From: Candidatus Aphodocola excrementigallinarum
GTDB lineage: Bacteria > Bacillota_I > Bacilli_A > RF39 > UBA660
Length of the DNA: 64,000 nt
Assembly: GCA_018714855.1 (NCBI GenBank)
Contig: DVMT01000015.1
Location: forward strand, 785 to 64,784
Direction of reading: 5' to 3'
The position numbers and the translations under genes were made by a program. How positions within the stretch are numbered: the first letter of the stretch is position 1; each line of letters opens with the position of its first letter. Of this stretch, positions 1-64,000 are shown in pieces. Below the pieces are notes generated by a model. That model was not told the origin of the DNA and did not search any database. It worked only from the letters and a program-made list of their open reading frames with translations.

Positions 1-1448
1 AAATAGTAAAAATCACTTGTTAATACGCTACCTACCATAGAAGAAAGTGTTGCGGTTGCAATATTAAATCCATCAGTAATTGATATAATCCAATTAGCAA
101 TAGTTGTTGCTACACCAGATGTAACCATAATAACAAGTACTATACTTATTAACATTGCAGTTATTGCTATAGGTAATACCTTTTTAATACCTTCGGTTTC
201 GGTTGCAATAAAATCATTAAATTTAATTTTAGAGCAAAGTGCTATAACAGCGGTTATTATTAATAAGAATATAGCAACATCAAGCATTGTAAATGAACCA
301 AACGCATTTATAACACCAGATGCATAACCAGTTGAATCAGTAACGATAGGTGCACCTATTATGTTACTAAATACTGCGTAATCTCCAATTTTAATTTCTG
401 ATAAGAAACTATTAAAATCTGAGAAAATAGTTATGTTAAATAAAGATTCCCAAGGTATTATTGAACCAAGTGTAAATAATACAAATAACACTAAGCTAGT
501 TCCGAATAATACGTTTGTTCTTCTTTTACTAGTAACTGGTATTTTTCCTTCTTTATCACTCTTTTCAGTTAATATAGTGATAAATTCTGCAATAGAAAGA
601 ATTGTAGGTATTAAAGTCCAACAAAATACAATACTTAATATTCCGGCTTTTATTTTACCTGCATAAAACTTATTAATACCTAACGTTCCAAGTAAAATGG
701 TTAAAACAGCATAAATTGTTTTGTTTACCTTTTTTACGCTTTTATCTTCTTTATTAGCAGAAGCTTTTGTAGCAACTTTTTTAACGCTAGATTTTTTACT
801 TTCTTGTTTAGCTGATGGTTTTTTAACCTCTTTTTTAGCAGTTTTTTGTACCTTTAATTTCCTTGGTGCTACAAAGAAAATTAAAACTGCTAAAGCAAGT
901 ACAAGAACAATTATTTTTACCAATAATAGTGTGTTTACCTCTAGACTTAATAGACTAAATAACGTACTATTGTATATTCCGCACATAGCACCGATTAAAG
1001 TAGCTACTATGGTTGATGATAAAATAACTTTTTTATCAATTTCAAGAGCTTTCATAACTTGATAAATAAATGGCATGAAAGCAATTAATATCATAGGATC
1101 ACTAACTAAGCATGCTAATACACCAAATACAATTATCGTTATTGTAACTAGTAAACCAGATTTATTTTCAAATAAAGAAGCAACTTTATTAACAAAGTTT
1201 TTATAAACTTCTAATTTGTTCATAACTGCGTAAAAACATGCTACCGCAATTAAAAATATTGCTATGCTGTTAAAATAAGAAATGGAAATACTTAAATTAG
1301 AAAGTAGTGACCATACTCCTACCGCAGCAACAGAATCAGTTACTATGTTACCACTATAATCAGTATAAGAAGCTGGAATAAATAAAGTAAGTAACCATGC
1401 TACAAATACTGTTATTGCAAGTACTTTAAATAAATTATACTTTTTCAT
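1..1448 (-). CDS. Integral membrane protein, 3' end runs off the window start. Polytopic transporter-like N- and C-terminal regions are interrupted by a lysine-rich linker and a TM2-domain-like segment (LGTLGINKFYAGKIKAGILSIVF).
   Basis: I translated the minus strand by hand: RBS GAGGAGGAG then ATG at 1446-1448 (MKKYNLFKVLAITVF...), and the frame stays open down to position 1. It is absent from the ORF track because it has no in-window stop. The plus-strand ORFs 433..666 and 721..1062 are antisense shadows of it. Confidence 0.45.
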   Translation of the reverse strand, partial: MKKYNLFKVLAITVFVAWLLTLFIPASYTDYSGNIVTDSVAAVGVWSLLSNLSISISYFNSIAIFLIAVACFYAVMNKLEVYKNFVNKVASLFENKSGLLVTITIIVFGVLACLVSDPMILIAFMPFIYQVMKALEIDKKVILSSTIVATLIGAMCGIYNSTLFSLLSLEVNTLLLVKIIVLVLALAVLIFFVAPRKLKVQKTAKKEVKKPSAKQESKKSSVKKVATKASANKEDKSVKKVNKTIYAVLTILLGTLGINKFYAGKIKAGILSIVFCWTLIPTILSIAEFITILTEKSDKEGKIPVTSKRRTNVLFGTSLVLFVLFTLGSIIPWESLFNITIFSDFNSFLSEIKIGDYAVFSNIIGAPIVTDSTGYASGVINAFGSFTMLDVAIFLLIITAVIALCSKIKFNDFIATETEGIKKVLPIAITAMLISIVLVIMVTSGVATTIANWIISITDGFNIATATLSSMVGSVLTSDFYY

Positions 1449-1598
1449 TTCTCCTCCTCAATTATATATTATTTGTTTTTTTGGCCAAAATTATGACATT
1501 TAGCACCATATTCACAACCTTGTCCTACGTTTATAATTATATCATATTTTTATACATGTTTTCCAATTAATGTAAAAGAAAAGCATCATTTAAGATGC

Positions 1599-2480
1599 TT
1601 AATTATTATCTTTTGATATTTCTTCTATGCTTTTACTATTTTTACTTAGTAATGCACCGCTTTTCCAATTTGATGTAAGACCATGATCTATGTATATTAA
1701 TTGTCCCGACATGTATGAGAACATATCACTTCCAATTAATACTAATGGATAACCCATGTCTTCTGGTTTTGCAGCATATCCGTTCCAACTTTTTAAGAAG
1801 ATGTTATTAATCATTTCTTCGCCTTCTTTTGAATCACCGGTTGGAGACGTTGATTTATTAAAATCATCAGTTAAACCAGTTATGGTATCACCTGGATTAA
1901 TAGCGTTTATTCTTATCCTTTTATTTATGAATTCTGGTGCCATACATTTATAAGTAACATATGACTCTAGGCATTGTTTTGCAAATACGTAAGAGCTTTT
2001 TATATCATCTGGATGATTTTCATACCAATTAATAGAATCTTCCCAAGAAGGCAAATTAATTAATTCTACGCATTTTTCATATACTTGCTCCCATCCGAAG
2101 CCACCGACCGATGATATAAAGGTAACAGAACCATGCTCACTTATTCTATCAAGTAGTTTTTCAGTCATGTATTTTTGACTTAAGAAATTAACTTTTTGTA
2201 CCAATAATTCTTTTCCAGGAAAACCTGCTATTCCGTGACATAAAAACAAAGCGTCAATTGTATCTGGAAGTTCTTTTATTACCTCATCAATCTCGTTTTT
2301 ATCACTTAAATCAGCTTTAAAACTCTTAGTAACAGGTAAATCAATGTCATTTTTATCTATCGCATAAACATTTGCACCAGCTGCTATTAACATCTCTGTT
2401 GCGCTTTTACTCATTCCTGATGCGCTACCAGTTATTACTACGTTTTTTCCCTCGTAACCTAGTAACTTTTTAAAATTCAT
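1599..2480 (-). CDS. SDR-family NAD(P)-dependent oxidoreductase
   Basis: Rossmann motif VVITGSASGMSKS. I moved the start to Met8 (MNFKKLLG) because it follows the RBS AGGAGGGATAAA. A hairpin terminator lies downstream at about 1578-1602. Confidence 0.6.
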   Translation of the reverse strand: MNFKKLLGYEGKNVVITGSASGMSKSATEMLIAAGANVYAIDKNDIDLPVTKSFKADLSDKNEIDEVIKELPDTIDALFLCHGIAGFPGKELLVQKVNFLSQKYMTEKLLDRISEHGSVTFISSVGGFGWEQVYEKCVELINLPSWEDSINWYENHPDDIKSSYVFAKQCLESYVTYKCMAPEFINKRIRINAINPGDTITGLTDDFNKSTSPTGDSKEGEEMINNIFLKSWNGYAAKPEDMGYPLVLIGSDMFSYMSGQLIYIDHGLTSNWKSGALLSKNSKSIEEISKDNN

Positions 2481-2520
2481 TTTATCCCTCCTATCATACA
2501 TTTTAATTATACCACCTTTT

Positions 2521-3492
2521 TTATAATGTATTTATGTAATCATTAATCGTCTTAATAAATTCTTCTTTGGTTTTTAATTTGTATAACTTTTCTTTTACAT
2601 AAGTAGCATTAAAAAGTCCTTTTAAATACCAAGCAGCATGAGTACGCATCTCAAGCACCGCAACTTTTTCCGGCTTTATTTCTAGCAAGTAATTAAAATG
2701 TTTAAGGCACGTTTGCATCTTTTCTTTAGGAGTTTGATCCGAAAGTTTTTCACCCGTTTTAAAATACGTTACAATTTGTTTTATTAAATAAGGATTACCA
2801 AGAACGCCTCTTCCTATCATAATCGCATCGCAGTTTGTTTCTTTAATCATTTTTATTGCATCATCAACCGTTTTAATATCCCCGTTTCCAATAACTGGAA
2901 TATTTACGTTTTGTTTAACCTCTTTTATTATGTTCCAATCAGCTTTACCGCTATATCCCTGGCTGCGTGTTCTAGGATGTACTGCTATCGCAGATGCTCC
3001 TGCTTTTTCACAAGTTTTAGCAACCTCTACTGCATTAATACTATTTTTATCCCATCCACTTCTTATTTTAACCGTTACTGGTACGTTTACCGATTTTTTT
3101 ACGGCTTTTACTATTTCATATATTTTTTCTGGATCCTTTAAAAGAGCTGATCCTGCTTGAGCACGAACTGCAACCTTAGGTACCGGGCAACCCATGTTTA
3201 TATCAATAATATCAGGATGCATGGTTTCTTCTAGTTTTTTAGCAGCCTTAACAAAACTATCAACATCACTTCCAAATATCTGCTGTGCAATAGGTCTTTC
3301 TTCTTCTGTCATATAAAGCATATCCATGGTTTTTTCATTATCATAACAAATAGCCTTATCACTTACCATCTCAGCGTATATAAGACCACATCCCATTTCC
3401 TTTACAATCCTTCTAAACGCACTATTGCAAACACCAGCCATAGGAGCTAAACACACATTATTATCTATTTTCACATTACCTATTTTAAACAC
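2521..3492 (-). CDS. dusB: tRNA-dihydrouridine synthase
   Basis: Dus family motifs LAPMAGV...DINMGCP...VKIRSGWD. Length 323 aa. Confidence 0.85.
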   Translation of the reverse strand: MFKIGNVKIDNNVCLAPMAGVCNSAFRRIVKEMGCGLIYAEMVSDKAICYDNEKTMDMLYMTEEERPIAQQIFGSDVDSFVKAAKKLEETMHPDIIDINMGCPVPKVAVRAQAGSALLKDPEKIYEIVKAVKKSVNVPVTVKIRSGWDKNSINAVEVAKTCEKAGASAIAVHPRTRSQGYSGKADWNIIKEVKQNVNIPVIGNGDIKTVDDAIKMIKETNCDAIMIGRGVLGNPYLIKQIVTYFKTGEKLSDQTPKEKMQTCLKHFNYLLEIKPEKVAVLEMRTHAAWYLKGLFNATYVKEKLYKLKTKEEFIKTINDYINTL

Positions 3493-3564
3493 TTTATCAC
3501 CTCTAAACTAAATTAATTATATAATAAAAAGAAACTAAATCAAAGTTTCTTTCATAAATAAAGC

Positions 3565-4914
3565 CTAAATTGTTTTCGAATTATTTTCTTCTTTTCTTTT
3601 TTTAAAGATTTTTTTCATTTTCTCAAAGAAGCTTTCTTTTTTATATTCTTCTTTTTTACTTTCTAATTCTTCTAAAATATCTTTTTCTCTATTGTTTTCT
3701 GTTTTTTCTGAATCTACTTTTTCTTTTTTTTCTTCATTTTTATATACTTCTTCAACATAAGGCCTTAAAATTTCCCAATAATCAACATACGTTGTTTTTG
3801 AAGCTGATGTATTACTAATTTTTTCTATAAGATTTCTAATTGCTTCTTTTAATTCAGAAGAAATATCAGGATTTGATAATTGTCTTTCAAAATTATATGT
3901 GTTAGTTGGCATTTTTCCGGTTTTAAAATACTTTTGCGAGATTAAATTACATCTATCCCTTATTTCTGTTGCCTTTAACTCATTATCTACATTTTCTTTT
4001 AAATTTTCTTCTTTTTTTAAGTTATTATAAAATTCTTCAATATTTTTTTCTAATACTTCAGCTATCTGTAAATCACTAATACCATCAAGAATTACTAATT
4101 CTTCATATTTACTTATTAATTTTTCCATAATTTCTTGTGATTTAAAGGACAAAGAATTAACGTCTTTTAAGTTTTCTTTCCATAAATATGTATTAGTTGG
4201 TATTTTTCCATCTTTAAAATAAGTTTGTCCTATTTCCTTTATTTTATTTAAATTCATTACTAATTTTTCTTTTTGTTGAGCCTGTAATTTAGCAATTATA
4301 TTTGTAAAAACAGGAATTTTATTATTTATATTATTTTCCCTTTCATAAAAGAAGTGCTCCGAATCAATTGCATTAGCTCTCCTGATTTTCCCTTTTGTTA
4401 CCAATTGTAAATATTCTTCATTTCCTAATTTTGCCAAATTAAATTCAATATGTGAAGCTCTTCTTATTTCTTGAATCATAGCTTGATTCAAATCCAAACC
4501 ATTATATTTATTATTTTTATCTAAGGTTTTTAAAATTTCTTGTTCTACTTTTAAATTATTAATAATTTCAACTATATCATTATAATTATCTTCCAGACTT
4601 ACTCTTTCCGTATTTTCTTCTGTGTGGGCTTTTAATTCATGAGCAAACTCTTCTAGACATTTAATTGATATTTCAATAATTAAAGATGCTGGAATATTTA
4701 TGTCTTTAGTACTTTCACTGACTTTAAAACCATTTCTTAAAATACTATCTTTCATATCTTTAGGAAGACTTTTTAATATTTTATTAAAGTTTAAGATGGC
4801 TTCTGTTAAATATTTAAGATCCTCTTTGTCAGACCATAAAGACATTTCTCTTGATTTTCCTAAAATTGTTTTTAATTCGTCCTCTAGTTTTTTTGTTTCA
4901 ATATCCACATACAT
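3565..4914 (-). CDS. Hypothetical coiled-coil, lysine-rich protein with an internal duplicated module (YFK[DT]GK[IM]PTNTY)
   Basis: Long ORF with no recognisable catalytic motif. The two repeat copies are also visible at the DNA level (about 3901-3945 vs 4190-4235). Confidence 0.4.
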   Translation of the reverse strand: MYVDIETKKLEDELKTILGKSREMSLWSDKEDLKYLTEAILNFNKILKSLPKDMKDSILRNGFKVSESTKDINIPASLIIEISIKCLEEFAHELKAHTEENTERVSLEDNYNDIVEIINNLKVEQEILKTLDKNNKYNGLDLNQAMIQEIRRASHIEFNLAKLGNEEYLQLVTKGKIRRANAIDSEHFFYERENNINNKIPVFTNIIAKLQAQQKEKLVMNLNKIKEIGQTYFKDGKIPTNTYLWKENLKDVNSLSFKSQEIMEKLISKYEELVILDGISDLQIAEVLEKNIEEFYNNLKKEENLKENVDNELKATEIRDRCNLISQKYFKTGKMPTNTYNFERQLSNPDISSELKEAIRNLIEKISNTSASKTTYVDYWEILRPYVEEVYKNEEKKEKVDSEKTENNREKDILEELESKKEEYKKESFFEKMKKIFKKRKEENNSKTI

Positions 4915-4928
4915 AATAATACCTCCCT

Positions 4929-5207
4929 TTATTTAGATAATAAGTATTCTCCTATCATATTTTTTATCATTTCAAAATATACTAACATTGCTTCTAAATA
5001 ATCATCTTCACTTAAATTTTGATTAAATAAATCTTCTATTTCTCTGTTTTTTAGATAATGCAATTCAACGCCATCATTTTTTGCTAATTCAACGATTGTA
5101 TTACCAAGATTCATTAAGGAATCATATAATTCTTTTCGTTTTCCATTAATATCTAGTTTTTTTACTTCCTGCATATAGTTGTCAAACGCCTGATCTAATT
5201 GATTCAT
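4929..5207 (-). CDS. Hypothetical 92-aa protein
   Basis: ORF sits 15 nt upstream of the previous gene on the same strand, so it is likely co-transcribed. Confidence 0.35.
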   Translation of the reverse strand: MNQLDQAFDNYMQEVKKLDINGKRKELYDSLMNLGNTIVELAKNDGVELHYLKNREIEDLFNQNLSEDDYLEAMLVYFEMIKNMIGEYLLSK

Positions 5208-5329
5208 ATATATTTCTCCCTCTAAAATTTATACATAATTATATTAACACTTTTTTTATAAGTTTACTTAAAATCAATTGAAAAAACAGTAAATTTTACA
5301 AAAAAAATGTAAAGAAGTAGCAAAATAAG

Positions 5330-6574
5330 CTACTTTTTTAACTTTCTTATAATTTTTCTTACATCCATACCCAAATTAAACATAGCATACCAAAACTTAC
5401 TTATTACTAAGTCATATTCTCCAACAAGTTCTAATACGTTTGGATTAAATTTTGATTTAAACGTTGATAAATGATCTTCTAAAGATCCATCAACACCACC
5501 TAAATCACAGTAATCACAAGCTTTATCCAAACAATAACATAACCTATAAAACATAAGCCCATTTGTTATTTTTAAAGAAGGAAGGATTTTTGTGTTTGTT
5601 CCGGCATATAAGAAAGATGCGGTTTTAATGCCCGAGTTACAAGTAGGCATCATAACGATGGTTGCTCCCGCTAAAGGTTTTAAACCATACTCTTTTTTCA
5701 CTTCTTCTGCTTCTTTTATTTGCTTTTGACAAAACTCTTTTTTATTTTCATTTTCTTTCATATCTTCTTTTAAAAATTTAATATATTTATTAATGTCAAC
5801 TCTTGCAAAAAATAAAACAGCGTTATTAGGAAAACATTCCATTAGTTTTTTAAAATATTTTTCACTTCTTAAATTAATATGTTGTCTTTGTTCAGTACAA
5901 TGTAATACACTTACCAAATCTTTTACGTCTTTTATATCAGTAGAAAAACTAAATTCTACCCCTCTTTGTTCTTGATAATTACCTATATAATTTCTGGTGT
6001 TTTTTGGGAAGGTTCTCCTTAAGGTTTCTTTGTCATAAAAATTACCATCTTTATCTTTCAAAGAAATAGCCATTGTATATCTTGGCTGTATATATGCATT
6101 TACTTCCTTTTTAAAACCAGCATGTTTAAAACCTATGTTTTCTAAATTTTTTATGATTTCTTTAGTATCATTAGTATATAATTTATTAACTTCAATATTT
6201 TTGTTCTTTTTAATATTTTGAATGTTATCTTCATTAAAGCAAATAAATGGATCTATCTTTATATCAATCGCACCATCTTTTTTTGCATAGCTTACTATGT
6301 TATTAACGAATTCTTTTAATAATTTTTTGTTTTTATAATCAATTACAAAACCCCTTGGTACGTAATACAATTTTTTGTTTAAAAATAATTTTCTTTTTAA
6401 TATCATTGCGCTTGCCTTAAGCTCATCGTTTTCATACATTCCAACAAAGTCATGTTCCCAAGCTGTCTTTACTTTTGCCCAAGACGTTGTTTGCATAAAT
6501 GAAGTCGATGGAAAACTAGTGACAAATTTATCAAATTCTTTTTCATCTATATTTGTTTTAAAAACATATTTCAT
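5330..6574 (-). CDS. FemAB-family peptidoglycan peptide-bridge aminoacyltransferase (FemX/MurM-like)
   Basis: About 410 aa. The N-terminus (FMQTTSWAKVK...LYYVPRGFVIDY) resembles FemAB family proteins. Confidence 0.55.
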   Translation of the reverse strand: MKYVFKTNIDEKEFDKFVTSFPSTSFMQTTSWAKVKTAWEHDFVGMYENDELKASAMILKRKLFLNKKLYYVPRGFVIDYKNKKLLKEFVNNIVSYAKKDGAIDIKIDPFICFNEDNIQNIKKNKNIEVNKLYTNDTKEIIKNLENIGFKHAGFKKEVNAYIQPRYTMAISLKDKDGNFYDKETLRRTFPKNTRNYIGNYQEQRGVEFSFSTDIKDVKDLVSVLHCTEQRQHINLRSEKYFKKLMECFPNNAVLFFARVDINKYIKFLKEDMKENENKKEFCQKQIKEAEEVKKEYGLKPLAGATIVMMPTCNSGIKTASFLYAGTNTKILPSLKITNGLMFYRLCYCLDKACDYCDLGGVDGSLEDHLSTFKSKFNPNVLELVGEYDLVISKFWYAMFNLGMDVRKIIRKLKK

Positions 6575-6585
6575 ATAATCATCCC

Positions 6586-7152
6586 TTATTCAATTATTAA
6601 CTCAGCTTCATCGCCGTTTTTTATTAAAAATGCGTTTGCATCATCAGTGTCTAAATGAACTTCATAAAAAGATTTATCACTTATTCTTACATGTACGTTA
6701 TTTAGTATTCCACCTTTTTCACCTTTTACTATTAGTTTAACGCATTTTTTTCCTTCAAAACCATGCTTTTTAGCATCTTCTTTAGTTGCATGCACATGTC
6801 TTGTTGCTATTATTGCTGCGTTTTTCGTTATTTGGCCAGCTGGCCCAATGATTGTTATTTCACTTGCGTCTTTTAAATCACCAGAATTTCTAACTGGAGG
6901 ATTAATTCCAAGCTTAAAAGTATCTGTTTTGGATATTTCAACTTGTGTTTGAGCTCTTTCGGGGCCTAATATTCTTACGTTTTCTATCGTACCTTTAGGA
7001 CCTTTTAAAGTTACTTGCTCATTACATGCAAATTGACCTGGCTGGGTTAAATTGGTCTTTTTTGTTAATTTATAATCTTTTCCAAATAAAATTATAACGT
7101 CTTCGTTTGTTACATGAACGTGTCTTGCCGATACACCAATATTTACTTTCAT
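6586..7152 (-). CDS. pduL: PduL/EutD-type phosphate propanoyl/acetyl-transferase
   Basis: Carries the two duplicated PduL signature motifs: GVSARHVHV and IATRHVHAT. Confidence 0.65.
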   Translation of the reverse strand: MKVNIGVSARHVHVTNEDVIILFGKDYKLTKKTNLTQPGQFACNEQVTLKGPKGTIENVRILGPERAQTQVEISKTDTFKLGINPPVRNSGDLKDASEITIIGPAGQITKNAAIIATRHVHATKEDAKKHGFEGKKCVKLIVKGEKGGILNNVHVRISDKSFYEVHLDTDDANAFLIKNGDEAELIIE

Positions 7153-7242
7153 AATGGCCTCCCATACTATTTAATTATATCATGTATAAATATTTAAATT
7201 CAATCATATGTTTAATTGAATTATAAAAAAAGGAGATTTTAT

Positions 7243-7659
7243 ATGAATACAAATTATTACCCAAATCCAACCTATCCTAATATGGGTGTAAACGGTTTTC
7301 AAGCTACTGCAATGGGTGGCGTTGCATCCTCACCTAGCAGTAATACAGCAAAAGGCAATAACAACATGGAAGCGATGATGCAAGCTAATAATAACATGTT
7401 AGCACTTGAACAATCTTACATAGAAAACATTCTAAGGCTAAATAAAGGAAAATTAGCAACATTTTACTTTTCTTTTCCTGATTCAGTTGAATGGCGAGAC
7501 AAAACATTTACCGGAATAATTGAAGCAGCAGGACGTGACCATATAATTGTAAGTGATCCAAAAACTGGAAGATGGTACTTACTTCTTATGATTTATCTAA
7601 ACTATGTTGATTTTGATGAAAAAATAAATTATAGTCCAGAATATTACCCACAAAACTAA
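7243..7659 (+). CDS. gerQ: Spore coat protein GerQ
   Basis: Conserved GerQ C-terminal domain (SYIENILRLNKGKLATFYFSF...GIIEAAGRDHIIVSDPKTGRWYLLLMIYLNYVDFDE). The N-terminus is rich in Y/P/N/Q. I placed the start at the ATG after the RBS AAAGGAGA. Confidence 0.7.
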   Translation: MNTNYYPNPTYPNMGVNGFQATAMGGVASSPSSNTAKGNNNMEAMMQANNNMLALEQSYIENILRLNKGKLATFYFSFPDSVEWRDKTFTGIIEAAGRDHIIVSDPKTGRWYLLLMIYLNYVDFDEKINYSPEYYPQN

Positions 7660-7660
7660 C

Positions 7661-7689
7661 TTGTAAATATCAAACGATTTTGCTATAAT
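7661..7689 (+). promoter_or_regulatory. Sigma-A-type promoter (TTGTAA, 17 nt spacer, TATAAT) upstream of the 7715 gene
   Basis: -35 TTGTAA at 7661-7666 and -10 TATAAT at 7684-7689 with exactly 17 nt between them; about 25 nt upstream of the start codon. Confidence 0.5.
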
Positions 7690-7714
7690 CTAATTTAGAA
7701 TAGAGGTAGATAAA

Positions 7715-8248
7715 ATGATTATAGTAATAATTGTCTTAATAATTGCAATAATAGCATTTTTGTATAGCATATACCATGATAAAATAAGCTTTCTTTCAGT
7801 AAAACTAAACATGATAGAAGAAAAAATAAACTCAACACTAATAAAAAGAAAAGAACTAATAAAAGATTCTGAAAAAATAATTAAAGAGGTTACTAAAACA
7901 AAAAAAGACGTATATCAAGGCTTTAAAAATATAAATGATGGTGAAAAAGACATTATAAAACTAGATAGAAAATTATTAGTGTATATAAATGAATTTTATC
8001 TTATAAAAGATAAGTATAAAGAATTAAATAAAAATGAAGATTTTCAAAAAATATCTTTTTCAATAGATGAAACAGAAGATTTACTTAATGCATATAAAGA
8101 ATATTATAATAATAATGCAACAAAATATAATAAGTTAATTAAACGATTTCCGATAACAATTATAAGTTTAATAAAAAGAAGAAAAGAAAAATTATTCTTT
8201 GATAAAAAAAACTCATCTGATGATGATTATAATGATTTTAAATATTAA
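7715..8248 (+). CDS. Hypothetical N-terminally membrane-anchored protein
   Basis: N-terminal TM helix (IIVIIVLIIAIIAFLY) followed by a charged, coiled-coil-like region. No LemA LQRR motif. Confidence 0.4.
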   Translation: MIIVIIVLIIAIIAFLYSIYHDKISFLSVKLNMIEEKINSTLIKRKELIKDSEKIIKEVTKTKKDVYQGFKNINDGEKDIIKLDRKLLVYINEFYLIKDKYKELNKNEDFQKISFSIDETEDLLNAYKEYYNNNATKYNKLIKRFPITIISLIKRRKEKLFFDKKNSSDDDYNDFKY

Positions 8249-8250
8249 AA

Positions 8251-8281
8251 GAGCAAACTAAATTGCTCTTTTTTATTTTTC
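8251..8281. terminator. Bidirectional rho-independent terminator
   Basis: AGAGCAA-actaaa-TTGCTCT hairpin flanked by A and T runs, lying between the convergent genes at 7715..8248 (+) and 8273..9877 (-). Confidence 0.6.
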
Positions 8282-9877
8282 TAAATCAGATTGCTTTAAA
8301 ATATATCTATAAATATTAGTATCACTATTTACTATGAAAACGCTTTTTTGTCCTTTATGTAACTCATAGAATATAATTGGTTTTTCAATGTTATCTCTTA
8401 CGTCTAATAACTCATTGAAACTATTAACATCAATTACATCACCAGTAATAACAGGTACTTTTTTAGCATTTACAATTACTCTGTCATATTCTCTTAATAT
8501 TCTTGATAATACGTTTTCATAATTACTCTTTTTTCTTGATGTTTTCTTTATGAATACAATTAATCTTACTAAAGATGCGATAGCGGATAAGAATATTATT
8601 ATTGATAGAATAAAGGTAGTCTTATTACTAATACTAAAATCTTGGTAAACCCTTATGTTATTACTATTATTAACATCTTCAGGATCAAGTTCTATATTTA
8701 CTAATTGCTGTGTTAAAGGAATTGTAATTTTTGTTGTATTATTTGAATTTGAATTTCTTATTACCGTTCCTTCTTTATCTTTTATTTCAAGACGTAAAGA
8801 TAAGATGAGATTGCTATCCGCGCTCAAACCATATGTACTTTTAAATTCTTTTACCAAATCGTTATATTCATCATAATTTATTTTAACGCTTCTATTTATG
8901 TTAAAACCACTTGAATTTTCATTAGCAACCATAACTGGATCTGTTAACCTATCAATCTTTGAATAAATTACTTTAGAATCATCTTCACCATCGGTTACAG
9001 ATACATACGATTCTATGTAATATGTATAAGTATAATCAAATGTGTTTGAAGCACTAAAATTATAATTAAAATCAACGTTTATATAATCAATTAGACTTGC
9101 AATATACTGCATGTTTTCACTTAAATTATCATCATTATAATAATCATTTTCTTTTAAAGTAACATCATATTTTAAGTTGCTAGATTGATTATATACCATG
9201 GTACTTCTAGCTCTTATAGTTATACTAAGTAAAAGAACGATAGATGCTAAAACAAATAAGAATATAATTGCTACTATATTTAATAAAAGTCTTTTTTCAT
9301 AACTTAAATAAAAATTATGTTTGCTTTTTTTATAAACAACGTTATTTATACTATCATTATTATTAGTATCAAAAGTGTTGCTATTATTATCTTCTTTTTT
9401 ATAATCACCTAAAGAAAACGTAACGGTATTGGTTAAATCTTCTTGGTCTTGATAATCCGTGTTCAAATTATCAAAAGACGCATTTTCTTCATAATCTATG
9501 TTTAAATTATCAAAAGATGTGTTTTCTTCATTATTTTCGTCTTGTTTAATATCTTTATTTTCAAAATCATTAGTAGGATTCATTAATGTCTCATCTTTTA
9601 AATCTTCTTTTGTTACTTTTGTAAACGGATAAAACTTTATTTCTTCTTGGTCTTTTTTAACAACTTCTTTTTTTTCTTCTTCAAGCTTTTTAGGTTCCGA
9701 AACTTTCTTAGGCTTTTTTAATTCAACTTTTTTTTCTTCGCTTTTTGGTTTTTGTTTTTTTTCTTGTTTTAGTTCTTTAACTACACTAGAATTAGTCTTA
9801 CTTGTTTTTCTTTTTTTATAATAAGAACTTTTCTTTCTTGAAGTATTCTTTTTCACTTTATCCACCTTCTTATCCAT
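8273..9877 (-). CDS. Lysine-rich bitopic membrane protein: about 190 aa N-terminal K/E/N-rich region, TM, about 230 aa extracytoplasmic domain, TM, about 110 aa C-terminal domain. Possibly a partner of the signal peptidase (DUF5305-like?).
   Basis: Overlaps the upstream SipW-like gene by 8 nt, which suggests an operon. Two hydrophobic segments (LLLNIVAIIFLFVLASIVLLLSITI and FILSIIIFLSAIASLVRLIVFI). Confidence 0.45.
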   Translation of the reverse strand: MDKKVDKVKKNTSRKKSSYYKKRKTSKTNSSVVKELKQEKKQKPKSEEKKVELKKPKKVSEPKKLEEEKKEVVKKDQEEIKFYPFTKVTKEDLKDETLMNPTNDFENKDIKQDENNEENTSFDNLNIDYEENASFDNLNTDYQDQEDLTNTVTFSLGDYKKEDNNSNTFDTNNNDSINNVVYKKSKHNFYLSYEKRLLLNIVAIIFLFVLASIVLLLSITIRARSTMVYNQSSNLKYDVTLKENDYYNDDNLSENMQYIASLIDYINVDFNYNFSASNTFDYTYTYYIESYVSVTDGEDDSKVIYSKIDRLTDPVMVANENSSGFNINRSVKINYDEYNDLVKEFKSTYGLSADSNLILSLRLEIKDKEGTVIRNSNSNNTTKITIPLTQQLVNIELDPEDVNNSNNIRVYQDFSISNKTTFILSIIIFLSAIASLVRLIVFIKKTSRKKSNYENVLSRILREYDRVIVNAKKVPVITGDVIDVNSFNELLDVRDNIEKPIIFYELHKGQKSVFIVNSDTNIYRYILKQSDLEK

Positions 9878-11012
9878 TTAATAATTCATTTAAAGCAACC
9901 GTTGGCATACCAATGTACCTTATTTTGAATTTTACTATACCTATTACTTCATCTTGCTTTACTTGCCAAGAATCGGCCGTATTATTATTATCACCTTTTG
10001 TTTTAAAATTTATTTGTCCATTATTTTTTATTATTTTATTTACTCTATGAACTATTATTTTATCATCATGATTATAAACTAATATATCACCTTTTTTTAT
10101 GTCATATATTTCAGTATCTTTTAGTTTTTTTACTATAACAACATCACCCTTATTAATCTTTGGAGTCATTGAACCAGACCCAATCGTCAAAGCGTAATAT
10201 CTAAAATAACCACTTGTTAATGTAACTATTACTAATAAAGCGAATGTTATTACAGAATAAATAATCAAATTCTTTTTTGTGTATCTTGATTCTTTTATTT
10301 TTCTTAAATCATAATAATTAAATAAATTATTTAATCTTATTACAATAATAATAGGTAAAACAGTTTCTAATATAACGTTTATATACTCTCCAAAATCAGG
10401 GAAAAGCGGTAATATATAAACGCTTAAATCAACTATTATTCTATAAAAAATACAGTTTTTATAACCTACTTTATAAGTAACATAAGTTAATAAAATATTT
10501 TTAGTAATACTAGGGAACACGACTAAGCATATCATTTTAGTAAGCCCTAAAGCCGATGTTATATCATATGTATTAAGCATTAAACAAACATCTATCAATA
10601 AGAAACCTAAATAACCAACTATAAGTCCTATCTTATTTTCCTTTGATTTACTTACCCAAATATATCTTAAAAACTCGCTTAATACTATTACTAATAATAT
10701 AGGAAAAGCATTTTTAAATATGTTTACTAATTTTAAACTATAACTACTTTTTAAAAAACCAGTAAATAATCCAAAGAAATAAGTTAAAAAATAATATATT
10801 AACAAAATAATTACTATGTTTAAAAAAACATCTTTTTTATATCTAAAATTATCCTTTTCTATACCTAGTGTTATTATTGTTGCAATTAAAAACAAAAATA
10901 ATAAACCACTAATTATATATGGGTTTGCTATTTTAAATATAAATAAATTAGCCAAAAGTAAAACAAACATGCTAATTCCTAATACATAAAGTTTAACATA
11001 TCCCCTTTTCAT
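9870..11012 (-). CDS. SipW-type (archaeal/ER-type) signal peptidase I domain fused to an N-terminal polytopic membrane domain of about 260 aa
   Basis: The C-terminus has the S26B-type motifs GSGSMTPKINKGDVV...HRV...GDNN. The N-terminus has at least 7 predicted TM helices. There is no internal start or RBS between the two halves. Confidence 0.55.
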   Translation of the reverse strand: MKRGYVKLYVLGISMFVLLLANLFIFKIANPYIISGLLFLFLIATIITLGIEKDNFRYKKDVFLNIVIILLIYYFLTYFFGLFTGFLKSSYSLKLVNIFKNAFPILLVIVLSEFLRYIWVSKSKENKIGLIVGYLGFLLIDVCLMLNTYDITSALGLTKMICLVVFPSITKNILLTYVTYKVGYKNCIFYRIIVDLSVYILPLFPDFGEYINVILETVLPIIIVIRLNNLFNYYDLRKIKESRYTKKNLIIYSVITFALLVIVTLTSGYFRYYALTIGSGSMTPKINKGDVVIVKKLKDTEIYDIKKGDILVYNHDDKIIVHRVNKIIKNNGQINFKTKGDNNNTADSWQVKQDEVIGIVKFKIRYIGMPTVALNELLNG

Positions 11013-11139
11013 AATATCACCACTTTTAATAAATTTATAAATTATAAAATAATATGGTAATAACGTATTAATCTTATACTATCCTATCGTATAAATAATA
11101 ACACAGGTTAGCAAACATAGTCAATGTTTTTAAAAAAAT

Positions 11140-11172
11140 AAAACACCAATCTTAAAAATTTATTGGTGTTTT
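11140..11172. terminator. Rho-independent terminator overlapping the ung stop codon
   Basis: Perfect 11-bp stem AAAACACCAAT / ATTGGTGTTTT. Confidence 0.55.
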
Positions 11173-11802
11173 ACCATGTGCTATTAAATAATTGTTTGTC
11201 TTAGAAAATGGCTTACTTCCAAAAAAACCGTTATATGCAGATAAAGGAGATGGATGAGCTGATTCTATTATGTAATGGCTAGGATTAGTTATTAATCTTT
11301 TTTTATCTCTAGCTTGTCTTCCCCATAAAATAAACACAACGTTATTTAACTTATCATTTATTTGTTTTATTACAAAATCAGTAAATATTTCCCAGCCTAT
11401 ATCTTTATGGGAGTTTGCTTTATCTTTTTCAACCGTTAAAACAGTATTTAAAAGAAACACACCTTGTTTTGCCCAATCAGATAAATCAGTGTTGGTTCTT
11501 TCTATTTTAAGATCATCTTTTAACTCTTTAAAAATATTTCTAAGAGAAGGTGGCGTTCTAACCCCTCTTCTTACTGAAAACGAAAGTCCCATTGCTTCTT
11601 TTTCTCCATGATATGGATCCTGTCCTAAGATAACCACTTTAATATCTTTAAAATCAGTTAACCTAAAAGCGTTAAATAAATCTTTGGCAGGCGGATAAAT
11701 AGTTTTAGAAAGTCTTTCTTCCTTAATAAAATCTTTTATGTATTTAAAATAACTTTTTTGCATCTCATCATGCAAAACTAGATCCCAACTATTGTGAAAC
11801 AT
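11152..11802 (-). CDS. ung: Uracil-DNA glycosylase
   Basis: Motifs VVILGQDPYH and HPSPLS; 216 aa. Confidence 0.85.
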   Translation of the reverse strand: MFHNSWDLVLHDEMQKSYFKYIKDFIKEERLSKTIYPPAKDLFNAFRLTDFKDIKVVILGQDPYHGEKEAMGLSFSVRRGVRTPPSLRNIFKELKDDLKIERTNTDLSDWAKQGVFLLNTVLTVEKDKANSHKDIGWEIFTDFVIKQINDKLNNVVFILWGRQARDKKRLITNPSHYIIESAHPSPLSAYNGFFGSKPFSKTNNYLIAHGKTPINF

Positions 11803-11819
11803 AAACCATCACCTCAAGC

Positions 11820-12575
11820 TTACTTTTTTCTTGATACCTCAGCAATCGCTATATAATGATCACTTGGATTAATGCCATTATATTTTTTTGTGTCATATAA
11901 AACGTTATCCACTTTCATGGTATCTTCTGGTATAAATATGTGATCAATTGGCTGTTTTCTATCAAATTCTCTAAACGAACTTCCAAGTGTACTTAAAACT
12001 GCATCAACTAGCTTATTTTGTTTTTCAAACTTTTTTAAATCGCCCGTCAAGTGCATGTTAAAGTCTCACATTATAATAATATCTTCTTTAGAATCTTTTT
12101 CTAACCTTATTATCTTTGATAGAACTTCTAACTGAAGCTTTCTATTATATGAAAATAAATTATCTAAATGAGTGTTAATAATTAAATAGTTATGCCCTTC
12201 ATATAAAGTATGTGCAACCGTGCATATCCTAGGAAAGAAATCAAGTAAGAATCTTCCACCTTTTTTATTTATATCGTTAGATAATGAGTAAGTTTTCGTA
12301 TCTAATAAATCAAAGACTTCTTTTTTTAATAAAATACTGTTATATTCATCAGATATACTAGCACTACCTCTTGATTCTCCAACAAATATATAATCTTCCA
12401 GTCTTTTTTCTAAATAATCCTTTGTTCTTGGAGTTAACTCTTGCGTTCCTATTACGTCTAATTTTCTTTTTTGAATTAGTTCTTTAGCAGCCTCTGCTCT
12501 TCTTATCCAGTTTTTAGGACTGGCAGGAGAATATGAGTTTTTCATGTTAAAAGTTGCAACTAACAAAATAATCAC
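11820..12575 (-). pseudogene. Endonuclease/exonuclease/phosphatase (EEP) family gene interrupted by one in-frame TGA
   Basis: ORFs 12066..12575 and 11820..12056 are in the same frame, separated by TGA (12066-12068) and the codons D-F-N. Read through, the protein is ...IIIM*DFNMHLTGD..., carrying the EEP motifs N-terminal ATFN, central GDFN and C-terminal SDHY. Confidence 0.5.
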
Positions 12576-12626
12576 CTCTTAATGCCTATATAATAACACC
12601 AATAAATAACATATGCAAGAAAAAAG

Positions 12627-13073
12627 CTACTTGTGGTAGCTTTCGTTATTAATTATTTTAAATGCTCTATATACTTGTTCTAATAGCATAACTCTAAATA
12701 ATTGATGAGGAAACGTTAATGAAGAAAATGATAAATGATAATTAGATCTTTTAATAACGTCATTTGAAAGTCCATGTGATCCACCGATTACAAACGTTAT
12801 GTTTTTAGAAATATTATCGTTTATAAATTTAGAAAACGAAACAGAGTCTAAAGAAGTGCCATTTATTTCTAATGTAACCACAAAGTCTTTATCATTAATC
12901 TTAGATAGTATGTTTTTACCTTCTTCATTAATTGTTTTTGAAACATCATAATTATAATCTGGTAACTCAATTATTTCTAATTTAGTATATTTAGTTAATC
13001 TTTTTTTATACTCCATTACCCCATCTATAATATAATTTTCTTTTATTTTACCTACGCATATTATTTTTATCAT
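12627..13073 (-). CDS. rlmH: 23S rRNA (pseudouridine1915-N3)-methyltransferase
   Basis: SPOUT RlmH family; 148 aa, with the typical KIICVGK start and GGSHGLS motif. Confidence 0.8.
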   Translation of the reverse strand: MIKIICVGKIKENYIIDGVMEYKKRLTKYTKLEIIELPDYNYDVSKTINEEGKNILSKINDKDFVVTLEINGTSLDSVSFSKFINDNISKNITFVIGGSHGLSNDVIKRSNYHLSFSSLTFPHQLFRVMLLEQVYRAFKIINNESYHK

Positions 13074-13837
13074 ACTTCTATCCAGTCCGTTCTTTGTTTT
13101 TGTTTAGCTACCATGATATTTTTAACGGTCTTATTAGTATCTTTTAATACTTTTTTTAAAGTATCTAAAGCAAGTTCATACGTGTTATTATCATCAGATA
13201 AGTGAGCTAAAATAATGGTATTTGTATTATCACCAATGAATTCTGATAAATAATATGAAGCATCATTGTTAGATAAATGTCCTTTATCACTTAATATTCT
13301 TTGTTTTAAATAATAAGGATACTTACCTTCCATAAGCATTTTTATGTCATGATTACTTTCCATTATGTATAAATTATGATTTTTTAATACTTCAAAATAC
13401 TTGTTATTAATGTATCCAGTATCAGTTATGTAAACAAATGATTTATCATTAGATGAAATTATAAAGCCAACTGAACCTTTAGCATCATGTGATGTTTTTA
13501 TTACTCTTATATCTAAATCATCTATTTTAAAATTATTTGTTTCATATAACTCATAATCAAAATCATCGATGTATTCTTTTAACAAACTTAAAATTACTTT
13601 ATTTACATACAATTTTGGATGATATTTTTTTAAGAATACCTTTAATCCTTGTATGTGATCCGCGTGGGTATGTGTTATTAGTATTGCTTTTATTTCTTTT
13701 GGATCCACATCTAATTCCTTTAATCTTTCTTCTGCATATGATTTGGTAACACCAAGATCAATTAAGATCTTGGTGTTATTTTCACATACTAATACACTAT
13801 TACCTTTACTACCACTTGATAAAACTGATATTCTCAT
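13070..13837 (-). CDS. walJ: MBL-fold metallo-hydrolase (YycJ/WalJ-like)
   Basis: HTHADH motif, 255 aa, and the conserved position next to rlmH seen in other Firmicutes. Confidence 0.65.
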   Translation of the reverse strand: MRISVLSSGSKGNSVLVCENNTKILIDLGVTKSYAEERLKELDVDPKEIKAILITHTHADHIQGLKVFLKKYHPKLYVNKVILSLLKEYIDDFDYELYETNNFKIDDLDIRVIKTSHDAKGSVGFIISSNDKSFVYITDTGYINNKYFEVLKNHNLYIMESNHDIKMLMEGKYPYYLKQRILSDKGHLSNNDASYYLSEFIGDNTNTIILAHLSDDNNTYELALDTLKKVLKDTNKTVKNIMVAKQKQRTDWIEV

Positions 13838-15312
13838 TATTTATATAGTGATAAAGGATCCATTGGAGTACCATCTCTGTATGGTAAGCCTCCGTAATAA
13901 AGTCCAAAGTGTAAGTGTGTACCAGTTGCAAATCCAGTGTGACCCATGGTACCTATTTGTTGTCCTTTTTGAACCGTATCACCTTCTGAAACTAATCTTG
14001 AATGCATATGTCCATATATTGTGTAGTATCCATTACCGTGATTAATCGTAACATAAGTACCTAAACTTCCTGAATTAGTTCTTGCCGTTACAACGGTACC
14101 AGAACCCGCTGCGTATATTGGAGATCCTTCACCGCTACCTGCAATATCAATAGCCTCGTGAACTTTACCCCAACGATAACCAAAGTAACTTGAAATATAA
14201 TATTGAGATATTGTTGGCCATGCCCATGAACCTGACATAATTGGAGCTACACTTCCTCCAGCTGTCTTAGTTCCTACTTTAACTATTTTAGGAACTGATG
14301 GAACGATTGTCTCAGAGCTTACTATTACAACGTTTGATGTTTCACCATTAACACTTTGTATCTTAGTAGTTAATCTATCAACACCGTTTTGTCCTTCTTG
14401 AACAACCTCTTCTGTTCCATACATCATGTCTGGATCTTCCTGTTCTTGAGTTTCAAACTTGCTTTCTTGATCAATTACGTTATGTGTTTCAACTACTACA
14501 TCAACGATAGGATTAATTAATCCAACTTTTACTTGTTGGCCTACTGATAAAATGTTATTAGCAGAAGTAAACTCAGGATTAACAATTAAAAACTCTTCTG
14601 TTGCAAGCTTATGATCATATGCTATTGAATCAATTGTATCTCCTTCTTGAACCGTGTAATACTGATCTTCTTTTACCTCACCAAACATTAAATACTTAGT
14701 AAGTGTTTTTTCATCAGTAAATATCTGTTCATCAGTTGAAATATAACCGTGTTTTATCGTTATATCTTGATCAATGTAAATATCTTCTATAATAGTTCCA
14801 GTATCTTTTATTTCTGGCTGCGTATCATTTGCATAATTATCCATATCTTCCTCAGTTACAAATGCTTTTACAACCGATTTAATGGATTTGTCGAAAATGT
14901 CTTTATCTAAAACGTTTATTACCAAATCTTCCTCATCATCAGAATTAGACTTTATGGTAATGGTATACCCTTCAACCGTAAAAGGTTTTTCTTCTTTTAT
15001 TATGTTATTAACCTGTTTAGCAGTTAAAACATCACTTTCGTAAGTCGTACATTTTTGTATATCAACACCTTCTGGAATATAAACCTTATCAACGTCATAT
15101 TCCTCTTTTAACTCGGTTTGTTCATCATTAATATAATCTTCTAATTCTTGTTTATCTGTTATGTTACCTATTTCTTTTCCATCCAAATAAACTTTGTAGA
15201 CTTCTTTAGGATTTAATTGGTATTTATTTGCAAAATTAACAAATCCAACTATTACTACTGCAAGAATAATTGCAAAAACGTACATCAAACCAGTCTTTAT
15301 CACTTTCCCCAT
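13837..15312 (-). CDS. M23 family metallopeptidase with LysM domain and N-terminal TM anchor
   Basis: LysM (YYTVQEGDTIDSIAY) and an M23 C-terminus (HEAIDIAG...GHTGFATGTHLHFGLY). Confidence 0.7.
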   Translation of the reverse strand: MGKVIKTGLMYVFAIILAVVIVGFVNFANKYQLNPKEVYKVYLDGKEIGNITDKQELEDYINDEQTELKEEYDVDKVYIPEGVDIQKCTTYESDVLTAKQVNNIIKEEKPFTVEGYTITIKSNSDDEEDLVINVLDKDIFDKSIKSVVKAFVTEEDMDNYANDTQPEIKDTGTIIEDIYIDQDITIKHGYISTDEQIFTDEKTLTKYLMFGEVKEDQYYTVQEGDTIDSIAYDHKLATEEFLIVNPEFTSANNILSVGQQVKVGLINPIVDVVVETHNVIDQESKFETQEQEDPDMMYGTEEVVQEGQNGVDRLTTKIQSVNGETSNVVIVSSETIVPSVPKIVKVGTKTAGGSVAPIMSGSWAWPTISQYYISSYFGYRWGKVHEAIDIAGSGEGSPIYAAGSGTVVTARTNSGSLGTYVTINHGNGYYTIYGHMHSRLVSEGDTVQKGQQIGTMGHTGFATGTHLHFGLYYGGLPYRDGTPMDPLSLYK

Positions 15313-15314
15313 TA

Positions 15315-16658
15315 TTATTCACCGCTTTCTCTTTGAAAATTTACAAACGTAGAGGTATCTTTTTTAAATAAAAGCTCTATCGTTGTTGTTGGACCAGACC
15401 TGTTTTTTCCTATGATAAACTCAGTTATACTAGCGTTATCATCACGTCTTGCCTCTTTATTATAATAATCATCTCGGTATAAAAATGATACTATATCAGC
15501 ATCTTGCTCAATTGATCCAGATTCTCTTAAGTCACTCATTATAGGACGTTTATCCTCACGAGATTCAACCGCACGAGATAACTGTGCCAAAGCAATTACT
15601 GGAACACCAAGCTCTAAGGCCATGGTTTTTAAACTTCTTGAAATTTCCGATACTTCTTGTTGCCTGTTACCAGCTGTTTTTAAAGGCCCTGTTATTAATT
15701 GTAAGTAATCTATTACAACTAAAGAAAGCCCTTTATCAGAGTTTGCAAGGCGCCTGCACTTACTTCTTATTTCACCAATTGTTATACCTGGCGTGTCATC
15801 CAAATATAAATTTGCATTAGATAACCTGCTAATTGCTTCATTTAACTTTTTCCAATCATTATGCTCAAGTCTTCCGGTACGCATCTTAGAACCATTAATA
15901 CCACCTAATGATTGTAATATTCTATTAGCTAACTGTTCTGCACTCATCTCTAAGTTAAATACCGCAACCGCTTTATCATTATTCATTGATGCGTTAGTTG
16001 CAATATTAAGAGCAAAAGCAGTTTTACCCATTGCAGGACGAGCCGCAATAATTATAAATTGATTTGGCTGAAGACCTGCTGTTAATTTATCAAAATCGAA
16101 AAAACCTGTTGCAAGTCCAGTTATTTCAGATCCTTGCTCGGCTAATTTTTCTAAGTTTTCTTGTTCTTTATAAGCAACGTCTTGAATACGCTTAAACTCA
16201 GACGTCTTTCTCATGTTACCAATTCTAAGCATCTTCATTTCAGCACTATCTAAAACATCATATATAGAATCCTCAGATGAGTAAGCATCATTAGCGATTT
16301 CTTCTGCAGTCTCTATTATCTTTCTTCCAACCATCTTTTCTTTTACGATGTTAATATAATAATCAACGTTCGAAGCTGATGGTACAGAATCTATTATCTC
16401 AGATAAATATTCAACGTTACCAACTTGTGATAGTATTTTCTTATCATTTAATTTATTAGTTACGATTGTAATATCAATTGGTGAATCACTATCATTTAAC
16501 TCTTGTAAAACGCTAAATATTTTGGCGTTAGCATCACTGTAAAATGATTCGGCAGATAACTCATCACATATCTTTTGTAAAGCTGTTTTGGATAAAAAGG
16601 CAGCACCTAACACAGCTTTTTCTGCATCTAGTGATTGAGGCATTTGTCTTACGGCCAT
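15315..16658 (-). CDS. dnaB: Replicative DNA helicase
   Basis: Walker A GKTAFALN and DnaB C-terminal domain motifs; 447 aa. Confidence 0.9.
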   Translation of the reverse strand: MAVRQMPQSLDAEKAVLGAAFLSKTALQKICDELSAESFYSDANAKIFSVLQELNDSDSPIDITIVTNKLNDKKILSQVGNVEYLSEIIDSVPSASNVDYYINIVKEKMVGRKIIETAEEIANDAYSSEDSIYDVLDSAEMKMLRIGNMRKTSEFKRIQDVAYKEQENLEKLAEQGSEITGLATGFFDFDKLTAGLQPNQFIIIAARPAMGKTAFALNIATNASMNNDKAVAVFNLEMSAEQLANRILQSLGGINGSKMRTGRLEHNDWKKLNEAISRLSNANLYLDDTPGITIGEIRSKCRRLANSDKGLSLVVIDYLQLITGPLKTAGNRQQEVSEISRSLKTMALELGVPVIALAQLSRAVESREDKRPIMSDLRESGSIEQDADIVSFLYRDDYYNKEARRDDNASITEFIIGKNRSGPTTTIELLFKKDTSTFVNFQRESGE

Positions 16659-16675
16659 TTTATCCCTCCTTTACT

Positions 16676-17116
16676 TTACTTTGTTAATAAAACCGTTACG
16701 TAACCCTCTACATTCTTATGTAAATTTATTTTAACCTCATGATATCCTAAAGTTGTTAAAGGCTCATCTAACACTATTTTTTTCTTATCTATTTTATAGC
16801 CTTCAGCTTCTAATTTCTGAGCTATTTGTTTAGTTGATACAGAGCCAAACACCTGATCTTGTTTTCCTGTTTTTACCTTAAACGTTAAAACACGATCCTT
16901 AAGTTCATCCCTTAGTTTTTCGCTTTCTTTTATTTCTTTGGCTAACTTACTTGCTTTATCTTTATTTTCTCTATCTAAAATTTCTTTACTTCTTTGCGTG
17001 TATAAAACGGCATAACCATTTCTTATTAAAAAATTCTCGGCATATCCATCTTTTACTTCTTTTATATCGCCTTTTTTACCTTGGCCCTTAACATCTTTTT
17101 TAAATATAACCTTCAT
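16676..17116 (-). CDS. rplI: 50S ribosomal protein L9
   Basis: MKVIFKKDVKGQGKKGDIKEV...; 146 aa. Confidence 0.9.
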   Translation of the reverse strand: MKVIFKKDVKGQGKKGDIKEVKDGYAENFLIRNGYAVLYTQRSKEILDRENKDKASKLAKEIKESEKLRDELKDRVLTFKVKTGKQDQVFGSVSTKQIAQKLEAEGYKIDKKKIVLDEPLTTLGYHEVKINLHKNVEGYVTVLLTK

Positions 17117-17221
17117 AATTAGACCACCCTTTCTAATTAATCTCGCATGTTTATTATAACATACTTTTTATTTTATTAAAAGAAAAGAAAGTATACCAAA
17201 TATTAGTATACTTTCATAAAA

Positions 17222-17437
17222 TTAATTTGTAAATGGTAATAACCCAATTATTCTAGCTCTTTTTATTTCTCTTGCAATATATCTTTGGTGCTTAGAGCAA
17301 GCTCCAGTTACTCTTCTAGGTAAAATTTTACCTTTTTCATTTATATATTTCTTTAAAATTTCTGGTTCTTTATAACTTACAGACTTACCAGCACACAATT
17401 GACATACTTTCTTTTTCTTTCTGAAAAAATCTGCCAC
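17222..17437 (-). CDS. rpsR: 30S ribosomal protein S18
   Basis: The C-terminus (...HQRYIAREIKRARIIGLLPF) is typical of S18. Confidence 0.9.
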   Translation of the reverse strand: MADFFRKKKKVCQLCAGKSVSYKEPEILKKYINEKGKILPRRVTGACSKHQRYIAREIKRARIIGLLPFTN

Positions 17438-17461
17438 TAGTATTCCTCCTTTTCTTAATCA

Positions 17462-17932
17462 TTAAAACGCAATATCATCATCTGATATTTCAATACTATT
17501 ACCAAAATCTGCGAATACGTCATCCGATACGTTTGTTTCTTTAGGTGCTTCTTCATTATTTTGAAAATCAGCAGGTGAAACATCATTTGTTACGGTCGCA
17601 CCATTATTATTAGATCCTTTAGAATCAAGGAATTGAACTCTATCTGCAACAACTTCGGTTACATATACTCTTTTTCCGTCCTTATCCTCATAGTTACGTG
17701 TTTGTATTCTTCCGTCTACCGCAACTAAAGAACCTTTAAAAACGTATTTCTTTATGTTTTCAGCTTGCTTTTGAAAAGCAACTATATTAATAAAGTCGGT
17801 ATCTCTTCCACCTTGACTATTAGTATATTGTCTATCTATTGCAATCGTAAAATTTACTATCGCAGCATTACTAGACGAATATCTTAATTCTGGATCTCTT
17901 GTTAATCTTCCTATTAAAAATGCTTTATTCAT
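17462..17932 (-). CDS. ssb: Single-stranded DNA-binding protein
   Basis: OB-fold N-terminus (MNKAFLIGRLTRDPELRY) and an acidic C-terminal tail DDDIAF. Confidence 0.9.
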   Translation of the reverse strand: MNKAFLIGRLTRDPELRYSSSNAAIVNFTIAIDRQYTNSQGGRDTDFINIVAFQKQAENIKKYVFKGSLVAVDGRIQTRNYEDKDGKRVYVTEVVADRVQFLDSKGSNNNGATVTNDVSPADFQNNEEAPKETNVSDDVFADFGNSIEISDDDIAF

Positions 17933-17946
17933 AATAAAAACCTTTC

Positions 17947-18234
17947 TTACTTATCTTCTTTTACGATTAAATGACGAATAATATCTTCACTTATTCTAGC
18001 TAAACGATCAAATTCATTAATAGCTTTTGCATCATTAGCTTCTAAATTAATTAGAAAATAGTATCCTGCTTTATGGCCTTCTATTTCATAAGCTAACTCT
18101 TTTTGACCTAAATCTTTTGAAGAAGTTATAGTAGCTCCATTATCAGTTAAGATCTTTTCAAAGTTTTTAGAAACTTCTTTAACCTTATCTTCTTCAAGAT
18201 TTGGTCTTACAACGAACATAATCTCGTATTTCAT
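17947..18234 (-). CDS. rpsF: 30S ribosomal protein S6
   Basis: MKYEIMFVVRPNLEED...; gene order rpsF-ssb-rpsR. Confidence 0.9.
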   Translation of the reverse strand: MKYEIMFVVRPNLEEDKVKEVSKNFEKILTDNGATITSSKDLGQKELAYEIEGHKAGYYFLINLEANDAKAINEFDRLARISEDIIRHLIVKEDK

Positions 18235-18371
18235 ATTTTATCCTCCTCTTCTGGTCTTATCGGCCTTTAATCAAAGTTAAAGGCAAGAGAGTAAACTTTC
18301 ATTACTCGCTTTGTATTATAACAAAAAAGATAGTTTATGTAAACCATCTTTTTATATTTAATTATATTATT

Positions 18372-18713
18372 CTACTCAGATAAACATGCCTCTAGCAAAG
18401 ACATAACATAGCTAAAATCATTATCAGTCATTTTCTCTACAAACTTTACTTTTCTGTCTTCATAATCAATGCTTCTTATGTGTTCGCATAAAACACTTCC
18501 GGTTACTTGTTTTGTTTCTTTTAATAAATAGTGCGTTGGAAATTCCTTTGTATTAGATGTTATTGGGCATACTATTACCATTTTAGTAAATTTATTAAAC
18601 GTATCCGTACTTATTACAACAGCCGGTCTATACCCTTTTTGCTCGTGTCCTTTGGTGGGATTAAAATCTACGTAAACTATATCTTTTTGTTTTGGTGTGT
18701 ACTTTACTACCAT
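18372..18713 (-). CDS. mazF: MazF/PemK-family type II toxin endoribonuclease
   Basis: GDIVYVDFNPTKGHEQKGYRPAVVIS... is typical of MazF/PemK; 113 aa. Confidence 0.8.
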   Translation of the reverse strand: MVVKYTPKQKDIVYVDFNPTKGHEQKGYRPAVVISTDTFNKFTKMVIVCPITSNTKEFPTHYLLKETKQVTGSVLCEHIRSIDYEDRKVKFVEKMTDNDFSYVMSLLEACLSE

Positions 18714-18949
18714 ATTTCTCTTCCTCTATTATCATCCCACTTAAAATCTTTACTAAGGTTTGGTCCAGTATATTTTTTTATTCTTTTCTTTAAAGAAATA
18801 CTTTTTTTATTAATTTTAGAAATTATTATTTTATCTTCTTCCATGCTAATATTTACCTCATCATTTGTATTTAAATTAAGTGTTTTTAAAAAACTTTTTG
18901 GTATTCTAATTCCAGCCGAATTTCCCCATTTTTGTAATCTTGTCTCCAT
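18707..18949 (-). CDS. mazE: MazE/AbrB-family antitoxin
   Basis: SpoVT/AbrB swapped-hairpin motif TRLQKWGNSAGIRIPK. Start placed at Met12 after the RBS AAAGGAGAAA. Its stop overlaps the mazF start. Confidence 0.75.
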   Translation of the reverse strand: METRLQKWGNSAGIRIPKSFLKTLNLNTNDEVNISMEEDKIIISKINKKSISLKKRIKKYTGPNLSKDFKWDDNRGREIW

Positions 18950-19018
18950 AAGTATTTCTCCTTTCATATATAGTATATACAAAATATATACTTTTAATCA
19001 ATAATAAAAGAAATAAAA

Positions 19019-19381
19019 TTAATTATTTCTTTTGATATACGTTGTGTTTTTAGTATATAAAATCTCTTCAGCATCTTTATACTTTATTCTTTTTTTGTTT
19101 GATATGATTGGTGAGATTGGTGCAGCTACGATTCCAGTGAATTCTAAACTACAATTATTAAAATCATAAAATGAAGAGCCTGTAAAAATATCTATAAATT
19201 TATGTTCAATTGTACTTTCTTTTCTTGCTATTATATATTTTTCCGGTTGAAAACGATACGTGGTAGTATTGTATTTCCACTTACCATCATATATACCAGC
19301 ATATTTACCTTCATATAATATAAGTTCCGCTAAATACAAATCTTTAGTAGAAAAACCAAATAATTTATCTTTTAATTTCAT
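19019..19381 (-). CDS. Hypothetical protein
   Basis: 120-aa ORF immediately downstream of ychF. Confidence 0.35.
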   Translation of the reverse strand: MKLKDKLFGFSTKDLYLAELILYEGKYAGIYDGKWKYNTTTYRFQPEKYIIARKESTIEHKFIDIFTGSSFYDFNNCSLEFTGIVAAPISPIISNKKRIKYKDAEEILYTKNTTYIKRNN

Positions 19382-19394
19382 TTTTTATCACCCT

Positions 19395-20492
19395 TTAATT
19401 ATTAAACCTAAATAAGCAAACGTCGCCATCTTGCATTACGTAATCTTTTCCCTCGCTACGAAGTTTTCCTGCTTCTTTAGCACCTTTTTCTCCGTTATAC
19501 TTTTTATAATCATCAAATGATATTACTTCCGCCCTGATAAAACCTTTTTCAAAGTCACTGTGAATAATTCCGGCACATTCTGGTGCCTTCATACCTTTTT
19601 TAAAAGTCCATGCCCTAACTTCTTTAGGTCCAGCAGTAAAATAAGTTTGAAGTCCTAATAAAGAATACGATGCCTTAATTAATTTATCAAGTCCACTTTC
19701 ATCAATACCAAGATCATTTAAAAACGCTGTTTTTTCTTCATCATCAAAGCCACTTAATTCTTCTTCTATTTTTGCACACAAAACAATAACCTCAGCGTTA
19801 TCCTTTTTTGCGTATTCTTTCACTTGTTTTACGTAATCATTTTCTTTATTTATGTCTTCTTCTTTTATGTTTGCAACGTATATTACTGGTTTTTTAGTAA
19901 GTAAGTTATATGCTTTTAGTATTTTTTCTTCATCTTTTGTATACTCTAATTTTCTTGCTGGAATATTATTTTCTAAAGCTTCTTTTATTCTTTTTAGAAG
20001 TTCTACTTCTTTTAGGGCATCTTTATCTTTTGTAGATACTGCTTTTTTCTCTATTTTACCTAGTCTATTATTAACTACTTCTAAATCACAAAAGATAAAC
20101 TCAACATCTATTATTTCAATATCACGAATGGGATCTGTTTTTCCTTCTACGTGGGTTATGTTTGCATCATCAAAACATCTTAATACTTCTACTACGGCAT
20201 CTACGTCCCTTATATGTGATAAGAACTTATTTCCTAATCCCTCACCGTGTGATGCCCCTTTAACTAGTCCTGCAATATCAGTAAATTCAAACGTTGTAGG
20301 TACCAAACTCTTTGGTTTTACTAATTCATTTAAAAAATCAAGTCTCTTATCAGGTACGGTTACCATTCCAACGTTTGGCTCAATGGTTGCAAATGGATAA
20401 TTAGCAGCTAAGATATGTTTTTTTGTAATAGCATTAAAAAGCGTTGATTTACCTACATTTGGTAATCCTACTATTCCTGCGGTTAAAGACAT
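19395..20492 (-). CDS. ychF: Ribosome-binding ATPase YchF
   Basis: GLPNVGKSTLFNA G1 motif and a TGS-like C-terminal domain. I moved the start to the ATG after the RBS AAGGAAAG; the track ORF begins at an upstream GTG. Confidence 0.9.
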   Translation of the reverse strand: MSLTAGIVGLPNVGKSTLFNAITKKHILAANYPFATIEPNVGMVTVPDKRLDFLNELVKPKSLVPTTFEFTDIAGLVKGASHGEGLGNKFLSHIRDVDAVVEVLRCFDDANITHVEGKTDPIRDIEIIDVEFIFCDLEVVNNRLGKIEKKAVSTKDKDALKEVELLKRIKEALENNIPARKLEYTKDEEKILKAYNLLTKKPVIYVANIKEEDINKENDYVKQVKEYAKKDNAEVIVLCAKIEEELSGFDDEEKTAFLNDLGIDESGLDKLIKASYSLLGLQTYFTAGPKEVRAWTFKKGMKAPECAGIIHSDFEKGFIRAEVISFDDYKKYNGEKGAKEAGKLRSEGKDYVMQDGDVCLFRFNN

Positions 20493-20558
20493 ATTAATCA
20501 CTTTCCTTTTCCTTTGGTATTATAACATTTAAGTTAAATAAAAAGCAATGCTAATGCA

Positions 20559-21215
20559 TTACTTACTTAATTTCTTAGTATTTGAACCATTTTCATCATA
20601 AAAAGTACATAGATTTAATGATGGTAAATCATCTACATATTGCTTTGTCATGGTTAAAACTTTTTTCTTTACTTTACCATAAGAGAATGGAATTAAAGTA
20701 AAATTATTACCCATTAAATTACCATTTACTTCATAAGTTGCATTTAAATTATCAAGCGATACACTTTGCCAAAATTCAATTGGGCTTAATTTGTGCTTTT
20801 TATAATATTCTTGAGCTATTTTAGTTATATAAAGTAATTGATCATCTTTATTTTCCAAATTAGATAATTGTCTTGCAAAATAATTATTTTCTTCTGTTTC
20901 TAAATTTGTTAATTTTTTAAATTCTAGAAATGGAATATATATTACACTATTCTCTTTTATTTCATTATCACTATTAACTTTTACTAATTTTACCGTACTA
21001 TATCTATCACGTAAAGGATATGAAGTAATACCATATCTATATGCAGCTCCATATTTATATGGGTTTTTATAAGAAGGTAATATACTATCTACTTTATATA
21101 CTCCCATTGGAATAACATCATATGAATCTCCGTATGATAACATAAAACCATAACTATTATTTAAATTATCTATGATTTCTTTTTTGTCTTTATTCATAAT
21201 TTTCTCCCCTTTCAA
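20559..21215 (-). CDS. Hypothetical protein
   Basis: 218-aa ORF with no motif I recognise. Confidence 0.35.
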   Translation of the reverse strand: MKGEKIMNKDKKEIIDNLNNSYGFMLSYGDSYDVIPMGVYKVDSILPSYKNPYKYGAAYRYGITSYPLRDRYSTVKLVKVNSDNEIKENSVIYIPFLEFKKLTNLETEENNYFARQLSNLENKDDQLLYITKIAQEYYKKHKLSPIEFWQSVSLDNLNATYEVNGNLMGNNFTLIPFSYGKVKKKVLTMTKQYVDDLPSLNLCTFYDENGSNTKKLSK

Positions 21216-21345
21216 GTGTTTGATATGCTACCACATAAATAAGTCTATGTCAAGGGATTAAAAAAAGAGCTACATAAGCTTCTTTTTAATATGTAAGATA
21301 AATTTTTTAATGTTTATGTAATATTAACTCTATAATAACATATAA

Positions 21346-22323
21346 TTATTTTCCTTGGTTTTCTATATAAAACGCATAATATTCATCATATGTAATATCA
21401 TTTTTATGCATTGTTGTTGCAGCATCAACGCCAACGTATCTCCAGTGCCATGACTCGGCTGAATAACCAGTTAAGTACTCCTTATCTTCAGGATATCTTT
21501 CAATAAATCCATATTTATAAGCATTTTCTTTTAACCATTTGTATGCATCACTATTTTTAAACTCATTAGCTGAAGCCTCAGTAGTACTTGTCATATCAAC
21601 TACAAGACCGGTTTGATGTTCTGAATGACCTGGCCTTGCCGCCGTTTCATCAGCCGCTCTTTGTCCATAAGTTTCTTTTCTATAATTGTAAACTTCTTCT
21701 TGACTTTCATAATCACGATAACTAGATGTTACCATCAAATGATACCCTTCATCATATGCAGCATTCCATAAATCTAAGAAATGTTCATAAGCATAGTCTA
21801 TTAATTTATTATCTCCCTCGTTACCATACGAATAATCAAGAGGTATTGTAACTAAATTTTCTGGAGCATAATCTTTTGTTAATGCATAAAACTTATTTAC
21901 TATCATTAACTCGTTTTTTGACGTGTCAGTTTCTAATTCTTCATCATACCAATCATGATCTGCATTAACGTTTATAATTGCAACAACGTCTTTTGTGTTT
22001 GTGTTTTTATTTTCATCATAATAAGCTAAATATTCATTTAAATTCTTATCTATATAATACTTTTCTTTTGCAAAAGATACTACATCATCATCTTTATCTT
22101 TAGTTAATAAATCTTTTACTGTATTATTAGAAAGTTTTTCTAATAAAATATCCACTTCATTATCAGTATAACCTAACTGTAAGAGTTTATATTCATTTGA
22201 TTGCCTATATTTATACTCTTTATAAAGATTTACGCCTATTACTATTACGATTATTAATATAATAACAAAAATTACATAATATACCCACTTTTTTAGCTTT
22301 AACCGTTTTTTATTTTGACTCAT
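21346..22323 (-). CDS. VanY/M15B-family D-alanyl-D-alanine carboxypeptidase with N-terminal TM anchor
   Basis: M15B motifs SSYRDYESQ, SEHQTGLVVD and WHWRY. Confidence 0.7.
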   Translation of the reverse strand: MSQNKKRLKLKKWVYYVIFVIILIIVIVIGVNLYKEYKYRQSNEYKLLQLGYTDNEVDILLEKLSNNTVKDLLTKDKDDDVVSFAKEKYYIDKNLNEYLAYYDENKNTNTKDVVAIINVNADHDWYDEELETDTSKNELMIVNKFYALTKDYAPENLVTIPLDYSYGNEGDNKLIDYAYEHFLDLWNAAYDEGYHLMVTSSYRDYESQEEVYNYRKETYGQRAADETAARPGHSEHQTGLVVDMTSTTEASANEFKNSDAYKWLKENAYKYGFIERYPEDKEYLTGYSAESWHWRYVGVDAATTMHKNDITYDEYYAFYIENQGK

Positions 22324-22362
22324 GTTTCACTTCCTAACTTTAATTTATTATGTTAGTTTATT

Positions 22363-23910
22363 TTATATCGTAGGATAAATACCTGGCCCTATTGGAAGAC
22401 CAATTACATACCAACAAATTATCATAAGTAAGAATAATAGTGTAATTGATAAGAAGTAAGGAAGTATTACTCTATAACAGCCTCTTATACTAAAATCATT
22501 TTTATTTTTAGTAAATACTTCTATAAATCCAATAAATATTACAAAGTAAGTAAATAATGGAGTAATAACGTTAGTTGCTGCTTCTGCTAATCTAAATACT
22601 AGTTGTGCAAATTCTGGTGATATATTAGCTCTTATTACCGCTGGCATAATATTAGGTGCAATAATTGACCATTTAGCAACTGAACCTGGAAGCAAAATGT
22701 TACAAATCATTGCAAATACAAATATTAATAACACAAGTGGAATAAAGGAGAATTCCGATGCTTTTATAACGTTAGATAAAAGACCAGTTATAACAACTCC
22801 AATGTTTGTTTCGGCAACCAAAGCATTTAATTGAGCAGCAAAGAAAATAAGAACAAATATTCCACCGATACTTTTTAAGTAATCAGTTGAAAAATTAACC
22901 ATGTCTCTTATTTTTCTAATGGTTCCAGTTATAACACCAAAAACAAAACCTTGTACCGCAAATATAAATGATACTATTCCTACTATGTTTGTCATTAAAA
23001 GCGAATCTGAAGAAAATAACATTTGCGTATATGTATCTTGTGATTTATCTAAAAGAAGGCCTAAGAAACTATCTCCTTTTACCGGAATAATCATAAGAAC
23101 AATAGGTATTAAAAGAATAACCGTTGCAATTATTGCCCCAATTATACCTTTCTTTTCTTTTTTTTCTTCTAATACTAACTCTTCTTCATCTTCTATTTGG
23201 TTTTTACCAAGTTTTCTAGATACTATTTTTTCCGTAATAAACGTACATAAAGCCGCTAATAAAATGGATGCAATTATTATGAAAATTAGATTTCCACTTT
23301 GGGATATAGTGTACTCGGTATCAAGTAGTTTAGCACTTGCTTCTGTGTAACTTGTTAAATTATAATCAAGCTGCGTTAGGAAAAGACCAGCACCATGTCC
23401 TGCTGCAATCGATGCAAAACCAAGGGCTAGGCCACCGATAGGATTTCTGTTCATACTCATGAACAACACTGCACCAAGTGGTAATAAAAGAACGTATCCA
23501 ACGTTGTTATCAATACTTGCTATAATACATATTAAAGAAAATATGAAAACTATTATAAACTTAGGAATTTTCTTAGTTATTTTATTACATACGGTTTTTA
23601 AAAATCCTGATTTTAAGGCTATACCAAATGATATTGCCGCTATTAAAAGCGAACCAAAAGGTACAAAATTAACTAAGTTATCATAAGCTGATGTAATAAG
23701 AAACTTTATACCATCTAAACTTAAAAGTGAATTAACCGCAACGGTTGATGTTTCTACTTCACCAGCAATCGTTGTTAATCTATCATAAGTTGCTTGCATG
23801 TTAAAAGTGCTTGCTATTGCACTTATTATCACAACCAATATTGACATGTATATAAAAAACATGACTGGATGAGATGATCTTTTTAATTTCTTTGGATTTA
23901 TCATTTTCAT
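22363..23910 (-). CDS. AbgT-family transporter (p-aminobenzoyl-glutamate / antimetabolite transporter family)
   Basis: About 515 aa and polytopic. The N-terminus (KRSSHPVMFFIYM...NLVNFVPFGSLLIAAISFGIALKSGF) matches the AbgT family. Confidence 0.65.
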   Translation of the reverse strand: MKMINPKKLKRSSHPVMFFIYMSILVVIISAIASTFNMQATYDRLTTIAGEVETSTVAVNSLLSLDGIKFLITSAYDNLVNFVPFGSLLIAAISFGIALKSGFLKTVCNKITKKIPKFIIVFIFSLICIIASIDNNVGYVLLLPLGAVLFMSMNRNPIGGLALGFASIAAGHGAGLFLTQLDYNLTSYTEASAKLLDTEYTISQSGNLIFIIIASILLAALCTFITEKIVSRKLGKNQIEDEEELVLEEKKEKKGIIGAIIATVILLIPIVLMIIPVKGDSFLGLLLDKSQDTYTQMLFSSDSLLMTNIVGIVSFIFAVQGFVFGVITGTIRKIRDMVNFSTDYLKSIGGIFVLIFFAAQLNALVAETNIGVVITGLLSNVIKASEFSFIPLVLLIFVFAMICNILLPGSVAKWSIIAPNIMPAVIRANISPEFAQLVFRLAEAATNVITPLFTYFVIFIGFIEVFTKNKNDFSIRGCYRVILPYFLSITLLFLLMIICWYVIGLPIGPGIYPTI

Positions 23911-24095
23911 TCCTCCGTTATAACCTTTTTAATCTTTTTATTAAAATCTACTCTAGGTAGCATAATCGTTCTTCCACAATTAGTGCATTTTATTTTTATG
24001 TCTACACCAACGCGAATTACTTTAAACGTATCACAACCACATGGATGCTGTTTTTTCATTTTAACAATGGAATTTAACTCATAATTATTTTTCAT
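23907..24095 (-). CDS. DUF951 family small protein
   Basis: 62 aa: IVKMKKQHPCGCDTFKVIRVGVDIKIKCTNCGRTIMLPR. Confidence 0.6.
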   Translation of the reverse strand: MKNNYELNSIVKMKKQHPCGCDTFKVIRVGVDIKIKCTNCGRTIMLPRVDFNKKIKKVITEE

Positions 24096-24891
24096 TATGA
24101 ACCTCTATTTGCATGTATGGAATTTTAATACCACTTTTATCTAACGCATCTTTGAACTCTTTTTTCATTAGTCTTTGTGCCTCGTAGTGTTTTGTTGGCT
24201 TACACTTCGCAACTACCCTAATTACAACAGATGAATCAGCAAGTTCCTCGACTCCCCAAACTTCTGGTTCGTCGGTTAAAAAGGGAATTTTATCTTTTAA
24301 CGTTGCAGCGCGTGTTTTTAATATTTTTTCTGCTTTATCTATGTTTGTTTCATAACTTATTGGAACGTCTACTACCGCCATTGTTTTATCCAAGCTATAG
24401 TTAATAACTTCCGTTATGTTTCTGTTTGATATTATTTTTATCTCACCAGTGTATGCTTGAACTCTTGTTGCCTTAAGCCCAATTGAAGTTACCGTACCGG
24501 TAAAGTCTCCAATCTTAACTAAGTCTCCTACCGCATACCAGTTTTCAAACAATATTGATGCTCCAACCAAAATATCTTTCAATATATCTTGAAAAGCAAG
24601 TCCAACAACTAATGATACAACTCCTAATCCAGTAATTAACGCTGCCGTATTAACTCCATAAACGCTTAATAATGATAAGATTGCTAAAACCCATATTACG
24701 TATTTAACAACGTTACATAAAAGGCTTCTTATTGTTTTTACCTTTCTGGTATCAAACCTTTTATGTTTTTTTTCCGGATTAAAGGTTTTTTTAATAATTG
24801 CCTTCAAGAGTTTTTCTAAGATAAATGCAACAACGATTATGATAACCGTCATGTATATCTCTTCAGCAATTGTAAGTCCAAAGATTTTCAT
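24085..24891 (-). CDS. Small-conductance mechanosensitive channel (MscS family)
   Basis: TM helices followed by a conserved beta domain (GDFTGTVTSIGLKATRVQAYTGEIKIISN). Confidence 0.8.
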   Translation of the reverse strand: MKIFGLTIAEEIYMTVIIIVVAFILEKLLKAIIKKTFNPEKKHKRFDTRKVKTIRSLLCNVVKYVIWVLAILSLLSVYGVNTAALITGLGVVSLVVGLAFQDILKDILVGASILFENWYAVGDLVKIGDFTGTVTSIGLKATRVQAYTGEIKIISNRNITEVINYSLDKTMAVVDVPISYETNIDKAEKILKTRAATLKDKIPFLTDEPEVWGVEELADSSVVIRVVAKCKPTKHYEAQRLMKKEFKDALDKSGIKIPYMQIEVHNEK

Positions 24892-24901
24892 AATAATTCT
24901 C

Positions 24902-25798
24902 CTATTCCACTTCTATGTTTAATATCTCTAAAATACGATTTAAATCCTCTTTAGTTGCAAACGAGATTTTTATTTTATTATCAGAAATTGCTACTTTAGT
25001 TCCTAATTTTTCTTTCATAGCATCTTCTACATGTTTATATTCCTTTGATTTTTTAGGTTTGCTAACTGGCGTTTTTCTTGCGAAGGTGTTTTCGTTTGTT
25101 AACTCTTCTAAATCCCTTACACTTAGGTTTTCATTTACTACCTTATTTGCAAGTTCTTCTATTTGATCGTGATTTTCAAGCTTACTTAAAACACGTGCGT
25201 GTCCCATTGAAAGTTTTCCATATAATACCATGTCTTGCACGTTTAAAGGAAGTCTTAAAAGTCCTAACATATTAGTTATGTGGCTTCTTGATTTACCTAG
25301 TTTTTTAGCAAGTTCATCTTGAGTTAACCTCATCGTTTCAATGATTGACTTATATGCTTTAGCCTCTTCTATCGCAGATAAATCCTCTCTTTGTAAGTTC
25401 TCTAAAAGAGCAACCTGCATCATTTCATCATCAGTAAAATCTTTTATTATGGCAGGTATTTTGGTTAAGCCTGCTAATTTTGATGCTTTAACCCTTCTTT
25501 CACCCGCGATTATGTTATAGCCTTTAACACTTTTTTTAACTATTATAGGCTGAAATACACCATGTTCTTTTATTGATGAGGCAAGCTCTTGTAATGCATC
25601 CTCATCAAACACTTTTCTTGGCTGATAAGGATTAGGCATTAACTCGTTTAAGTCTAGCTCTACTATCTCATCTTTTGGAGTTTCATCAATTATTTTGTTT
25701 TCTATGTTGTTAAAATCTAAAACCTCAGTGTTGAAAAGTTGTTCTAACCCCATTCCTAAAGCCCTTCTTTTACTCTGTTCTTCCTTCATTATGTTCAA
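24902..25798 (-). CDS. parB: Chromosome partitioning protein ParB/Spo0J
   Basis: ParB box (IIAGERRVKASKLAG) and an HTH. Confidence 0.85.
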   Translation of the reverse strand: MNIMKEEQSKRRALGMGLEQLFNTEVLDFNNIENKIIDETPKDEIVELDLNELMPNPYQPRKVFDEDALQELASSIKEHGVFQPIIVKKSVKGYNIIAGERRVKASKLAGLTKIPAIIKDFTDDEMMQVALLENLQREDLSAIEEAKAYKSIIETMRLTQDELAKKLGKSRSHITNMLGLLRLPLNVQDMVLYGKLSMGHARVLSKLENHDQIEELANKVVNENLSVRDLEELTNENTFARKTPVSKPKKSKEYKHVEDAMKEKLGTKVAISDNKIKISFATKEDLNRILEILNIEVE

Positions 25799-26564
25799 TT
25801 ACCTCCTTTGCTAGGTTAAGGTACGCTTCGGTACCCCTACTCATTGGATCATACGCGATTATTGGCTTTCCATGAGAAGGTGCCTCAGTAAGCCTTATTA
25901 ATCTTGGAATTAACGTGTTATATACTCTTTCTTTAAAAAAGCCTCTTATTTCTTCTACTACTTCAAGTCCTAGATTAGTTCTAGAATCAAGCATGGTTAA
26001 AAGTACCCCTTCTATTTCAAGCGTTGGATTAAGTTTTCTTTGTGCAAGCATGATTGAATTTAGAAGCTGCATAATACCTTCAAGCGCAAAGAACTCACAC
26101 TGAACAGGTATTAAAACAGAATTAGCAGCCGTTAGAGCATTAGTTGTTAAAAGGCCTAAAGATGGTGGGCAATCTATAATAATATAATCATAATTATCCT
26201 TAATAGGTTCAATCGCTAATTTTAACTGCATGTTTTTTTGAAAAGTAGGATCAACCTTTGACTTTTCAATTAACTCTATATCTGCACCTGCTAGATTAAT
26301 CGTTGCAGGAATTATACTTAAATTCTTAAAGTTAGTTCTTATTATTGCATCTGTTGCCTCACATCTTCCAAGCAAAAGATCATAAATGCTTTTTGAAACA
26401 TCACCTTTATTAATTCCAACACCTGTCGAACAATTTCCTTGCGGATCTAAATCGATAAGTAATACTTTTTTACCTTGAACGCCTAAAGAAGCGGCTAAAT
26501 TTATACTAGTCGTTGTTTTACCTACTCCACCTTTTTGGTTTACCAATGCTATTACTCTTGCCAT
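25770..26564 (-). CDS. parA: Chromosome partitioning ATPase ParA/Soj
   Basis: Deviant Walker A (VNQKGGVGKTTTS). Confidence 0.9.
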   Translation of the reverse strand: MARVIALVNQKGGVGKTTTSINLAASLGVQGKKVLLIDLDPQGNCSTGVGINKGDVSKSIYDLLLGRCEATDAIIRTNFKNLSIIPATINLAGADIELIEKSKVDPTFQKNMQLKLAIEPIKDNYDYIIIDCPPSLGLLTTNALTAANSVLIPVQCEFFALEGIMQLLNSIMLAQRKLNPTLEIEGVLLTMLDSRTNLGLEVVEEIRGFFKERVYNTLIPRLIRLTEAPSHGKPIIAYDPMSRGTEAYLNLAKEVIEHNEGRTE

Positions 26565-26651
26565 TTACCTCACTTCTTTCCTGCTACTTTGTATTATTTA
26601 TAACAATACTATTATACATAAAAAAAGGTATTTTTTAAAGACTTAATTAAA

Positions 26652-27584
26652 TTAATTTTGATTCCTTAATTTATCCGCAAACTCCTTTATCTTTCTGAAC
26701 CTATGATTTAAACATGATTTACTAACGTTTAAACCAGTTTCTAAAGTCATTATTTTACTAAGCTCTAAAAGAGAGGTCTCAGGATACTTAACCCTGTAAT
26801 CCGCACTTTCTTTTAATTTGTCATCTAAAAGATCAAACGCATCACGCTCTTTGATATAGTTAATTTCAGAAATAAGTTTATTAGATGTTGCAAGCGTTTT
26901 TTCAACGTTTGCCTGCTCACAGTTATTTAAACGGTTAGTCATGTTTATCTTTTCACGGTAAACTCTTATTTCTTCATAATACATAACTCCGTTATAAGCT
27001 CTTATAAGTCTTAAAAAATCACTTATTTTTTCAGCTTCCTTAATATATATCATGTAACCCTTTTTACGATGCAGGATCTTACTGTTTAAATTACACTCAT
27101 TAAGTAAGTCGTTTAAAAAATTAGCATACTTAGTATCATTAATTAAGAACTCCAAATGATACCTTGATGTTTTAGGATCATTTAGACTTCCAGAAACTAA
27201 AAACACTCCTCTTAAGTATGCTCTTTTTAACTCTTCATCAGAAAGCATAGACTCACTTGGTATTATTAAAAGCTCGTTTTTTTCATTTACTATTCCTAAA
27301 TCACGAAGTACTTTTAACGTTTCTTTTTTAAGTTCTAATACATATATTTCATTTTTCTTAAAGTTATAATTCTTTCTTAGTGATATATTTAAGTTGATAT
27401 CATATAAAATTTTAAACAAACCAAAAATGCGATTTGCAACAAACTTGTTTTCAGTTTGTATTTTTATGTTATATATCTTTATTTGTGCACTAGTTCTAAT
27501 TATTCCTGATAATTCAGATAAGTACTCAGCCCTAGTACACTCAGTTGTACTAATTTCTTTTTTAATTTTACTCGAAAACGTCAT
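26652..27584 (-). CDS. whiA: DNA-binding sporulation/cell-division regulator WhiA
   Basis: WhiA N-terminus (MTFSSKIKKEIS...RAEYLSELSGIIR), a degenerate LAGLIDADG region and a C-terminal HTH (SLLELSKIM...SKSCLNHRFRKIKEFADKL). Confidence 0.75.
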   Translation of the reverse strand: MTFSSKIKKEISTTECTRAEYLSELSGIIRTSAQIKIYNIKIQTENKFVANRIFGLFKILYDINLNISLRKNYNFKKNEIYVLELKKETLKVLRDLGIVNEKNELLIIPSESMLSDEELKRAYLRGVFLVSGSLNDPKTSRYHLEFLINDTKYANFLNDLLNECNLNSKILHRKKGYMIYIKEAEKISDFLRLIRAYNGVMYYEEIRVYREKINMTNRLNNCEQANVEKTLATSNKLISEINYIKERDAFDLLDDKLKESADYRVKYPETSLLELSKIMTLETGLNVSKSCLNHRFRKIKEFADKLRNQN

Positions 27585-27707
27585 ACCATCACTTCCTTAC
27601 CATAAGAATTATATCAGATAATGGTTTCTTTTTCAACATATCCGGGTGTTTTTATTGACTTTAATTTAAAAATAAATATAATATATACACAAGAAAGGAA
27701 AGAAATT

Positions 27708-28679
27708 ATGGATAAGACTATAGAAATACCAAAATTAACGATATTAACAAAAGAACAAGTATATGGTGATAATAAACTAAACATATTTAAAGTAATAGAC
27801 CCAAAAGCAGCGGTTAGTGATACTGCTATTTTAAGAGGAGCTTATGTATCTAATTATCACGTAGATAATGATAGTTCTCTAGGAGGAAGAACAGGTTATT
27901 ATTGGCTTCAAAACTCAGATAGAGACGGAGACGTACTCAGCATTGGTCCAGATGGTGATAGCGACTGTCTCGTTCGTATCAGACGCTCTAGCGGAGTGCG
28001 CGCAGCTTTGCCGTACTCATCAATCCAAAATCTTCCACATACAATTAAAACAAGACCAAATGGATTAGAAGAAATAACATATGGTTATTATCCGGGATCA
28101 GCGACAAATAAATTTATACAAAGATCTCTAGAGGACTCATACAATGCTGGTGACCTAACTAGTATTGGGACGGGTTGCATTTTTGATGGTAGAAAATATG
28201 ATGATTATGGCGAAGATTTTTTACCAGAAAAGCAAGAGTATTTTGAATACAATGGAGAAATATATGCTAGAATAAGAGCTAATTCGGGTTTTGATGATAC
28301 TTATTTCACTCTTTCTAATGAAGAAAAATATAAAAATGGCAATTATGTTTGGATTAAAGTTGAGCCAATCGTATGGTTAAAACATCCGCTTGATGACATC
28401 ATGATTAGTGAAAAAGAAATAATAGCGGGTGTTAGATTTGATAAAACCATAGGCGGATATAATGACGATTTTAATACAACAAAATTAAAATGGTTCTTGG
28501 ATAATCATTTATCTAAAGATATTCTTTCTTTAGATAAACTTAAAAAAGATATTAATAAGAATAATTATAGTGATGATGAAATAAAAACAATAAATAATTT
28601 TATTTATCTTAATGAAAATGGTAAAACTCTAAAGAAAAAGAAAATAATTGTTAAAGCAAAAAGAAAGTCTAATAACTAA
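27708..28679 (+). CDS. Hypothetical protein with a YW...GVRAAL-type conserved motif (DUF6273-like?)
   Basis: Start placed at the ATG after the RBS AAGGAA (the track ORF starts 87 nt upstream). Contains an unusually GC-rich segment at about 27921-28015. Confidence 0.45.
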   Translation: MDKTIEIPKLTILTKEQVYGDNKLNIFKVIDPKAAVSDTAILRGAYVSNYHVDNDSSLGGRTGYYWLQNSDRDGDVLSIGPDGDSDCLVRIRRSSGVRAALPYSSIQNLPHTIKTRPNGLEEITYGYYPGSATNKFIQRSLEDSYNAGDLTSIGTGCIFDGRKYDDYGEDFLPEKQEYFEYNGEIYARIRANSGFDDTYFTLSNEEKYKNGNYVWIKVEPIVWLKHPLDDIMISEKEIIAGVRFDKTIGGYNDDFNTTKLKWFLDNHLSKDILSLDKLKKDINKNNYSDDEIKTINNFIYLNENGKTLKKKKIIVKAKRKSNN

Positions 28680-29590
28680 CCATTAGACTTTCTTATTTTT
28701 TTAATTATGTTTGTTGCTGCAATCGCGCCTTCTGCTGTTGCTGTTACAACCTGGTATAAATCCTTACTTACCGAGTCTCCTGCAGCGTAAACGTTATCAT
28801 CGCTTGTTTTCATTTCAGTATCAACGATTATTCCTTTGTTATCAGACTCTAAATTAAGGTTTTGATAATATGCTATTGATGCTTCTTGCCCAATGCAAAC
28901 AAATATTGCACTAGCATCTATCTTTTCATCATCATTTAAAATAACACCAGTTACTTTTTTAGTATCTCCTAATACTTCTTTTACTTTTTTATTTAAAAGT
29001 ACTTTAACGTTTTTACGTTTTATTACGTCTTTTTCTTTTTCATCTGCTCTTAATACGTTTGATCTATTTATTATGTATACAGATCGTGCTATATCACTCA
29101 TGTATGTTGCTGCTTCCATTGCTGAGTTTCCACCACCGACTACGATAACATCTTTATCCTTATATAAAGCACCATCACAAACTGCACAGTATGATATACC
29201 TTTATTTTCGTACGTATCAGCACCTACTGCATCTAGTTTTCTTGGAGTCTTTCCGGTTGCTATTAAAATATAATTAGACGTATATTTATTATTTTCTGTT
29301 ATAACAATATAACCATTACTTTCTTTTTCTATGTTTATTACTTTTTCAGTTTTAAATGGAACAGAAAGTTCTTCTACTTGAGAATACATTCTAAAAGCAA
29401 GCGTCGAGCCGTCACCATCTTGATATCCTGGATAATTCTCTATTTTATGAGTTTTGTTAAGTGTTCCACCGGGTGCGGATGCTTCTAGTATTAAAGGAGT
29501 AATACCTGCTCTTTTAAAGTATATGGCAGCACAAAGCCCAGCTGGTCCTGCCCCTATTATAATAACATCATAATTAACATTTGATTTCAT
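28676..29590 (-). CDS. trxB: Thioredoxin-disulfide reductase
   Basis: FAD motif (GAGPAG), redox CAVC, and NADPH motif GGGNSA. Confidence 0.9.
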   Translation of the reverse strand: MKSNVNYDVIIIGAGPAGLCAAIYFKRAGITPLILEASAPGGTLNKTHKIENYPGYQDGDGSTLAFRMYSQVEELSVPFKTEKVINIEKESNGYIVITENNKYTSNYILIATGKTPRKLDAVGADTYENKGISYCAVCDGALYKDKDVIVVGGGNSAMEAATYMSDIARSVYIINRSNVLRADEKEKDVIKRKNVKVLLNKKVKEVLGDTKKVTGVILNDDEKIDASAIFVCIGQEASIAYYQNLNLESDNKGIIVDTEMKTSDDNVYAAGDSVSKDLYQVVTATAEGAIAATNIIKKIRKSNG

Positions 29591-30383
29591 TTTCTTTAGC
29601 TCCTACATCATCATATCTCTTACATTTAATTTTGGTTATAATAAACATAACAAATCCTACTATAATCATAATTATTGATACAACTTGTGCCATTTTTAAA
29701 TTACCTAACATTAAACTATCGGTTCTAAGTGATTCAATAAAGAATCTTAAAACGCCATACCACATAAGGTATAATGCAGTTGTATTACCAAGTTTTGTTG
29801 ATTTTACACTTCTAAAACCAACTAATACAACAAAACCTATTATACAAAAGACAGATTCATATAAGAACGTTGGATGATAATAGTTACCTCCGATATGCAT
29901 TCCATCTATTATGAATTCTGGCAAATGAAGGCCTTCTAAGAATGATCTTGTAACAATCCCACCATGAGCCTCACCATTAAAGAAGTTTCCCCAGCGTCCT
30001 ATTCCTTGTGCTAATAGAAGTGCTGGTGCTGCTATATCAAGCATTTTAAGAATACTAACACCATATTTCTTACAATACACAACTAACGTTATTAAACCTG
30101 CTATTATACCTCCGTGAATAGCAAGTCCTCCATTCCATATTTTAATTATTTCAATTGGATATGCCGTATAATAATCCAAATTAAATAAAACGTAGTAAAT
30201 TCTAGCTCCTATAAGACCAAAAACCACACACCAAAACACTAAGTTTGTAACAAAACTAGTTGGAATGTTATATTTTTTAGCTTCCTTGTTTATGAATAAA
30301 GCTGCTAATATTATTCCTGTTAAAATAAAAATCGAATACCACGTTATACTAAGTGGCCCTATACTAAACGCTACCTGATTCAT
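29574..30383 (-). CDS. lgt: Prolipoprotein diacylglyceryl transferase
   Basis: Lgt family signature (GPLSITWYSIFILTGI...G..GARIYYV). Confidence 0.85.
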   Translation of the reverse strand: MNQVAFSIGPLSITWYSIFILTGIILAALFINKEAKKYNIPTSFVTNLVFWCVVFGLIGARIYYVLFNLDYYTAYPIEIIKIWNGGLAIHGGIIAGLITLVVYCKKYGVSILKMLDIAAPALLLAQGIGRWGNFFNGEAHGGIVTRSFLEGLHLPEFIIDGMHIGGNYYHPTFLYESVFCIIGFVVLVGFRSVKSTKLGNTTALYLMWYGVLRFFIESLRTDSLMLGNLKMAQVVSIIMIIVGFVMFIITKIKCKRYDDVGAKENEIKC

Positions 30384-30384
30384 A

Positions 30385-30828
30385 TTATCTTTTACACCTT
30401 TCTATTAATGGTTTTATAATTAAATTTGAAATTATCATGTTCATTACACTTATAAAAATCGATACTATTATAGGTGAGAAAAAACCTGTTAAATAAAAAT
30501 GTTTACCTAATATCAAATTAACTAAAAGTAATATTAACACGTTTATAACAAAGTAAAACAAACCAAGGGAAAGTCCTATTAAAGGAAGCGATATAGTAAC
30601 TAAAAATGGTTTAACCGTTTTATTAAGAACGTATATAATTACCGCTGCTAAAAAACCATAGAAAAAGTTTTCAACATATAATGATCTAAATAAATTAGAA
30701 GTTATTAGTAAAACTATAGCATAACCAAGCATATAAATAAGCCATTCTAAAAACAAGTTAAGTCTATATTCTATACCATTTTCACTACTTTTTTTACTTT
30801 TTTTATCATCAATTACTATTACTTTCAT
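30385..30828 (-). CDS. Phage holin family protein (DUF360/YvlD-like, 4 TM)
   Basis: LNKTVKPFLVTISLPLIGLSLGLFYFVINVLILLLV matches the DUF360 core. Confidence 0.55.
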   Translation of the reverse strand: MKVIVIDDKKSKKSSENGIEYRLNLFLEWLIYMLGYAIVLLITSNLFRSLYVENFFYGFLAAVIIYVLNKTVKPFLVTISLPLIGLSLGLFYFVINVLILLLVNLILGKHFYLTGFFSPIIVSIFISVMNMIISNLIIKPLIERCKR

Positions 30829-30887
30829 AGTATCACCACTATAATTATAGCATAAGGATAATATTTTATATAATTTTTTTTACAAAA

Positions 30888-31835
30888 TTAGATTTTATAA
30901 AAATTTTTAGCATTTTTATAAAGTATTTTTTCACTATCACTATATGACCAAGTATTTAAAATTCTACCAATGGATTTATCATCAATGTTACCATGATTAT
31001 CAGTATTCCAATTAAAATCTATGTCAAAAAGTAGTTTCTCTGGATTAACTAATTCTTTTAAAATATTAAGATACCCTCTTTTTAAATATTCTTCCCTTGG
31101 TGTTAAAACCTTATATGGATCCAAAGAAATATCTAAATCAGGACCTATTCCAATCATGATGTTATCACACTTATTAACTAAATTGGTGATTTCGGTATCT
31201 AAGCATGCCCCATGATTTAAGACACCTCTTAAATTATTTTCTAATAAAAACATGGCCCAATCATTAGGACTACATTTATTACGCCAGTATTTAGTTTCAA
31301 AACCATAGCCATCATTATATGCATAAACAGAAGTATGTAAGATTAAAGGAACATCATAATACCTTATTGCTTCTACTAATTCAGGTTTAACATCCTCCTT
31401 AAAAAAGCCACTACTAAAGCCATGAAATTTAAGAGCTACTGGACTAAACTTTTTTATAATATCTTCAACGTAAGAAGCCTTATCTAAAGCTCCATGAATA
31501 AGAGGTACAAATTCAATTTTTGTATTAGTTTTAGAATTTGTTATTAAATTATAATAATATTCGTTAATATTTTTATATGGATTTGATACAACTTCTTTTT
31601 TTACTATTTCACCATTTTCATTAACTAATTTATAATATCGTATTAATTTGTAATTCTCATGTTCCCAAACAAGAGAACACACCTCTTTATCATCATCTTC
31701 ATAAACTGGCCAAGGCATTGGCATTAATAGGCCAATGTCAATATTATTTTTCTTGCAAAAATCATCATATGACTCTAAGGTTGTACCACTAAAATAGTAA
31801 TCTTTACCTACGTGACTATGTGCATCTATAATCAT
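30888..31835 (-). CDS. Amidohydrolase-family (TIM-barrel metal-dependent hydrolase) protein
   Basis: N-terminal IIDAHSHVG metal-binding motif; 315 aa. Confidence 0.55.
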   Translation of the reverse strand: MIIDAHSHVGKDYYFSGTTLESYDDFCKKNNIDIGLLMPMPWPVYEDDDKEVCSLVWEHENYKLIRYYKLVNENGEIVKKEVVSNPYKNINEYYYNLITNSKTNTKIEFVPLIHGALDKASYVEDIIKKFSPVALKFHGFSSGFFKEDVKPELVEAIRYYDVPLILHTSVYAYNDGYGFETKYWRNKCSPNDWAMFLLENNLRGVLNHGACLDTEITNLVNKCDNIMIGIGPDLDISLDPYKVLTPREEYLKRGYLNILKELVNPEKLLFDIDFNWNTDNHGNIDDKSIGRILNTWSYSDSEKILYKNAKNFYKI

Positions 31836-31876
31836 GAAATAACCTCCTAAACAAAATAAGAACTTTTTTAAAGTTC

Positions 31877-32056
31877 CTATTTATCATAAACGTTTCTTAC
31901 TTCTTTTATGTTTTCGTTTTTATCTTTGCACCCCTTACAAGTAGTATTACATGAACCAACACCACCACCGCAAGCACAACTGCTGCATACTGAAGCATAA
32001 TTTTCAAATGATGATACCATGTGTTTTTTTATGGTGTTTTTATCTAACATTTTCAT
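31877..32056 (-). CDS. Six-cysteine 59-aa peptide, candidate RiPP precursor (MKMLDKNTIKKHMVSSFENYASVCSSCACGGGVGSCNTTCKGCKDKNENIKEVRNVYDK)
   Basis: Missing from the ORF track because it is under 60 aa. It has a strong RBS GGAGGTGA, and its ATG overlaps the TGA stop of the upstream radical SAM gene (ATGA). I translated it by hand. Confidence 0.6.
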   Translation of the reverse strand: MKMLDKNTIKKHMVSSFENYASVCSSCACGGGVGSCNTTCKGCKDKNENIKEVRNVYDK

Positions 32057-33396
32057 TGTCTCACCTCCTTTGTATTATTATTGATTTTTTTATTTAATTG
32101 GTAGGCCTCTTTAAGTATCCATGATAATGTTTTTTTAGTATGTATACAAAAAGGTTTATCAATCATTTTCCTATCACCAAACAAGGCTTCGGCCTGAATC
32201 GCGCAGCCACCGCCACATATAAATAATGCATTACAATTTAAGCATTTTTTATTGTTTAAAGTATTTCTTTCCTTCCAAAATTTTATTTCGTCAGAATTCA
32301 TGATTTCTTCAATAGAAAGTTCTTTAATGTTCCCGATTACATACTTATCCGTCTTTAAGTACCCATGACAAATACATATGTCTCCATTTGGCTTTATTGC
32401 TAATTGATTAGCCCCAATCGCTCCACAATCTGAAAATTTAAATTCATTATTATAAAAACTATCTATTTTCCTTATTATTCTTCCATCATATATATCACTA
32501 CTACTTAATAATTTATAAGATTTTATAAGAAAATCACAAGCTTTTTTATAATAACTTTCCCAATTAGAGTCATAACTTGTATAATGATATAAATTATAAA
32601 AAATGCTTTTTACTCCAAGTTTTTTTAACCAGTTTAATACTTCATCCTGTTTATTTAAAAGATCCTCTGAAACCGTTATGGATAACCCAAATTTAGCACT
32701 ACTTAACTCAAGATAAGGAAACTTTTTGATAACTTCATCATAAACACTTTTATTACCATGACGATAAACTCTGTTTTTATCATTAAGCTCTTTAGGACCA
32801 TCAATAGATATACCTATTTCTACTTGTTTTTCTGCTAAGAATTCTATTTTTTCTTTATCTAATAAAGTGGCATTGGTAACCATAGAAAAATCAATTGGCG
32901 AGGAAAGTTCGGTTGCCTTATTTAAAACAAGTTTTATAACTTTCCAATTAACTAACGGCTCACCACCATAAAATATGACGGAGCCTCGCATTTTATTAAG
33001 TTTTAGATAATCAGTGTATTTAATAAGTGCTTCAAGTGCGGTTTTTTCACTCATGTTAATTTCTTTATTGTTATTAAACTGACAATTTTCTATAAAACAA
33101 TATTTACAGCCCAAGTTACACGCCGAACTCATTATAAAATACATTATATTAACTTTACCAGTTACTTTTTCATATCTTTTTCTTACCAATTTTAATGCTT
33201 CATCATCCAAACTTCTTTTTGATACATAAACTCCTATTTTTTTTAACTCTTCAGCTTGTTTTTTACTAACCGAAAAATCAATAACTTTCTTATAAGTTTT
33301 ACTATCTACATAAGCGATTTCCATAACTAATGAATTATAAATTGCATATACGTTGTTTTCTATCTTAACATGATGAAAAAATCTAGAAAGTTTCAT
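32053..33396 (-). CDS. Radical SAM / SPASM-domain peptide-modifying enzyme
   Basis: CxxxCxxC cluster (SACNLGCKYC) plus C-terminal auxiliary Cys clusters (CGAIGANQ...CICHG, CLNCNALFICGGGCAIQAE). Start placed at the ATG after AGGTGA; the track ORF begins at GTG. Confidence 0.75.
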   Translation of the reverse strand: MKLSRFFHHVKIENNVYAIYNSLVMEIAYVDSKTYKKVIDFSVSKKQAEELKKIGVYVSKRSLDDEALKLVRKRYEKVTGKVNIMYFIMSSACNLGCKYCFIENCQFNNNKEINMSEKTALEALIKYTDYLKLNKMRGSVIFYGGEPLVNWKVIKLVLNKATELSSPIDFSMVTNATLLDKEKIEFLAEKQVEIGISIDGPKELNDKNRVYRHGNKSVYDEVIKKFPYLELSSAKFGLSITVSEDLLNKQDEVLNWLKKLGVKSIFYNLYHYTSYDSNWESYYKKACDFLIKSYKLLSSSDIYDGRIIRKIDSFYNNEFKFSDCGAIGANQLAIKPNGDICICHGYLKTDKYVIGNIKELSIEEIMNSDEIKFWKERNTLNNKKCLNCNALFICGGGCAIQAEALFGDRKMIDKPFCIHTKKTLSWILKEAYQLNKKINNNTKEVRQ

Positions 33397-33859
33397 CGTT
33401 ATCACCTAGTTTCGTTACCATAATTATCTTATTCTCGGTAAATCCCATTTTTTCATACAAATTAATTGCACTATTGTTTTCCTTACAAACTTTTAGTTCT
33501 ATGTATTTTGCACCTATTTCATAAGACCAATTCTTAAAAGCGTCAATAAGTTTAATTCCAACACCTAAGCGTCTATAATCCTGCTCAACGTACAAAGCAT
33601 CCAAAACACTAACCGTATCAATTTTTGCATCACCATTATTTTGAACATAACCATATATATAACCAATAATATGTTCTTTTTCTTTCGCAACTAAAAGGCA
33701 AACATCATCGTTATTATAAAAATTCTCATAAAGTGATTTAACAACACAATTTTCATTAATGTTTTCATCATATTTTTTTTCGTCAACTATTAACTTAGTT
33801 AACAATTTATTTACTTCTTTTGCATCTTCATAGGTACTTTTCGTTATCTTTAAATCCAT
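33383..33859 (-). CDS. GNAT-family N-acetyltransferase
   Basis: Acetyl-CoA-binding motif RRLGVGIKLI; 158 aa. Confidence 0.7.
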   Translation of the reverse strand: MDLKITKSTYEDAKEVNKLLTKLIVDEKKYDENINENCVVKSLYENFYNNDDVCLLVAKEKEHIIGYIYGYVQNNGDAKIDTVSVLDALYVEQDYRRLGVGIKLIDAFKNWSYEIGAKYIELKVCKENNSAINLYEKMGFTENKIIMVTKLGDNDETF

Positions 33860-33932
33860 AAGTCCCTCCTGATTTAATTATAAGAAACAAAGAAAAAATA
33901 TTTTGTCACATAAATGAATTTATTTATTTTTT

Positions 33933-34379
33933 TCATTCTGTTTCTTCAACTCCTAAAGAATAAGCAAATCTAATTAGAGTTTCTTTTTTCTTAATGTAAT
34001 AATATCCCAGTGAAAAACCTAAGTTATTAGCAATAAACCTATCATCATAGTTATTTTCCTTATCTAAATAAGTCCAATATATTATTTTTCTTTCTTCAGT
34101 TGTTAATTTATTAAACGAAAATCTAAAGTAATTAATAAATTCTATTCTTGTTTTTCTTTCTTGAGGATCTAATTTAATATAAGAATTAGTATTAGTAATA
34201 TAACTTAACTCATCAAGGGTAAAATCATCTTTTATTTTTGAAGTTGGGCCGTTATCAACCGACAAACTATAATATACGTACTTTGCGATTGTTTGCTCAA
34301 CGTTCTTCTTTGTTTTTGACCAAGAAATATTTATTGGTTGTACCATGATAACAGCTCCTTTCAAAGAATATTCTATCAT
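33933..34379 (-). CDS. ArpU-family (phage-type, sigma-70 region-4-like) transcriptional regulator
   Basis: C-terminal pattern LTTEERKIIYWTYLD...IANNLGFSLGYYYIKKKETLIRFAYSLG. Confidence 0.5.
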   Translation of the reverse strand: MIEYSLKGAVIMVQPINISWSKTKKNVEQTIAKYVYYSLSVDNGPTSKIKDDFTLDELSYITNTNSYIKLDPQERKTRIEFINYFRFSFNKLTTEERKIIYWTYLDKENNYDDRFIANNLGFSLGYYYIKKKETLIRFAYSLGVEETE

Positions 34380-34488
34380 TTTTAAAAGAATAAAAGTTAA
34401 TTAGAAAATAATGAATAAATTATAAAAAAATAAGGTAAAGATATTTTTTATCTCTACCTTATTATTAGCCGTTTTTTCTAAAATTCCC

Positions 34489-37299
34489 CTATAAAATTTG
34501 TTTTAAATACATTCCGGTGTAAGATTTTTCACATTTAGCCACTTTTTCAGGCGTTCCTTCACAAACTATAGTTCCTCCACCGTCACCGCCTTCTGGCCCT
34601 AAGTCTATTATGTGATCTGCTACTTTTATAACATCTAAGTTATGCTCTATTACGATTACCGTATCACCATTATCAACGATTCTATTTAATATAACAAGAA
34701 GTTTTTTAATATCATCACTATGAAGTCCGGTTGTTGGTTCATCTAGGATAAACACACTTTTACCGGTTGGTTTTTTCTGAAGTTCTTTAGCAAGTTTAAC
34801 ACGTGATGCTTCACCTCCAGATAATGTTGGAGCGCTTTGACCAAGTTTTATATAACCTAATCCAACGTCCATTAAAACTTGTAATTTCCTTTTAATCTTA
34901 GGATGGTTTTCGAAGAATTCTAGTGCTTCTTCAACGCGCATTTGTAAAACGTCATATATTGTTTTTCCTTTATATTTAACTTCTAAAGTTTCCTTATTAA
35001 AACGCGTGCCCCCGCAAACCTCACAAGGAACGTATACGTCTGGTAAAAAGTTCATCGAAATCTTCTTAACGCCATCACCCCAGCACGCTTCACAGCGGCC
35101 TCCTTTAACGTTAAACGAAAATCTTCCTTTATCATAACCCCTTATCTTCGCTTCCTTAGTATTTGCAAAAACGTCTCTTATATCATCAAACACACCAACG
35201 TAAGTTGCAGGATTACTACGAGGCGTTCTACCAATTGGATCTTGAGTTATATCAATTACTTTATCGACGTTTTCTAATCCTTTAATACTTTTATGTTTAC
35301 CCGGAACCACTCTTGATCCATAAACGTTTAATGCAAGTGCTTTATATAAAATTTGATTAATCAAACTTGATTTACCTGATCCTGATACACCAGTTACACA
35401 TATAAACTTTCCAAGTGGAAACTTAACGTTCATGTTCTTTAAGTTATTTTCTTTAGCACCTTTTATTTCTATATACTTACCGTTTCCTTTTCTTCTTTTT
35501 TTAGGGACTTCTATTTTCTTTCTTCCAGATAGGTAATCGCCTGTTAAACTGTTTTTGTTTTTCATAACCTCTTCTGGCGTTCCACAAGCGACTATTTCTC
35601 CACCGTGATCTCCTGCACCAGGACCTACGTCTACTAGGTAATCAGCTTGAAGCATCGTATCAGTATCATGCTCTACAACTATTAAAGTATTACCTAAATC
35701 CCTCATCTTTAATAAAGAATCAATAAGTCTTTGATTATCTCTTTGGTGAAGTCCAATACTTGGTTCATCAAGTACGTATAAAACTCCTGTTAACTGTGAT
35801 CCAATTTGGGTTGCAAGTCTTATTCTTTGTGCTTCGCCACCAGAAAGCGTTCCAGCACTTCTTGATAAGGTTAAGTAACCAAGTCCTACGTTATGTAAAA
35901 ACTCTAACCTTGATTTTATTTCTTTAATTAATAATCTTGCAATTTCTTCTTTTTCCTTGCTTAACTTTAATTTATCAAAGAAATCATATAATTTATCAAT
36001 GTTCATATCGGTTAAATCAATTATGTTTTTCTTGTTTATTAAAACTGATAAAACACTTTCTTTTAATCTTTTACCATGACAAGTTGGACAAGTAAGTTCT
36101 ACCATGTACTTACCAAGCCATTCTCTTATAAACTCACTATTAGTCTCAAAGTAACGTCTTTCTAAGTTGTTTAATACGCCCTCATATGGTTCATATGAAT
36201 CAACAGAGTTTCCACTTCTTGTTGAAAACTTAAACTCAATAGGCTCTTTGGTACCATTAAGAACTATATCAAGCTCTTTTTTTGTTAGATCCTTGATTTT
36301 CTTATCCATGTCAATGCCATATTTATCACAAACTATTTCAAGTTTTTTAATATATATATTGTACTCATCCATGCCTGCATAAGGCTCTATTCCGCCGCGT
36401 CTTAACGTTTTGTTTTTATCAGGAATGATTAAGTCCGCACTCATCTTTTGCTTAAATCCTAATCCCTTACAATCTGGACATGATCCGTATGGAGCGTTAA
36501 ACGAAAACATTCTAGGTTCTAATTCTTCTAGTGAAAAATCACAGTGAGGACAAGCAAAGGACTCACTCATAACGATTTCATCACGTCCAGGTATTTCAAC
36601 CACTGCTTTTCCCTTAGACAACTTGCAGGCAAGCTCTAGTGCCTCATAAATTCTTCCTCTTGCTTCATCTTTTCTTTTTACCCTATCTATTATAACTAGA
36701 ATATTATGTTTTTTATTTTTTTCTAAGTTTATATCCTCGCTTAAATCTCTTACTTCATCATCTATTTTTACTCTTACATAACCATCTTTTCGTAAATTTT
36801 CAAGTAAATCTTTAAACGTGCCTTTTTGTCCATAAACAATTGGCGAAGAAATTATTAGTTTTGTTTCTTCTTCCTCATTCATTATCTGATTTGTCATCTC
36901 TTCAATAGACTGACTTGATATTGGAATATTATGATTTGGACAGTAAGGAACACCTATGCGAGCAAATAATAACCTTAAGTAATCATATATTTCAGTTACC
37001 GTTCCAACCGTAGATCTTGGGTTGTTATTAGTTGTTTTTTGATCTATTGAAATAGATGGAGAAAGGCCTTCTATCGAATCAACATCAGGCTTTGTTGTTC
37101 CACCTAAAAACTGTCTTGCGTAAGCAGATAAACTTTCTACGTATCTTCTTTGACCTTCTGCATATATTGTATCAAAAGCAAGTGATGACTTACCTGATCC
37201 AGATACACCAGTCATAACCGTTAATTTATTTTTAGGAATTTCAATATCCACGTTTTTTAAATTGTTTTCTCTAGCACCTTTTACTATAATCTTATCCAT
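34489..37299 (-). CDS. uvrA: Excinuclease ABC subunit A
   Basis: Two ABC ATPase modules with zinc fingers. Start placed at the ATG after AGAGGTG (MDKIIVKG...). Confidence 0.95.
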   Translation of the reverse strand: MDKIIVKGARENNLKNVDIEIPKNKLTVMTGVSGSGKSSLAFDTIYAEGQRRYVESLSAYARQFLGGTTKPDVDSIEGLSPSISIDQKTTNNNPRSTVGTVTEIYDYLRLLFARIGVPYCPNHNIPISSQSIEEMTNQIMNEEEETKLIISSPIVYGQKGTFKDLLENLRKDGYVRVKIDDEVRDLSEDINLEKNKKHNILVIIDRVKRKDEARGRIYEALELACKLSKGKAVVEIPGRDEIVMSESFACPHCDFSLEELEPRMFSFNAPYGSCPDCKGLGFKQKMSADLIIPDKNKTLRRGGIEPYAGMDEYNIYIKKLEIVCDKYGIDMDKKIKDLTKKELDIVLNGTKEPIEFKFSTRSGNSVDSYEPYEGVLNNLERRYFETNSEFIREWLGKYMVELTCPTCHGKRLKESVLSVLINKKNIIDLTDMNIDKLYDFFDKLKLSKEKEEIARLLIKEIKSRLEFLHNVGLGYLTLSRSAGTLSGGEAQRIRLATQIGSQLTGVLYVLDEPSIGLHQRDNQRLIDSLLKMRDLGNTLIVVEHDTDTMLQADYLVDVGPGAGDHGGEIVACGTPEEVMKNKNSLTGDYLSGRKKIEVPKKRRKGNGKYIEIKGAKENNLKNMNVKFPLGKFICVTGVSGSGKSSLINQILYKALALNVYGSRVVPGKHKSIKGLENVDKVIDITQDPIGRTPRSNPATYVGVFDDIRDVFANTKEAKIRGYDKGRFSFNVKGGRCEACWGDGVKKISMNFLPDVYVPCEVCGGTRFNKETLEVKYKGKTIYDVLQMRVEEALEFFENHPKIKRKLQVLMDVGLGYIKLGQSAPTLSGGEASRVKLAKELQKKPTGKSVFILDEPTTGLHSDDIKKLLVILNRIVDNGDTVIVIEHNLDVIKVADHIIDLGPEGGDGGGTIVCEGTPEKVAKCEKSYTGMYLKQIL

Positions 37300-37353
37300 A
37301 TACAACACCTCTAGCGACTATATTCTATCATAAAAACATAAAAATTAAAATTG

Positions 37354-38190
37354 TTATTTTATTGTATCAATGAATTTTTTATTTTCTTCCTTTTTTACAA
37401 GTTCTTTTAGTGATTTATCTGGGACTGGCATTTCTTCTGGAAGCGTTCCTCCAACTTGCTTGATAGTAGTTCTAATTGCATCACCAACTTCATAATGTGC
37501 ATCACAAGCCGGAGTTTCTCCTTTTATTTTTTCATTGTTAATCTTTTGATTAGTAAGTGATATTCTAAAAAGATTTGCCGCTAATTCATCACTACCCATG
37601 TTATCTAAAATGTCTTCTCTATATCTTAATCCTTTTCTTTTTGAGATATCATCTGCTGTTTCTCCATTATATAAACCTTTATATCCAGCATTATGAAACT
37701 TATCAAAGTTTTTAACACCAGCTTTCTTAGCCGTTTGATTTAATGCATAATTTTCTTTTCTTACCTTACTTCTTTGATAGAACCTTTTTTCATCTTCAGT
37801 TAGTTTTTCATATTCTAACTCACTTATTTCTTGCTTTCTTGTTTGAATAGCAAAATATGTTTGCCCTAGTGCAATAACTTTTTTTCTAGAATCTGCATTT
37901 TGAACTATAAGATAACATGCATATCTTGATAATTTATAATCACATATTATCTTCTTTGCTCCTTTAGGCATTTTTATCGTTTTGTCGGCGCCGACAAAAT
38001 GCTCGGAAACGTTGAATTTACTAGTATCGCACGCTTGTTTAGCTTTATTTATTACCCCTTCAAACTTCCTCCATTCTTTATATTCTAAAACCTTTTGTAA
38101 TTCTCTGGCTTCCCAATACTCAATTCCATTTTCATCAATGTGCTTTATATTTTCAAAAACACTTTCATTATAATTTGTTAGTTCGTTCAT
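37354..38190 (-). CDS. DinD-like DNA-damage-inducible protein (Bro-N/KilA-N-like N-terminal domain)
   Basis: The N-terminus (FENIKHIDENGIEYWEARELQKVLEYKEWRKF) resembles the DinD family; 278 aa. Confidence 0.5.
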   Translation of the reverse strand: MNELTNYNESVFENIKHIDENGIEYWEARELQKVLEYKEWRKFEGVINKAKQACDTSKFNVSEHFVGADKTIKMPKGAKKIICDYKLSRYACYLIVQNADSRKKVIALGQTYFAIQTRKQEISELEYEKLTEDEKRFYQRSKVRKENYALNQTAKKAGVKNFDKFHNAGYKGLYNGETADDISKRKGLRYREDILDNMGSDELAANLFRISLTNQKINNEKIKGETPACDAHYEVGDAIRTTIKQVGGTLPEEMPVPDKSLKELVKKEENKKFIDTIK

Positions 38191-38384
38191 ATAACTTTTT
38201 TCCTTTCTTATAAATATAAATTTTTACTACAATAAAAAGTTTCTTACTTTTTAAAACCGCTCCTTTCATTTATATTTGCCCGTTACATAAACTACTAACC
38301 AATACTTAAATATCCCCATACATGTGAGGTTAGGCCTTAATATCGCTATTATTATATCAAACAATTGTTCTTTTAACAATAGTC

Positions 38385-38417
38385 AAAAAAAGCTAATAAA
38401 TTAAATATTAGCTTTTT
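38385..38417. terminator. Rho-independent terminator (AAGCTAATA-aattaaa-TATTAGCTT)
   Basis: Perfect 9-bp stem flanked by A and T runs, at the 3' end of the 38416..38856 gene. Confidence 0.55.
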
Positions 38418-38856
38418 ACCAACCCATTATTTCTTTAAGTTTATAAGATGCTATTTGTTCAACATTATCTGTACACATCGCTTTAAACTTCCATGTGCCA
38501 TTAGCTTCTAAACCACTATTGTTATCCAAGCAAGTACCTAAGGTATTACCATCAGCATCATAAGTTGTAAATTCAACCTGTACATAGTCATAATCTTTAT
38601 CCATATTATTTTTTATTGACCCTTCAATATAATAAGCAAAATTATAATCATCTGGGGCAGCACTTGTTACTTCAAGCAAAGTGAATTTTTCTTGTGTTTT
38701 GTTTTTATTTGTTGTTCCATTATTATTACTGCTATTATTACTAGAAGAATCTTCATTTCCACTTGCTAATCCTATTATAATAATTACAACAAAAACAATT
38801 ATTAATATTTTAGCCCATTTTGGAAATCCTTTTTTCTTAGCACTTTTTTCTTCCAT
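38416..38856 (-). CDS. Hypothetical membrane-anchored or secreted protein with an N/S-rich linker
   Basis: Start at Met31 after the RBS AAAGGAGTAGGAAG. Signal-anchor helix ILIIVFVVIIIIGLA. Confidence 0.5.
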   Translation of the reverse strand: MEEKSAKKKGFPKWAKILIIVFVVIIIIGLASGNEDSSSNNSSNNNGTTNKNKTQEKFTLLEVTSAAPDDYNFAYYIEGSIKNNMDKDYDYVQVEFTTYDADGNTLGTCLDNNSGLEANGTWKFKAMCTDNVEQIASYKLKEIMGW

Positions 38857-39009
38857 ACTTCCTACTCCTTTCTTTATATTTACAGCATAATTATTAAGAT
38901 ACTGCGTATAATAATACAAACTGTAGCTATATTTATTATAGAACACATATCTATAGAATACAAATGCTTTTTATAAAATTATTATAGAAATATTTAAAGA
39001 AGTGGTATT

Positions 39010-39336
39010 ATGAAGAATTTAAAAGAATTAAGAAAAAAGAAAAACATAACACAAATAAGATTATCTATTGCAGCGGAGGTATCACAAGAAACGATTAGTG
39101 CTTATGAAAGTGGAAAAGCGCTTCCTAGTGCCGATACATTAATAAAAATAGCTGATTTTTTAGATACGTCAGTTGATTATTTACTAGATAGAACTGATAA
39201 TCCACAACCTATCTTATATAAAGAAAATAACTTAAACGATGAATTATTACATAGTTTTAGCAAACTAAATAACAAACAAAAAGAAGAAGCTATATGGTAT
39301 TGTAAAGCAATTAAAAAAAGAGATGAACAAGAATAA
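39010..39336 (+). CDS. XRE-family helix-turn-helix transcriptional regulator
   Basis: HTH_3 motif LRKKKNITQIRLSIAAEVSQETISAYESGKALPSADTLIKIADFLDTSVDYLL. Confidence 0.8.
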   Translation: MKNLKELRKKKNITQIRLSIAAEVSQETISAYESGKALPSADTLIKIADFLDTSVDYLLDRTDNPQPILYKENNLNDELLHSFSKLNNKQKEEAIWYCKAIKKRDEQE

Positions 39337-39351
39337 TTACGTTCGTCTCTT

Positions 39352-41304
39352 TTAATTTACCTTCATTTCAAATATAATATCACGAAGTTCCATAGCACGT
39401 TCGAAATCTAAATCATCAGCGGCCTTTTTCATTTCGTCTTCTAATTGTTTTAGAAGCTTATCATCATGAATTTCTTCTTTAGTTCTATGCTTCTTAGATT
39501 TCTTATCACCTGCGTTAACACTTACAACATCCATTATCTTTTTCTTTATAGTTTGAGGTACTATATGATGCTTTTCATTATATTTAATTTGTATTGCGCG
39601 GCGTCTTGCGGTTTCATCAATCGCCTGCCTCATCGCTTCGCTTATAATATCACCATACATTATAACACGCCCGCCTGCGTTTCTTGCACATCTACCAATA
39701 GTTTGAATAAGACTTCTGTGACTTCTTAAGAAGCCTTGTTTATCAGCGTCCAAAATAGCAACCAAGCTTACCTCTGGTATATCAAGGCCTTCCCTTAAAA
39801 GGTTTATACCTACTAAAACATCATATTTACCCGCTCTTAAATCATGTATTATTCTAAGTCTTTCAAGTGTTTTTACCTCACTATGAAGATAAGCCACTTT
39901 TATATTTAAATTCTTTAAATATGAAGTTAATTCCTCCGCCATTCTAATGGTTAAAGTTGTAACTAAAGTTCTGTCACCTTTTTCAATTTGTTTTTGAATT
40001 TCTTCTATCAAATCGTCAACTTGGTTACTAGATTTTCTAACTTCTATTAAAGGATCTAAAAGACCAGTTGGTCTAATTATTTGTTCTACCACGTGATTAT
40101 GAACTTTTTCTAATTCTTCATCACCAGGAGTTGCAGATACATATATTACTTGGTTTATTTTTTCTTCAAATTCTTCATATCTTAAAGGTCTGTTGTCTAA
40201 CGCTGATGGAAGTCTAAAGCCATAATCAACAAGCATTTGTTTTCTATTTCTATCGCCGTTATACATAGCTTTGACTTGAGGTAATGTTACATGGGATTCA
40301 TCTACGACCATTAAAAAATCTTTTGGAAAGAAGTCTAAAAGACAAGTTGGCGTTGCACCAGCAGGTTTTAAAGCTAGATGTCTTGAGTAGTTTTCAACTC
40401 CAGAACAAAAACCTGTTTCTTCTAGCATTTCTATATCATACTTACACCTCTGTTCCAGGCGTTCTGCTTCTAATAACTTACCGTTATCACGAAAATATTT
40501 TAGCCTATCTTCTAACTCAGCCTTAATATTTACAATTGCTTTTTTTAATTTTTCATCACTAGTTACGAAATGAGATGCTGGCATGATTGAGATAAGTTCT
40601 TTTTCGCTTACAACCGCTCCAGTTAATACGTCAAATTCACAAATTCTATCTATTTCATCTCCAAAAAGCTCTATTCTAATTCCATGGCTTTTTTCATATG
40701 ATGGAATAACTTCAATAACATCACCCTTGGCTCTAAATGTTCCCCTTACTAAGTCCATGTTATTTCTTTCATATAACATATCAACTAGTTTTTTAAGTAT
40801 TTCGTTTCTGTTTATCTCGTCTCCTACTTTTAAAGTAAGCATGTGATTTTCATATTCTTCTTTATCTCCTATACCATATATACAAGATACTGATGCTACT
40901 ACTATTACGTCCTTATAATTTATTAAAGATGATGTTGCGTAGTGTCTTAACTCATCTATCTCATCATTAATAGATGAATCTTTTTCTATATAAGTATCAC
41001 TAGATGGAACATATGCTTCTGGTTGGTAATAGTCATAGTACGAAACAAAATAACAAACGTGATTGTTTGGAAAGATTTCCTTTAACTCTGAGTACAACTG
41101 GCCTGCTAGCGTTTTGTTGTGTGCTAAAACTAGCGTTGGCTTATTTACTTCTTTAATTACGTTTGCAATTGTAAATGTTTTACCAGTGCCCGTAGCCCCT
41201 AGTAAAACCTGGTATTTCTTGCCATCTTTTATTCCATCAGAAAGTTCTTTTATTGCCTCCGGCTGATCACCAGATGGTTTAAATTTAGACACTAAATCAA
41301 ACAT
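39352..41304 (-). CDS. uvrB: Excinuclease ABC subunit B
   Basis: Helicase motifs ([12 protein letters not shown]), UvrB interaction domain and C-terminal UVR domain. Start at the ATG after AGAGGTGA. Confidence 0.95.
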
Positions 41305-41423
41305 AAGAATCACCTCTAATTAATACGTTTATTCTATCATTTATTATAAAAGAAAACAAGAAATATATAATAATAAAAATAGCTATTAAAATGATACTAT
41401 CAAAAAAAGAGCAAAACGCTCTT

Positions 41424-42617
41424 TTATCTATTATAATAACTTGAACCAAGTGGTGGGAAAGTTATCACATTTCTTGGATTAAACGTGTGTGACTCAAAAC
41501 TTCCAGATGATCCATAATATAAGTAATAATCAGCCTTATATTTACCAGTTGCTAATCCTAAATGCAAATGAGGTCCAGTTGATATACCAGTATTACCTGA
41601 TTTTGCTATAATGGTGTCTTTTGTTACAACCTGTCCTTTTTTTGCAATGGTTTTAGATAAATGGCAATATAATGATGAGTATGTTTGACCATTAATATTA
41701 TGCCATACAACAACTGATATACCGCATACTCTTCCAATATCACCTACAATACCCGGTGCAACAGAATAAACATTCGTTCCGATAGGCATTGCAATGTCTA
41801 TTGCAAAATGGTTATTAGCAGATCCAAACAACGTTCTTTTACCAAATTCACTTGATATCCTACCTGATGTTGTTGGTCTATAAAACGTTGTACCAGAAGG
41901 TAGATAGCCTCCTGAACTTCCGCCACCATAAAGTTTAGATAAACATCCATCAATCGTATAGCTATTATCACAACCTAATGATTTATAATACTTAAGTTCT
42001 TCTTGCATTGATTTAATAGCTTTTTCGTTAGATTCACCAGCATCTTCAAGCTCACTTTGTTTTTGACTTAATACAGCCTCTTGAGTTTCTAAATCAGATT
42101 TTAATCCTTTTAGTCTTTCTTTTTCACTTTCTAAATCTTTTTTTATCTTTTCATTTTCATCTATCATATCATTCATTTCATCAACTAACTTTTCATTGTA
42201 AGACGAAATTTGCTCAGTTATTGATAACCTATATATCAAATCAGTTAAGCTTTCAGCTCCCATAATGTATTCAAGCATTGCTGAACCGGATGATGAGACT
42301 TGGTAATATCTCATTAAATCCTCTGTTTCAGCATTTTTCTTTTCTATATCTTTTTCTAATTGGGCACTTTCATTTTCTTTATCCTCGATGTTTTTTTCTA
42401 CTTGTGAAATATCATTTTTTATATTATCAATCTTTTTTCTTGTTTCACTTAAATTTTGAGAATTTATGGCTTTTTGTGTTTTGTTGTCTTCTAGTTTTTT
42501 TTGTTCAGCTTCTAGTTCTTTTTGTAAATCACCGATTGTTTTAGCATTTACAGAAGTAATTGGTATGATTAATATCATTAAAATGATAAGTAAGCAAATA
42601 GTAACTTTTTTCATCAT
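41424..42617 (-). CDS. Coiled-coil M23 metallopeptidase (EnvC/PcsB-like partner of FtsEX)
   Basis: Signal peptide, long coiled coil, and an M23 C-terminus (HFAIDIAMP...GNTGISTGPHLHLGL). Lies immediately downstream of ftsX. Confidence 0.75.
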   Translation of the reverse strand: MMKKVTICLLIILMILIIPITSVNAKTIGDLQKELEAEQKKLEDNKTQKAINSQNLSETRKKIDNIKNDISQVEKNIEDKENESAQLEKDIEKKNAETEDLMRYYQVSSSGSAMLEYIMGAESLTDLIYRLSITEQISSYNEKLVDEMNDMIDENEKIKKDLESEKERLKGLKSDLETQEAVLSQKQSELEDAGESNEKAIKSMQEELKYYKSLGCDNSYTIDGCLSKLYGGGSSGGYLPSGTTFYRPTTSGRISSEFGKRTLFGSANNHFAIDIAMPIGTNVYSVAPGIVGDIGRVCGISVVVWHNINGQTYSSLYCHLSKTIAKKGQVVTKDTIIAKSGNTGISTGPHLHLGLATGKYKADYYLYYGSSGSFESHTFNPRNVITFPPLGSSYYNR

Positions 42618-43537
42618 ATCTTTAAATACTTCCTTACTGCTCTATAACTTCCTATCATACCAACAACAACACCTAAACCTAATAATATTAATGATACCAT
42701 GTATATAAATGGTTCTGGTTTAACAAGCTGTATAAACGGAGAAAAGAATTGTCCATTAAAATGTTTATATAAAGCTGAGTAACCATATAATGTTACCGCA
42801 ATAGGGATTAATGAACCTATAAAGCCAAGGCAAAAACCTTCGATTACAAATGGCTGTTTAATAGAAAAGTTAGACGCACCAACCAGTCTCATTATTTCTA
42901 TTTCTCTTTTTCTTGAGAAAATGGTGATTTTTATAGTATTACTAATTAAGAATAAAGTTACAAATATAAGTGCTACCATAGCTACTACCATTGCTTTTTC
43001 AACAACGTCAAACACAGCCATTAACTCCTCTACCATACCTTGTCCATATTTAACATCGGTTACTAAATCCATATCAGATATTTTATCAGCAGTATTTGAA
43101 ATTCGTTCGGTATTTTTAACCTTTACTAATAAAGTATCATACAAAGGATTATTCTCATCAGACCAAGTATCTATTATTGCTGATAACTCATCTGATGTTC
43201 CTTTCATTTCATCGGCCACTTGATCTTTTGTTTCAATATCAACCGATTCAACGTTATTAAGAGTTTCTATGTTTTCTTTTAAAGTATTTAATTGTTCATC
43301 AGTTGTAGATGTATCAACAAAAGTAACAATCGTAAAGTCTTCTTTAACTAATTTCGTTACGTTTTCAACGTTGTAAGATACAACAAGTGCTATTGCAACT
43401 ATTAAAAGAGTAATGGTAATACATGAAATAGAAGCTATCGACAAGCTTAAGTTTCTACCTACACTTTTAAACCCATCTCTTATGTTTCTTAAAAGAATTC
43501 TAAGCGCTTTCATAATCAATATAACTTCCTTTCTCAT
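42614..43537 (-). CDS. ftsX: Cell division permease FtsX
   Basis: 4-TM FtsX fold; overlaps ftsE. Confidence 0.85.
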   Translation of the reverse strand: MRKEVILIMKALRILLRNIRDGFKSVGRNLSLSIASISCITITLLIVAIALVVSYNVENVTKLVKEDFTIVTFVDTSTTDEQLNTLKENIETLNNVESVDIETKDQVADEMKGTSDELSAIIDTWSDENNPLYDTLLVKVKNTERISNTADKISDMDLVTDVKYGQGMVEELMAVFDVVEKAMVVAMVALIFVTLFLISNTIKITIFSRKREIEIMRLVGASNFSIKQPFVIEGFCLGFIGSLIPIAVTLYGYSALYKHFNGQFFSPFIQLVKPEPFIYMVSLILLGLGVVVGMIGSYRAVRKYLKI

Positions 43538-44198
43538 AATCTTTAACTAGTTTTCCATTATCTAGTAAGATAACTCTTTTTTTCATCTTATTTACCATTT
43601 CTTTATCGTGCGTTACCATAACAACGGTTGTTCCCAAGTCATTGATTTTTTCTATTACTTTCATAATTCCTAAACTAGTATCCGGATCCAAATTACCAGT
43701 TGGCTCATCACATATTAAAAGCTTTGGTGAATTAACTATTGCGCGAGCGATTGCAACACGCTGTTGTTCTCCTCCTGATAACTGATCTGGATAACTTTTA
43801 GTTCTTGATTTTAAGCCAACTAAATCAAGTGCTTTTAATACTTTTCTTTTTACCTCTTGAGTTGGTAAGCCGTATATTTCAAGAGCAAAAGCAACGTTTT
43901 CATATACCGTAAGTTTAGGAAGTAATTTAAAATCCTGGAATACTATTCCAATTTTTCTTCTTAGCTTATAAACTTTACTGTTTTTTATTTTAGCTACGTT
44001 TACTCCACCGACATAAATCTCACCATGGGTAGGTCTTTCTTCCCTATAAAGCATTTTAATAAGAGTTGATTTACCAGAGCCTGATGCTCCTGTTACAAAA
44101 ACAAACTCACCTTTTTTAATGTCTAAGTTTAAATCATATATTGCGTTTACTCCATTTTTATAAGTTTTTTCAGCGCCACGAAACTTAATAAATTCCAT
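43500..44198 (-). CDS. ftsE: Cell division ATP-binding protein FtsE
   Basis: ABC motifs [17 protein letters not shown] and [11 protein letters not shown]. Confidence 0.9.
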
Positions 44199-44223
44199 TT
44201 ACTTCACCTTCCTACATCTTTTA

Positions 44224-45129
44224 CTAAATAATACTTGTATTACCTGAATACGTTCCTAAGGTTTGATATGCATCCGTTACTAAAATAACCGCGTTTTTAT
44301 CTATCTGCTGCACACCTTCCCTTACTTTAAAATATTCACTAGTTGGAACAACACATAATATAATTTGATCTTTCTTATTTGTGTATCCTCCTCTTGTTTC
44401 AATTAAAGTGATTCCTAATTTTAATTCATTTAATAAGTAATCACAAACAAGATCATCTTCTTTTGTTGTTATATAAACAGCCTTGCCACTTGATATTCCA
44501 AGCACTACTTTATCAACCATAATGTTAATTATATAAAGTACGATTATTGCATATAACACTCTTGTCCATCCAAAGAAGAATCCACCAACTAACACTATAA
44601 TACCATCAGTCATTAACATCGATGTTCCTATTGATACTTTAAAATATTTAGCAACTATTTGGTTTAATATATCAGTACCACCGGTTGTAAAGCCACTTTT
44701 AAATACAATTCCAACTGCTGTACCAACGCATACACCACCGACAATTGCAATTAAAAGCAAATTATCATTTTCTATTTGTATGTAATCACCTACGTTAGCT
44801 GTTAATTTTACCATTATTGGATAAAGTAGTGAACCAACTAAAGATCCCAAAGTTTTTTTTCTGCCAAGAAAAATAAAACTTAAAATTATAAAAAACACGT
44901 TTAATATAAGAATCATCTTTGATGGATCAATTAAATTTTGAGTAATTATTGATATACCACTTGCCCCACCATACACAATGTTATTTTTATAAAAAAACAA
45001 ATTATATGCAAGTGCATAAATACTTATACCTATTAATAAAAAAACGTATCTTTTAAACAAATGAGCTGTTTCAACAACTTTTAAAACTTTTTCTGCCTTT
45101 TTTTCCTTTAGTTTTCTAAATAGTCTCAT
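44224..45129 (-). CDS. YitT-family membrane protein (DUF161/DUF2179)
   Basis: The GGASGISI...GGTDIL pattern and C-terminal DUF2179. Confidence 0.65.
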   Translation of the reverse strand: MRLFRKLKEKKAEKVLKVVETAHLFKRYVFLLIGISIYALAYNLFFYKNNIVYGGASGISIITQNLIDPSKMILILNVFFIILSFIFLGRKKTLGSLVGSLLYPIMVKLTANVGDYIQIENDNLLLIAIVGGVCVGTAVGIVFKSGFTTGGTDILNQIVAKYFKVSIGTSMLMTDGIIVLVGGFFFGWTRVLYAIIVLYIINIMVDKVVLGISSGKAVYITTKEDDLVCDYLLNELKLGITLIETRGGYTNKKDQIILCVVPTSEYFKVREGVQQIDKNAVILVTDAYQTLGTYSGNTSII

Positions 45130-46223
45130 CTTGCTTTTCTCCTTTTAAATTACTTTCTATAAAACCGTCTAAATCACCGTCTAAAACCTTATTTACGTTG
45201 GATGTTTCATAACCTGTTCGGTGATCTTTTATCATGGAATATGGATGAAGCACATAACTTCTTATTTGTGATCCAAATTCTATTTCATTATGATCTTTTT
45301 TTATGTTATTAACAGCATCTTGCCTTTTTTTAAGTTCAATTTGATAAAGTTTACTTTTCAAAACTTTTAACGCTGTTTCTTTATTTTTAAGCTGGCTTCT
45401 TTCATTTTGACAAGTAACTACTATTCCTGTTGGTAAATGAGTTATTCTAACAGCACTATCGGTTGTATTAACTCCTTGTCCACCGGCACCAGTACTTCTA
45501 TAAACATCTATTCTTAAATCTTTTTCATTTAAATTTATATCAATGTTATTATCAAATTCTGGTATAACATCTACCGCCGCAAAAGAAGTATGTCTTCTGT
45601 TATTTGAATCAAAAGGCGATAATCTAACCAAACGATGAACGCCCTTTTCATTTTTTAAATATCCGTATGCATAACTTCCTTTAACAATGTATACAACGCT
45701 TTTAAAACCAGCTTCTTCTCCGTCTTGCTTATCTATCATTTCATATGAGTAACCTTTTTTATCAAAATACTTTGTGTACATTCTAGCAAGCATCGCTACC
45801 CAATCACAACTTTCTGTACCACCGGCCCCTGCGTGTATTTCAAAAATAGCAGGATTATTATCATATTTTCCACTTAGATAAGTTAAAATTTCTTCCTTTT
45901 TTAACAATTCACTAGTTTCTTTAAATAAACTCTCAAACTGAAGTTTTAACTCTTCATCCATTTCTAAAGATGAAAATTCGTTAAATTGTTTTAGTACTTC
46001 TACGTTTTCTTTAATTTTAATAACCGGAGCAACCAATTTCTTTAAATCACTAAGCTCCTTAGTTATCTTTTCGGCATTAGATGGATTATTCCATATGTTA
46101 GGATCATTTAATTCTTCGCTTAATTCATTTATTTTTTGATTCTTTTTTTCTACTTCAAAGAAACCTCCATACATGATTAAACTTGTTGTCTAAAGCATTT
46201 ATTTCCTTACTTGTAATTTCCAT
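45116..46223 (-). CDS. prfB: Peptide chain release factor 2, expressed through a programmed +1 frameshift
   Basis: A 22-codon frame-0 leader (MEITSKEINALDNKFNHVWRFL) ends CTT TGA, preceded by the internal SD GGAGG. The +1 frame continues EVEKKN...SPF...GGQ(GVN). Shift site at about 46155-46160. Confidence 0.85.
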
Positions 46224-46378
46224 ATAATCACCTATTATCAATTATAACACAATATTAATATTATTAAAATTAAAATTAATCAATTTAATATGGTATTATT
46301 TTCCTTATTATTATCCATTTTATATTTTATTAAAAAATTGTGTTAAAAAAATAACAAAAAACTACTTTTAAAGTAGTT

Positions 46379-46624
46379 TTAATCACCAAACATTTCAAAA
46401 ACTTCACTAATGAAAGAACCTTTTTTCTTCTTTTTAGTTTTTTCTAATTTTTCATCAGAAAAATCTCTTTTAATTTCATTATAAGATTTTTCTTCCTTTT
46501 CTATTATTTTTTCTAATTCTCCTTTATCAAGCCAAATACCACGGCATTCTGGGCAATAATCAATTTCAATGCCCTTTTTTTCTGACATTAACAAAGTAAC
46601 ATCTTTGCATACTGGACACTTCAT
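46379..46624 (-). CDS. Zinc-ribbon (zf-TFIIB-like) domain protein
   Basis: CPVC...CPECRGIWLDKGELEKI; 81 aa. A hairpin terminator lies at 46355-46381. Confidence 0.6.
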   Translation of the reverse strand: MKCPVCKDVTLLMSEKKGIEIDYCPECRGIWLDKGELEKIIEKEEKSYNEIKRDFSDEKLEKTKKKKKGSFISEVFEMFGD

Positions 46625-46687
46625 ATAATCCCTCCTTATTTATATTATAACAATAAATAATGTATTTTTAATACATTATTACAAAGT

Positions 46688-47353
46688 TTAATATTTTTTT
46701 ATAAAATATGATTTCTTTTGTTGATTTTTATTACTTATAATCATATTTAACAAATCTCTAATGCTATGTTCATCATCTACTATATAATAATCTATTCCTG
46801 CATTTAAAGCACCCATTTTATCGCTTTTAATACTATCTCCTATCATAATGCAATCTTCTTTGTTTGTATCTCCAATCGCTAGTTCAAATGATTCTAAATC
46901 TGGTTTCATTGCATCTTCACCTGCAACAATCTTATCTATGTATTCATATAAGCTGGTTCGTTTTAATCTCGGTATTTGAGTTCCACTAAACCAACTAGTA
47001 AGAATTACTATATCTTTGTTATTCGTTTTTAAATAATCGAATAACTCTATAACTCCATCAACCACTTTATCTTTTATAGTTTTCCCATTATGAATCATCC
47101 AACCTTTTATTACTTCTTCACTTACACTAAATCCGTAACTTTTAAAATAATCACTTAATGTTTTGAAATCATATTTTGGAAATTCTAATTCATATTTATT
47201 TAATATAAGTTGTTTTTGTTTAAAAAACTCTTCTTGTTCTTCTAAAGGTATATTTCTTCTTAAAAAATCATCTTCTTTAGACCAATCAGGAATCAATAAC
47301 GTATAGTCTAAATCAAATATATACTTTTTATAATTTTTCATTACTTTCCTCAT
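46688..47353 (-). CDS. HAD-superfamily hydrolase
   Basis: Motif I FDLDYTL and motif IV GDSIKSD. Confidence 0.7.
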   Translation of the reverse strand: MRKVMKNYKKYIFDLDYTLLIPDWSKEDDFLRRNIPLEEQEEFFKQKQLILNKYELEFPKYDFKTLSDYFKSYGFSVSEEVIKGWMIHNGKTIKDKVVDGVIELFDYLKTNNKDIVILTSWFSGTQIPRLKRTSLYEYIDKIVAGEDAMKPDLESFELAIGDTNKEDCIMIGDSIKSDKMGALNAGIDYYIVDDEHSIRDLLNMIISNKNQQKKSYFIKKY

Positions 47354-47577
47354 TTCTTATAATTATTATATATAAAAACTAATGTTAATACAATGTATTA
47401 CTTTTGTTATTGCTTTAAATCATAATTTAAAATTTACTTATAAATTTTCTTTTTAAATCATGTCATGCAATTTCAAACTCGTACTGAAATACCTCATCTT
47501 TTTACTACATTTTTTTCATTATACATTGTAAAAAAAGTTATATTTAACAAAAAAAGCTAGCAAACGGAGGCTAACTT

Positions 47578-47681
47578 TTTTGTTTCCAAAATTGTTTCCA
47601 AAAATTTTTCCCTTATTTTATAAGGCTTTTCCGAGATTTTGGTAACATCTTTCCTAATTTTGGAAACAAAATGGAAACAAA
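47578..47681. repeat. Compound inverted repeat: two tandem TGTTTCCAAAA units (47579-47606) facing two inverted TTTTGGAAACA units (47657-47681), with a central CCTTATTTTATAAGG mini-hairpin
   Basis: Read directly from the sequence, in the 390-bp intergenic region between the secA 3' end and the HAD gene start. Confidence 0.6.
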
Positions 47682-47740
47682 TCGACTATTTTTTGTAATT
47701 TTTTAATTTTTGAAACCCTCGCAAACCCTTATTTTATAAG

Positions 47741-50236
47741 CTATTTGCCACAGCAATTTTTATACTTTTTTCCACTCCCGCACGGACAAGGATCATTTCT
47801 TCCTATTTTCTTTGATTTTTTAGAAACCTGCTTAACTACTTTTTCACTTCCTGAATTAGCATTTCCTTTTACCTGTTTAACTTCTAAGTTCTGTCTTATT
47901 TCTGCTTTTAGTAAATATAAAGTAATATCTTTATTTATTCTGTCTAACATGTTGTCAAACATTTCAAAGCCTTCCCTTATATAAGCTTGAAGTGGATCTT
48001 CATTAGCATATCCTCTTAATGACACACCTTCTCTTAAATGATCCATTGTGTTTATGTGTTCCATCCAGTAATTATCTATAACTCTTAAAGAAATAGCCTT
48101 TTCAAAGTCATTTCTTATTTCTATAGGTAATTCTTTTATCTTATTTTCATATTCAGTAATTACCTTGTTTTGAATAACTTCAATTATTTCATTCATTTCT
48201 TTATTAAGTATTTCAGATAATTTCAAGTTTGAATGATTAAGCAAGTTTTCATTAACATATTCAACTATCTCATTTGCATCTTTTTCAGTTATAACACCTT
48301 TTTCGTTAGTATGCTTTCTTACCATTAAATCAATGTGATCTTTAATGGTATTTAATACCATGTCGTGAATATCATCGTTATCTAATATTTCATTTCTTTT
48401 TGCATACATTATTTCACGGTGTTTACCCATTACATCATCGTATTGTAATAAGTGTTTACGAGCATCAAAGTTATTTCCTTCAACTCTTTTTTGGGCAGTT
48501 TCAACAGATCTTGTAATGGTCTTACTACGCATGTTTCTTTCACTATCTAATCCTGCCATAGCAAGAATAGATTTAAACCTATCAGTTCCAAAACGAACCA
48601 TTAAATCATCTTCAAACGATACAAAGAACTGACTAAATCCTGGATCTCCTTGACGTCCAGAACGTCCTCTTAACTGGTTATCGATACGACGAGATTCATG
48701 TCTTTCAGTTCCAATTACGCATAAGCCACCGAGTTCTTTTACACCTTCACCTAATTTAATATCAGTACCACGACCAGCCATGTTAGTTGCGATTGTAACC
48801 GCTCCTTTTTCACCAGCCTTTGCAATTATTTCAGCTTCTCTTGCGTTGTTTTTAGCATTTAATACTTCATGTTTAATGTGTGCTTTTTTTAGCATACCAC
48901 TTATTAATTCACTTGTTTCAATTGCTATTGTACCAACTAAAACCGGTTGGCCAGTTTCATGTCTTTTTTTGATTTCATTTACTATAGCTTTATATTTTTC
49001 TTCTTTTGTTGAATAAATTAAGTCTGCGGCATCTACTCTTATTACAGGTAAATTAGTTGGAATTTCTATAACAAACATGTTATATATGTTTCTAAATTCT
49101 TCCTCTTCAGTTTTTGCTGTACCAGTCATACCTGATAATTTTTCATACATCCTAAAGTAATTTTGGAATGTAATAGTTGCAAGTGTTTTTGTTTCTTCTT
49201 CTATTTGAACGTTTTCTTTTGCTTCTATTGCCTGATGCAAGCCTTCAGAAAATGCTCTACCTGGCATTAATCTTCCAGTAAATTGATCTACTATTATAAC
49301 TTTACCTTCTTGAACAACGTAATCAACGTCATTATGCATCGTATAATTTGCTTTTAAGGCTTGGTTAATATGATGAACTAAAGCAGTGTTTGAAATATCA
49401 TACAAATTACCTACCCTAAAATATCTCTCTGCTTTTTCAGTTCCTGCATCCGTTAAAGTTATATCTTTTGTTTTTTCATCAATCGTATAATCTTCATTTT
49501 CTTTTAATGTCTTAACATACCTATCGGCATCTTTATAAAGATTTGCAGATTTCATTACGCCACCGGAAATAATCAAAGGAGTTCTTGCTTCATCTATTAA
49601 AACCGAGTCAACCTCGTCTATAATCGCAAAATTAAGAGGCCTTTGTACCCTGTTTTCTTTATTTACAACCATGTTATCTCTTAAATAATCAAATCCAAGT
49701 TCATTATTGGTTGAATATAAAATATCACAGTTATATGCTTCTTTTTTTTCTTTTGCGGACATTTGTCTTAAGTTAACACCAACACTAAGTCCCAAAAACT
49801 CATATATCTTTCCCATCCAATTAGCATCACGGGTTGCTAAGTATTCGTTTACCGTTACAACGTGAACACCTTTTTCAGTTAATGCATTTAAATAAGCTGG
49901 CATAACACAAGTTAATGTTTTACCTTCACCAGTTTTCATTTCTGCTATGTTACCAAAATGAATAGCAAGTGCACCTAATACTTGTACATAAAAAGGTTTT
50001 TCTCCTATTACACGATAAGCTGCTTCCCTAACCAAAGCAAAAGCATCAGGTATTAAGTCATCTAATGTCTCTCCATTAGCTAAACGTTTTTTTAATTTTT
50101 TAGTGCATCCTTGTAACTGTTTATCAGTCATCTTTTTGTATTTGTCATCTAAAGCAAATACCTCATCAGCTATTTGTTTAAATCTATCTAACTCTTTGTA
50201 TTCATGATCAAATATTCTTTTTAAAAATTTTAACAT
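47741..50236 (-). CDS. secA: Preprotein translocase ATPase SecA
   Basis: DEAD motor motifs and a C-terminal zinc-binding CPCGSGKKYKNCCG. The start is probably the ATG giving MLKFLKRIFD; the track ORF begins 4 codons upstream, directly abutting the RBS. Confidence 0.93.
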   Translation of the reverse strand: MLKFLKRIFDHEYKELDRFKQIADEVFALDDKYKKMTDKQLQGCTKKLKKRLANGETLDDLIPDAFALVREAAYRVIGEKPFYVQVLGALAIHFGNIAEMKTGEGKTLTCVMPAYLNALTEKGVHVVTVNEYLATRDANWMGKIYEFLGLSVGVNLRQMSAKEKKEAYNCDILYSTNNELGFDYLRDNMVVNKENRVQRPLNFAIIDEVDSVLIDEARTPLIISGGVMKSANLYKDADRYVKTLKENEDYTIDEKTKDITLTDAGTEKAERYFRVGNLYDISNTALVHHINQALKANYTMHNDVDYVVQEGKVIIVDQFTGRLMPGRAFSEGLHQAIEAKENVQIEEETKTLATITFQNYFRMYEKLSGMTGTAKTEEEEFRNIYNMFVIEIPTNLPVIRVDAADLIYSTKEEKYKAIVNEIKKRHETGQPVLVGTIAIETSELISGMLKKAHIKHEVLNAKNNAREAEIIAKAGEKGAVTIATNMAGRGTDIKLGEGVKELGGLCVIGTERHESRRIDNQLRGRSGRQGDPGFSQFFVSFEDDLMVRFGTDRFKSILAMAGLDSERNMRSKTITRSVETAQKRVEGNNFDARKHLLQYDDVMGKHREIMYAKRNEILDNDDIHDMVLNTIKDHIDLMVRKHTNEKGVITEKDANEIVEYVNENLLNHSNLKLSEILNKEMNEIIEVIQNKVITEYENKIKELPIEIRNDFEKAISLRVIDNYWMEHINTMDHLREGVSLRGYANEDPLQAYIREGFEMFDNMLDRINKDITLYLLKAEIRQNLEVKQVKGNANSGSEKVVKQVSKKSKKIGRNDPCPCGSGKKYKNCCGK

Positions 50237-50320
50237 AGTTATTTTCATCTCCTAAAAAACATTGTAACAAAAAAAAGAAAATAATTAAAGTGTATTAATT
50301 ACTTTCTTTAAAGTTTATTA

Positions 50321-50851
50321 CTATTTTGTTTCAATGATTCCGTAATTACCATCTTTTCTTACGTACAAAACGCATATAGAATCAGTATCAACGTTTTTAA
50401 ATACAAAGAATGAATGACCTAACATTTGCATTTGAAGTATAGCTTCTTCCTCATCCATTGGTTTCATTTCTATTTTTTTTCTTTTTAAAACCTTTGAATC
50501 ATCATCTTCTAAGCTGTCTTCTAAGTCTAATTCAAAGTTTTGAATTATATTTTTCTTATTTCTTGCATTAATCTTAGTCTTATTCTTTCTTATTTGTCTT
50601 TCTAATTTATCTACCGTAAGATCAATTGCAGCGTATAAATCATCGTGAGACTCCTCACTTCTTAAGGTATAATGCATAGCGGGTACTGTTATTTCAATCT
50701 TTTGTTCTTTTCCACGAACCTTAATCACCACGTTTGCATTAATTTGATCAGGATTTTCGAAATACTTATCTAGTTTACCTATCTTATCTTCAATATAAGA
50801 TCTTATTGATGGAGTAATTTCCACCTTTTCTCCACGAATATTATATTTCAT
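50321..50851 (-). CDS. hpf: Ribosome hibernation promoting factor (long form)
   Basis: MKYNIRGEKVEITPSIRSYIEDKIGKLDKYF...; 176 aa. Confidence 0.85.
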   Translation of the reverse strand: MKYNIRGEKVEITPSIRSYIEDKIGKLDKYFENPDQINANVVIKVRGKEQKIEITVPAMHYTLRSEESHDDLYAAIDLTVDKLERQIRKNKTKINARNKKNIIQNFELDLEDSLEDDDSKVLKRKKIEMKPMDEEEAILQMQMLGHSFFVFKNVDTDSICVLYVRKDGNYGIIETK

Positions 50852-50902
50852 AATATCATCCTCCTATATACAAATTATACCATAATATAAAAACAAATGC
50901 TA

Positions 50903-51124
50903 CTAGCAAACAGTAGCATTTGATACTTCTTTGACATTGATAGCTTGTAATCCTTTTTCCGTTTCTAATAATTCATATTCAACTATCTGTCCTTCTGATA
51001 AGCTTTTATATCCGTCTTGCTTAATAGCAGTATAATGAACGAATATATCTTCATCATTTTCGCCTTCGATAAAACCGTAGCCCTTTTCATTGTTGAACCA
51101 TTTGATTCTACCCACCTTAGTCAT
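50903..51124 (-). CDS. Cold-shock protein (CspA family)
   Basis: RNP1 motif [12 protein letters not shown] and RNP2 VFVHY. Confidence 0.85.
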
Positions 51125-51433
51125 ACCTTACACCTCACTTCCCTTATTGCTTACACTTCTACTATAACTCACAATCTAAAGAATAAGCAACAATTATCGT
51201 CCAAGAAATTTCGACAAATTTCGCGGCGAGCTTCTTTATAATACTAAAATATATAGTTAAGAACTTGTTTTTTATCTAAAATGTCGTTTTTTGTGTATAA
51301 AAGGTTATTTTTTTATCTTTTTTAACATATAATTTTAATTTAAATATTAATATATATCTTTATATTTAAAAAATATTTTTAATAATACTTTAAAATGTAT
51401 AATAAATCATGAAATAAATAAACGAGGTGCAGT

Positions 51434-52039
51434 ATGAAAAAACGTTTATTAAGCTCTATAAGAGGACAAATCAAAAAACAATATCCTAAATATTCAGAAG
51501 ATAAACTTGACGAAATAATGTATGGTGTAGAAGGTATTTATCTTACCATAACAAAAACAATAATAATTTTTGCTTTAGCTTTAATCCTTGGAATATTTAA
51601 AGAATTAATTATATTACTTATAGCATTTAACTTTATAAGATTATTCGCATTTGGCATGCACGCTAATAAAAGTATTACTTGTTTGATATTTTCAAGCCTA
51701 GTATTTTTAACTGGTGCATTCTTATGTAAATATATAACAATAAGTAGAGAAGTTTTATATGTTCTTTATTTAATGGTGTTAGTAATCATGATCAAATATG
51801 CACCAGCCGATACTAAAAAAAGACCTTTATTAAAAAGTAATAAAAGACTTAGATTCAAAATTATATCAATTTTAATGACTATAATATACTTTATAATAAC
51901 GATATTAATAGATAACAATTTGATAATAAATAGTTTAATAATTGGACTTATAATAGAATGTATATTAATTTTACCTATAACATATAAAGCATTTAAAATG
52001 CCTTATAAAAATTATTTAAAATATGGTTTAAGCACTTAG
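51434..52039 (+). CDS. agrB: AgrB-family accessory gene regulator B (AgrD-processing membrane peptidase)
   Basis: About 200-aa polytopic protein with the conserved RLFAFGMHANKSITCLIFS region (catalytic His and Cys). RBS GAGGTG. Confidence 0.7.
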   Translation: MKKRLLSSIRGQIKKQYPKYSEDKLDEIMYGVEGIYLTITKTIIIFALALILGIFKELIILLIAFNFIRLFAFGMHANKSITCLIFSSLVFLTGAFLCKYITISREVLYVLYLMVLVIMIKYAPADTKKRPLLKSNKRLRFKIISILMTIIYFIITILIDNNLIINSLIIGLIIECILILPITYKAFKMPYKNYLKYGLST

Positions 52040-52085
52040 ATTTAGGTGGTTAAATAAATCTAGGAAAGGAGTAGTAAAGAAGTAA

Positions 52086-52211
52086 ATGAAAGCAGTATTA
52101 ATTTCAATTGTATCAGCATTAGGAGCTTTGGTAGCAGCAACATCTACAGCAGGATGTATTGTAGTATTTGTAGATGAACCAGAAATGCCAAAGGCTATGT
52201 TAAATAAATAA
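52086..52211 (+). CDS. agrD: AgrD-like autoinducing-peptide precursor, 41 aa
   Basis: Hand translation: MKAVLISIVSALGALVAATSTAGCIVVFVDEPEMPKAMLNK. It has an amphipathic leader, a Cys-plus-4 core (CIVVF) and the acidic DEPEMPK recognition tail. It lies between agrB and a convergent AgrC-like kinase. Confidence 0.6.
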   Translation: MKAVLISIVSALGALVAATSTAGCIVVFVDEPEMPKAMLNK

Positions 52212-52247
52212 AAGAAAAAGTTTTAATAAAATTACTTTTTCTTTTTT
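52211..52247. terminator. Bidirectional terminator between the convergent agrD and agrC-like genes
   Basis: AGAAAAAGT-(12 nt)-ACTTTTTCT hairpin with flanking A and T runs. Confidence 0.5.
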
Positions 52248-53548
52248 GTTTGTCTATTTTTAGTTTTAATGGTCAGTTTAGTTACATAATATTCATCTTC
52301 AAGAGAGTTTTCTATTTCAAATATATTACTATTTTCAACAATATCTTTTACTAATCTTAATCCATATCCATGACCAGAACCTTTTGTTGTAAAACCAGTG
52401 CCTATTTTATCCATGTCAATTTTTCCTTTATATGTATTATAAATACTAAATGTAACTGAATTTGTTTTTTTAACAACATCAATTATAATCTTTTTTTCTT
52501 TACTTTTCTTACATGCATCAATAGCATTATCAAATAATACACCAAGCACCTTAGTAATATTTTTATAAGTTTCTGTTCCTAAAGTATCAAGTCTTATTTT
52601 AACACCTGATTCAACGTTTAACTCATGTTTTATATTTTCATCATCCATCGTAGATAACTTATAATAAAGTAAACCTTTTATACCACCGGCTGGAAACTTA
52701 TTTAACTGACTAATTAAATAACTACTATGAGTCTTCTTTGAATCTTTTATTACAGAATCTAAATATTCAATTAACTTAGGAGAATTCATTTGTGCATAAC
52801 CACGTATTACCATTAATTGATTCTTAAATTCATGATTAGCTTTACCTTGATCAGTTATTATCTTTTCATATTTAGTTACGTGATTTAACATGTTTTTATA
52901 CTCATCTTTAATTTTGTCATACTTAAATTCATTTCTAATTATTATCGTTATTATTAAAATAACACATGCCATAAATAAAATATTAATATAATAATTAGAT
53001 TTTAAAATTAATTCAAAGCCATTTTTTAAAGCAATTAAATAAAGAATAACAACAAAAACATACAAATAATTTATTAACTTTTTATTTTTAGTAAATAAAG
53101 TTATCTCATTTTTTACTATTTTTCTTACAAATGGTAATTTAATGAAAATTACTGCAAACAAAGAAATAAGAACATTTGCAATTAAATTATAAAAATTGTT
53201 ATTTACGATATCTACAGAATTTATACCTATAATAACTAGTCCTACCGTTATTATAAGTTCTGAAATCACAAAAATTAAACCCGTATTAAAAGCATATAAA
53301 ATTACATTTTTATCTCTTATATCTAATGTAAAATATAAATTAAGAAAAATAACTAATAAAAACACTAAAAATCTTATATTATTTGGTATAAACAAAAATC
53401 CAATAAAACAGTAAATTAACATGATAATTATAAATCTAAGTTTATCTGTTTTTTTATCCATATTTTTTTGACTAAAAATAATATATGATGTTGCAATTGC
53501 CTGAAAAATACTAGCAATAATACAAACTATTATACTTTCCATACTCAT
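52232..53548 (-). CDS. agrC: AgrC-like (HPK10/LytS-type) sensor histidine kinase
   Basis: 6-7 N-terminal TM helices, H-box ANHEFKNQL, and GHKL ATPase motifs (DNAIDA...GSGHGYGL). Confidence 0.75.
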   Translation of the reverse strand: MSMESIIVCIIASIFQAIATSYIIFSQKNMDKKTDKLRFIIIMLIYCFIGFLFIPNNIRFLVFLLVIFLNLYFTLDIRDKNVILYAFNTGLIFVISELIITVGLVIIGINSVDIVNNNFYNLIANVLISLFAVIFIKLPFVRKIVKNEITLFTKNKKLINYLYVFVVILYLIALKNGFELILKSNYYINILFMACVILIITIIIRNEFKYDKIKDEYKNMLNHVTKYEKIITDQGKANHEFKNQLMVIRGYAQMNSPKLIEYLDSVIKDSKKTHSSYLISQLNKFPAGGIKGLLYYKLSTMDDENIKHELNVESGVKIRLDTLGTETYKNITKVLGVLFDNAIDACKKSKEKKIIIDVVKKTNSVTFSIYNTYKGKIDMDKIGTGFTTKGSGHGYGLRLVKDIVENSNIFEIENSLEDEYYVTKLTIKTKNRQTKKKK

Positions 53549-54255
53549 AATAACTCCCTCAATTCTTTCTTAAAATTTCTTGATAAATAATCTGTACTAG
53601 AATCATTAATAAAATATATAATGTTATTTTTAAAATCAACGCTTTCAATTTTATCTTTGTTTACAAAGCATGCTCTATGTGTTTGAACAAATCTGGAGTC
53701 TAATTTTTTAATTACCTCACTTAAACTTTCTCTTATTGGATACTCATCATCCGTTGTTACAATCGTTGTTTTCTCTAATGCATTATCTCTATATACATAT
53801 ATAATATTATCTAATTTAACGTGATGAATTTCCTTATTGCATCTAAAACTTATTATTTTTTTATTATTTAGTTTTCCTATTACCATGTTTATGGTATCGG
53901 TTAATCTTTCTTCATAATTATCAAATTTAGATATGAAATCTAATATTAATAGTTTTTGCTTTAATAAAGTTAACTCTAGTTCTTCATGAGACGTTAGTAT
54001 TATTATAATGCTATCCCAGTCTACTTTTCTTATTTCTTTTGCAATGTCTATACCTGATTTATTTGGAAGTTCTAAATCAAGTATGTAGATATTTATATCT
54101 GATGGAGTGTTAATTAAGTTTTTTAATTTTACTGAGTATTTTTCAAAGGTATAAATATTATAGTTAAAATCATATGGCATAGCTATTTTAGATATAACTT
54201 TTTCATTTATATCTCTAACGTACTTATTGTCATCACAAATAATAAAATTAATCAT
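53545..54255 (-). CDS. agrA: LytTR-family response regulator (AgrA-like)
   Basis: Receiver domain (IIICDD...D) plus a C-terminal LytTR DNA-binding domain. Overlaps the kinase gene by 4 nt. Confidence 0.75.
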   Translation of the reverse strand: MINFIICDDNKYVRDINEKVISKIAMPYDFNYNIYTFEKYSVKLKNLINTPSDINIYILDLELPNKSGIDIAKEIRKVDWDSIIIILTSHEELELTLLKQKLLILDFISKFDNYEERLTDTINMVIGKLNNKKIISFRCNKEIHHVKLDNIIYVYRDNALEKTTIVTTDDEYPIRESLSEVIKKLDSRFVQTHRACFVNKDKIESVDFKNNIIYFINDSSTDYLSRNFKKELRELL

Positions 54256-54289
54256 TACTACTCACCCGATTTTAATTATATCATAAATT

Positions 54290-54317
54290 TAAAAAAAAGA
54301 ATTCAAATGAATTCTTT
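54290..54317. terminator. Rho-independent terminator at the mbl 3' end
   Basis: AAGAATTCA / TGAATTCTT inverted repeat with a poly-A/T flank. Confidence 0.45.
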
Positions 54318-55293
54318 AAGTTAAACTATCTAATATAATTCCGGTTCCTTCAGCCACACAAGTAAGTGGACTATCAGCTATTTTAGTTGGGACTTTTAAT
54401 TCTTTTTCAATTAACTTATCCAAGCCTTCTATTAAGGCTCCGCCACCGGTTAGTACTATCCCGTTTTCTATTATATCAGCGGATATTTCTGGTTCTATTT
54501 TTTCTAGCACCATTTTTGCACCATGAATTATCATGTAAACACTGTCTTTTATAGCTTCTTTTACTTCGCTTGAAGTTATTGTAATAGTTTTTGGAAGACC
54601 ATTTATTAAATCTCTTCCCCTAACTTGCATTTTCTTTTCTTTTTCCTTTTCTAATACGGTACCTATTTTTATTTTTATTTTCTCTGCAGTTACTTCCCCA
54701 ACTAACAATTTATATTTATTTTTTATATATTTAATAATATCTACATCAAAGGTATTACCAGCAACTTTAATAGATTCACTATAAACGATTCCGTTTAAAC
54801 TTAGTACCGCAATGTCTGTTGTTCCACCACCGATATCAATAACCATATTACCACTTGGACTTGATATTTCAAGGCCTGCTCCTACGGCTGCTACTTTTGG
54901 TTCTTCTTCTACATAAACCTTTTTTGCACCTGTTCTTTCTGCTACTTCTCTTATTGCGTTTTTTTCTACTTGAGTTATGTTAGAAGGGCAGCATATAACA
55001 ATTCTTGGTCTTGAAAAAATGGTTCTTCCTTTTATCTTTTTTATAAAATAGTCAAGCATAATTTCAGTTTTATCAAAATCTGCTATAACTCCATCTTTTA
55101 AAGGCCTTATTGCGATAACACTTCCAGGCGTTCTACCTAACATATCATGAGCTTTCTTTCCTATTGCAAGTACTTTTCCACTATCTTTATCAATTGCAAC
55201 AACGCTAGGTTCACAAAGAACTATACCCTCACCCTTAACGTATATTAGTATATTGGCAGTTCCTAAATCAATTCCTATATCTTTATTTCTCAC
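54316..55293 (-). CDS. mbl: Rod-shape-determining protein MreB/Mbl paralog
   Basis: Actin-fold motifs GIDLGTAN, DIGGGTTD. It sits immediately downstream of spoIIID, as in Bacillus and Clostridium. Confidence 0.85.
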   Translation of the reverse strand: MRNKDIGIDLGTANILIYVKGEGIVLCEPSVVAIDKDSGKVLAIGKKAHDMLGRTPGSVIAIRPLKDGVIADFDKTEIMLDYFIKKIKGRTIFSRPRIVICCPSNITQVEKNAIREVAERTGAKKVYVEEEPKVAAVGAGLEISSPSGNMVIDIGGGTTDIAVLSLNGIVYSESIKVAGNTFDVDIIKYIKNKYKLLVGEVTAEKIKIKIGTVLEKEKEKKMQVRGRDLINGLPKTITITSSEVKEAIKDSVYMIIHGAKMVLEKIEPEISADIIENGIVLTGGGALIEGLDKLIEKELKVPTKIADSPLTCVAEGTGIILDSLT

Positions 55294-55295
55294 TT

Positions 55296-55553
55296 TTATC
55301 CTTTTGAGTATTTTAACTTAGTTTTTTCACCACCGTTTAAATGTTTAATTTTATAATGATAATTTAATATTTTACTTACTTCATCATATAAATTTAAATC
55401 TATGTTTTTAAGTCTTTTACTTAAATCATTGTGAACGGTTGATTTACTTACTTTAAAATACTTTGATATTTCTCTTATTGTTTTACTTGTTTTAATTATA
55501 TAATTAGCTTCTTTTAATACTCTTGCTTTAATATTATAAGGCAAGTTTTTCAT
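55296..55553 (-). CDS. spoIIID: Stage III sporulation protein D
   Basis: HTH motif SKSTVHNDLSKRL and the C-terminal HLNGGEKTKLKY, both typical of SpoIIID. Confidence 0.8.
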   Translation of the reverse strand: MKNLPYNIKARVLKEANYIIKTSKTIREISKYFKVSKSTVHNDLSKRLKNIDLNLYDEVSKILNYHYKIKHLNGGEKTKLKYSKG

Positions 55554-55590
55554 CTCCTTTATAAATTATATAATTTAAAACTATATCTTA

Positions 55591-56241
55591 TTAATTATCC
55601 GTTAATTCTTTTACGGATTTATCATAATATTTTTCAGGATTGATTACCGTGCCGTTTTTATACATTTCAAAGTGTAATCCATTTTTTACGTCTTTATTTA
55701 GTTCGCATGTACCACTTTTTGCAATTACTTGTCCTTGGGTAATAGTATCTCCTTTTTTAACTGATACGTCAGATAAACACTGATATAACATAACAACTTC
55801 ACTTGAGTTTCTTATTTCTATAGTATTACCAAGTAAAGAATCTTCTTTAACATCTGTTACTGTTCCAGATAAAGATGATAAAACATCAAAGGACTCATCA
55901 GACTTATAATCAACACCAGAATTTTGCATATAAATTCCTTCGTGATAAATTATTGAATTTTGTTGCTCTTCTTCTGATGCATCTTCTTCATAAAAATTTT
56001 TATAAACACTTATGTTTTCTGCTTGATAAGGTCTTTGTATTTTTTCATCTTGATTTACTACTGGATAATAGCTGTCAAATATATAATCATTAACATAAAC
56101 ATAATCATTATCCATATTTGAAGCTTTCATTGTTTGATTAGCAGTAAGTACCCCTGCAGTTACTACAAATGCTACAAATAAGACACTAATAATCGTTACT
56201 TTTACAAATGGTTTTAACTTTCTTTTTTTCATATTTTTCAC
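55591..56241 (-). CDS. spoIIQ: SpoIIQ-like M23/LytM-domain membrane protein
   Basis: N-terminal TM, a degenerate LytM domain (...GQVIAKSG...GLHFEMYKNG), and the gene order spoIID-spoIIQ-spoIIID-mbl. Confidence 0.55.
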   Translation of the reverse strand: MKNMKKRKLKPFVKVTIISVLFVAFVVTAGVLTANQTMKASNMDNDYVYVNDYIFDSYYPVVNQDEKIQRPYQAENISVYKNFYEEDASEEEQQNSIIYHEGIYMQNSGVDYKSDESFDVLSSLSGTVTDVKEDSLLGNTIEIRNSSEVVMLYQCLSDVSVKKGDTITQGQVIAKSGTCELNKDVKNGLHFEMYKNGTVINPEKYYDKSVKELTDN

Positions 56242-56285
56242 CTCTCATTTTAAGTTTTTACAAAATGAGAGAAAATATACATTAA

Positions 56286-57218
56286 TTAACTTATTTTTTT
56301 TATTTCACATTCTTGATAATAATGATTTAAAATATCTTTATAATTATATCCTTCTTTTGCCATGCCGTTGGCACCATACTGACTCATACCAACACCATGA
56401 CCATAACCATTTACATTGAAAATAACCGTATCATCTTTTACTTCTATATTAAAACTTGTTGATTTTAAACCAAATGCATTCCTTATTTTACTTGACTCAA
56501 AAGTTGTACCGTTTATAGTTATGTTTTTTACCCTTCCAGTGTTTGTTTTTTCTATGTTTTCTATATTTATGTTTGTGCTATTAGGAAGGTTTAAATTAAA
56601 TAAAAACTCATCTTTACTAACTTCTTTAGTACTTGAAAAAACAGGAGATTCTTCTTTGTCCCATTTTGATTCTACGCTTTTTAAATATGGCATACTATTT
56701 TTAAAAACGTCATCACTATTTTCAGTATAACCATTACTAGTAGAAAAAAACATGGCATCAATAATATTGTTATTATATAAAATAACTTCTCCTTTGGTAT
56801 CTGTTACTGCTTTTTTTATTTTTTTTAAATTTTCTTCATAATTATCTTGCCATTTTTCTTTCATCTGATCTTCATCAATATATACCTGGCTTGATGTTCC
56901 ATCATCCACATCATAATCGTTTTTACTATTTTGTGCTTTGTTTAAAGCATATGTTCTTGATGCGACTGCCTGCGCTTTTAATGCTTCTTCATTAAAGGAA
57001 GCAGGCATTTCGCCTGCTACTACTCCAACAACATATTTTTCAATTGGTATAGATTCTACCAAATTAGATTCATTTCTTTTTACCTTTATTACTTTATTAT
57101 TTATACTACCGTACTTTATTTTATATAATAAATTAGTTGAATTAGTTAAACCAACTATTAAAAGTGGTATTAGTATTATTATTAAAGTAAGTAAAAGAAT
57201 TTTTTTCAAATTTATCAT
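56286..57218 (-). CDS. spoIID: Stage II sporulation protein D (lytic transglycosylase)
   Basis: SpoIID motifs YVVGVVAGEMPASF..EALKAQAVASRTYA and GYGHGVGMSQYGA. Confidence 0.85.
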   Translation of the reverse strand: MINLKKILLLTLIIILIPLLIVGLTNSTNLLYKIKYGSINNKVIKVKRNESNLVESIPIEKYVVGVVAGEMPASFNEEALKAQAVASRTYALNKAQNSKNDYDVDDGTSSQVYIDEDQMKEKWQDNYEENLKKIKKAVTDTKGEVILYNNNIIDAMFFSTSNGYTENSDDVFKNSMPYLKSVESKWDKEESPVFSSTKEVSKDEFLFNLNLPNSTNINIENIEKTNTGRVKNITINGTTFESSKIRNAFGLKSTSFNIEVKDDTVIFNVNGYGHGVGMSQYGANGMAKEGYNYKDILNHYYQECEIKKIS

Positions 57219-57222
57219 CCCT

Positions 57223-57450
57223 TTAAAGAAGACTTATAGTAGTATAAATATCCATTAAAAAGTTTACGATAAAATAAGATAAGCAAACTGATAATGCAAT
57301 ATATAAAGAATGTATTTGCATTATGCTGTTTTTCTTAAATATTTTATCTAAATTAGTAGAGGTCATTATCCAAATACTAAAAGGTATAAATATACAATAT
57401 AATATTAGTTTAATACTCATTATCTTCCTCATACTTTGATATTTCATCAT
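57223..57450 (-). CDS. Small hydrophobic membrane protein
   Basis: 75-aa two-TM ORF overlapping the rpiB start. Confidence 0.35.
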   Translation of the reverse strand: MMKYQSMRKIMSIKLILYCIFIPFSIWIMTSTNLDKIFKKNSIMQIHSLYIALSVCLSYFIVNFLMDIYTTISLL

Positions 57451-57856
57451 TTCTTATTTTATACTTTGGATCTGTATTAAATGTCGAATTTACAAAAGCA
57501 TCAAACATTTCTTTAATTTGTTTTTCGTCAAAATAATTTGCTCCAAAAGCTAAAACGTTTGCGTTATTATGTTGTTTTGCAAGTTTTGCTTCTTCTACGC
57601 TGTTTACCTTAGCACAACGAATACCTTTTACTTTATTACAAGCTATTGAAAAACCTATACCTGTTCCGCATATCGCGATTCCAAGGTCAACTTCTCCTTT
57701 TTTAACTGCTTCTGCAAGCGGAAAAGCATATTTTGGAAAATCAACGCTTTCAGAAGAAAAACATCCAAAATCAGTTATGTCATAATCATCTAATAAATTT
57801 TTTAATTTTTCTTTTACATCATATGCTCTATGATCATTTGCAATTCCTATTTTCAT
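57410..57856 (-). CDS. rpiB: Ribose-5-phosphate isomerase B (RpiB/LacAB family)
   Basis: MKIGIANDHRAY...ICGTGIGFSIACNKVKGIR. Confidence 0.85.
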   Translation of the reverse strand: MKIGIANDHRAYDVKEKLKNLLDDYDITDFGCFSSESVDFPKYAFPLAEAVKKGEVDLGIAICGTGIGFSIACNKVKGIRCAKVNSVEEAKLAKQHNNANVLAFGANYFDEKQIKEMFDAFVNSTFNTDPKYKIRNDEISKYEEDNEY

Positions 57857-57906
57857 ATTTATCCTCCTTTTTTTATTATAACAAAAAAAGGCTATTATAA
57901 TAACCT

Positions 57907-59151
57907 TTATTTTTTTAATTTTATTATTAATTGATACATTTCTTCAAAATCAAATTCTTCTATTTCTATATCAGAACCTTTGCTTTTTAATTCTTCTACT
58001 AAAGATTTTATTTTATCAACATCATCAGCTACTAATTTTTTATCTTCACTAGGTTCTTGATGTGAATCTGTTTTTTCTTCTTTAGGTTCTTCTTTTTCAC
58101 GTTCTTCTTTTGTATCATCAGAATCTAAATCCATTATTTCTAATGAATCTGGTTCTGTGTAAGTATCATCTAAACCTAAGTCATTTAAATTAGATTCATT
58201 ATCAGAAGTTAAACCATCAGCATCATCTTTATTGGTTGATAACTCTTGGTTAGTAATTGGCTCATTACTTTCCTGTTCTTCTGTTGACTCGTTATTTTCC
58301 GATGTATTAAATTCTTCTTTATTATCTTCTGTTGCTATTTTTTCTTCTTCGTTATTTAAAGAAGTATCACTTGAAGCTGAATTAACGGTTTCTAAAGGAG
58401 AATTATACATGTTTTCATAATGTAAATCACTAGGGTTATTAGCTACGTTAATAGATGGGTTATAGTCATTAGAAATATTGTTATTTAAATTATTAATTGG
58501 GTTATAAGAATTATTAACGTTATTTAAATTTTCAAAATTCTGATTATAGTTAGTGTTATTTTGATTATTCATAAACATATTTTCTGTTGGATTATTAATA
58601 GGTATATTATTAATATTTTGATTTAGATTATAGTTTGGTACACTATTAAAATTAGAAAAATTATTAAAATTATCATTATTTAATTCATTATAATTTGATT
58701 GATTTGGAATGTTATAAGAATTAGGATTAATGTTAGGCATTTGATTTGGGTTATTTATATTAGCGTTATTAAAATTATTTATGTTTAAATTACCATTATC
58801 ATATGCTTCTAATGGATCATTGTTATTTGGCAAAGATTCTGGCATTATGTTCATTGGTCCTAAAACATCCATTGTTGGTGCCGAAGATACAGTTGCTTCA
58901 TTTAAATTTTTTATTTCTCCTAAATCAGGTGGAATATCAACGTTATTATTTGGTGTTGTTAAATAAGGATTATTAACTAATTGATTATTCATTTGGTTTA
59001 AATTATTATTTTGTTGCCATGGCTGGCTTCCTTGATATATACCTTGATTATTTATGCTTTGATTTTGATAGTCCTTATTTAATTGGTTATTAAAATTATT
59101 ATTTATGTTATTGTTCATATTATTATTAAAGTTTTGGTTATTATCAAACAT
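57907..59151 (-). CDS. Asn/Gln/Pro-rich low-complexity protein with an acidic C-terminal region
   Basis: 414-aa ORF; the first 250 aa or so are dominated by N with frequent Q and P; the C-terminal 120 aa or so are D/E/K-rich. Confidence 0.5.
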   Translation of the reverse strand: MFDNNQNFNNNMNNNINNNFNNQLNKDYQNQSINNQGIYQGSQPWQQNNNLNQMNNQLVNNPYLTTPNNNVDIPPDLGEIKNLNEATVSSAPTMDVLGPMNIMPESLPNNNDPLEAYDNGNLNINNFNNANINNPNQMPNINPNSYNIPNQSNYNELNNDNFNNFSNFNSVPNYNLNQNINNIPINNPTENMFMNNQNNTNYNQNFENLNNVNNSYNPINNLNNNISNDYNPSINVANNPSDLHYENMYNSPLETVNSASSDTSLNNEEEKIATEDNKEEFNTSENNESTEEQESNEPITNQELSTNKDDADGLTSDNESNLNDLGLDDTYTEPDSLEIMDLDSDDTKEEREKEEPKEEKTDSHQEPSEDKKLVADDVDKIKSLVEELKSKGSDIEIEEFDFEEMYQLIIKLKK

Positions 59152-59199
59152 TTTATCAACCCCTATCCTTAAATAAATAATACAATAAAAAAAGCCTTA

Positions 59200-59901
59200 T
59201 TACAATGGCTTTTTCTTAATTTCACTAAATTTTCTAGGATATTTTCCATTTGTTTTACTTATTTTTTGAATTTTTATTAGTGTTCTTACTCCATTTTCAT
59301 TTGGAAGTGAAAAAACAATGGTTTCTTTTATAACCCCTCCAAGTGTTTTAATAGCGTTTTTTGCAGTATTTATCTCATCTTTAGCATCTGCTTTCATTGG
59401 AATAAAATAGCCATCTGGTTTTACAAACGGAATGGATAACTCAGATAACATATTTAAATTCGCAACCGCACGGGATGTTACTATATCAAATTTTTCTCTG
59501 TTATTTAATACGTAGCATTCTGCTCTTTCGTGTACTGCAGTTATATCTTTTAAGTTTAATTTTTCTATAACAGAGTTTAAAAATGTAATTCTTTTATTTA
59601 AAGAGTCTAATAAAACAACTTTTAAATTAGGAAATACTATTTTTAAAACAAGACCTGGAAAACCCGCTCCCGATCCAATATCTAAAAGCGTTTGATCATT
59701 TAAGTTTACAGCTTTAACCAAAGTTAAACTATCATAAAAATGTTTTAAGTAAACATCTTTTTCTTCGGTTATTCTAGTTAAGTTTGTATGAGCATTATAC
59801 TCTATTAACATCTTATAATAGGTATCTAAATCATTTAGTTGTTTTTCACTTATATTAATATTTAAACATTCTAAGGCTTTTACAAATTCTTCTTTATTCA
59901 T
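59200..59901 (-). CDS. rsmG: 16S rRNA (guanine527-N7)-methyltransferase
   Basis: SAM motif LLDIGSGAGFPG. Its start overlaps the mnmG stop. Confidence 0.9.
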   Translation of the reverse strand: MNKEEFVKALECLNINISEKQLNDLDTYYKMLIEYNAHTNLTRITEEKDVYLKHFYDSLTLVKAVNLNDQTLLDIGSGAGFPGLVLKIVFPNLKVVLLDSLNKRITFLNSVIEKLNLKDITAVHERAECYVLNNREKFDIVTSRAVANLNMLSELSIPFVKPDGYFIPMKADAKDEINTAKNAIKTLGGVIKETIVFSLPNENGVRTLIKIQKISKTNGKYPRKFSEIKKKPL

Positions 59902-61717
59902 TATAATACCTCTTTAAATAAACCATAAGGATTGCTATATCACTTGGGTTAACACCACTAATACGCGTTGCTTGATCTATCGTTCTTGGTCTTATTTTCT
60001 CTAGTTTTTGTCTTGCTTCAGTAGCTAAATTATCAACCTTAGAATAATCAATGTCTTCTGGTATTTGTTTTTTACCTAATTTAATCATTTTTTCTGCTTC
60101 TTTTTTAGCTTTTTTAATATAACCTTCATATTTATGATTTATTTCTACTTGCTCTAATACTTCTTTAGAATATTTTTTAGAAAATCTATCTTTATAATCA
60201 ATTATCTTAACTTCTGGTCTTTTTAAATATTCAGATAAATTACATTTTTCCTGTGGAAAAGTAATGGCTTTAATCTCTTCTTCTAACTCATTTATTTCTC
60301 GCTTTTTATTTAGTAATTTATCATATCTTTCTTTAGAAAGTAATCCTACGTCATATCCTTTTTTACTTAATCTTAAATCTGCGTTATCGCTTCTTAAAAG
60401 AAGTCTAAACTCAGCGCGTGAGGTAAGTAGTCTATATGGCTCAATCGTTCCTTTAGTTACTAAATCATCTATTAAAACCCCAATGTAAGCATCACTACGA
60501 GATAATACTAAAGGTTCTTTATTATTAAGCTTTAAAACGGCGTTAATACCTGCGATAATTCCTTGACCTGCTGCTTCTTCATAACCTGATGTTCCGTTTA
60601 TTTGGCCTGCGGTAAATAAGTTTTCTATTACTTTTGTCTCTAAAGATGGTTTTAGTTGTAACGGATCTATTGCATCATACTCAATTGCATAAGCATATCT
60701 TAATATTTTTGCATGCTTAAGCCCTTTTAAAGAATGCACCATATCTTCTTGAACATCATGTGGCATAGAAGTTGAAAAGCCTTGTAAGTATATGTCATCA
60801 TAATATAAGCTTTCAGGCTCTAAGAATAGTTGGTGTCTTTCTTTATCCTTAAATCTTACTACTTTATCCTCAATTGAAGGACAATATCTAGGACCAGTTC
60901 CTAAGTGCTCATAAAATCCTCCATACATTGCCGATTTATTTAAGTTATCCATAATTATTTTATGAGTTTTCTCGTTTGTGTAAGTTAAATAACATGGTAC
61001 TTGGTTTTTATAATCATAATATGCTATATCATCAAAACTAAAGGTTAACTCCTCATCATCTCCGTCTTCACGTGAAAGCTCGCTAAAATCAATTGAAGAA
61101 CGTTCTATTCTAGGAGGTGTTCCAGTTTTTAAACGAAGTAATTTAAAACCTAGTTTAGCTAAATTATCACTTAAAAAGTTAGATCTTTTTTCACCATGTG
61201 GACCTTCTGGAGTTCTTTTATCACCAACTAGTATATCTGCTTTTAAGTAAGTACCAGTTGTTAGTATACAAGCATCACAATATAACGTCTTACCATCCTC
61301 AGTTGTTATACCTTTTATTTTGTTATCTTTTACTATTAGGTCCGCAACAACTGATTCTAAAATTTCTAGGTTTTCAGTATTTTCTAGTGTTTTTAACATT
61401 TCTTTTTTATATGTTACCTTATCAGCTTGACTCCTTAAACTTCTAACAGCTGGTCCTTTAGATCTGTTAAGCATCTTTATTTGCAAAAGCGTTTTATCAG
61501 CATTACGTCCCATTTCTCCACCTAGAGCATCTATTTCCCTTACAACGATACCCTTAGCACTGCCGCCGATTGATGGATTACATGGCATATCCGCTATGTT
61601 ATTAACGTTTATCGTAATAAGAAGAGTCTTTTTACCCATCCTAGCAGACGCTAAGGCAGCTTCACAACCTGCGTGACCTGCTCCTACAACTATTATGTCA
61701 TACTTCATTTTCTTCAC
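59894..61717 (-). CDS. mnmG: tRNA uridine 5-carboxymethylaminomethyl modification enzyme
   Basis: FAD motif YDIIVVGAGHAGCEAA; 607 aa. Confidence 0.95.
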   Translation of the reverse strand: MKKMKYDIIVVGAGHAGCEAALASARMGKKTLLITINVNNIADMPCNPSIGGSAKGIVVREIDALGGEMGRNADKTLLQIKMLNRSKGPAVRSLRSQADKVTYKKEMLKTLENTENLEILESVVADLIVKDNKIKGITTEDGKTLYCDACILTTGTYLKADILVGDKRTPEGPHGEKRSNFLSDNLAKLGFKLLRLKTGTPPRIERSSIDFSELSREDGDDEELTFSFDDIAYYDYKNQVPCYLTYTNEKTHKIIMDNLNKSAMYGGFYEHLGTGPRYCPSIEDKVVRFKDKERHQLFLEPESLYYDDIYLQGFSTSMPHDVQEDMVHSLKGLKHAKILRYAYAIEYDAIDPLQLKPSLETKVIENLFTAGQINGTSGYEEAAGQGIIAGINAVLKLNNKEPLVLSRSDAYIGVLIDDLVTKGTIEPYRLLTSRAEFRLLLRSDNADLRLSKKGYDVGLLSKERYDKLLNKKREINELEEEIKAITFPQEKCNLSEYLKRPEVKIIDYKDRFSKKYSKEVLEQVEINHKYEGYIKKAKKEAEKMIKLGKKQIPEDIDYSKVDNLATEARQKLEKIRPRTIDQATRISGVNPSDIAILMVYLKRYYNE

Positions 61718-62309
61718 CTTCTTCTAATACCTTTTCATATATATATTTTTCTTCGCCTTTTTCAGAAACTTTTTTTGAAACAGAAGTCTCTCTTATTTTT
61801 TTACATCCCATCGCATCATAAAATTTAAAATTACATGATTCGTCAGTTAATATTTGCATGTTTTTCATATTATCTGTTTTAGCTAAAGAAAATATTTTAT
61901 TTAATAATGCTTTACCATAACCTTTTCCTCGATAATTCTTATCAACTATCAAAATACTTAATTCACCATCAAAATAATTATTTAAATCACTTGGAATATT
62001 ATCATACTCATTATTATAATCATATATTGCTTGCTTATTTTTTACTAAAGGACTATTAATAAGTATTTTTGCCATTAAACCATAGAATTTTTTTGTAATA
62101 ATACGTTTTTTTGAATTCCATTTAGAATATCCTGCAAAACCTACTATTTTATTATTTTCTTTTTTTAAAACTAGTTTTTCAGTTTCACTAAGAATTTCAA
62201 ACAAATAAATATAAGCACATGTTTTACCTTTTGCGCCTGATAATCTTTTTCCTAAATCCCATTCATTATATAAAAGTTCAGCCATTCTTTTTAATTTAAA
62301 AATAAGCAT
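61698..62309 (-). CDS. GNAT-family N-acetyltransferase
   Basis: Motif A RGKGYGKALL. It overlaps the mnmG start by 20 nt. Confidence 0.6.
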   Translation of the reverse strand: MLIFKLKRMAELLYNEWDLGKRLSGAKGKTCAYIYLFEILSETEKLVLKKENNKIVGFAGYSKWNSKKRIITKKFYGLMAKILINSPLVKNKQAIYDYNNEYDNIPSDLNNYFDGELSILIVDKNYRGKGYGKALLNKIFSLAKTDNMKNMQILTDESCNFKFYDAMGCKKIRETSVSKKVSEKGEEKYIYEKVLEEGEENEV

Positions 62310-62373
62310 AATACACCTTCACTTCTTTTGGTATTATACAATATAATTTAAAAAAAGTTAATTATTTAATAAT

Positions 62374-63303
62374 TTAAATAGTTTTAACCAAATTGTCTAT
62401 CTCATATGTTATAAGATAAATCCCTTCATCATTTACATATTGTAATATAAACTTATCATTTTCTTTTGATATTATAAGTCCTATTGTTTTGTTATGATGC
62501 TTTTTCTTTAACGTTTTATCAACTAAATTCATGTATAACTTTATTTGTGAAATGTCTTTATAATTTGTTTTATTTAGTTTTAGTTCTACTGGTATGTAAC
62601 AATTTAAATTTGTGTTAAATAAAAGCATGTCTATGTAAAAGTTTTTATCTAAATAACTTATCTTATATTCGCTTCCTGCATATAAAAAACCTGATCCTAA
62701 CTGTAAAAAGATATCTCTTAACTCTTCTATAATATATTTTTTTAACATTTTTTCACTTAATTTTTCTTTGTTTGGTACTTTTATTATAATTGGATCAAGT
62801 AACATGTCTTTTAAGTTATAATTAGGTTCATTTTTATTATCTATTAGTTTTATGTTTTCTTTATCTGCATATGATAATCTATCAAACGCTTTTTCTTTTA
62901 TTAGTTTTATTAACTCTCTTTTAGATAAGTTATTTAATATACACTGGTTTATGTAATAGTTTCTTTCGTTTTCATTTTTAATTGGTAATAATATAGTCCA
63001 GTGCGTCCAACTTAATTGTTGCGCCACTGGCGCAAGTTTTGATGATACAATATAAAATTTTCTCATTCTTGTTAAATTTGTATAATTATATCCTTTTCCA
63101 TATTGTTCTACTAACCTTTTAGACCAATTTTTAATTAATTCATTTCCATATTTTGCTCTTTTTTCTCCACCTTGTGCTTCTACTAGTAGTCTTCCTATTT
63201 CATAGTATGCATTTAAAGTATCTTTATTTGACTGTAGTCTTCTTACTCCCTCGTTTACTTCTTTTTTCTCTATTACATCTTTTATTTGATTGTAATAATC
63301 CAT
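62374..63303 (-). CDS. DUF1016/YhcG-family PD-(D/E)xK nuclease-domain protein
   Basis: The N-terminal pattern (YYEIGRLLVEAQGGEKRAKYGNELIKNWSKRLVEQYGKGYNYTNLTRMRKFY) matches the YhcG family. Confidence 0.6.
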   Translation of the reverse strand: MDYYNQIKDVIEKKEVNEGVRRLQSNKDTLNAYYEIGRLLVEAQGGEKRAKYGNELIKNWSKRLVEQYGKGYNYTNLTRMRKFYIVSSKLAPVAQQLSWTHWTILLPIKNENERNYYINQCILNNLSKRELIKLIKEKAFDRLSYADKENIKLIDNKNEPNYNLKDMLLDPIIIKVPNKEKLSEKMLKKYIIEELRDIFLQLGSGFLYAGSEYKISYLDKNFYIDMLLFNTNLNCYIPVELKLNKTNYKDISQIKLYMNLVDKTLKKKHHNKTIGLIISKENDKFILQYVNDEGIYLITYEIDNLVKTI

Positions 63304-63375
63304 ATAATGCTCCTTTCGGGTTAGTTATTATATGGATTATTTTTAAGAAATAAGTCGAATTTCGTAAAGAAACGT

Positions 63376-63403
63376 AAAAAAGTGCACCATTGGGCACTTT
63401 TTT
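63376..63403. terminator. Rho-independent terminator after mnmE
   Basis: 10-bp stem AAAAAAGTGC / GCACTTTTTT with an 8-nt loop. Confidence 0.55.
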
Positions 63404-63411
63404 AAAACAAA

Positions 63412-64000
63412 CTACTTACCTAAGCAAAACCTGCTAAACAAATTATCAATTAATTCTTCAGTGTAATTAGCTCCTATTATATCACCTAAACGTTCCCAAG
63501 CAAGCTTTAAATCTATTTCAATCATGTCTATCTCACTATTATTTAAAACACCTTGATAAGCATCATTAAGGGATTCTATAGCTTGTTTTAAAATAGTTAT
63601 TTGTCTTACGTTAGTAAAATAAGTTAAATTTTTATTTAAAAATGCATTTGCGTTAAATAACTCTTTTATTTTATCTTTAACTAAGTCTATTCCTTGGTTT
63701 GTTTTAGCACTTATTCTTATAACATCTTCATTATATTTGTTATTATTTTCTAAGTCATCCTTATTCATTATTACGATTCGTTTTTTATCTTTCGTCTTAT
63801 CAAGTAAGAACTTATCTTCTTCTGTTAGCTCTTCAGATGAATCTAAAACAAGTAAGATTAACTCTGCTTCATCTATTAAACTCAAACTTTTTTCTATTCC
63901 TATTTTTTCTACAACATCACTTGATTTTCTAACTCCTGCGGTATCTATTAAATTAAGCTTTACTCCCCCTACTATAATGCTTCCTTCAACTATGTCACGA
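63412..64000 (-). CDS. mnmE: tRNA modification GTPase MnmE (C-terminal part; 5' end lies beyond the window)
   Basis: C-terminal ...FSRFCLGK and a G-domain fragment (TAGVRKSSDVVEKIG...) near 63900-64000. Confidence 0.85.
   Translation of the reverse strand, partial: RDIVEGSIIVGGVKLNLIDTAGVRKSSDVVEKIGIEKSLSLIDEAELILLVLDSSEELTEEDKFLLDKTKDKKRIVIMNKDDLENNNKYNEDVIRISAKTNQGIDLVKDKIKELFNANAFLNKNLTYFTNVRQITILKQAIESLNDAYQGVLNNSEIDMIEIDLKLAWERLGDIIGANYTEELIDNLFSRFCLGK

Follow-up and report, generated by a model that had tools for sequence, protein, structure and literature searches.

The window, the whole 64-kb stretch of DNA analysed here, encodes a pair of genes on the minus strand that stands alone between a UDG gene and the LemA/GerQ genes. 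The first gene (9870..11012, with a TAA stop codon at 9870-9872) encodes a polytopic signal peptidase of 380 aa, as recognized from the ORF list, TIGR02228, its protein family and an AF2 model. The second gene (8273..9877, with a longest ORF of 534 aa) encodes a DUF5305 partner, identified from the ORF list, PF17231 and its conserved downstream position. Both ORFs are found at the coordinates originally given, on the minus strand. A consensus scan and direct reading located a promoter-like site on the minus strand upstream of the peptidase gene (11095..11124; TTGACT, 18 nt, TG-extended TATTAT), following a hairpin and T-run at the UDG gene's end (~11135-11170); the site is a pattern match of a kind no commoner in this region than in shuffles. 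Where the DUF5305 and LemA genes converge, a terminator scan and the sequence revealed a hairpin, AAAAGAGCAAACTAAATTGCTCTTTT, with A/T runs on either side (8247..8272, assigned to neither strand), which is probably a bidirectional terminator ending a two-gene operon.

Read directly from the sequence, translation of the DUF5305 gene probably starts within 9854..9869 on the minus strand, where the strong Shine-Dalgarno sequence GAAGGTGG (9862-9869) precedes a GTG codon (9854-9856) with a 5-nt spacer. Starting at GTG 9856 yields 527 aa and leaves 13 nt between the peptidase stop codon and the gene, and ATG 9877 yields 534 aa. Other gene callers chose the 527-aa product (P0121, L001/L002), the gap between the two genes is ~7-15 nt in most related loci, and the GTG start appears more likely than the ATG start. 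The 8-nt overlap of the genes noted initially holds with the first ATG (9877) only, and is replaced by the 13-nt gap with the likelier start.

The dN/dS of the pair is 0.14-0.25 in comparison with the relatives L003/L004, similar to adjacent genes. Given purifying selection, a promoter-like site of its own and a terminator hairpin, the pair still looks functional in the genus of the window. The organism also carries the sporulation genes GerQ, SpoIID, SpoIIID and a gene for an M23/SpoIIQ-like protein, and the adjacency to GerQ/LemA is not conserved outside the genus. SipW had originally been described as dedicated to TasA/camelysin-like matrix or spore-coat proteins in Bacillus and Clostridium. 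No Peptidase_M73/TasA-like gene, no TapA and no gene of the subunit family described below is encoded anywhere in the 64-kb window, and no subunit gene lies beside the pair in its closest relatives (L001-L004).

The polytopic peptidase

The 380-aa protein begins with an uncharacterised membrane domain (N-domain), continues with a TM anchor and ends in an S26B (SEC11/SipW-like) peptidase domain. The extracytoplasmic peptidase domain covers residues 268-380 (9873..10211, minus strand), as delimited by invariant columns, checked codons and SEC11 matches. TIGR02228 (sigpep_I_arch) matches the protein at 92.1 bits over residues 249-374, approximately the peptidase domain, against a curated cutoff of 51.85 bits, and Pfam S24/S26 models also score above cutoff. 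The Ser of the SM box, the His that replaces the Lys of P-type SPases and the Asp of the GDN box are all present, and S281, M282, H322, R323, G340, D341 and D347 are invariant in 116 diverse family sequences. The catalytic codons were verified on the minus strand for Ser281 (10170-10172), His322 (10047-10049), Asp341 (9990-9992) and Asp347 (9972-9974). The HR[VIL] motif with the catalytic His is kept in 117/118 full-length representatives, and all residues conserved in fibre-linked members are retained in the window peptidase. Searched against PDB sequences, the family profile retrieves SEC11C (E 7e-21) and SEC11A (E 3e-20), and bacterial P-type SPases only at E 1e-2 to 1e-3. Foldseek with the peptidase domain matches 7P2P_A (E 6e-6). 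By sequence class, the catalytic subunit belongs with the signal peptidases of the ER/archaeal type (S26B, Ser-His), for which cleavage is predicted. The original prediction of such a domain at the C-terminus is borne out, with the quoted motifs found at invariant family positions. The protein is not a SipW in the strict sense, as the domain can be aligned to most of the equivalog model for SipW (NCBIfam NF046067) yet scores 82.3 bits, below the cutoff of 190 bits.

AF2 helices, conservation and positive-inside analysis define an N-domain of eight helices at residues 1-245 (10278..11012, minus strand), with the helices modelled at residues 2-26, 31-49, 59-84, 95-122, 127-144, 154-182, 185-200 and 209-236. 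A ninth TM helix follows at residues 246-267 (KKNLIIYSVITFALLVIVTLTS; 10212..10277, minus strand) and likely acts as the signal-anchor of the peptidase, based on the AF2 helix and on TIGR02228 and SEC11 alignments starting at ~residue 247-258. The whole 380-aa chain is modelled by AF2 with a pLDDT of 94.9 and a pTM of 0.86. Across the family, mean K+R counts are 2.9-3.8 in predicted cytoplasmic loops, 1.2 in the short L6-7 loop and 0.03-1.1 in outside loops, and the K/R-rich loop before the anchor helix has a mean of 3.8. Because of this positive-inside distribution, the predicted topology is N-in/C-out with nine TM segments, a cytoplasmic N-terminus and the active site outside. The first ~245 aa are indeed polytopic, much as initially proposed, and the count of at least seven helices is refined by the AF2 model to eight plus the anchor.

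The fusion is ancestral, as judged from its spread among homologous sequences. A search with only the N-domain retrieved 698 cluster representatives at the 50% identity level, nearly all of 370-390 aa, and the same architecture, with 370-395 aa, is shown by 115 of the top 150 representatives and by hundreds of independent assemblies. That two genes were united by an assembly or frameshift error can be discounted with near certainty because the architecture is standard for ~700 protein clusters. Only the odd architecture could speak for such an error, besides one Patescibacteria MAG (L065) in which the gene is split in two. The independent assemblies refute an artefact, the AF2 model of the entire chain is a single, confident fold, and the initial view of a real fusion rather than two genes stands. 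It is also very unlikely that the N-domain is an independent enzyme or transporter, such as an intramembrane protease (CPBP, rhomboid or exosortase-like), a lipid/glycan flippase or an acyltransferase, which was joined to the peptidase so that the two are co-regulated. Such a function would fit a domain that is large, highly conserved and confidently folded, with E113, R116, N172, P202, P205, Y210 and P220 nearly invariant and E113/R116/N172 forming a polar cluster within helices 4 and 6, and an exosortase or CPBP had been suggested originally. However, residues 1-245 include no His, Cys, Ser or Asp conserved across the family, and the domain is almost exclusively peptidase-fused. The N-domain has no Pfam/NCBIfam match in the window protein or any of 116 relatives, no relative among PDB sequences or by Foldseek, and no internal repeat as seen in some transporters. 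Identities as CPBP, rhomboid or exosortase/archaeosortase gain no backing, as both family HMM matches and the expected conserved catalytic residues (Glu/His motifs, Ser-His or Cys-Arg-His) are missing.

The DUF5305 partner

The suggestion that the neighbouring protein may be DUF5305-like is confirmed by PF17231, which matches residues 191-534 at 64.9 bits (E 9.3e-18; gathering threshold 29 bits). A full-length Pfam scan misses the domain because the N-terminus is of low complexity, and the match appears once this K/E-rich region is removed. Homologues of the partner carry precomputed PF17231 annotations and span only ~65% of the query. Composition and orthologue comparison identify residues 1-192 (9302..9877, minus strand) as a lineage-specific, low-complexity cytoplasmic extension, and most DUF5305 orthologues have only 4-60 aa ahead of the first TM helix. 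The extension (K 21%, E 11%, N 12%) is K-rich in its first 85 aa and acidic and N-rich in the remainder, where an imperfect 13-aa tandem repeat occurs (EENTSFDNLNIDY / EENASFDNLNTDY).

The remaining parts, all on the minus strand, were delimited with an AF2 model (m78c1fe1f8ecb) of a construct of residues 185-534, which has a pLDDT of 86.2. They comprise TM helix 1 (residues 193-218, 9224..9301; construct helix 9-34), an extracytoplasmic beta-sandwich (residues 219-418, 8624..9223; construct strands 40-227), TM helix 2 (residues 419-446, 8540..8623; construct helix 235-262) and a cytoplasmic alpha/beta C-terminal domain (residues 447-534, 8276..8539; also supported by columns of alignment A4). 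Both TM helices were confirmed against the sequence. The C-terminal domain contains the best-conserved motifs of the DUF5305 family, EYDR.I and F.ELLD..D...PII, which are nearly invariant in alignment A4. With a 192-aa N-terminus, a TM helix, a ~200-aa beta-sandwich, a second TM helix and an 88-aa C-terminal domain, the layout comes near the original estimate, with somewhat shorter extracytoplasmic and C-terminal domains. The beta-sandwich retrieved only generic Foldseek matches from the PDB (TMEM106B luminal domain, Af_0446, TRAP subunits), and neither SPCS3 nor any other SPC subunit was among them. The modelled architecture agrees with the published description of DUF5305 as a TM helix, an extracellular beta-sandwich, a second TM helix and a cytoplasmic alpha/beta domain (bioRxiv 10.64898/2026.01.04.697558).

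Related loci and known systems

The set of related loci covers 63 genome loci from gut Bacilli-type MAGs, some Clostridia and Saccharibacteria. In this survey of neighbourhood conservation, the DUF5305 gene lies directly downstream of the peptidase gene and on the same strand in 61/63 loci, and the two genes are duplicated together in several genomes. Between one and four secreted proteins of ~200 aa adjoin the module in 56/63 loci, mostly directly upstream, and large paralogues with the same N-terminal module are encoded downstream of DUF5305. These subunits share a cleavage/donor-strand motif, [FY]-A|x-[LFYW]-S-x-T-L-x-I, which, like their signal peptide, matches that of archaeal AbpX, a fibre protein of the TasA superfamily (aligned precursor ...GLTYA|QWSETLSL). 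The fuller signal comprises an n-region MEKERK, an h-region and [GAS]-[FY]-A|[AS]-[LFY]-S-x-T-L-x-I-x-G. Against PDB sequences, the top two matches of the subunit profile are both AbpX and marginal (9SJ2, E 0.007; 9RHP, E 0.055), and every match of the subunits to Pfam/NCBIfam camelysin/TasA and SipW-dependent models lies below threshold. In the subunits, the fourth position of the mature strand as predicted is occupied by Q/T/R/S, and AbpX has an acidic residue at this position (bioRxiv 10.64898/2026.01.04.697558). Given that no acidic residue is found there, Ca-dependent assembly may not apply to these subunits.

DUF5305 (TafG) has been proposed as a helper or accessory subunit of SPase I (PMC11821415, PMC12337348, bioRxiv 10.64898/2026.01.04.697558). 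When the gene of the SPase TafD is deleted, the fibre subunit TafA is no longer processed; fusions of DUF5305/TafG with the SPase occur in some cases, and AbpX loci are accompanied by a ten-TM SPase I (PMC11821415; PMC12337348; bioRxiv 10.64898/2026.01.04.697558). Examples of SPase/DUF5305 at AbpX loci include P. abyssi WP_338249487.1 and C. amylolyticum A0A1M6GRN4/A0A1M6GRS4 (bioRxiv 10.64898/2026.01.04.697558). The window locus similarly pairs a DUF5305 protein with an SPase I of the TIGR02228 type that bears many additional TM helices, and the related loci also share AbpX-like subunits, the cleavage/donor-strand motif and larger minor or tip proteins with AbpX loci. Unlike AbpX loci, the window locus lacks genes for a subunit, tip or anchor protein, and the hosts recovered here, gut Bacilli-type MAGs and Saccharibacteria, are absent from the loci listed in the preprint. 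The window peptidase has nine rather than ten TM helices, and the likeness to the AbpX-associated SPase I is one of description.

A dedicated S26-type peptidase with a DUF5305 protein for TasA-superfamily donor-strand-exchange subunits is likewise found in the TafD/TafG system of haloarchaeal Tat-fimbriae (PMC11821415, PMC12337348). TafD though has four TM helices, an N-terminal peptidase domain and a second extracellular domain, whereas the window protein has nine TM helices and a C-terminal peptidase domain. The substrates of TafD are Tat-dependent, whereas the signals in the related loci look Sec-type. SipW of B. subtilis, encoded in the tapA-sipW-tasA operon, is also a bacterial ER-type Ser-His peptidase for matrix-fibre proteins, but it is a small two-TM protein that is not known to have the 8-helix N-domain or a DUF5305 partner. 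Among solved structures, SEC11 of the eukaryotic SPC (SEC11A/C and SPCS1-3; 7P2P/7P2Q) comes closest to the catalytic domain. By analogy, both systems may place an S26B subunit amid extra TM helices with a trans-side beta-sandwich accessory domain, although the extra helices are fused to the catalytic subunit in the window protein. The second-best structural match of the peptidase domain is the S. pyogenes SipA/LepA pilus-associated peptidase homologue (4N31), another S26-fold protein of fibre (pilus) biogenesis. SipA is not known to have the catalytic residues and is a chaperone-like factor for sortase pili, whereas the window protein keeps Ser, His and Asp.

Substrates and role of the module

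We suggest that the two-gene operon is probably a dedicated membrane signal-peptidase module whose usual substrates are AbpX/TasA-like fibre subunits, encoded elsewhere in the case of the window. The module appears to sit in a fibre operon in almost every related genome. The peptidase presumably cuts the neighbouring subunits, putative members of the AbpX/TasA superfamily, most likely by taking off their conserved, unusual signal peptide. The larger tip or anchor proteins would be cut likewise, and cleavage would expose an N-terminal donor strand for fibre polymerization. DUF5305 would be a non-catalytic partner of the peptidase, and both DUF5305 and the N-domain may serve as recognition or scaffold elements rather than enzymes. 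An accessory-subunit role of DUF5305 is most likely, based on gene linkage and the literature. In the genus of the window, the module has seemingly been separated from the fibre genes, and a substrate presumably exists elsewhere in the genome.

A different reading is that the module was retargeted after loss of the fibre genes in the genus of the window, acting on other exported proteins such as sporulation or spore-surface proteins of this spore-former, or as a general S26B peptidase. This is unlikely, even though the different context (UDG-pair-LemA-GerQ), the missing subunit gene in the window and L001-L004, purifying selection on the pair and the sporulation genes of the organism could all be accommodated. 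The original description of B. subtilis TasA as spore-associated also favours it. However, the window represents ~64 kb of the genome and subunit genes may lie elsewhere, the GerQ/LemA adjacency is not kept outside the genus, and every residue conserved in fibre-linked members is retained. Highly improbable is the original proposal that DUF5305 itself is the cognate substrate, cut after TM helix 1 so that the extracytoplasmic domain is set free or activated. Strict gene linkage and a TM helix 1 in signal-anchor orientation followed by an extracytoplasmic domain would fit such a role. By eye, however, no evident small-x-small motif follows TM helix 1 in the window (...LLLSITIRARSTMVYNQ) or in the A4 consensus, and a resident membrane subunit would be expected to have just such a second TM helix and conserved domain on the cytoplasmic side. 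SPase-DUF5305 fusions and duplicated pairs have also been reported (PMC11821415; bioRxiv 10.64898/2026.01.04.697558). An accessory partner is much more likely than a substrate because the related loci carry obvious AbpX-like substrates of ~200 aa with a highly conserved (-3,-1) cleavage site.

Beyond a dedicated module for fibre subunits, the N-domain and DUF5305 might make the S26B peptidase a prokaryotic multi-component complex, here uncoupled from the fibre genes, a speculative extension that we consider rather unlikely. Such a complex would read the MEKERK n-region and the [FY]-A|A-[LFY]-S signal, and cleavage could perhaps be coupled to donor-strand polymerization at the membrane. The spore-forming gut Bacilli genus would then use the complex on a different set of substrates.

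Fibres of the TasA superfamily built by donor-strand exchange, which include TasA, archaeal bundling pili, Tafi and AbpX, are an emerging major class of biofilm matrix proteins. The module bears on the processing of these fibres and on their assembly at the membrane. Polytopic S26B peptidases form a large unnamed family of ~700 clusters (50% identity), almost always paired with DUF5305 and abundant in reduced-genome gut Bacilli-type MAGs as well as present in Saccharibacteria. For annotation, low-complexity extensions can mask DUF5305 and a distinct 9-TM subclass is concealed under signal peptidase I labels. The pair in the window is a further member of a recently recognized module type, unusual in standing apart from subunit genes. 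Defining the N-domain would supply a missing component of the model for prokaryotic dedicated signal peptidase complexes and would bear on the proposed analogy with the eukaryotic SPC. The related loci suggest that gut Bacilli-type MAGs and Saccharibacteria build AbpX-like surface fibres.

Peptidase domain and N-terminal fusion

The 380-aa product of the gene at 9870-11012 on the minus strand carries a C-terminal peptidase domain, which the original prediction described as S26B and SipW-like. With TIGR02228 (archaeal/ER-type signal peptidase I), residues ~249-374 score 92.1 bits, above the cutoff of 51.85. When 116 diverse members of the family are combined in a profile, human SEC11C and SEC11A are recovered at E ~1e-20 and bacterial P-type signal peptidases only at 1e-2 to 1e-3. 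In the PDB, Foldseek ranks SEC11A from the human signal peptidase complex first for the peptidase model and S. pyogenes SipA, which is pilus-associated, second. The S26B assignment thus holds, but not SipW in the strict sense, as the curated SipW equivalog scores 82 bits against a cutoff of 190. Residues S281, M282, H322, R323, G340, D341 and D347 are invariant in the family. Together with the SEC11-type matches, the invariant S281/H322/D341/D347 set points to an intact Ser-His S26B enzyme.

The N-domain (residues 1-245) is without a match in Pfam, NCBIfam or PDB sequences. An exhaustive search with the N-domain only (E <= 1e-3) retrieved 698 representative clusters, nearly all 370-390 aa in length, and the HR[VIL] motif with the catalytic His is kept in 117 of 118 full-length representatives. 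By this shared length and retained motif the fusion is ancestral in a large family, and the artefactual joining of two genes, considered as a refutation of the original prediction, is not borne out. Departures from this architecture are rare. At 9842-10989 of L065, a related locus in a Patescibacteria MAG, the gene is split into an N-domain ORF and a peptidase ORF. The homologous protein P0285, an 812-aa outlier, was considered as a peptidase-DUF5305 fusion and ruled out, since it consists of the N-domain, a shortened peptidase and an unrelated C-terminal region; it is probably a chimera. Both the split and the join are probably frameshift or assembly artefacts.

The AlphaFold2 model of the peptidase (116-sequence alignment; pLDDT 94.9, pTM 0.86) shows a beta-rich peptidase domain preceded by an anchor helix (246-267) and, at residues 2-236, by eight further helices. 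Mean Lys+Arg counts across the family are 2.9-3.8 in predicted cytoplasmic loops (1.2 in the short L6-7 loop) and 0.03-1.1 in outside loops, a distribution that supports a predicted topology of nine TM helices, N-in/C-out, with the active site outside. Exosortase and CPBP had been suggested as possible identities of the N-domain. These, as well as rhomboid, were rejected given the lack of family matches in the HMM searches and of catalytic residues. No His, Cys, Ser or Asp of the N-domain is conserved across the family; the only conserved polar positions are E113 (99%), R116 (99%) and N172 (90%), and the others are Gly, Pro or Tyr. Foldseek comparison of the N-domain with solved structures gave no match, and hhalign of its two halves found no internal repeat (probability 0.7%, equal to the negative control). 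This makes a second catalytic activity unlikely, and we infer a structural or recognition role.

The DUF5305 partner and operon structure

The adjacent gene (8273-9877, minus strand) encodes 534 aa as the longest ORF. The 8-nt overlap with the peptidase ORF stands if translation starts at the first ATG and disappears with a GTG at 9856, located 5 nt after the Shine-Dalgarno GAAGGTGG, which yields a 527-aa product and a 13-nt intergenic gap. The GTG is the choice of independent gene callers, and the spacing is similar in most related loci. Under either start, the two genes form one operon. The upstream border consists of a hairpin located where the uracil-DNA glycosylase (UDG) gene ends and a promoter-like site (11124-11095, minus strand). 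Downstream, a hairpin at 8247-8272 is common to the DUF5305 gene and the convergent LemA gene. Except for one JGI 'signal peptidase I', no database names are on record for the proteins.

The neighbour had been thought possibly DUF5305-like, and PF17231 (DUF5305) is indeed matched by residues 191-534 alone (64.9 bits, cutoff 29, E 9e-18). A Pfam scan of the full-length protein gave no match, presumably through bias correction from the low-complexity K/E/N-rich N-terminus. The homologue P0126 loses its PF17231 match in the same way, and precomputed PF17231 annotations are present on many partner homologues. The masking of DUF5305 by a low-complexity N-terminus is a practical annotation pitfall. 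This N-terminus of 192 aa, K-rich and then acidic/N-rich, is a lineage-specific extension, with only 4-60 residues preceding TM1 in most orthologues. In the AF2 model of residues 185-534 (pLDDT 86.2), TM helices at 193-218 and 419-446 flank a beta-sandwich of ~200 aa, and an alpha/beta domain of 88 aa follows; the published DUF5305 architecture is the same (bioRxiv 10.64898/2026.01.04.697558). Matches of the beta-sandwich in the PDB are marginal and generic only (TMEM106B luminal domain, Af_0446, TRAP subunits). A likeness to the eukaryotic signal peptidase complex has been suggested, but neither SPCS3 nor any other chain of that complex is among the 50 PDB matches listed.

AbpX-like subunits at related loci

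Sources of the 63 loci recovered in the genome survey are MAGs of uncultured gut Bacilli, 'Tenericutes' and Erysipelotrichaceae type, Clostridium sp. CAG:594, some Clostridia and, at 26-34% identity, Saccharibacteria/Patescibacteria. The gene neighbourhood is conserved, with DUF5305 immediately 3' of the peptidase gene on the same strand in 61 of the 63 loci, and several genomes have two such pairs. One to four proteins of ~190-220 aa adjoin the module in 56/63 loci, mostly directly upstream. These subunits share an n-region MEKERK.K and a hydrophobic core, followed by [GAS]25-[FY]26-A27(95%)-[AS]28-[LFY]29-[ST]30-x-T-L33(93%)-x-I35(95%)-x-G. The motif is a signal peptidase I site of the classic (-3,-1) type with a beta-strand after it. 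Among 177,635 PDB sequences, the best two matches of the subunit profile (E 0.007 and 0.055) are both AbpX, a TasA-superfamily fibre protein of Pyrodictium abyssi (bioRxiv 10.64898/2026.01.04.697558). The alignment starts at the AbpX donor strand, and mature residue 1 of AbpX aligns with the subunit residue immediately after A27. The AbpX precursor reads ...AIGLTYA before this boundary and QWSETLSLSATIS after it, and the related-locus subunits ...GLTVAFA and ALSQTLTINGTA. Sub-threshold matches to SipW-dependent families and, for 11/43 subunit members, to camelysin/TasA agree with this.

Many loci also encode, downstream of DUF5305, a 460-2000-aa protein with the same N-terminal module. In this position, large proteins of 460-2175 aa starting with the subunit-type signal/donor-strand module are found at L008, L012, L014-L020, L027, L028, L033, L038, L046, L048 and L064. 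Their C-terminal domains vary, including an ALK/LTK glycine-rich domain and a head-fibre-like domain at L019 and an FGE-sulfatase-like domain at L017. These proteins are probably tip, adhesin or anchor subunits. In six loci from Candidatus Saccharibacteria/Patescibacteria MAGs (L043, L044, L051, L059, L060 and L065), the operon likewise combines the polytopic peptidase and DUF5305 with AbpX-like subunits, and it is at times present twice, which suggests production of TasA-superfamily fibres by these epibionts; such loci are not among the AbpX loci given in bioRxiv 10.64898/2026.01.04.697558.

Related arrangements are known from fibre systems. Haloarchaeal Tafi loci encode DUF5305 (TafG) alongside a dedicated peptidase, TafD, which is required for processing of the TafA subunit (PMC11821415, PMC12337348). 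AbpX loci encode a 'ten-TM' SPase I and a DUF5305 'SPI-accessory' protein (bioRxiv 10.64898/2026.01.04.697558), and fusions of SPase I and DUF5305 occur at times (PMC11821415; bioRxiv 10.64898/2026.01.04.697558). A search for AbpX-encoding loci in metagenomes found no relatives. The window module is most likely a member of this recently recognised AbpX/Tafi-type SPase-DUF5305 kind, with the N-domain set beside the 'ten-TM' SPase I by description. DUF5305 had been proposed as substrate or partner of the peptidase. It is best seen as a partner, and AbpX-like fibre subunits would be the natural substrates of the peptidase family.

Genomic context and search for substrates in the window

The window organism is AT-rich (~28% GC), of gut Bacilli type and probably a spore-former, judging from minus-strand genes for SpoIID (56286-57218), an M23/SpoIIQ-like protein (55591-56241), SpoIIID (55296-55553) and an MreB/Mbl-like protein (54316-55293) and a plus-strand gene for the spore coat protein GerQ (7216-7659). 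The minus-strand genes at 52232-54255 encode an Agr/Com-like two-component pair, a polytopic GHKL histidine kinase (438 aa, HATPase_c_5) and a LytTR response regulator (236 aa). At 3565-5207 (minus strand), a K/E-rich protein of 449 aa, coiled-coil-like by eye, and a 92-aa protein are encoded between FemAB and Dus, both without a Pfam match. Their absence from the syntenic regions of the same-genus loci L003 and L004 makes them look like a lineage-specific insertion. An endonuclease/exonuclease/phosphatase-family gene at 11820-12575 (minus strand) apparently consists of two ORFs of 169 aa, with a sub-threshold Exo_endo_phos N-terminal match, and 78 aa. The near-identical contig L001 has the same split (166 + 78 aa); the gene may be a pseudogene or truly consist of two parts.

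The gene order UDG-pair-LemA-GerQ is shared by the window and its same-genus relatives L001-L004, none of which has a subunit gene beside the pair. All of L005-L017, the closest lineages outside the genus examined for synteny, have one directly upstream. HMMs of the complete set of 121 cluster members and of 43 small subunits, together with strict and loose motif searches, detected no subunit-family member or matching signal motif anywhere in the 64 kb. The sole weak HMM match, to the M23/SpoIIQ-like sporulation protein (E 0.01), and one antisense chance match were discarded as substrates. The pair is under purifying selection: against L003/L004, dN/dS is 0.14-0.16 in the peptidase and 0.18-0.25 in DUF5305, values similar to those of the neighbours LemA and FemAB, although dS is near saturation. 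The window peptidase also keeps all conserved residues. Given such constraint on a pair without an adjoining subunit gene, the genes for its substrates most likely lie in other parts of the genome; alternatively, the module acts on different substrates in this genus.

What the first reader, a model, noticed from the sequence alone, without database searches (positions are those of the whole stretch)
31877..33396. Radical SAM/SPASM enzyme translationally coupled to an unlisted six-cysteine 59-aa peptide: candidate ranthipeptide/sactipeptide-type RiPP locus
Seen in sequence: the 450-aa ORF has a canonical CxxxCxxC cluster (SACNLGCKYC) plus C-terminal auxiliary Cys clusters (CLNCNALFICGGGCAIQAE). 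Its TGA stop (32053-32055) overlaps the ATG (32054-32056) of a minus-strand ORF that falls just under the 60-aa track cutoff. That ORF has a strong RBS GGAGGTGA and encodes MKMLDKNTIKKHMVSSFENYASVCSSCACGGGVGSCNTTCKGCKDKNENIKEVRNVYDK. All six Cys sit in a 20-residue G/S/T-rich core after a 23-aa leader-like region. Established knowledge: SPASM/twitch rSAM enzymes paired with small Cys-rich peptides make sactipeptides and ranthipeptides (for example the clostridial SCIFF system). Here the order is maturase then precursor, with an ATGA overlap, and the peptide differs from the conserved SCIFF core (GGCGECQTSC...). Neighbours are a GNAT acetyltransferase (overlapping the rSAM start), an amidohydrolase and a DUF360/holin-family membrane protein downstream, and an ArpU-like regulator upstream. 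Together this looks like a compact biosynthetic island between lgt and uvrA.
Basis: partly seen in the sequence, partly recalled or inferred. Interest (0 to 1): 0.85.

Follow-up and report, generated by a model that had tools for sequence, protein, structure and literature searches.

The report
Radical-SAM cysteine-rich peptide maturation cassette
This is a real, conserved four-gene cassette in uncultured gut Bacilli, in which a radical-SAM enzyme most likely cross-links a small six-cysteine peptide: an uncharacterised new family of a well-known type of modified-peptide system, not a new kind of biology.

Summary
A 447-aa radical SAM/SPASM gene (32053-33396, minus) ends in a TGA that overlaps the ATG of a 59-aa six-Cys ORF (31877-32056), which has a GGAGG ribosome-binding site.

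The small ORF is a real gene:
- It has about 40 homologues.
- The core (residues 21-59) has dN/dS 0.02-0.10.
- In all but one of roughly 20 distinct loci carrying a 39-72% identical enzyme, a Cys-rich peptide gene lies next to the enzyme gene.

The enzyme has an RRE-like N-terminal domain. It has the same seven SPASM cysteines as the thioether synthase CteB, its best structural match. It falls below the curated cut-off of every named family; the nearest is FibroRumin (255 vs 400 bits). The peptide matches no curated family.

A GNAT acetyltransferase and an orphan amidohydrolase-fold protein travel with the pair in at least four different chromosomal contexts, so they belong to the cassette. 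The DUF360 protein and the ArpU-like gene do not.

Most likely this is a thioether (ranthipeptide/sactipeptide-type) RiPP system with acetylation and hydrolytic tailoring. The chemistry is untested. I rate it a new member of a known kind, of moderate interest.

The parts
33383..33859 (-). GNAT N-acetyltransferase (158 aa), first gene of the cassette. Its stop overlaps the rSAM start by 14 nt.
   Evidence: Pfam Acetyltransf_1 63.3 bits against a cut-off of 20.7. Nearest NCBIfam model is RimI, 54 bits, below its cut-off. Homologues lie directly upstream of the rSAM gene in L001, L081, L087-L090, L092 and L096, and downstream of it in L095.
32053..33396 (-). Radical SAM/SPASM peptide maturase (447 aa from the ATG at 33396; the ORF is open back to the GTG at 33405).
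   Evidence: Pfam Radical_SAM 67.6 bits and SPASM 41.2 bits, both above cut-off. Best NCBIfam model is TIGR04136 FibroRumin maturase, 255 bits, below its cut-off of 400. AF2 model pLDDT 92.6. Foldseek best hits are CteB 5WHY/5WGG at 2e-22, then TigE and anSME.
33157..33396 (-). N-terminal RRE-like (PqqD-like winged-helix) domain of the maturase, residues ~1-80.
   Evidence: The AF2 model shows three strands (7-13, 16-21, 28-31) followed by helices 32-39, 45-53 and 62-78. The profile aligns across this region with TigE (8VPO) and with the full-length FibroRumin model. The assignment rests on topology only; RRE-Finder was not run.
33097..33120 (-). CxxxCxxC radical SAM cluster motif (C93, C97, C100).
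   Evidence: Read directly in the sequence. Invariant in 25/25 homologues.
32146..32427 (-). SPASM domain with seven conserved Cys (324, 343, 385, 388, 394, 398, 417).
   Evidence: Six are invariant and C394 is present in 24 of 25 homologues. They align one-to-one with the CteB auxiliary-cluster cysteines. The extra Aux-I cysteine of anSME is absent.
32061..32068 (-). Ribosome-binding site GGAGGTGA for the precursor gene, located inside the 3' end of the rSAM gene.
   Evidence: Read directly in the sequence, seven nt upstream of the ATG.
31877..32056 (-). Precursor peptide gene (59 aa). N-terminal M-x-x-L-[DN]-K motif plus a variable spacer (1-20), a six-Cys core (24-43), and a conserved C-terminal tail KDKNENIKEVRxxYxK.
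   Evidence: 40 homologues, alignment A1, core dN/dS 0.02-0.10. An HMM search of 1.84 billion representative proteins found only 13 clusters. No Pfam or NCBIfam match.
31928..31987 (-). Cys-rich core CSSCACGGGVGSCNTTCKGC (residues 24-43), the presumed site of cross-linking.
   Evidence: All six Cys are invariant, as are G30, G32, T38, T39, K41 and G42; K44 and D45, just downstream of the core, are invariant too. The family-wide motif is SVCxSC...TCKGCxD.
31849..31882 (-). Hairpin plus U-run overlapping the peptide stop codon: a terminator- or attenuator-like element between the precursor and amidohydrolase genes.
   Evidence: Free energy -10.4 kcal/mol, z-score -2.3. A hairpin plus U-run at the same position, with different sequence, occurs in L001, L081, L087 and L090; it is weak in L092 and L096. 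The simple terminator scan did not call it.
30888..31835 (-). Orphan amidohydrolase-superfamily TIM-barrel protein (315 aa), last gene of the cassette.

Best explanation
A four-gene RiPP cassette, GNAT - rSAM/SPASM maturase - 59-aa precursor - amidohydrolase-fold enzyme, is read as one tightly coupled minus-strand operon.

Proposed mechanism:
1. The maturase binds the precursor through its N-terminal RRE-like domain.
2. It cleaves SAM at the CxxxCxxC cluster to make a 5'-deoxyadenosyl radical, which abstracts a hydrogen from an acceptor residue of the core.
3. It joins that carbon to a Cys sulfur held at the open iron site of auxiliary cluster I, as in CteB and PapB. The products are intramolecular thioether rings.
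4. The most likely rings use the invariant stretch S-C36-N-T38-T39-C40-K-G-C43-K-D45. C36 to T38 would mirror SCIFF C32 to T34, and C40 or C43 to D45 would mirror the PapB Cys-Asp link.
5. The metal-dependent amidohydrolase then probably trims the peptide (leader or C-terminal tail), and the GNAT acetylates an amine (a new N-terminus or a Lys).

The product is more likely a conserved physiological or signalling peptide than an arms-race bacteriocin, for three reasons: the core is nearly invariant across species, no exporter or immunity gene was recognised among the genes that travel with the cassette, and nor was a classical leader protease.

What is shown: the gene reality, the coupling, the co-inheritance, and the enzyme fold and ligand set.
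What is inferred: the thioether chemistry, the ring positions, and the roles of GNAT and the hydrolase.
For: - Anatomy and coupling: a 4-nt ATGA overlap, a 14-nt GNAT/rSAM overlap, and ribosome-binding sites.
- Peptide is real: 40 homologues with all Cys invariant; core dN/dS 0.02-0.10.
- Co-occurrence: a Cys-rich small ORF lies next to the enzyme in L001, L003-L006, L081, L083, L085, L087-L099. The same holds in more distant true FibroRumin and Patescibacteria loci.
- Cassette in different chromosomal contexts: L081, L090, L092 and L096 carry all four genes. L095 carries GNAT in a rearranged order.
- Enzyme: Radical_SAM and SPASM domains. Best sequence and fold match is the ranthipeptide synthase CteB. 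It has an RRE-like N-terminal fold. Its seven SPASM Cys match CteB's 3+4 ligand set and it lacks anSME's eighth Cys. CteB Aux I has three Cys ligands and binds a substrate Cys (PMC10177961).
- Local motif: C-x-T-[ST]-C is shared with the SCIFF cross-link site (PMC8326336).
- Hydrolase: amidohydrolase fold with conserved HxH/H/H/D residues. There is precedent for an amidohydrolase removing a RiPP follower peptide, PurAH (PMC10885120).
- A terminator-like hairpin after the precursor gene is conserved in structure.
Against: - No curated maturase family threshold is met: FibroRumin 255/400, PapB 172/340, SCIFF 132/425. The chemistry therefore cannot be transferred by membership.
- The second-best structural neighbour, TigE, makes cyclopropylglycine rather than thioethers.
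- The N-terminal 20 residues evolve almost neutrally (dN/dS about 1), which is unusual for a leader. The C-terminal tail is conserved instead, so the recognition mode is uncertain.
- No repeated CX3D motif is present.
- GNAT and the hydrolase are absent from clades whose enzyme is 47-53% identical (L083, L093, L094, L097, L099), so they are accessory.
- L002 shows no adjacent peptide on its short contig.
- There are no expression or mass-spectrometry data.
Confidence: 0.7

Rival explanations
1. It is a RiPP system, but the rSAM enzyme installs a modification other than a thioether on the peptide, for example epimerisation, C-C or C-O cross-links, cyclopropanation, or Cys-to-formylglycine-type oxidation. 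The cysteines would then serve another purpose, such as disulfides or metal binding.
For: SPASM enzymes are chemically diverse. TigE (a cyclopropylglycine synthase) is the second-best sequence and fold match, and anSME, ChlB and SuiB follow. No curated thioether-synthase model reaches its cut-off.
Against: All six Cys are invariant, as are neighbouring Thr and Asp acceptor-type residues. The whole extended enzyme clade pairs with CxC-rich peptides. The Aux-I ligand set (three Cys, open site) matches the thioether synthases CteB, PapB and Tte1186. CteB is the best hit both by sequence profile and by Foldseek E-value; TigE has a slightly higher TM-score.
Confidence: 0.17
2. The small Cys-rich protein is not a substrate. 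It would be an unmodified metal- or Fe-S-binding or redox partner (a metallochaperone-like peptide), and the rSAM enzyme would act on another molecule.
For: The core is highly conserved with six Cys and Gly, which resembles metal-binding peptides. No protease or exporter is present. The N-terminus is variable.
Against: The enzyme carries an RRE-like peptide-binding domain. Its nearest families are all peptide maturases. Related clades pair with very different Cys-rich peptides of 5-14 Cys, sometimes in tandem copies, which is typical of substrates rather than cofactor chaperones. No candidate alternative substrate gene, such as a sulfatase or quinohemoprotein, is seen in the loci.
Confidence: 0.08
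3. The 59-aa ORF is a chance open frame downstream of an orphan rSAM gene.
For: It is short, it lies below common annotation cut-offs, and its composition is low-complexity.
Against: There are 40 homologues with invariant Cys. Core dN/dS is 0.02-0.10 with many synonymous changes. It has a strong ribosome-binding site and a conserved position. Gene callers in several sources call it.
Confidence: 0.01

Closest known systems
SCIFF / ranthipeptide systems (ScfA-ScfB; CteA-CteB, Tte1186a-Tte1186)
   Same: Both pair a six-Cys short precursor with an RRE + rSAM + SPASM maturase. CteB is the best solved-structure match. The seven SPASM Cys are the same, with a three-Cys Aux I. The motif around the fourth Cys is shared: SCIFF A-C32-K-T34-S-C36 against S-C36-N-T38-T39-C40 here. 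Both are minimal loci with no recognisable exporter or immunity gene, and both have a core highly conserved across species.
   Different: The maturase is only about 22% identical to CteB. It scores 132 bits against a cut-off of 425 on the ScfB model, and the peptide has no hit to the SCIFF model. Gene order is reversed: scfA lay upstream of scfB in the more than 50 SCIFF loci recovered, whereas here the precursor is downstream with an ATGA overlap. The SCIFF leader is highly conserved; here residues 7-20 are variable and a 16-residue C-terminal tail is conserved. GNAT and amidohydrolase partners accompany this system and are not a described feature of SCIFF loci (own knowledge; not checked in the loci recovered here).
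FibroRumin system (TIGR04136 maturase / TIGR04135 Cys-rich peptides)
   Same: It is the highest-scoring curated model, aligning full length and including the N-terminal domain (255 bits). The substrates are CxC-rich peptides. True FibroRumin loci (L008, L009, L012) are the next relatives, at about 30-33% identity.
   Different: The score is below the cut-off (255 against 400). The peptide does not match TIGR04135, whereas L008 peptides score 64-70 bits. FibroRumin peptides lie upstream, often in tandem, end in ...DELDWE, and have an ABC ATPase gene downstream. The FibroRumin system itself has no experimental characterisation that I could find.
PapB / freyrasin (Cys-Asp beta-thioether ranthipeptide)
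   Same: It is the second-best curated model (172 bits). It has the same auxiliary-cluster Cys scheme. An invariant Asp (D45) follows the last two Cys.
   Different: The score is below the cut-off (172 against 340). The peptide has no repeated CX3D motif. The PapB model aligns only from residue 88 onward, so the N-terminal domains are not comparable.
PurAH/BotAH in bottromycin biosynthesis (amidohydrolase that removes a follower peptide)
   Same: Both are metal-dependent amidohydrolase-superfamily enzymes encoded in a RiPP cluster whose precursor has a conserved C-terminal extension.
   Different: There is no detectable sequence relationship. The protein here is nearest to the Amidohydro_2 (PF04909) branch and carries an extra beta-subdomain. 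Its substrate is unknown. The analogy is functional speculation only.

Membership tests
Radical SAM superfamily (PF04055) | CxxxCxxC motif and a domain score above the gathering threshold | tested here: met
   67.6 bits against 29.5. C93, C97 and C100 are invariant in 25/25 homologues.
SPASM subfamily (PF13186 / TIGR04085-type) | C-terminal domain with about seven Cys that binds two auxiliary 4Fe-4S clusters | tested here: met
   41.2 bits against 21.5. Seven conserved Cys align with the CteB AC1/AC2 ligands. Cluster binding itself was not testable.
SCIFF maturase ScfB (TIGR03974) | Whole-protein score of at least 425 bits | tested here: not met
   131.9 bits.
SCIFF precursor ScfA (TIGR03973) | Match to the SCIFF peptide model (GGCGECQTSCQSACKTSCTVGNQ core), with the gene upstream of scfB | tested here: not met
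   No NCBIfam hit at E<=0.1. The core differs from more than 50 SCIFF peptides recovered in L019-L080, and the gene order is opposite.
FibroRumin system (TIGR04136 + TIGR04135) | Maturase at least 400 bits and peptide at least 45 bits | tested here: not met
   Maturase 255.1 bits; the peptide has no hit. As positive controls, L008, L009 and L012 score 705-795 bits, and the two L008 peptides score 64-70 bits; the L012 peptide (33.8 bits) is below the 45-bit cut-off.
PapB-family ranthipeptide maturase (NF047865) | Score of at least 340 bits; substrate with CX3D/E motifs | tested here: not met
   172.3 bits. The peptide sequence contains no C-x-x-x-D/E.
Anaerobic sulfatase-maturating enzyme (TIGR03942) | Score of at least 349 bits; fully Cys-ligated Aux I (eight SPASM Cys); sulfatase substrate | tested here: not met
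   138.8 bits. The extra Cys of the anSME 'GTCTC' insert is absent. No sulfatase appears in any of the loci inspected.
Sactipeptide / ranthipeptide class | Cys sulfur linked to an alpha (sacti) or non-alpha (ranthi) carbon by the rSAM enzyme | not testable with these tools
   This needs mass spectrometry and NMR of the modified peptide.
RiPP system in general | A small precursor gene co-inherited with a maturase that carries a peptide-recognition (RRE) domain | tested here: met
   Co-inheritance was seen across about 20 distinct loci. The RRE-like beta3-alpha3 topology is in a pLDDT>90 model. RRE-Finder/HHpred confirmation was not run.
Amidohydrolase superfamily (clan of PF04909 Amidohydro_2) | (beta/alpha)8 barrel with HxH on strand 1, His on strands 5 and 6, and Asp on strand 8 | tested here: met
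GNAT acetyltransferases (PF00583) | Domain score above the gathering threshold | tested here: met
   63.3 bits against 20.7. No specific subfamily is met: RimI 54.4 against 86.4, HaaN 28.8 against 250.

The most novel reading that the evidence does not exclude
The cassette makes a previously undescribed RiPP subclass. It would be a thioether-bridged peptide whose recognition or function depends on a conserved C-terminal tail rather than a conserved leader. A dedicated orphan amidohydrolase and a GNAT would then process it by trimming and N-acetylation, or by an acetylation/deacetylation switch. The product would serve as a conserved intracellular or signalling peptide in small-genome gut Bacilli. 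The rSAM enzyme might also install chemistry not yet seen in CteB- or PapB-type enzymes.
Probability: 0.2. Interest if true: 0.65.

Novelty: new member of a known kind. Interest (0 to 1): 0.4.

Why it matters
The finding adds a defined, testable family to the rSAM/SPASM Cys-rich RiPPs:
- The precursor signature is SVCxSC...TCKGCxD...(V/I)YxK.
- The maturase clade sits outside all curated models.
- There are two dedicated tailoring enzymes. One is an amidohydrolase-fold family with no Pfam assignment and only about 56 known members.

The cassette occurs in uncultured, poorly understood gut Bacilli (Candidatus Aphodocola and relatives). Its near-invariant core suggests a physiological role like that proposed for SCIFF peptides.

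It is a compact four-gene target for heterologous expression. The work could reveal the ring topology, whether recognition uses a leader or a follower, and a new use of the amidohydrolase fold in peptide maturation. It does not by itself overturn anything known.

Tried and rejected
- DUF360/holin-like and ArpU-like genes as part of the island: rejected. They accompany the cassette only where the whole uvrA...lgt synteny is kept (L001, L087-L089). They are absent in L081, L090, L092, L096 and L095. The run uvrB-uvrA...DUF360-lgt-trxB...whiA is housekeeping backbone.
- Phage origin: the peptide pattern scan of IMG/VR found no relative.
- Membership in curated families: all failed the NCBIfam cut-offs.
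- Literature by family name (FibroRumin, TIGR04136) returned nothing. A search combining ranthipeptide with acetyltransferase or amidohydrolase found nothing relevant.
- The genome-contig scan with the rSAM alignment was swamped by generic SPASM patterns. It returned mostly SCIFF loci (L019-L080), which were useful only as a comparison set.
- The metagenome scan with the peptide gave only five loci.
- L002 (43% identical enzyme) has no detectable adjacent Cys-rich ORF on its 7.4-kb contig. This is unresolved.
- Sequence-only searches for the 315-aa protein found nothing in Pfam, NCBIfam or PDB. Only structure prediction placed it.
- tRNA and Rfam scans of the window found nothing.
- The simple terminator scan did not call the post-peptide hairpin.
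Full report
**Observation**

The minus strand of 30.9-33.9 kb carries four tightly packed genes.

- A 158-aa ORF at 33383-33859.
- A 450-aa ORF at 32053-33405 from a GTG. The ATG at 33396 is preceded by AGGTGA, and it gives the 447-aa length and the MKLS... start shared by homologues. With that start the upstream ORF overlaps it by 14 nt.
- A 59-aa ORF at 31877-32056. Its ATG overlaps the TGA of the large ORF (ATGA), and GGAGGTGA lies seven nt upstream.
- After a 41-nt spacer, a 315-aa ORF at 30888-31835.

**Is the small ORF real?**

Yes, on three lines of evidence.

- It has 40 database homologues of 51-100% identity. Nearly all are 58-61 aa, and one is identical and already deposited as a hypothetical protein of the MAG 'Candidatus Aphodocola excrementigallinarum'. 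That organism is placed in Bacilli incertae sedis.
- In the alignment all six Cys are invariant. So are G30, G32, T38, T39, K41, G42, K44 and D45. The C-terminal tail is nearly invariant, and residues 7-20 are variable.
- Nei-Gojobori estimates on codon-aligned genes from five loci give dN/dS 0.02-0.10 for residues 21-59 at dS 0.5-2.5. Residues 1-20 give about 1.

A profile search of 1.84 billion representative proteins found only 13 clusters. They share SVCxSC...TCKGCxD...(V/I)YxK. The family is therefore narrow. It matches no Pfam or NCBIfam model, including the SCIFF and FibroRumin peptide models.

**The enzyme**

Pfam finds Radical_SAM and SPASM domains. All high-scoring NCBIfam models are peptide maturases, and none reaches its curated cut-off:

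| Model | Score (bits) | Cut-off (bits) |
|---|---|---|
| FibroRumin maturase | 255 | 400 |
| PapB | 172 | 340 |
| nif11 maturase | 149 | 518.7 |
| anSME | 139 | 349 |
| SCIFF ScfB | 132 | 425 |

Structural and ligand evidence points to a CteB-like enzyme.

- A profile of 25 homologues hits CteB best among solved structures (1e-42), then TigE and anSME.
- A high-confidence AF2 model (pLDDT 92.6) shows an N-terminal three-strand, three-helix unit typical of RiPP recognition elements, followed by the TIM-like core and the SPASM domain.
- Foldseek ranks CteB first (2e-22), then TigE, anSME, ChlB and SuiB.
- Ten Cys are conserved: 93/97/100 and 324/343/385/388/394/398/417 (C394 in 24 of 25 homologues). 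C341 is not conserved.
- The seven SPASM Cys align one-to-one with those of CteB. The additional Aux-I Cys of anSME lies in an insert that is absent here.
- In CteB, Aux I has three Cys ligands and an open site that contacts a substrate Cys. Selenium spectroscopy on PapB and Tte1186 supports substrate binding at that cluster (PMC10177961).

**Comparative genomics**

Loci were obtained by pattern scans and exact-protein look-ups and analysed by tblastn and ORF scans.

- Same synteny. At 72% enzyme identity (L001, L087-L089) the whole neighbourhood is kept: uvrA-ArpU-GNAT-rSAM-peptide-315aa-DUF360-lgt-trxB.
- Four-gene cassette elsewhere. At 58-65% identity (L081, L090, L092, L096) GNAT-rSAM-peptide-315aa sits in unrelated chromosomal contexts, without ArpU or DUF360.
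- Rearranged order. At 47% (L095) the order is peptide-rSAM-GNAT.
- Pair only. At 47-53% (L083, L093, L094, L097, L099) only the rSAM-peptide pair is present.
- Many-Cys variants. L085 and L098 pair the enzyme with 81-aa and 65-aa peptides carrying 14 and 10 Cys, on TraG/relaxase-bearing elements.
- Distant relatives. At 39-43% (L003-L006) related peptides lie nearby, on either strand.
- Exception. Only L002 shows none, on a short contig.
- True FibroRumin loci (L008, L009, L012; maturase 705-795 bits) and Patescibacteria loci carry CxC-rich peptides upstream.

The conclusions are as follows.

- The core unit is the rSAM gene plus its precursor.
- GNAT and the 315-aa protein are clade-specific but genuine cassette members.
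- DUF360 and the ArpU-like gene are neighbours by synteny only.
- Matching longest-contig lengths among the three protein hit lists fit the co-residence of enzyme, peptide and 315-aa protein.

**The 315-aa protein**

Sequence searches against Pfam, NCBIfam and PDB find nothing for it. Only 56 homologues exist, and one is annotated PF04909. Invariant residues include H6, H8, K136, H138, H167, H208, D271 and D273.

The AF2 model (pLDDT 94.7) is an amidohydrolase-superfamily barrel:
- Foldseek agrees.
- Fourteen of 36 members give weak PF04909 hits.
- About 75 residues, a beta-subdomain at 43-81, are extra.

Its substrate is unknown. The only RiPP precedent I can cite for this fold is PurAH, which removes the bottromycin follower peptide (PMC10885120).

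**Operon features**

A terminator-like hairpin sits downstream of uvrA. A hairpin with a U-run overlaps the peptide stop codon (free energy -10.4 kcal/mol, z -2.3). It recurs with different sequence in L001, L081, L087 and L090. This is consistent with partial termination after the precursor gene.

**Mechanism proposed**

1. The RRE-like domain binds the precursor. The conserved M-x-x-L-[DN]-K start resembles the SCIFF MKHIKTLN leader, but the conserved C-terminal tail is an alternative handle.
2. Radical SAM chemistry then forms Cys-to-carbon thioethers at the Aux-I site.
3. The invariant S-C36-N-T38-T39-C40 mirrors the SCIFF cross-link site A-C32-K-T34-S-C36, where C32-T34 or C32-T37 links are reported (PMC8326336).
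4. D45 after C40 and C43 recalls the PapB Cys-Asp links.
5. The hydrolase and GNAT then tailor the product.
6. Loci that carry GNAT have Y-A-S-(V/F)-C before the first Cys. Three loci that lack it (L083, L093, L094) have x-M-S-V-C; L097 and L099, which also lack it, read GSTC and SSTC. That hints at processing or acetylation near A21/S22. The sample is small and this is speculative.

Confidence by step:

| Claim | Confidence |
|---|---|
| RiPP precursor-maturase pair | about 0.9 |
| Thioether chemistry | about 0.6-0.7 |
| Specific ring positions and tailoring roles | at most 0.3 |

**Comparison and novelty**

The system works like SCIFF/ranthipeptide and FibroRumin systems, but it fails every curated membership test. 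It differs in four ways: gene order, leader and tail conservation, precursor family, and accessory enzymes.

I found no literature on the FibroRumin family or on this cassette. The general kind, a SPASM rSAM enzyme beside a Cys-rich peptide, is well established. I therefore rate it a new member of a known kind with some unusual accessories, and of moderate interest.

Noticed in passing
P0160 (85-aa protein from a 1.6-kb Logan contig; aligned in A1): A chimeric ORF joins the SPASM end of the rSAM protein (..CLNCEAIYTCGGG) directly to the peptide core (..TSSCNTTCKGCKDK..). The join is at the CGGG motif that both genes share. It is either a natural deletion or an assembly artefact.
   Followed up: no
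L097 5069-5623 (-) and L099 4965-5513 (-): In two loci whose enzyme is 47-49% identical, a homologous 182-184-aa protein lies convergent to the rSAM-peptide pair. It contains a CAWCWD motif, and the L099 copy has a weak Transglut_core similarity (E 0.005). It may be a cysteine peptidase that replaces the amidohydrolase and GNAT.
   Followed up: partly
L085 5001-7583 and L098 1104-6997: Related rSAM genes pair with much longer peptides of 81 and 65 aa carrying 14 and 10 Cys, ending ...IEKIYKN and ...LENIYS. They are flanked by a TraG-like gene and, in L085, a Replic_Relax gene (a same-sized unannotated ORF occupies that position in L098), so this branch rides on a mobile element.
   Followed up: partly
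L094 5355-6200: A second, shorter peptide copy sits next to a duplicated 3' fragment of the rSAM gene and transposase fragments. This looks like a local duplication or a decay event.
   Followed up: no
L019-L080 (loci from the genome scan): These are classical SCIFF loci. A 46-47-aa ScfA (MKHIKTLN...GGCGECQTSCQSACKTSCTVGNQSCE) lay 0.3-0.9 kb upstream of the matched part of ScfB in the more than 50 loci where it was found. The leader as well as the core is almost invariant, in contrast with the variable N-terminus of the window family.
   Followed up: partly
window 31877-32056 and homologues in L081, L083, L092-L096: The residues just before the first Cys co-vary with cassette content. Y-A-S-(V/F)-C occurs where a GNAT is present. 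x-M-S-V-C occurs in three of the loci that lack GNAT and amidohydrolase (L083, L093, L094). The internal Met could even be an alternative start. The sample is small.
   Followed up: partly
window 30888-31835 (protein residues 43-81): The amidohydrolase-fold protein carries an inserted four-strand beta-subdomain that is not aligned to any solved relative. Only about 225-240 of its 315 residues superpose.
   Followed up: no
window 37354-38946: A DinD (DNA-damage-inducible protein D) homologue at 341 bits and an FxLYD-domain protein are inserted between uvrB (39352-41313) and uvrA (34489-37308).
   Followed up: no
window 33933-34379: An ArpU-like gene scores 41.0 bits on TIGR01637, just under the 43.1 cut-off. 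It stands alone between the uvrA terminator and the cassette, with no other phage gene nearby. It is conserved only in the syntenic relatives, and whether it regulates the cassette is unknown.
   Followed up: partly
L004 4886-5074 (-), L005 4761-4949 (-), L003 2853-3050 (-): In the clade whose enzyme is about 43% identical, the related peptides are encoded on the opposite strand. An example is ..YSSTCNCGSCNCNCGGGG...IEHIYK. They lie about 1 kb upstream or just downstream of the rSAM gene, so translational coupling is not universal.
   Followed up: no

What the first reader, a model, noticed from the sequence alone, without database searches (positions are those of the whole stretch)
51434..54255. 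agr-type quorum-sensing locus with an unlisted 41-aa AgrD-like precursor; predicted thiolactone core CIVVF
agrB (51434..52039) has the conserved AgrB catalytic region (FGMHANKSITC). It is followed by a 126-nt ORF (52086..52211, missing from the track) encoding MKAVLISIVSALGALVAATSTAGCIVVFVDEPEMPKAMLNK. This reproduces the AgrD architecture: an amphipathic leader, a Cys followed by four hydrophobic residues (the macrocycle), and an acidic recognition tail (compare S. aureus ...YSTCDFIM-DEVEVPKELTQL). An AgrC-like HPK10 kinase and a LytTR response regulator are encoded convergently just downstream, sharing a bidirectional terminator. The locus lies directly beside the spoIIID-mbl and spoIID sporulation genes, which raises the possibility that it regulates sporulation. 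The AIP sequence appears novel.
Basis: partly seen in the sequence, partly recalled or inferred. Interest (0 to 1): 0.65.

Follow-up and report, generated by a model that had tools for sequence, protein, structure and literature searches.

The report
Peptide quorum-sensing (agr) locus, gut bacterium
This is a genuine but ordinary agr-type peptide quorum-sensing locus of an uncultured chicken-gut bacterium, already labelled in public databases; the signal is more likely a six-residue ring (CIVVFV) than the proposed CIVVF, and strains of the same species carry different signal/receptor variants.

Summary
agrB (51434-52039), a 41-aa agrD (52086-52211) and convergent agrC/agrA (52232-54255) are all present. 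They pass the family tests: PF04647; TIGR04223 20.8 bits against a cutoff of 19; HATPase_c_5; REC+LytTR. The small ORF follows agrB in 39 of 39 related loci. Its leader and DEPxMPK tail are conserved and its core is hypervariable.

1. The ORF is not unknown. It is NCBI HIU39958.1, "cyclic lactone autoinducer peptide" of Candidatus Aphodocola excrementigallinarum.
2. The Cys lies six residues before the invariant DEP. This is the register of the MS-verified six-residue C. acetobutylicum AIP (CVLVTL|YEPKMP). The predicted ring is therefore CIVVFV, not CIVVF.
3. The leader is an uncharged, signal-peptide-like segment ending T-x-G|C. This suggests a tail-less AIP that could rearrange to a homodetic cyclopeptide.

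New findings:
- Same-species contigs with 99-100% identical flanks carry at least four AgrD cores, each with a diverged AgrC sensor. This is the pherotype pattern known from S. aureus.
- Conserved 21-bp-period direct repeats lie a fixed 93-95 nt upstream of the agrB -10. They are candidate AgrA boxes.
- agrCA has its own terminator-insulated promoter.

The sporulation link rests on adjacency and on precedent in clostridia only. This is a new member of a known kind, of modest interest.

The parts
51277..51313 (+). Two imperfect direct repeats with a 21-bp period: unit 1 at 51277-51292 (TAAAATGTCGTTTTTT) and unit 2 at 51298-51313 (TAAAAGGTTATTTTTT). Candidate LytTR (AgrA) binding boxes.
   Evidence: They form a conserved island in a 29-species alignment of the csp-agrB spacer. 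A51279/A51300 and G51283/G51304 are invariant, and the block is gap-free. The pattern occurs once in the 64-kb window against 0.22 expected. Homologous TCTGAAATnG repeats with the same 21-bp period occur in distant loci. The distance to the agrB -10 is fixed at 93-95 nt in 29 of 29 species. Binding by AgrA is inferred, not shown.
51396..51403 (+). Extended -10 element (TGTATAAT) of the putative agrBD promoter. The GAGGTG ribosome-binding site follows at 51424-51429.
   Evidence: TAaAAT is conserved in 29 of 29 aligned upstream regions, often preceded by TG. ACGAGGTG lies before the ATG. Assignment as the promoter is inferred.
51434..52039 (+). agrB: polytopic membrane cysteine peptidase that removes the AgrD C-terminal tail and forms the macrocycle.
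   Evidence: PF04647, E=7.7e-37. His76 and Cys83 align with S. aureus H77/C84 and are invariant in 41 of 41 sequences, as are R69, G74, P124, K129 and P131. NCBI name: 'accessory gene regulator B family protein', HIU39957.1.
52086..52211 (+). agrD: 41-aa precursor MKAVLISIVSALGALVAATSTAG-CIVVFV-DEPEMPKAMLNK. It comprises a signal-peptide-like leader (residues 1-23), the predicted core (residues 24-29, nt 52155-52172) and an acidic, Pro-rich recognition tail (residues 30-41).
   Evidence: TIGR04223 20.8 bits, above the cutoff of 19. Conserved after agrB in 39 of 39 loci. G23, C24, D30, E31 and P32 are invariant, and there are 26 distinct C-x5 cores among 28 species. NCBI HIU39958.1, 'cyclic lactone autoinducer peptide'.
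52210..52245 (.). AT-rich hairpin flanked by an A-run and a T-run. Probable bidirectional intrinsic terminator shared by agrBD and agrCA; it overlaps the last codons of agrC.
   Evidence: dG -10 (+ strand) and -9.4 (- strand) kcal/mol, z = -3.2 and -3.15. A hairpin plus T-run is present at the same place in 21 of 21 loci with different stem sequences. The simple terminator scan did not call it, because it has fewer than 3 G-C pairs and a 12-nt loop.
52232..52933 (-). agrC, cytoplasmic histidine-kinase module (aa 206-438). H-box ANH(239)EFKN, with the His239 codon at 52832-52834; HATPase_c_5 domain.
   Evidence: PF14501 E=3.9e-15 and SPOB_a-type DHp. The only PDB relatives are S. aureus AgrC 6e52 (E=1e-13) and 4bxi. 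The module is 94-100% identical among same-species alleles.
52934..53548 (-). agrC, polytopic membrane sensor domain (aa 1-205, about 6-7 hydrophobic segments). This is the hypervariable receptor part.
   Evidence: Hydropathy peaks. Median identity is 50% against 69% for the kinase module across 23 species; in L005 the figures are 49% and 96%. Within the species, DNA identity here is 63-85% while the flanks are 99-100%.
53545..54255 (-). agrA: response regulator with REC and LytTR DNA-binding domains. Its stop overlaps the agrC start by 4 nt.
   Evidence: PF00072 and PF04397. NF046049 AgrA is the best NCBIfam hit, though far below the equivalog cutoff. The C-terminal domain matches AgrA LytTR structures 3bs1/4xqq and ComE 4cbv.
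54275..54283 (-). Extended -10 element (TGATATAAT) of the separate agrCA promoter.
   Evidence: TGnTATAAT followed by AAAATCGGGTGAG (RBS) is conserved upstream of agrA in 21 of 21 loci.
54296..54317 (-). Hairpin AAGAATTCA-loop-TGAATTCTT followed by a T-run: terminator-like element ending the mbl transcript, just upstream of the agrCA promoter.
   Evidence: A GAATTC-stem hairpin plus T-run is conserved across loci. In the window alone it is weak (dG -7.5, z -0.7), so some read-through from mbl cannot be excluded.

Best explanation
This is a functional agr-type autoinducing-peptide quorum-sensing system of Candidatus Aphodocola excrementigallinarum, an uncultured chicken-gut Bacillota lineage. 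It is organised as two convergent operons, agrBD and agrCA, as in Clostridium acetobutylicum.

Proposed mechanism:
1. AgrD is made as a 41-aa precursor (ORF shown).
2. The membrane peptidase AgrB, using His76 and Cys83, cuts between Val29 and Asp30. It then cyclises the new C-terminus onto Cys24, giving a six-residue macrocycle, CIVVFV (inferred from register; P about 0.75, against 0.2 for the five-residue CIVVF).
3. The uncharged, signal-peptide-like leader is probably removed right before the Cys, at the conserved T-x-G|C (inferred; P about 0.5). That would give a tail-less AIP. In clostridia such AIPs rearrange spontaneously (S to N acyl shift) into a homodetic cyclic hexapeptide with a free thiol.
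4. The secreted peptide is sensed by the polytopic sensor domain of AgrC. AgrC autophosphorylates on His239 and phosphorylates AgrA.
5. AgrA's LytTR domain is proposed to bind the 21-bp-period direct repeats at 51277-51313 and so raise agrBD transcription as positive feedback (inferred; P about 0.6).
6. agrCA is expressed from its own extended -10 promoter.

The locus is polymorphic within the species. At least four AgrD cores (CIVVFV, CVFVFV, CVFIFV, CFYIWL) are paired with diverged AgrC sensors on otherwise 99-100% identical chromosomes. These are pherotypes, as in S. aureus agr groups. The downstream regulon is unknown. Control of sporulation is plausible by clostridial precedent but has no direct support here (P about 0.25).

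The overall confidence of 0.85 refers to the core claim, a functional agr-type system with intraspecific pherotypes. The sub-steps carry the individual probabilities given above.
For: Family membership of all four genes. Catalytic His/Cys and other AgrB residues invariant in 41 of 41 sequences. agrD follows agrB in 39 of 39 loci. Per-column entropy shows an invariant G-C and D-E-P bracketing a variable core, with 26 distinct cores in 28 species.

Ring register: the nucleophile is always 6 residues before [DE]EP. This is the same as C. acetobutylicum AgrD...GKCVLVTL|YEPKMPEEL. That AIP was confirmed by HRMS as a six-membered macrocycle without an N-terminal extension, rearranged to a lactam. 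It is listed as [CVLVTL], with agrBD and agrCA as separate operons, in the 2025 primer.

Leader: there are no charged residues between position 3 and the Cys. Position -3 is T/S, position -2 is variable and position -1 is an invariant G.

Receptor co-diversification: sensor 49% against kinase 96% in L005. Same-species contigs show secA DNA at 99.0-99.8% and the intergenic region at 100%, but agrD at 86-88% and the sensor at 63-85%.

Direct repeats: conserved, 21-bp period, and fixed at 93-95 nt from the -10 in 29 of 29 species. Operon architecture: conserved terminators and a conserved agrCA promoter. Synteny is conserved across about 30 species.
Against: There is no chemical or expression evidence, because the organism is uncultured. 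The ring-size call rests on register homology with one MS-verified six-ring system, plus five-ring precursors recalled from memory (S. aureus, S. epidermidis, Listeria). AgrB could instead measure from the Cys.

The N-terminal cleavage site is unknown. Three distant relatives (L037 and L039 with -STL|C; L027) do not have a small residue at -1.

The direct repeats lie about 85-130 nt upstream of the conserved -10, further than the AgrA boxes at S. aureus P2/P3. Their sequence (RAAAnG...) does not match the S. aureus AgrA consensus. Some distant loci have a second repeat pair closer to the promoter, so which repeats bind AgrA is unresolved.

The equivalog-level NCBIfam models for AgrB, AgrC and AgrA are all far below cutoff. 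The proteins are family members, not orthologue-grade matches to the staphylococcal proteins. No RNAIII-like effector or target gene was identified.
Confidence: 0.85

Rival explanations
1. It is the same agr system, but AgrB cleaves after Phe28. This would give the canonical five-residue thiolactone ring CIVVF, probably with a short exocyclic tail (for example AGCIVVF or STAGCIVVF), and Val29 would be the first residue of the discarded tail.
For: Five-residue rings are by far the commonest (table in PMC12312760; PMC4916163). Position 28 is strictly aromatic (F/W), as is the C-terminal ring residue of many staphylococcal AIPs.
Against: The invariant tail motif starts at D30, not V29. Position 29 varies (I/V/L/F, entropy 1.64) like a core residue. 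The C-to-EP register equals that of the MS-verified six-ring C. acetobutylicum AIP. The residues before the Cys are conserved across species rather than varying with the core, which argues against an exocyclic tail that determines specificity.
Confidence: 0.2
2. The AgrD leader is a true lipoprotein (SPII) signal peptide. Cys24 would be diacylglycerol-modified by Lgt and the leader cut by Lsp. The product would then be a membrane-anchored or lipidated peptide rather than, or in addition to, a diffusible AIP.
For: 35 of 42 family members, including the window's, satisfy the PROSITE-type lipobox rule (no charged residue in the h-region, [AGS] at -1, Cys at positions 15-35, K in the n-region). 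The rule was recalled from memory and applied. A 2026 paper reports that a subset of AIP precursors carry canonical SPII signals and says the fate of single-Cys examples is 'presently not clear' (PMC13056109).
Against: There is only one Cys, and AgrB needs its thiol for macrocyclisation. Relatives with Ser (L034) or Thr (L027) at the same position, or with Leu at -1 (L037, L039), keep the DEP tail and the agrB/agrC/agrA partners but cannot be lipidated. The hypervariable core paired with a co-varying membrane receptor is the signature of a diffusible ligand. The T-x-G|C motif fits signal peptidase I equally well.
Confidence: 0.07
3. The locus is a decaying or orphan remnant: the genes are present but no longer signal, and the small ORF is fortuitous.
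For: The genome belongs to a lineage often labelled Mollicutes/Tenericutes in MAG records, where gene loss is common. spoIIID is lost at this site in several relatives. One relative (L029) has a truncated duplicate agrC.
Against: All four ORFs are intact in the window and in about 30 species. The catalytic and phospho-acceptor residues are conserved. The leader and tail of AgrD are under clear purifying selection while the core and sensor diversify together, even within one species. Promoter, RBS and terminators are conserved.
Confidence: 0.02

Closest known systems
Clostridium acetobutylicum agr system (agrBD + agrCA; AIP = cyclo/thiolactone CVLVTL, R6T0)
   Same: It has two separate operons, agrBD and agrCA. 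The AgrD register is identical, Cys-x5-[Y/D]-E-P-x-M-P, which implies a six-residue ring. A tail-less AIP is likely. The system regulates sporulation and granulose in a spore-former, and the window locus sits next to spoIID/spoIIID.
   Different: In the window the operons are convergent and share a terminator. The AgrD leader is an uncharged, signal-peptide-like segment, whereas the C. acetobutylicum leader has 10 charged residues. No LanM-like CA_C0082 homologue follows the cluster; the neighbours are csp and mbl. The tail begins DEP rather than YEP.
Staphylococcus aureus agrBDCA (groups I-IV)
   Same: The four-component logic is the same. The AgrB catalytic His/Cys have identical spacing. 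The AgrC kinase module is the closest solved structure. AgrA has a LytTR domain. There is intraspecific polymorphism with a hypervariable block covering agrD, the AgrC sensor and part of agrB. The direct-repeat geometry has a period of about 21 bp.
   Different: S. aureus has a single agrBDCA operon with a divergent RNAIII. Here there are two convergent operons and no RNAIII-like RNA was detected. S. aureus has five-residue rings with 2-4-residue tails and an amphipathic leader. The window's AgrD fails the staphylococcal Pfam AgrD model. The repeats lie much further from the -10.
Clostridial tail-less AIPs that rearrange to homodetic cyclopeptides (Ruminiclostridium cellulolyticum Rc-AIP1 CWFWSY; Molloy et al. 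2021)
   Same: The core is a six-residue hydrophobic/aromatic macrocycle. The predicted N-terminal Cys would permit an S to N acyl shift. Rc-AIP1 controls endospore formation.
   Different: Nothing is known chemically for the window's peptide. The producing lineage is classified as Bacilli incertae sedis, not Clostridia.
Clostridium perfringens agrBD (AIP CLWFT)
   Same: It is in the TIGR04223-type AgrD family with a tail-less AIP. From memory, its leader is also hydrophobic and signal-peptide-like.
   Different: C. perfringens has a five-residue ring and lacks a cognate agrCA next to agrBD. Its AgrD is nearly invariant among strains, unlike the polymorphism seen here.

Membership tests
agr-type (AgrBDCA) cyclic-peptide quorum sensing | AgrB-family membrane peptidase (PF04647) | tested here: met
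   E=7.7e-37, 126.9 bits against a cutoff of 23, covering 7-181 of 185 model positions.
agr-type (AgrBDCA) cyclic-peptide quorum sensing | AgrB catalytic His and Cys (S. aureus H77/C84), 7 residues apart | tested here: met
   His76 and Cys83 align with H77 and C84 and are invariant in 41 of 41 sequences. The invariance across 40 natural sequences is a tool result.
agr-type (AgrBDCA) cyclic-peptide quorum sensing | Small AgrD precursor immediately downstream of agrB, matching an AgrD profile | tested here: met
   TIGR04223 20.8 bits, above the cutoff of 19. Present in 39 of 39 loci. Named as such by NCBI.
agr-type (AgrBDCA) cyclic-peptide quorum sensing | Cys/Ser nucleophile followed by a variable hydrophobic core and a conserved acidic, Pro-containing C-terminal recognition tail | tested here: met
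   C24 is invariant in the close clade (Ser in L034, Thr in L027). There are 26 distinct cores in 28 species. D30-E31-P32 are invariant and P35 is nearly so.
agr-type (AgrBDCA) cyclic-peptide quorum sensing | AgrC-type (HPK10) receptor kinase: polytopic sensor plus DHp His plus GHKL (HATPase_c_5) | tested here: met
   PF14501 E=3.9e-15. About 6-7 hydrophobic segments in residues 1-205 and an H-box with His239. The only PDB relatives are S. aureus AgrC. The NCBIfam AgrC equivalog scores 68 against a cutoff of 500, so it is not an equivalog.
agr-type (AgrBDCA) cyclic-peptide quorum sensing | AgrA-type response regulator with a LytTR DNA-binding domain | tested here: met
   PF00072 and PF04397. 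The C-terminal domain matches AgrA 3bs1/4xqq and ComE 4cbv.
agr-type (AgrBDCA) cyclic-peptide quorum sensing | LytTR-type imperfect direct repeats (period about 21 bp) in the autoinduced promoter region | tested here: inconclusive
   Conserved 21-bp-period repeats lie upstream of agrB, at a fixed 93-95 nt from the -10. They are further upstream than in S. aureus and differ in sequence from its consensus. None are found upstream of agrCA. Binding has not been tested.
agr-type (AgrBDCA) cyclic-peptide quorum sensing | Production of a secreted (thio)lactone or cyclic peptide that activates the cognate kinase | not testable with these tools
   This requires LC-MS and reporter assays, and the organism is uncultured.
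Staphylococcal AgrD (Pfam PF05931) | Score above the Pfam gathering threshold | tested here: not met
   12.6 bits against a cutoff of 22.7. It is not filed under this narrower family.
Six-membered-ring AIP subgroup (C. acetobutylicum type) | Cys placed six residues before the conserved x-E-P-x-x-P tail | tested here: met
   CIVVFV|DEPEMP against CVLVTL|YEPKMP. The register holds in 39 of 39 loci.
Six-membered-ring AIP subgroup (C. acetobutylicum type) | LanM-like CA_C0082 homologue immediately downstream of the agr cluster | tested here: not met
   The neighbours are csp/hpf/secA on one side and mbl/spoIIID/M23/spoIID on the other. There is no LanM-like gene.
Bacterial lipoprotein (SPII) signal peptides | n-region Lys/Arg, uncharged h-region, and a lipobox [..][..][AGS]-C with the Cys at positions 15-35 | tested here: met
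   The regex form of the PROSITE rule (recalled from memory) is satisfied by the window's AgrD and by 35 of 42 relatives. This is a pattern match only. SignalP was not available and lipidation is not testable.

The most novel reading that the evidence does not exclude
In this AgrD family the single Cys is both the lipobox/signal-peptidase +1 residue and the AgrB nucleophile. The leader would be a genuine Sec signal peptide. The general secretion and signal-peptidase machinery (SPI or the lipoprotein pathway), rather than a dedicated protease such as MroQ, would cut exactly at G|C. That would release a tail-less six-residue thiolactone that self-rearranges into a homodetic cyclic hexapeptide, or alternatively yield a lipid-anchored signal. 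Combined with the at least four co-existing pherotypes, this would describe a distinct maturation route for AIPs in uncultured gut Bacillota.
Probability: 0.12. Interest if true: 0.65.

Novelty: new member of a known kind. Interest (0 to 1): 0.33.

Why it matters
It shows that an uncultured, small-genome gut lineage (Ca. Aphodocola and about 30 related species from chicken, rabbit, human and other gut metagenomes) keeps a complete agr system at a fixed chromosomal site. The system is strongly diversifying, with several pherotypes inside one species. This gives concrete, synthesisable candidate signals: cyclo(CIVVFV), and the allelic CVFVFV, CVFIFV and CFYIWL. These could be used to probe or manipulate organisms that cannot yet be grown. 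It also provides a natural test set for two open questions in AIP biology: what sets ring size (five or six residues), and how leaders with signal-peptide/lipobox-like ends are removed. It does not reveal a new kind of system.

Tried and rejected
(1) Pfam's staphylococcal AgrD model is below threshold. I used TIGR04223 instead.
(2) A PDB sequence search with AgrB found no relative at E<=1, so there is no structural anchor for the cleavage register.
(3) I tried to obtain five-ring precursor sequences from the literature to calibrate the register. A full-text search for DEVEVPKELTQL found nothing. The Listeria and C. perfringens papers give the AIPs but not the precursor strings in text.
(4) I looked for this family in the supplements of the large human-microbiome RiPP survey, but no supplements are held.
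(5) I searched the window for further copies of the direct-repeat motif as a possible regulon. Only the agrB site was found.
(6) An Rfam scan for an RNAIII-like or other RNA in 50200-55700 gave only a sub-threshold cspA hit inside the csp CDS.
(7) The generic promoter scan is uninformative in this AT-rich DNA (36 sites found against 39.7 expected). I relied on cross-species conservation instead.
(8) I considered that the repeats might serve the divergent csp promoter. I rejected this as the main reading, because csp has its own conserved TTGaaa/TATAgT promoter near 51160-51192 (read from the alignment), and the repeats are phase-locked to the agrB -10.
(9) I considered co-transcription of agrCA with spoIIID-mbl. 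This is disfavoured by the conserved hairpin plus T-run and the separate extended -10. It is not excluded, because the hairpin is weak in the window.

Full report
OBSERVATION.

The four ORFs exist exactly as described:
- agrB, 51434-52039 (+)
- a 41-aa ORF, 52086-52211 (+), translating to MKAVLISIVSALGALVAATSTAGCIVVFVDEPEMPKAMLNK
- a 438-aa kinase, 52232-53548 (-)
- a 236-aa regulator, 53545-54255 (-)

Profile searches give the following:
- AgrB matches PF04647 at E=7.7e-37.
- The kinase has HATPase_c_5/HATPase_c and a SpoOB-like DHp domain.
- The regulator has REC+LytTR.
- The small ORF scores 20.8 bits on NCBIfam TIGR04223 'AgrD family cyclic lactone autoinducer peptide' (cutoff 19).
- It fails the staphylococcus-specific Pfam AgrD model (12.6 < 22.7).

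IDENTITY OF THE ORGANISM AND PRIOR ANNOTATION.

The exact 41-aa sequence and the exact AgrB are already in NCBI/UniRef. The peptide is HIU39958.1, 'cyclic lactone autoinducer peptide'. AgrB is HIU39957.1, 'accessory gene regulator B family protein'. Both are from Candidatus Aphodocola excrementigallinarum, classified as Bacilli incertae sedis. The ORF is gene-called on at least 20 public contigs with the same neighbours.

(i) Conservation next to agrB. A genome-collection scan with AgrB returned 39 loci from uncultured gut 'Bacilli/Mollicutes/Tenericutes' MAGs and Clostridium sp. CAG:594. An agrD-like ORF follows agrB in 35 of them when ATG starts are required. The other four also have it: one is cut by a contig end and three use non-ATG starts. 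The total is 39 of 39.

(ii) Catalytic residues. In a 41-sequence alignment, His76 and Cys83 of the window's AgrB align with S. aureus H77 and C84 and are invariant, as are R69, G74, P124, K129 and P131.

Both refutation criteria are rejected.

ANATOMY OF AgrD.

Among 28 ungapped 41-aa orthologues, M1, S7, G13, A17, A18, G23, C24, D30, E31 and P32 are invariant. Positions 25-27 and 29 are variable, position 28 is F or W, and 26 distinct C-x5 hexamers occur. This is the classic AgrD pattern: a conserved leader, a hypervariable core and a conserved recognition tail.

RING SIZE.

In all 39 loci the nucleophile lies exactly six residues before [DE]EP. It is Cys in 37, Ser in L034 and Thr in L027.

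C. acetobutylicum AgrD reads ...GKCVLVTL|YEPKMPEEL (supplement of PMC10301443). Its AIP was shown by HRMS/MS to be a six-membered macrocycle without an N-terminal extension (PMC8251862). It is tabulated as [CVLVTL] (PMC12312760).

The window's CIVVFV|DEPEMP has the identical register. The five-ring precursors have one residue fewer between the Cys and the tail motif.

I therefore predict the hexapeptide ring CIVVFV (P about 0.75) rather than CIVVF (P about 0.2).

LEADER.

The leader has no charged residue between K2 and Cys24. It ends with T/S at -3, a variable -2 and an invariant Gly at -1. That is a signal-peptide c-region, not an amphipathic helix. For comparison, C. acetobutylicum's leader has 10 charged residues.

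It also satisfies the lipobox rule in 35 of 42 relatives (rule recalled from memory). A 2026 paper notes that some AIP precursors have SPII signals and that the fate of single-Cys cases is unresolved (PMC13056109).

The Ser, Thr and -STLC- variants keep the tail and the partner genes but cannot be lipidated. For that reason I regard macrocyclisation as the conserved role of this residue.

The conserved G|C junction suggests a tail-less AIP. In clostridia such AIPs undergo an S to N acyl shift to give a homodetic cyclopeptide. This step is inferred (P about 0.5).

RECEPTOR AND REGULATOR.

AgrC has about 6-7 hydrophobic segments in residues 1-205 and an H-box, ANH(239)EFKN. Its only PDB relatives are S. 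aureus AgrC, 6e52 and 4bxi. AgrA's C-terminal domain matches the AgrA (3bs1, 4xqq) and ComE LytTR structures.

CO-DIVERSIFICATION AND PHEROTYPES (NEW).

Across 23 species the sensor domain is at a median 50% identity, against 69% for the kinase module. In the nearest species, L005, the figures are 49% and 96%. The DNA identity profile there dips to 56-59% exactly over the sensor-coding segment.

I then retrieved contigs that encode exactly the same Hpf protein. These are the same species: secA DNA is 99.0-99.8% identical, csp is 100%, and the csp-agrB spacer is 99.7-100%. Yet they carry different AgrD cores:
- CIVVFV: window and L048
- CVFVFV: L046, L049, L051
- CVFIFV: L050
- CFYIWL: L047

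In these contigs agrD DNA is at 86-88% and the sensor segment at 63-85%. agrA stays at 98.5-99.9% and the kinase module at 94-100%. L047 and L049 also have a variable patch in agrB (51700-51950).

This is the same architecture as the S. aureus agr hypervariable region that defines groups I-IV. It is strong indirect evidence that the system is functional and under diversifying selection.

REGULATORY DNA.

A 29-species alignment of the csp-agrB spacer shows three features:
- Two direct repeats, T[AG]AAAgGTnnTTTTTT (51277-51292) and t[AG]AAAgGtaattt (51298-51313). Their invariant A and G are exactly 21 bp apart.
- A conserved (TG)nTAaAAT -10 at 51396-51403.
- A conserved GAGGTG RBS.

The repeat pattern occurs once in the window, against 0.22 expected. 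Distant loci have homologous TCTGAAATnG repeats with the same period, and sometimes a second pair nearer the promoter.

The distance from repeat unit 2 to the -10 is 93-95 nt in 29 of 29 species, although the intervening sequence is poorly conserved. The -10-to-ATG distance, by contrast, varies from 29 to 45 nt. The repeats are therefore phase-locked to the agrBD promoter.

Their geometry is that of LytTR sites. Their distance from the promoter is unusually long, however, and binding is untested, so I rate 'AgrA boxes' at about 0.6.

Upstream of agrA there are no repeats. Instead there is a conserved GAATTC-stem hairpin plus T-run after mbl, followed by TGnTATAAT and a GGGTGA RBS. agrCA is thus its own, probably constitutive, unit.

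The agrD/agrC hairpin (52210-52245; dG -9.4 to -10, z about -3.2) is conserved as a structure in 21 of 21 loci, with differing stem sequences.

CONTEXT AND THE SPORULATION IDEA.

The synteny secA-hpf-csp | agrB agrD > < agrC agrA-mbl-(spoIIID)-M23-spoIID holds in about 28 close species. SpoIIID, SpoIID and the M23 peptidase are confirmed by Pfam.

However, spoIIID is absent from this position in about 11 of the 28, and agrCA is insulated from mbl.

There is real precedent for agr control of sporulation in C. acetobutylicum, R. cellulolyticum and clostridia generally. The idea is therefore reasonable, but here it rests on adjacency only (P about 0.25).

COMPARISON AND VERDICT.

The locus works like, and passes the testable membership criteria of, the agr family. 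It is closest in operon organisation and AgrD register to the C. acetobutylicum six-ring type. Compared with that type, it lacks the associated LanM-like gene and has a signal-peptide-like leader.

It resembles S. aureus in having intraspecific pherotypes. It is not a staphylococcal-type AgrD (Pfam model not met).

It is a new member of a known kind and is already annotated publicly. The added value lies in three points:
- the corrected ring prediction
- the pherotype polymorphism in an uncultured gut lineage
- the single-Cys, lipobox-like leader, which touches an open question

Interest is modest (0.33).

Noticed in passing
L001, L003, L004, L009, L011, L013, L019, L022, L023, L024, L038 (between mbl and the M23 peptidase gene); compare window 55296-55553: spoIIID is present between mbl and the M23 peptidase gene in the window and in about 17 relatives. 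In about 11 related species it is absent from that position (only 18-44 nt separate mbl and M23), although spoIID and M23 remain. This may indicate patchy decay or relocation of sporulation genes in this lineage.
   Followed up: partly
window 51200-51245: A strongly conserved non-coding block lies between the csp promoter and the agr direct repeats. It contains AAATTTCG twice, a GC-rich GGCGAGCT (in about 25% GC DNA) and TATAATAC. It could be a second promoter facing agrB (TCGACA-20 nt-TATAAT) or a regulator site. It remains unexplained.
   Followed up: partly
L027 4590-4709 and L034 764-883: Two distant relatives replace the AgrD Cys at the same -6 position. L034 has Ser, giving a lactone type as in GBAP or S. 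pseudintermedius. L027 has Thr (ATPWLWF|DEPE). As far as I know, no characterised AIP uses Thr, so this is either a Thr-lactone or a degenerate precursor.
   Followed up: no
L029 6434-8873: agrC is tandemly duplicated. A full 437-aa copy is followed by a nearly identical 365-aa copy that is truncated in the ATPase domain and lies between agrD and the intact agrC.
   Followed up: partly
L036 5776-6466 and L038 about 5775-6335: About 0.6 kb of extra, ORF-less DNA is inserted between agrD and agrC in two species, where the other loci have only a 20-80 nt terminator spacer.
   Followed up: partly
L047 7761-9531 and L046 8011-8664 (same species as the window; corresponds to window about 46688-47353): There is strain-level variation next to secA. 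L047 carries a 308-aa unknown protein plus phage-type integrase genes in place of the HAD-family hydrolase. In L046 the hydrolase gene is split into 41-aa and 136-aa pieces.
   Followed up: no
window 57907-59151 (-): A 414-aa ORF between rpiB and gidB has no Pfam match at E<=0.001.
   Followed up: no
window 50977-51049 (-): There is a sub-threshold Rfam hit to the cspA thermoregulator (24.6 bits against a gathering score of 78) inside the csp coding sequence. It probably reflects coding-sequence similarity included in that model rather than a regulatory RNA.
   Followed up: no
window 50894-50922: A perfect 11-12 bp palindromic hairpin with T-runs on both strands lies between hpf and csp. It is the strongest terminator-like site in the region and overlaps the 3' end of csp.
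   Followed up: no
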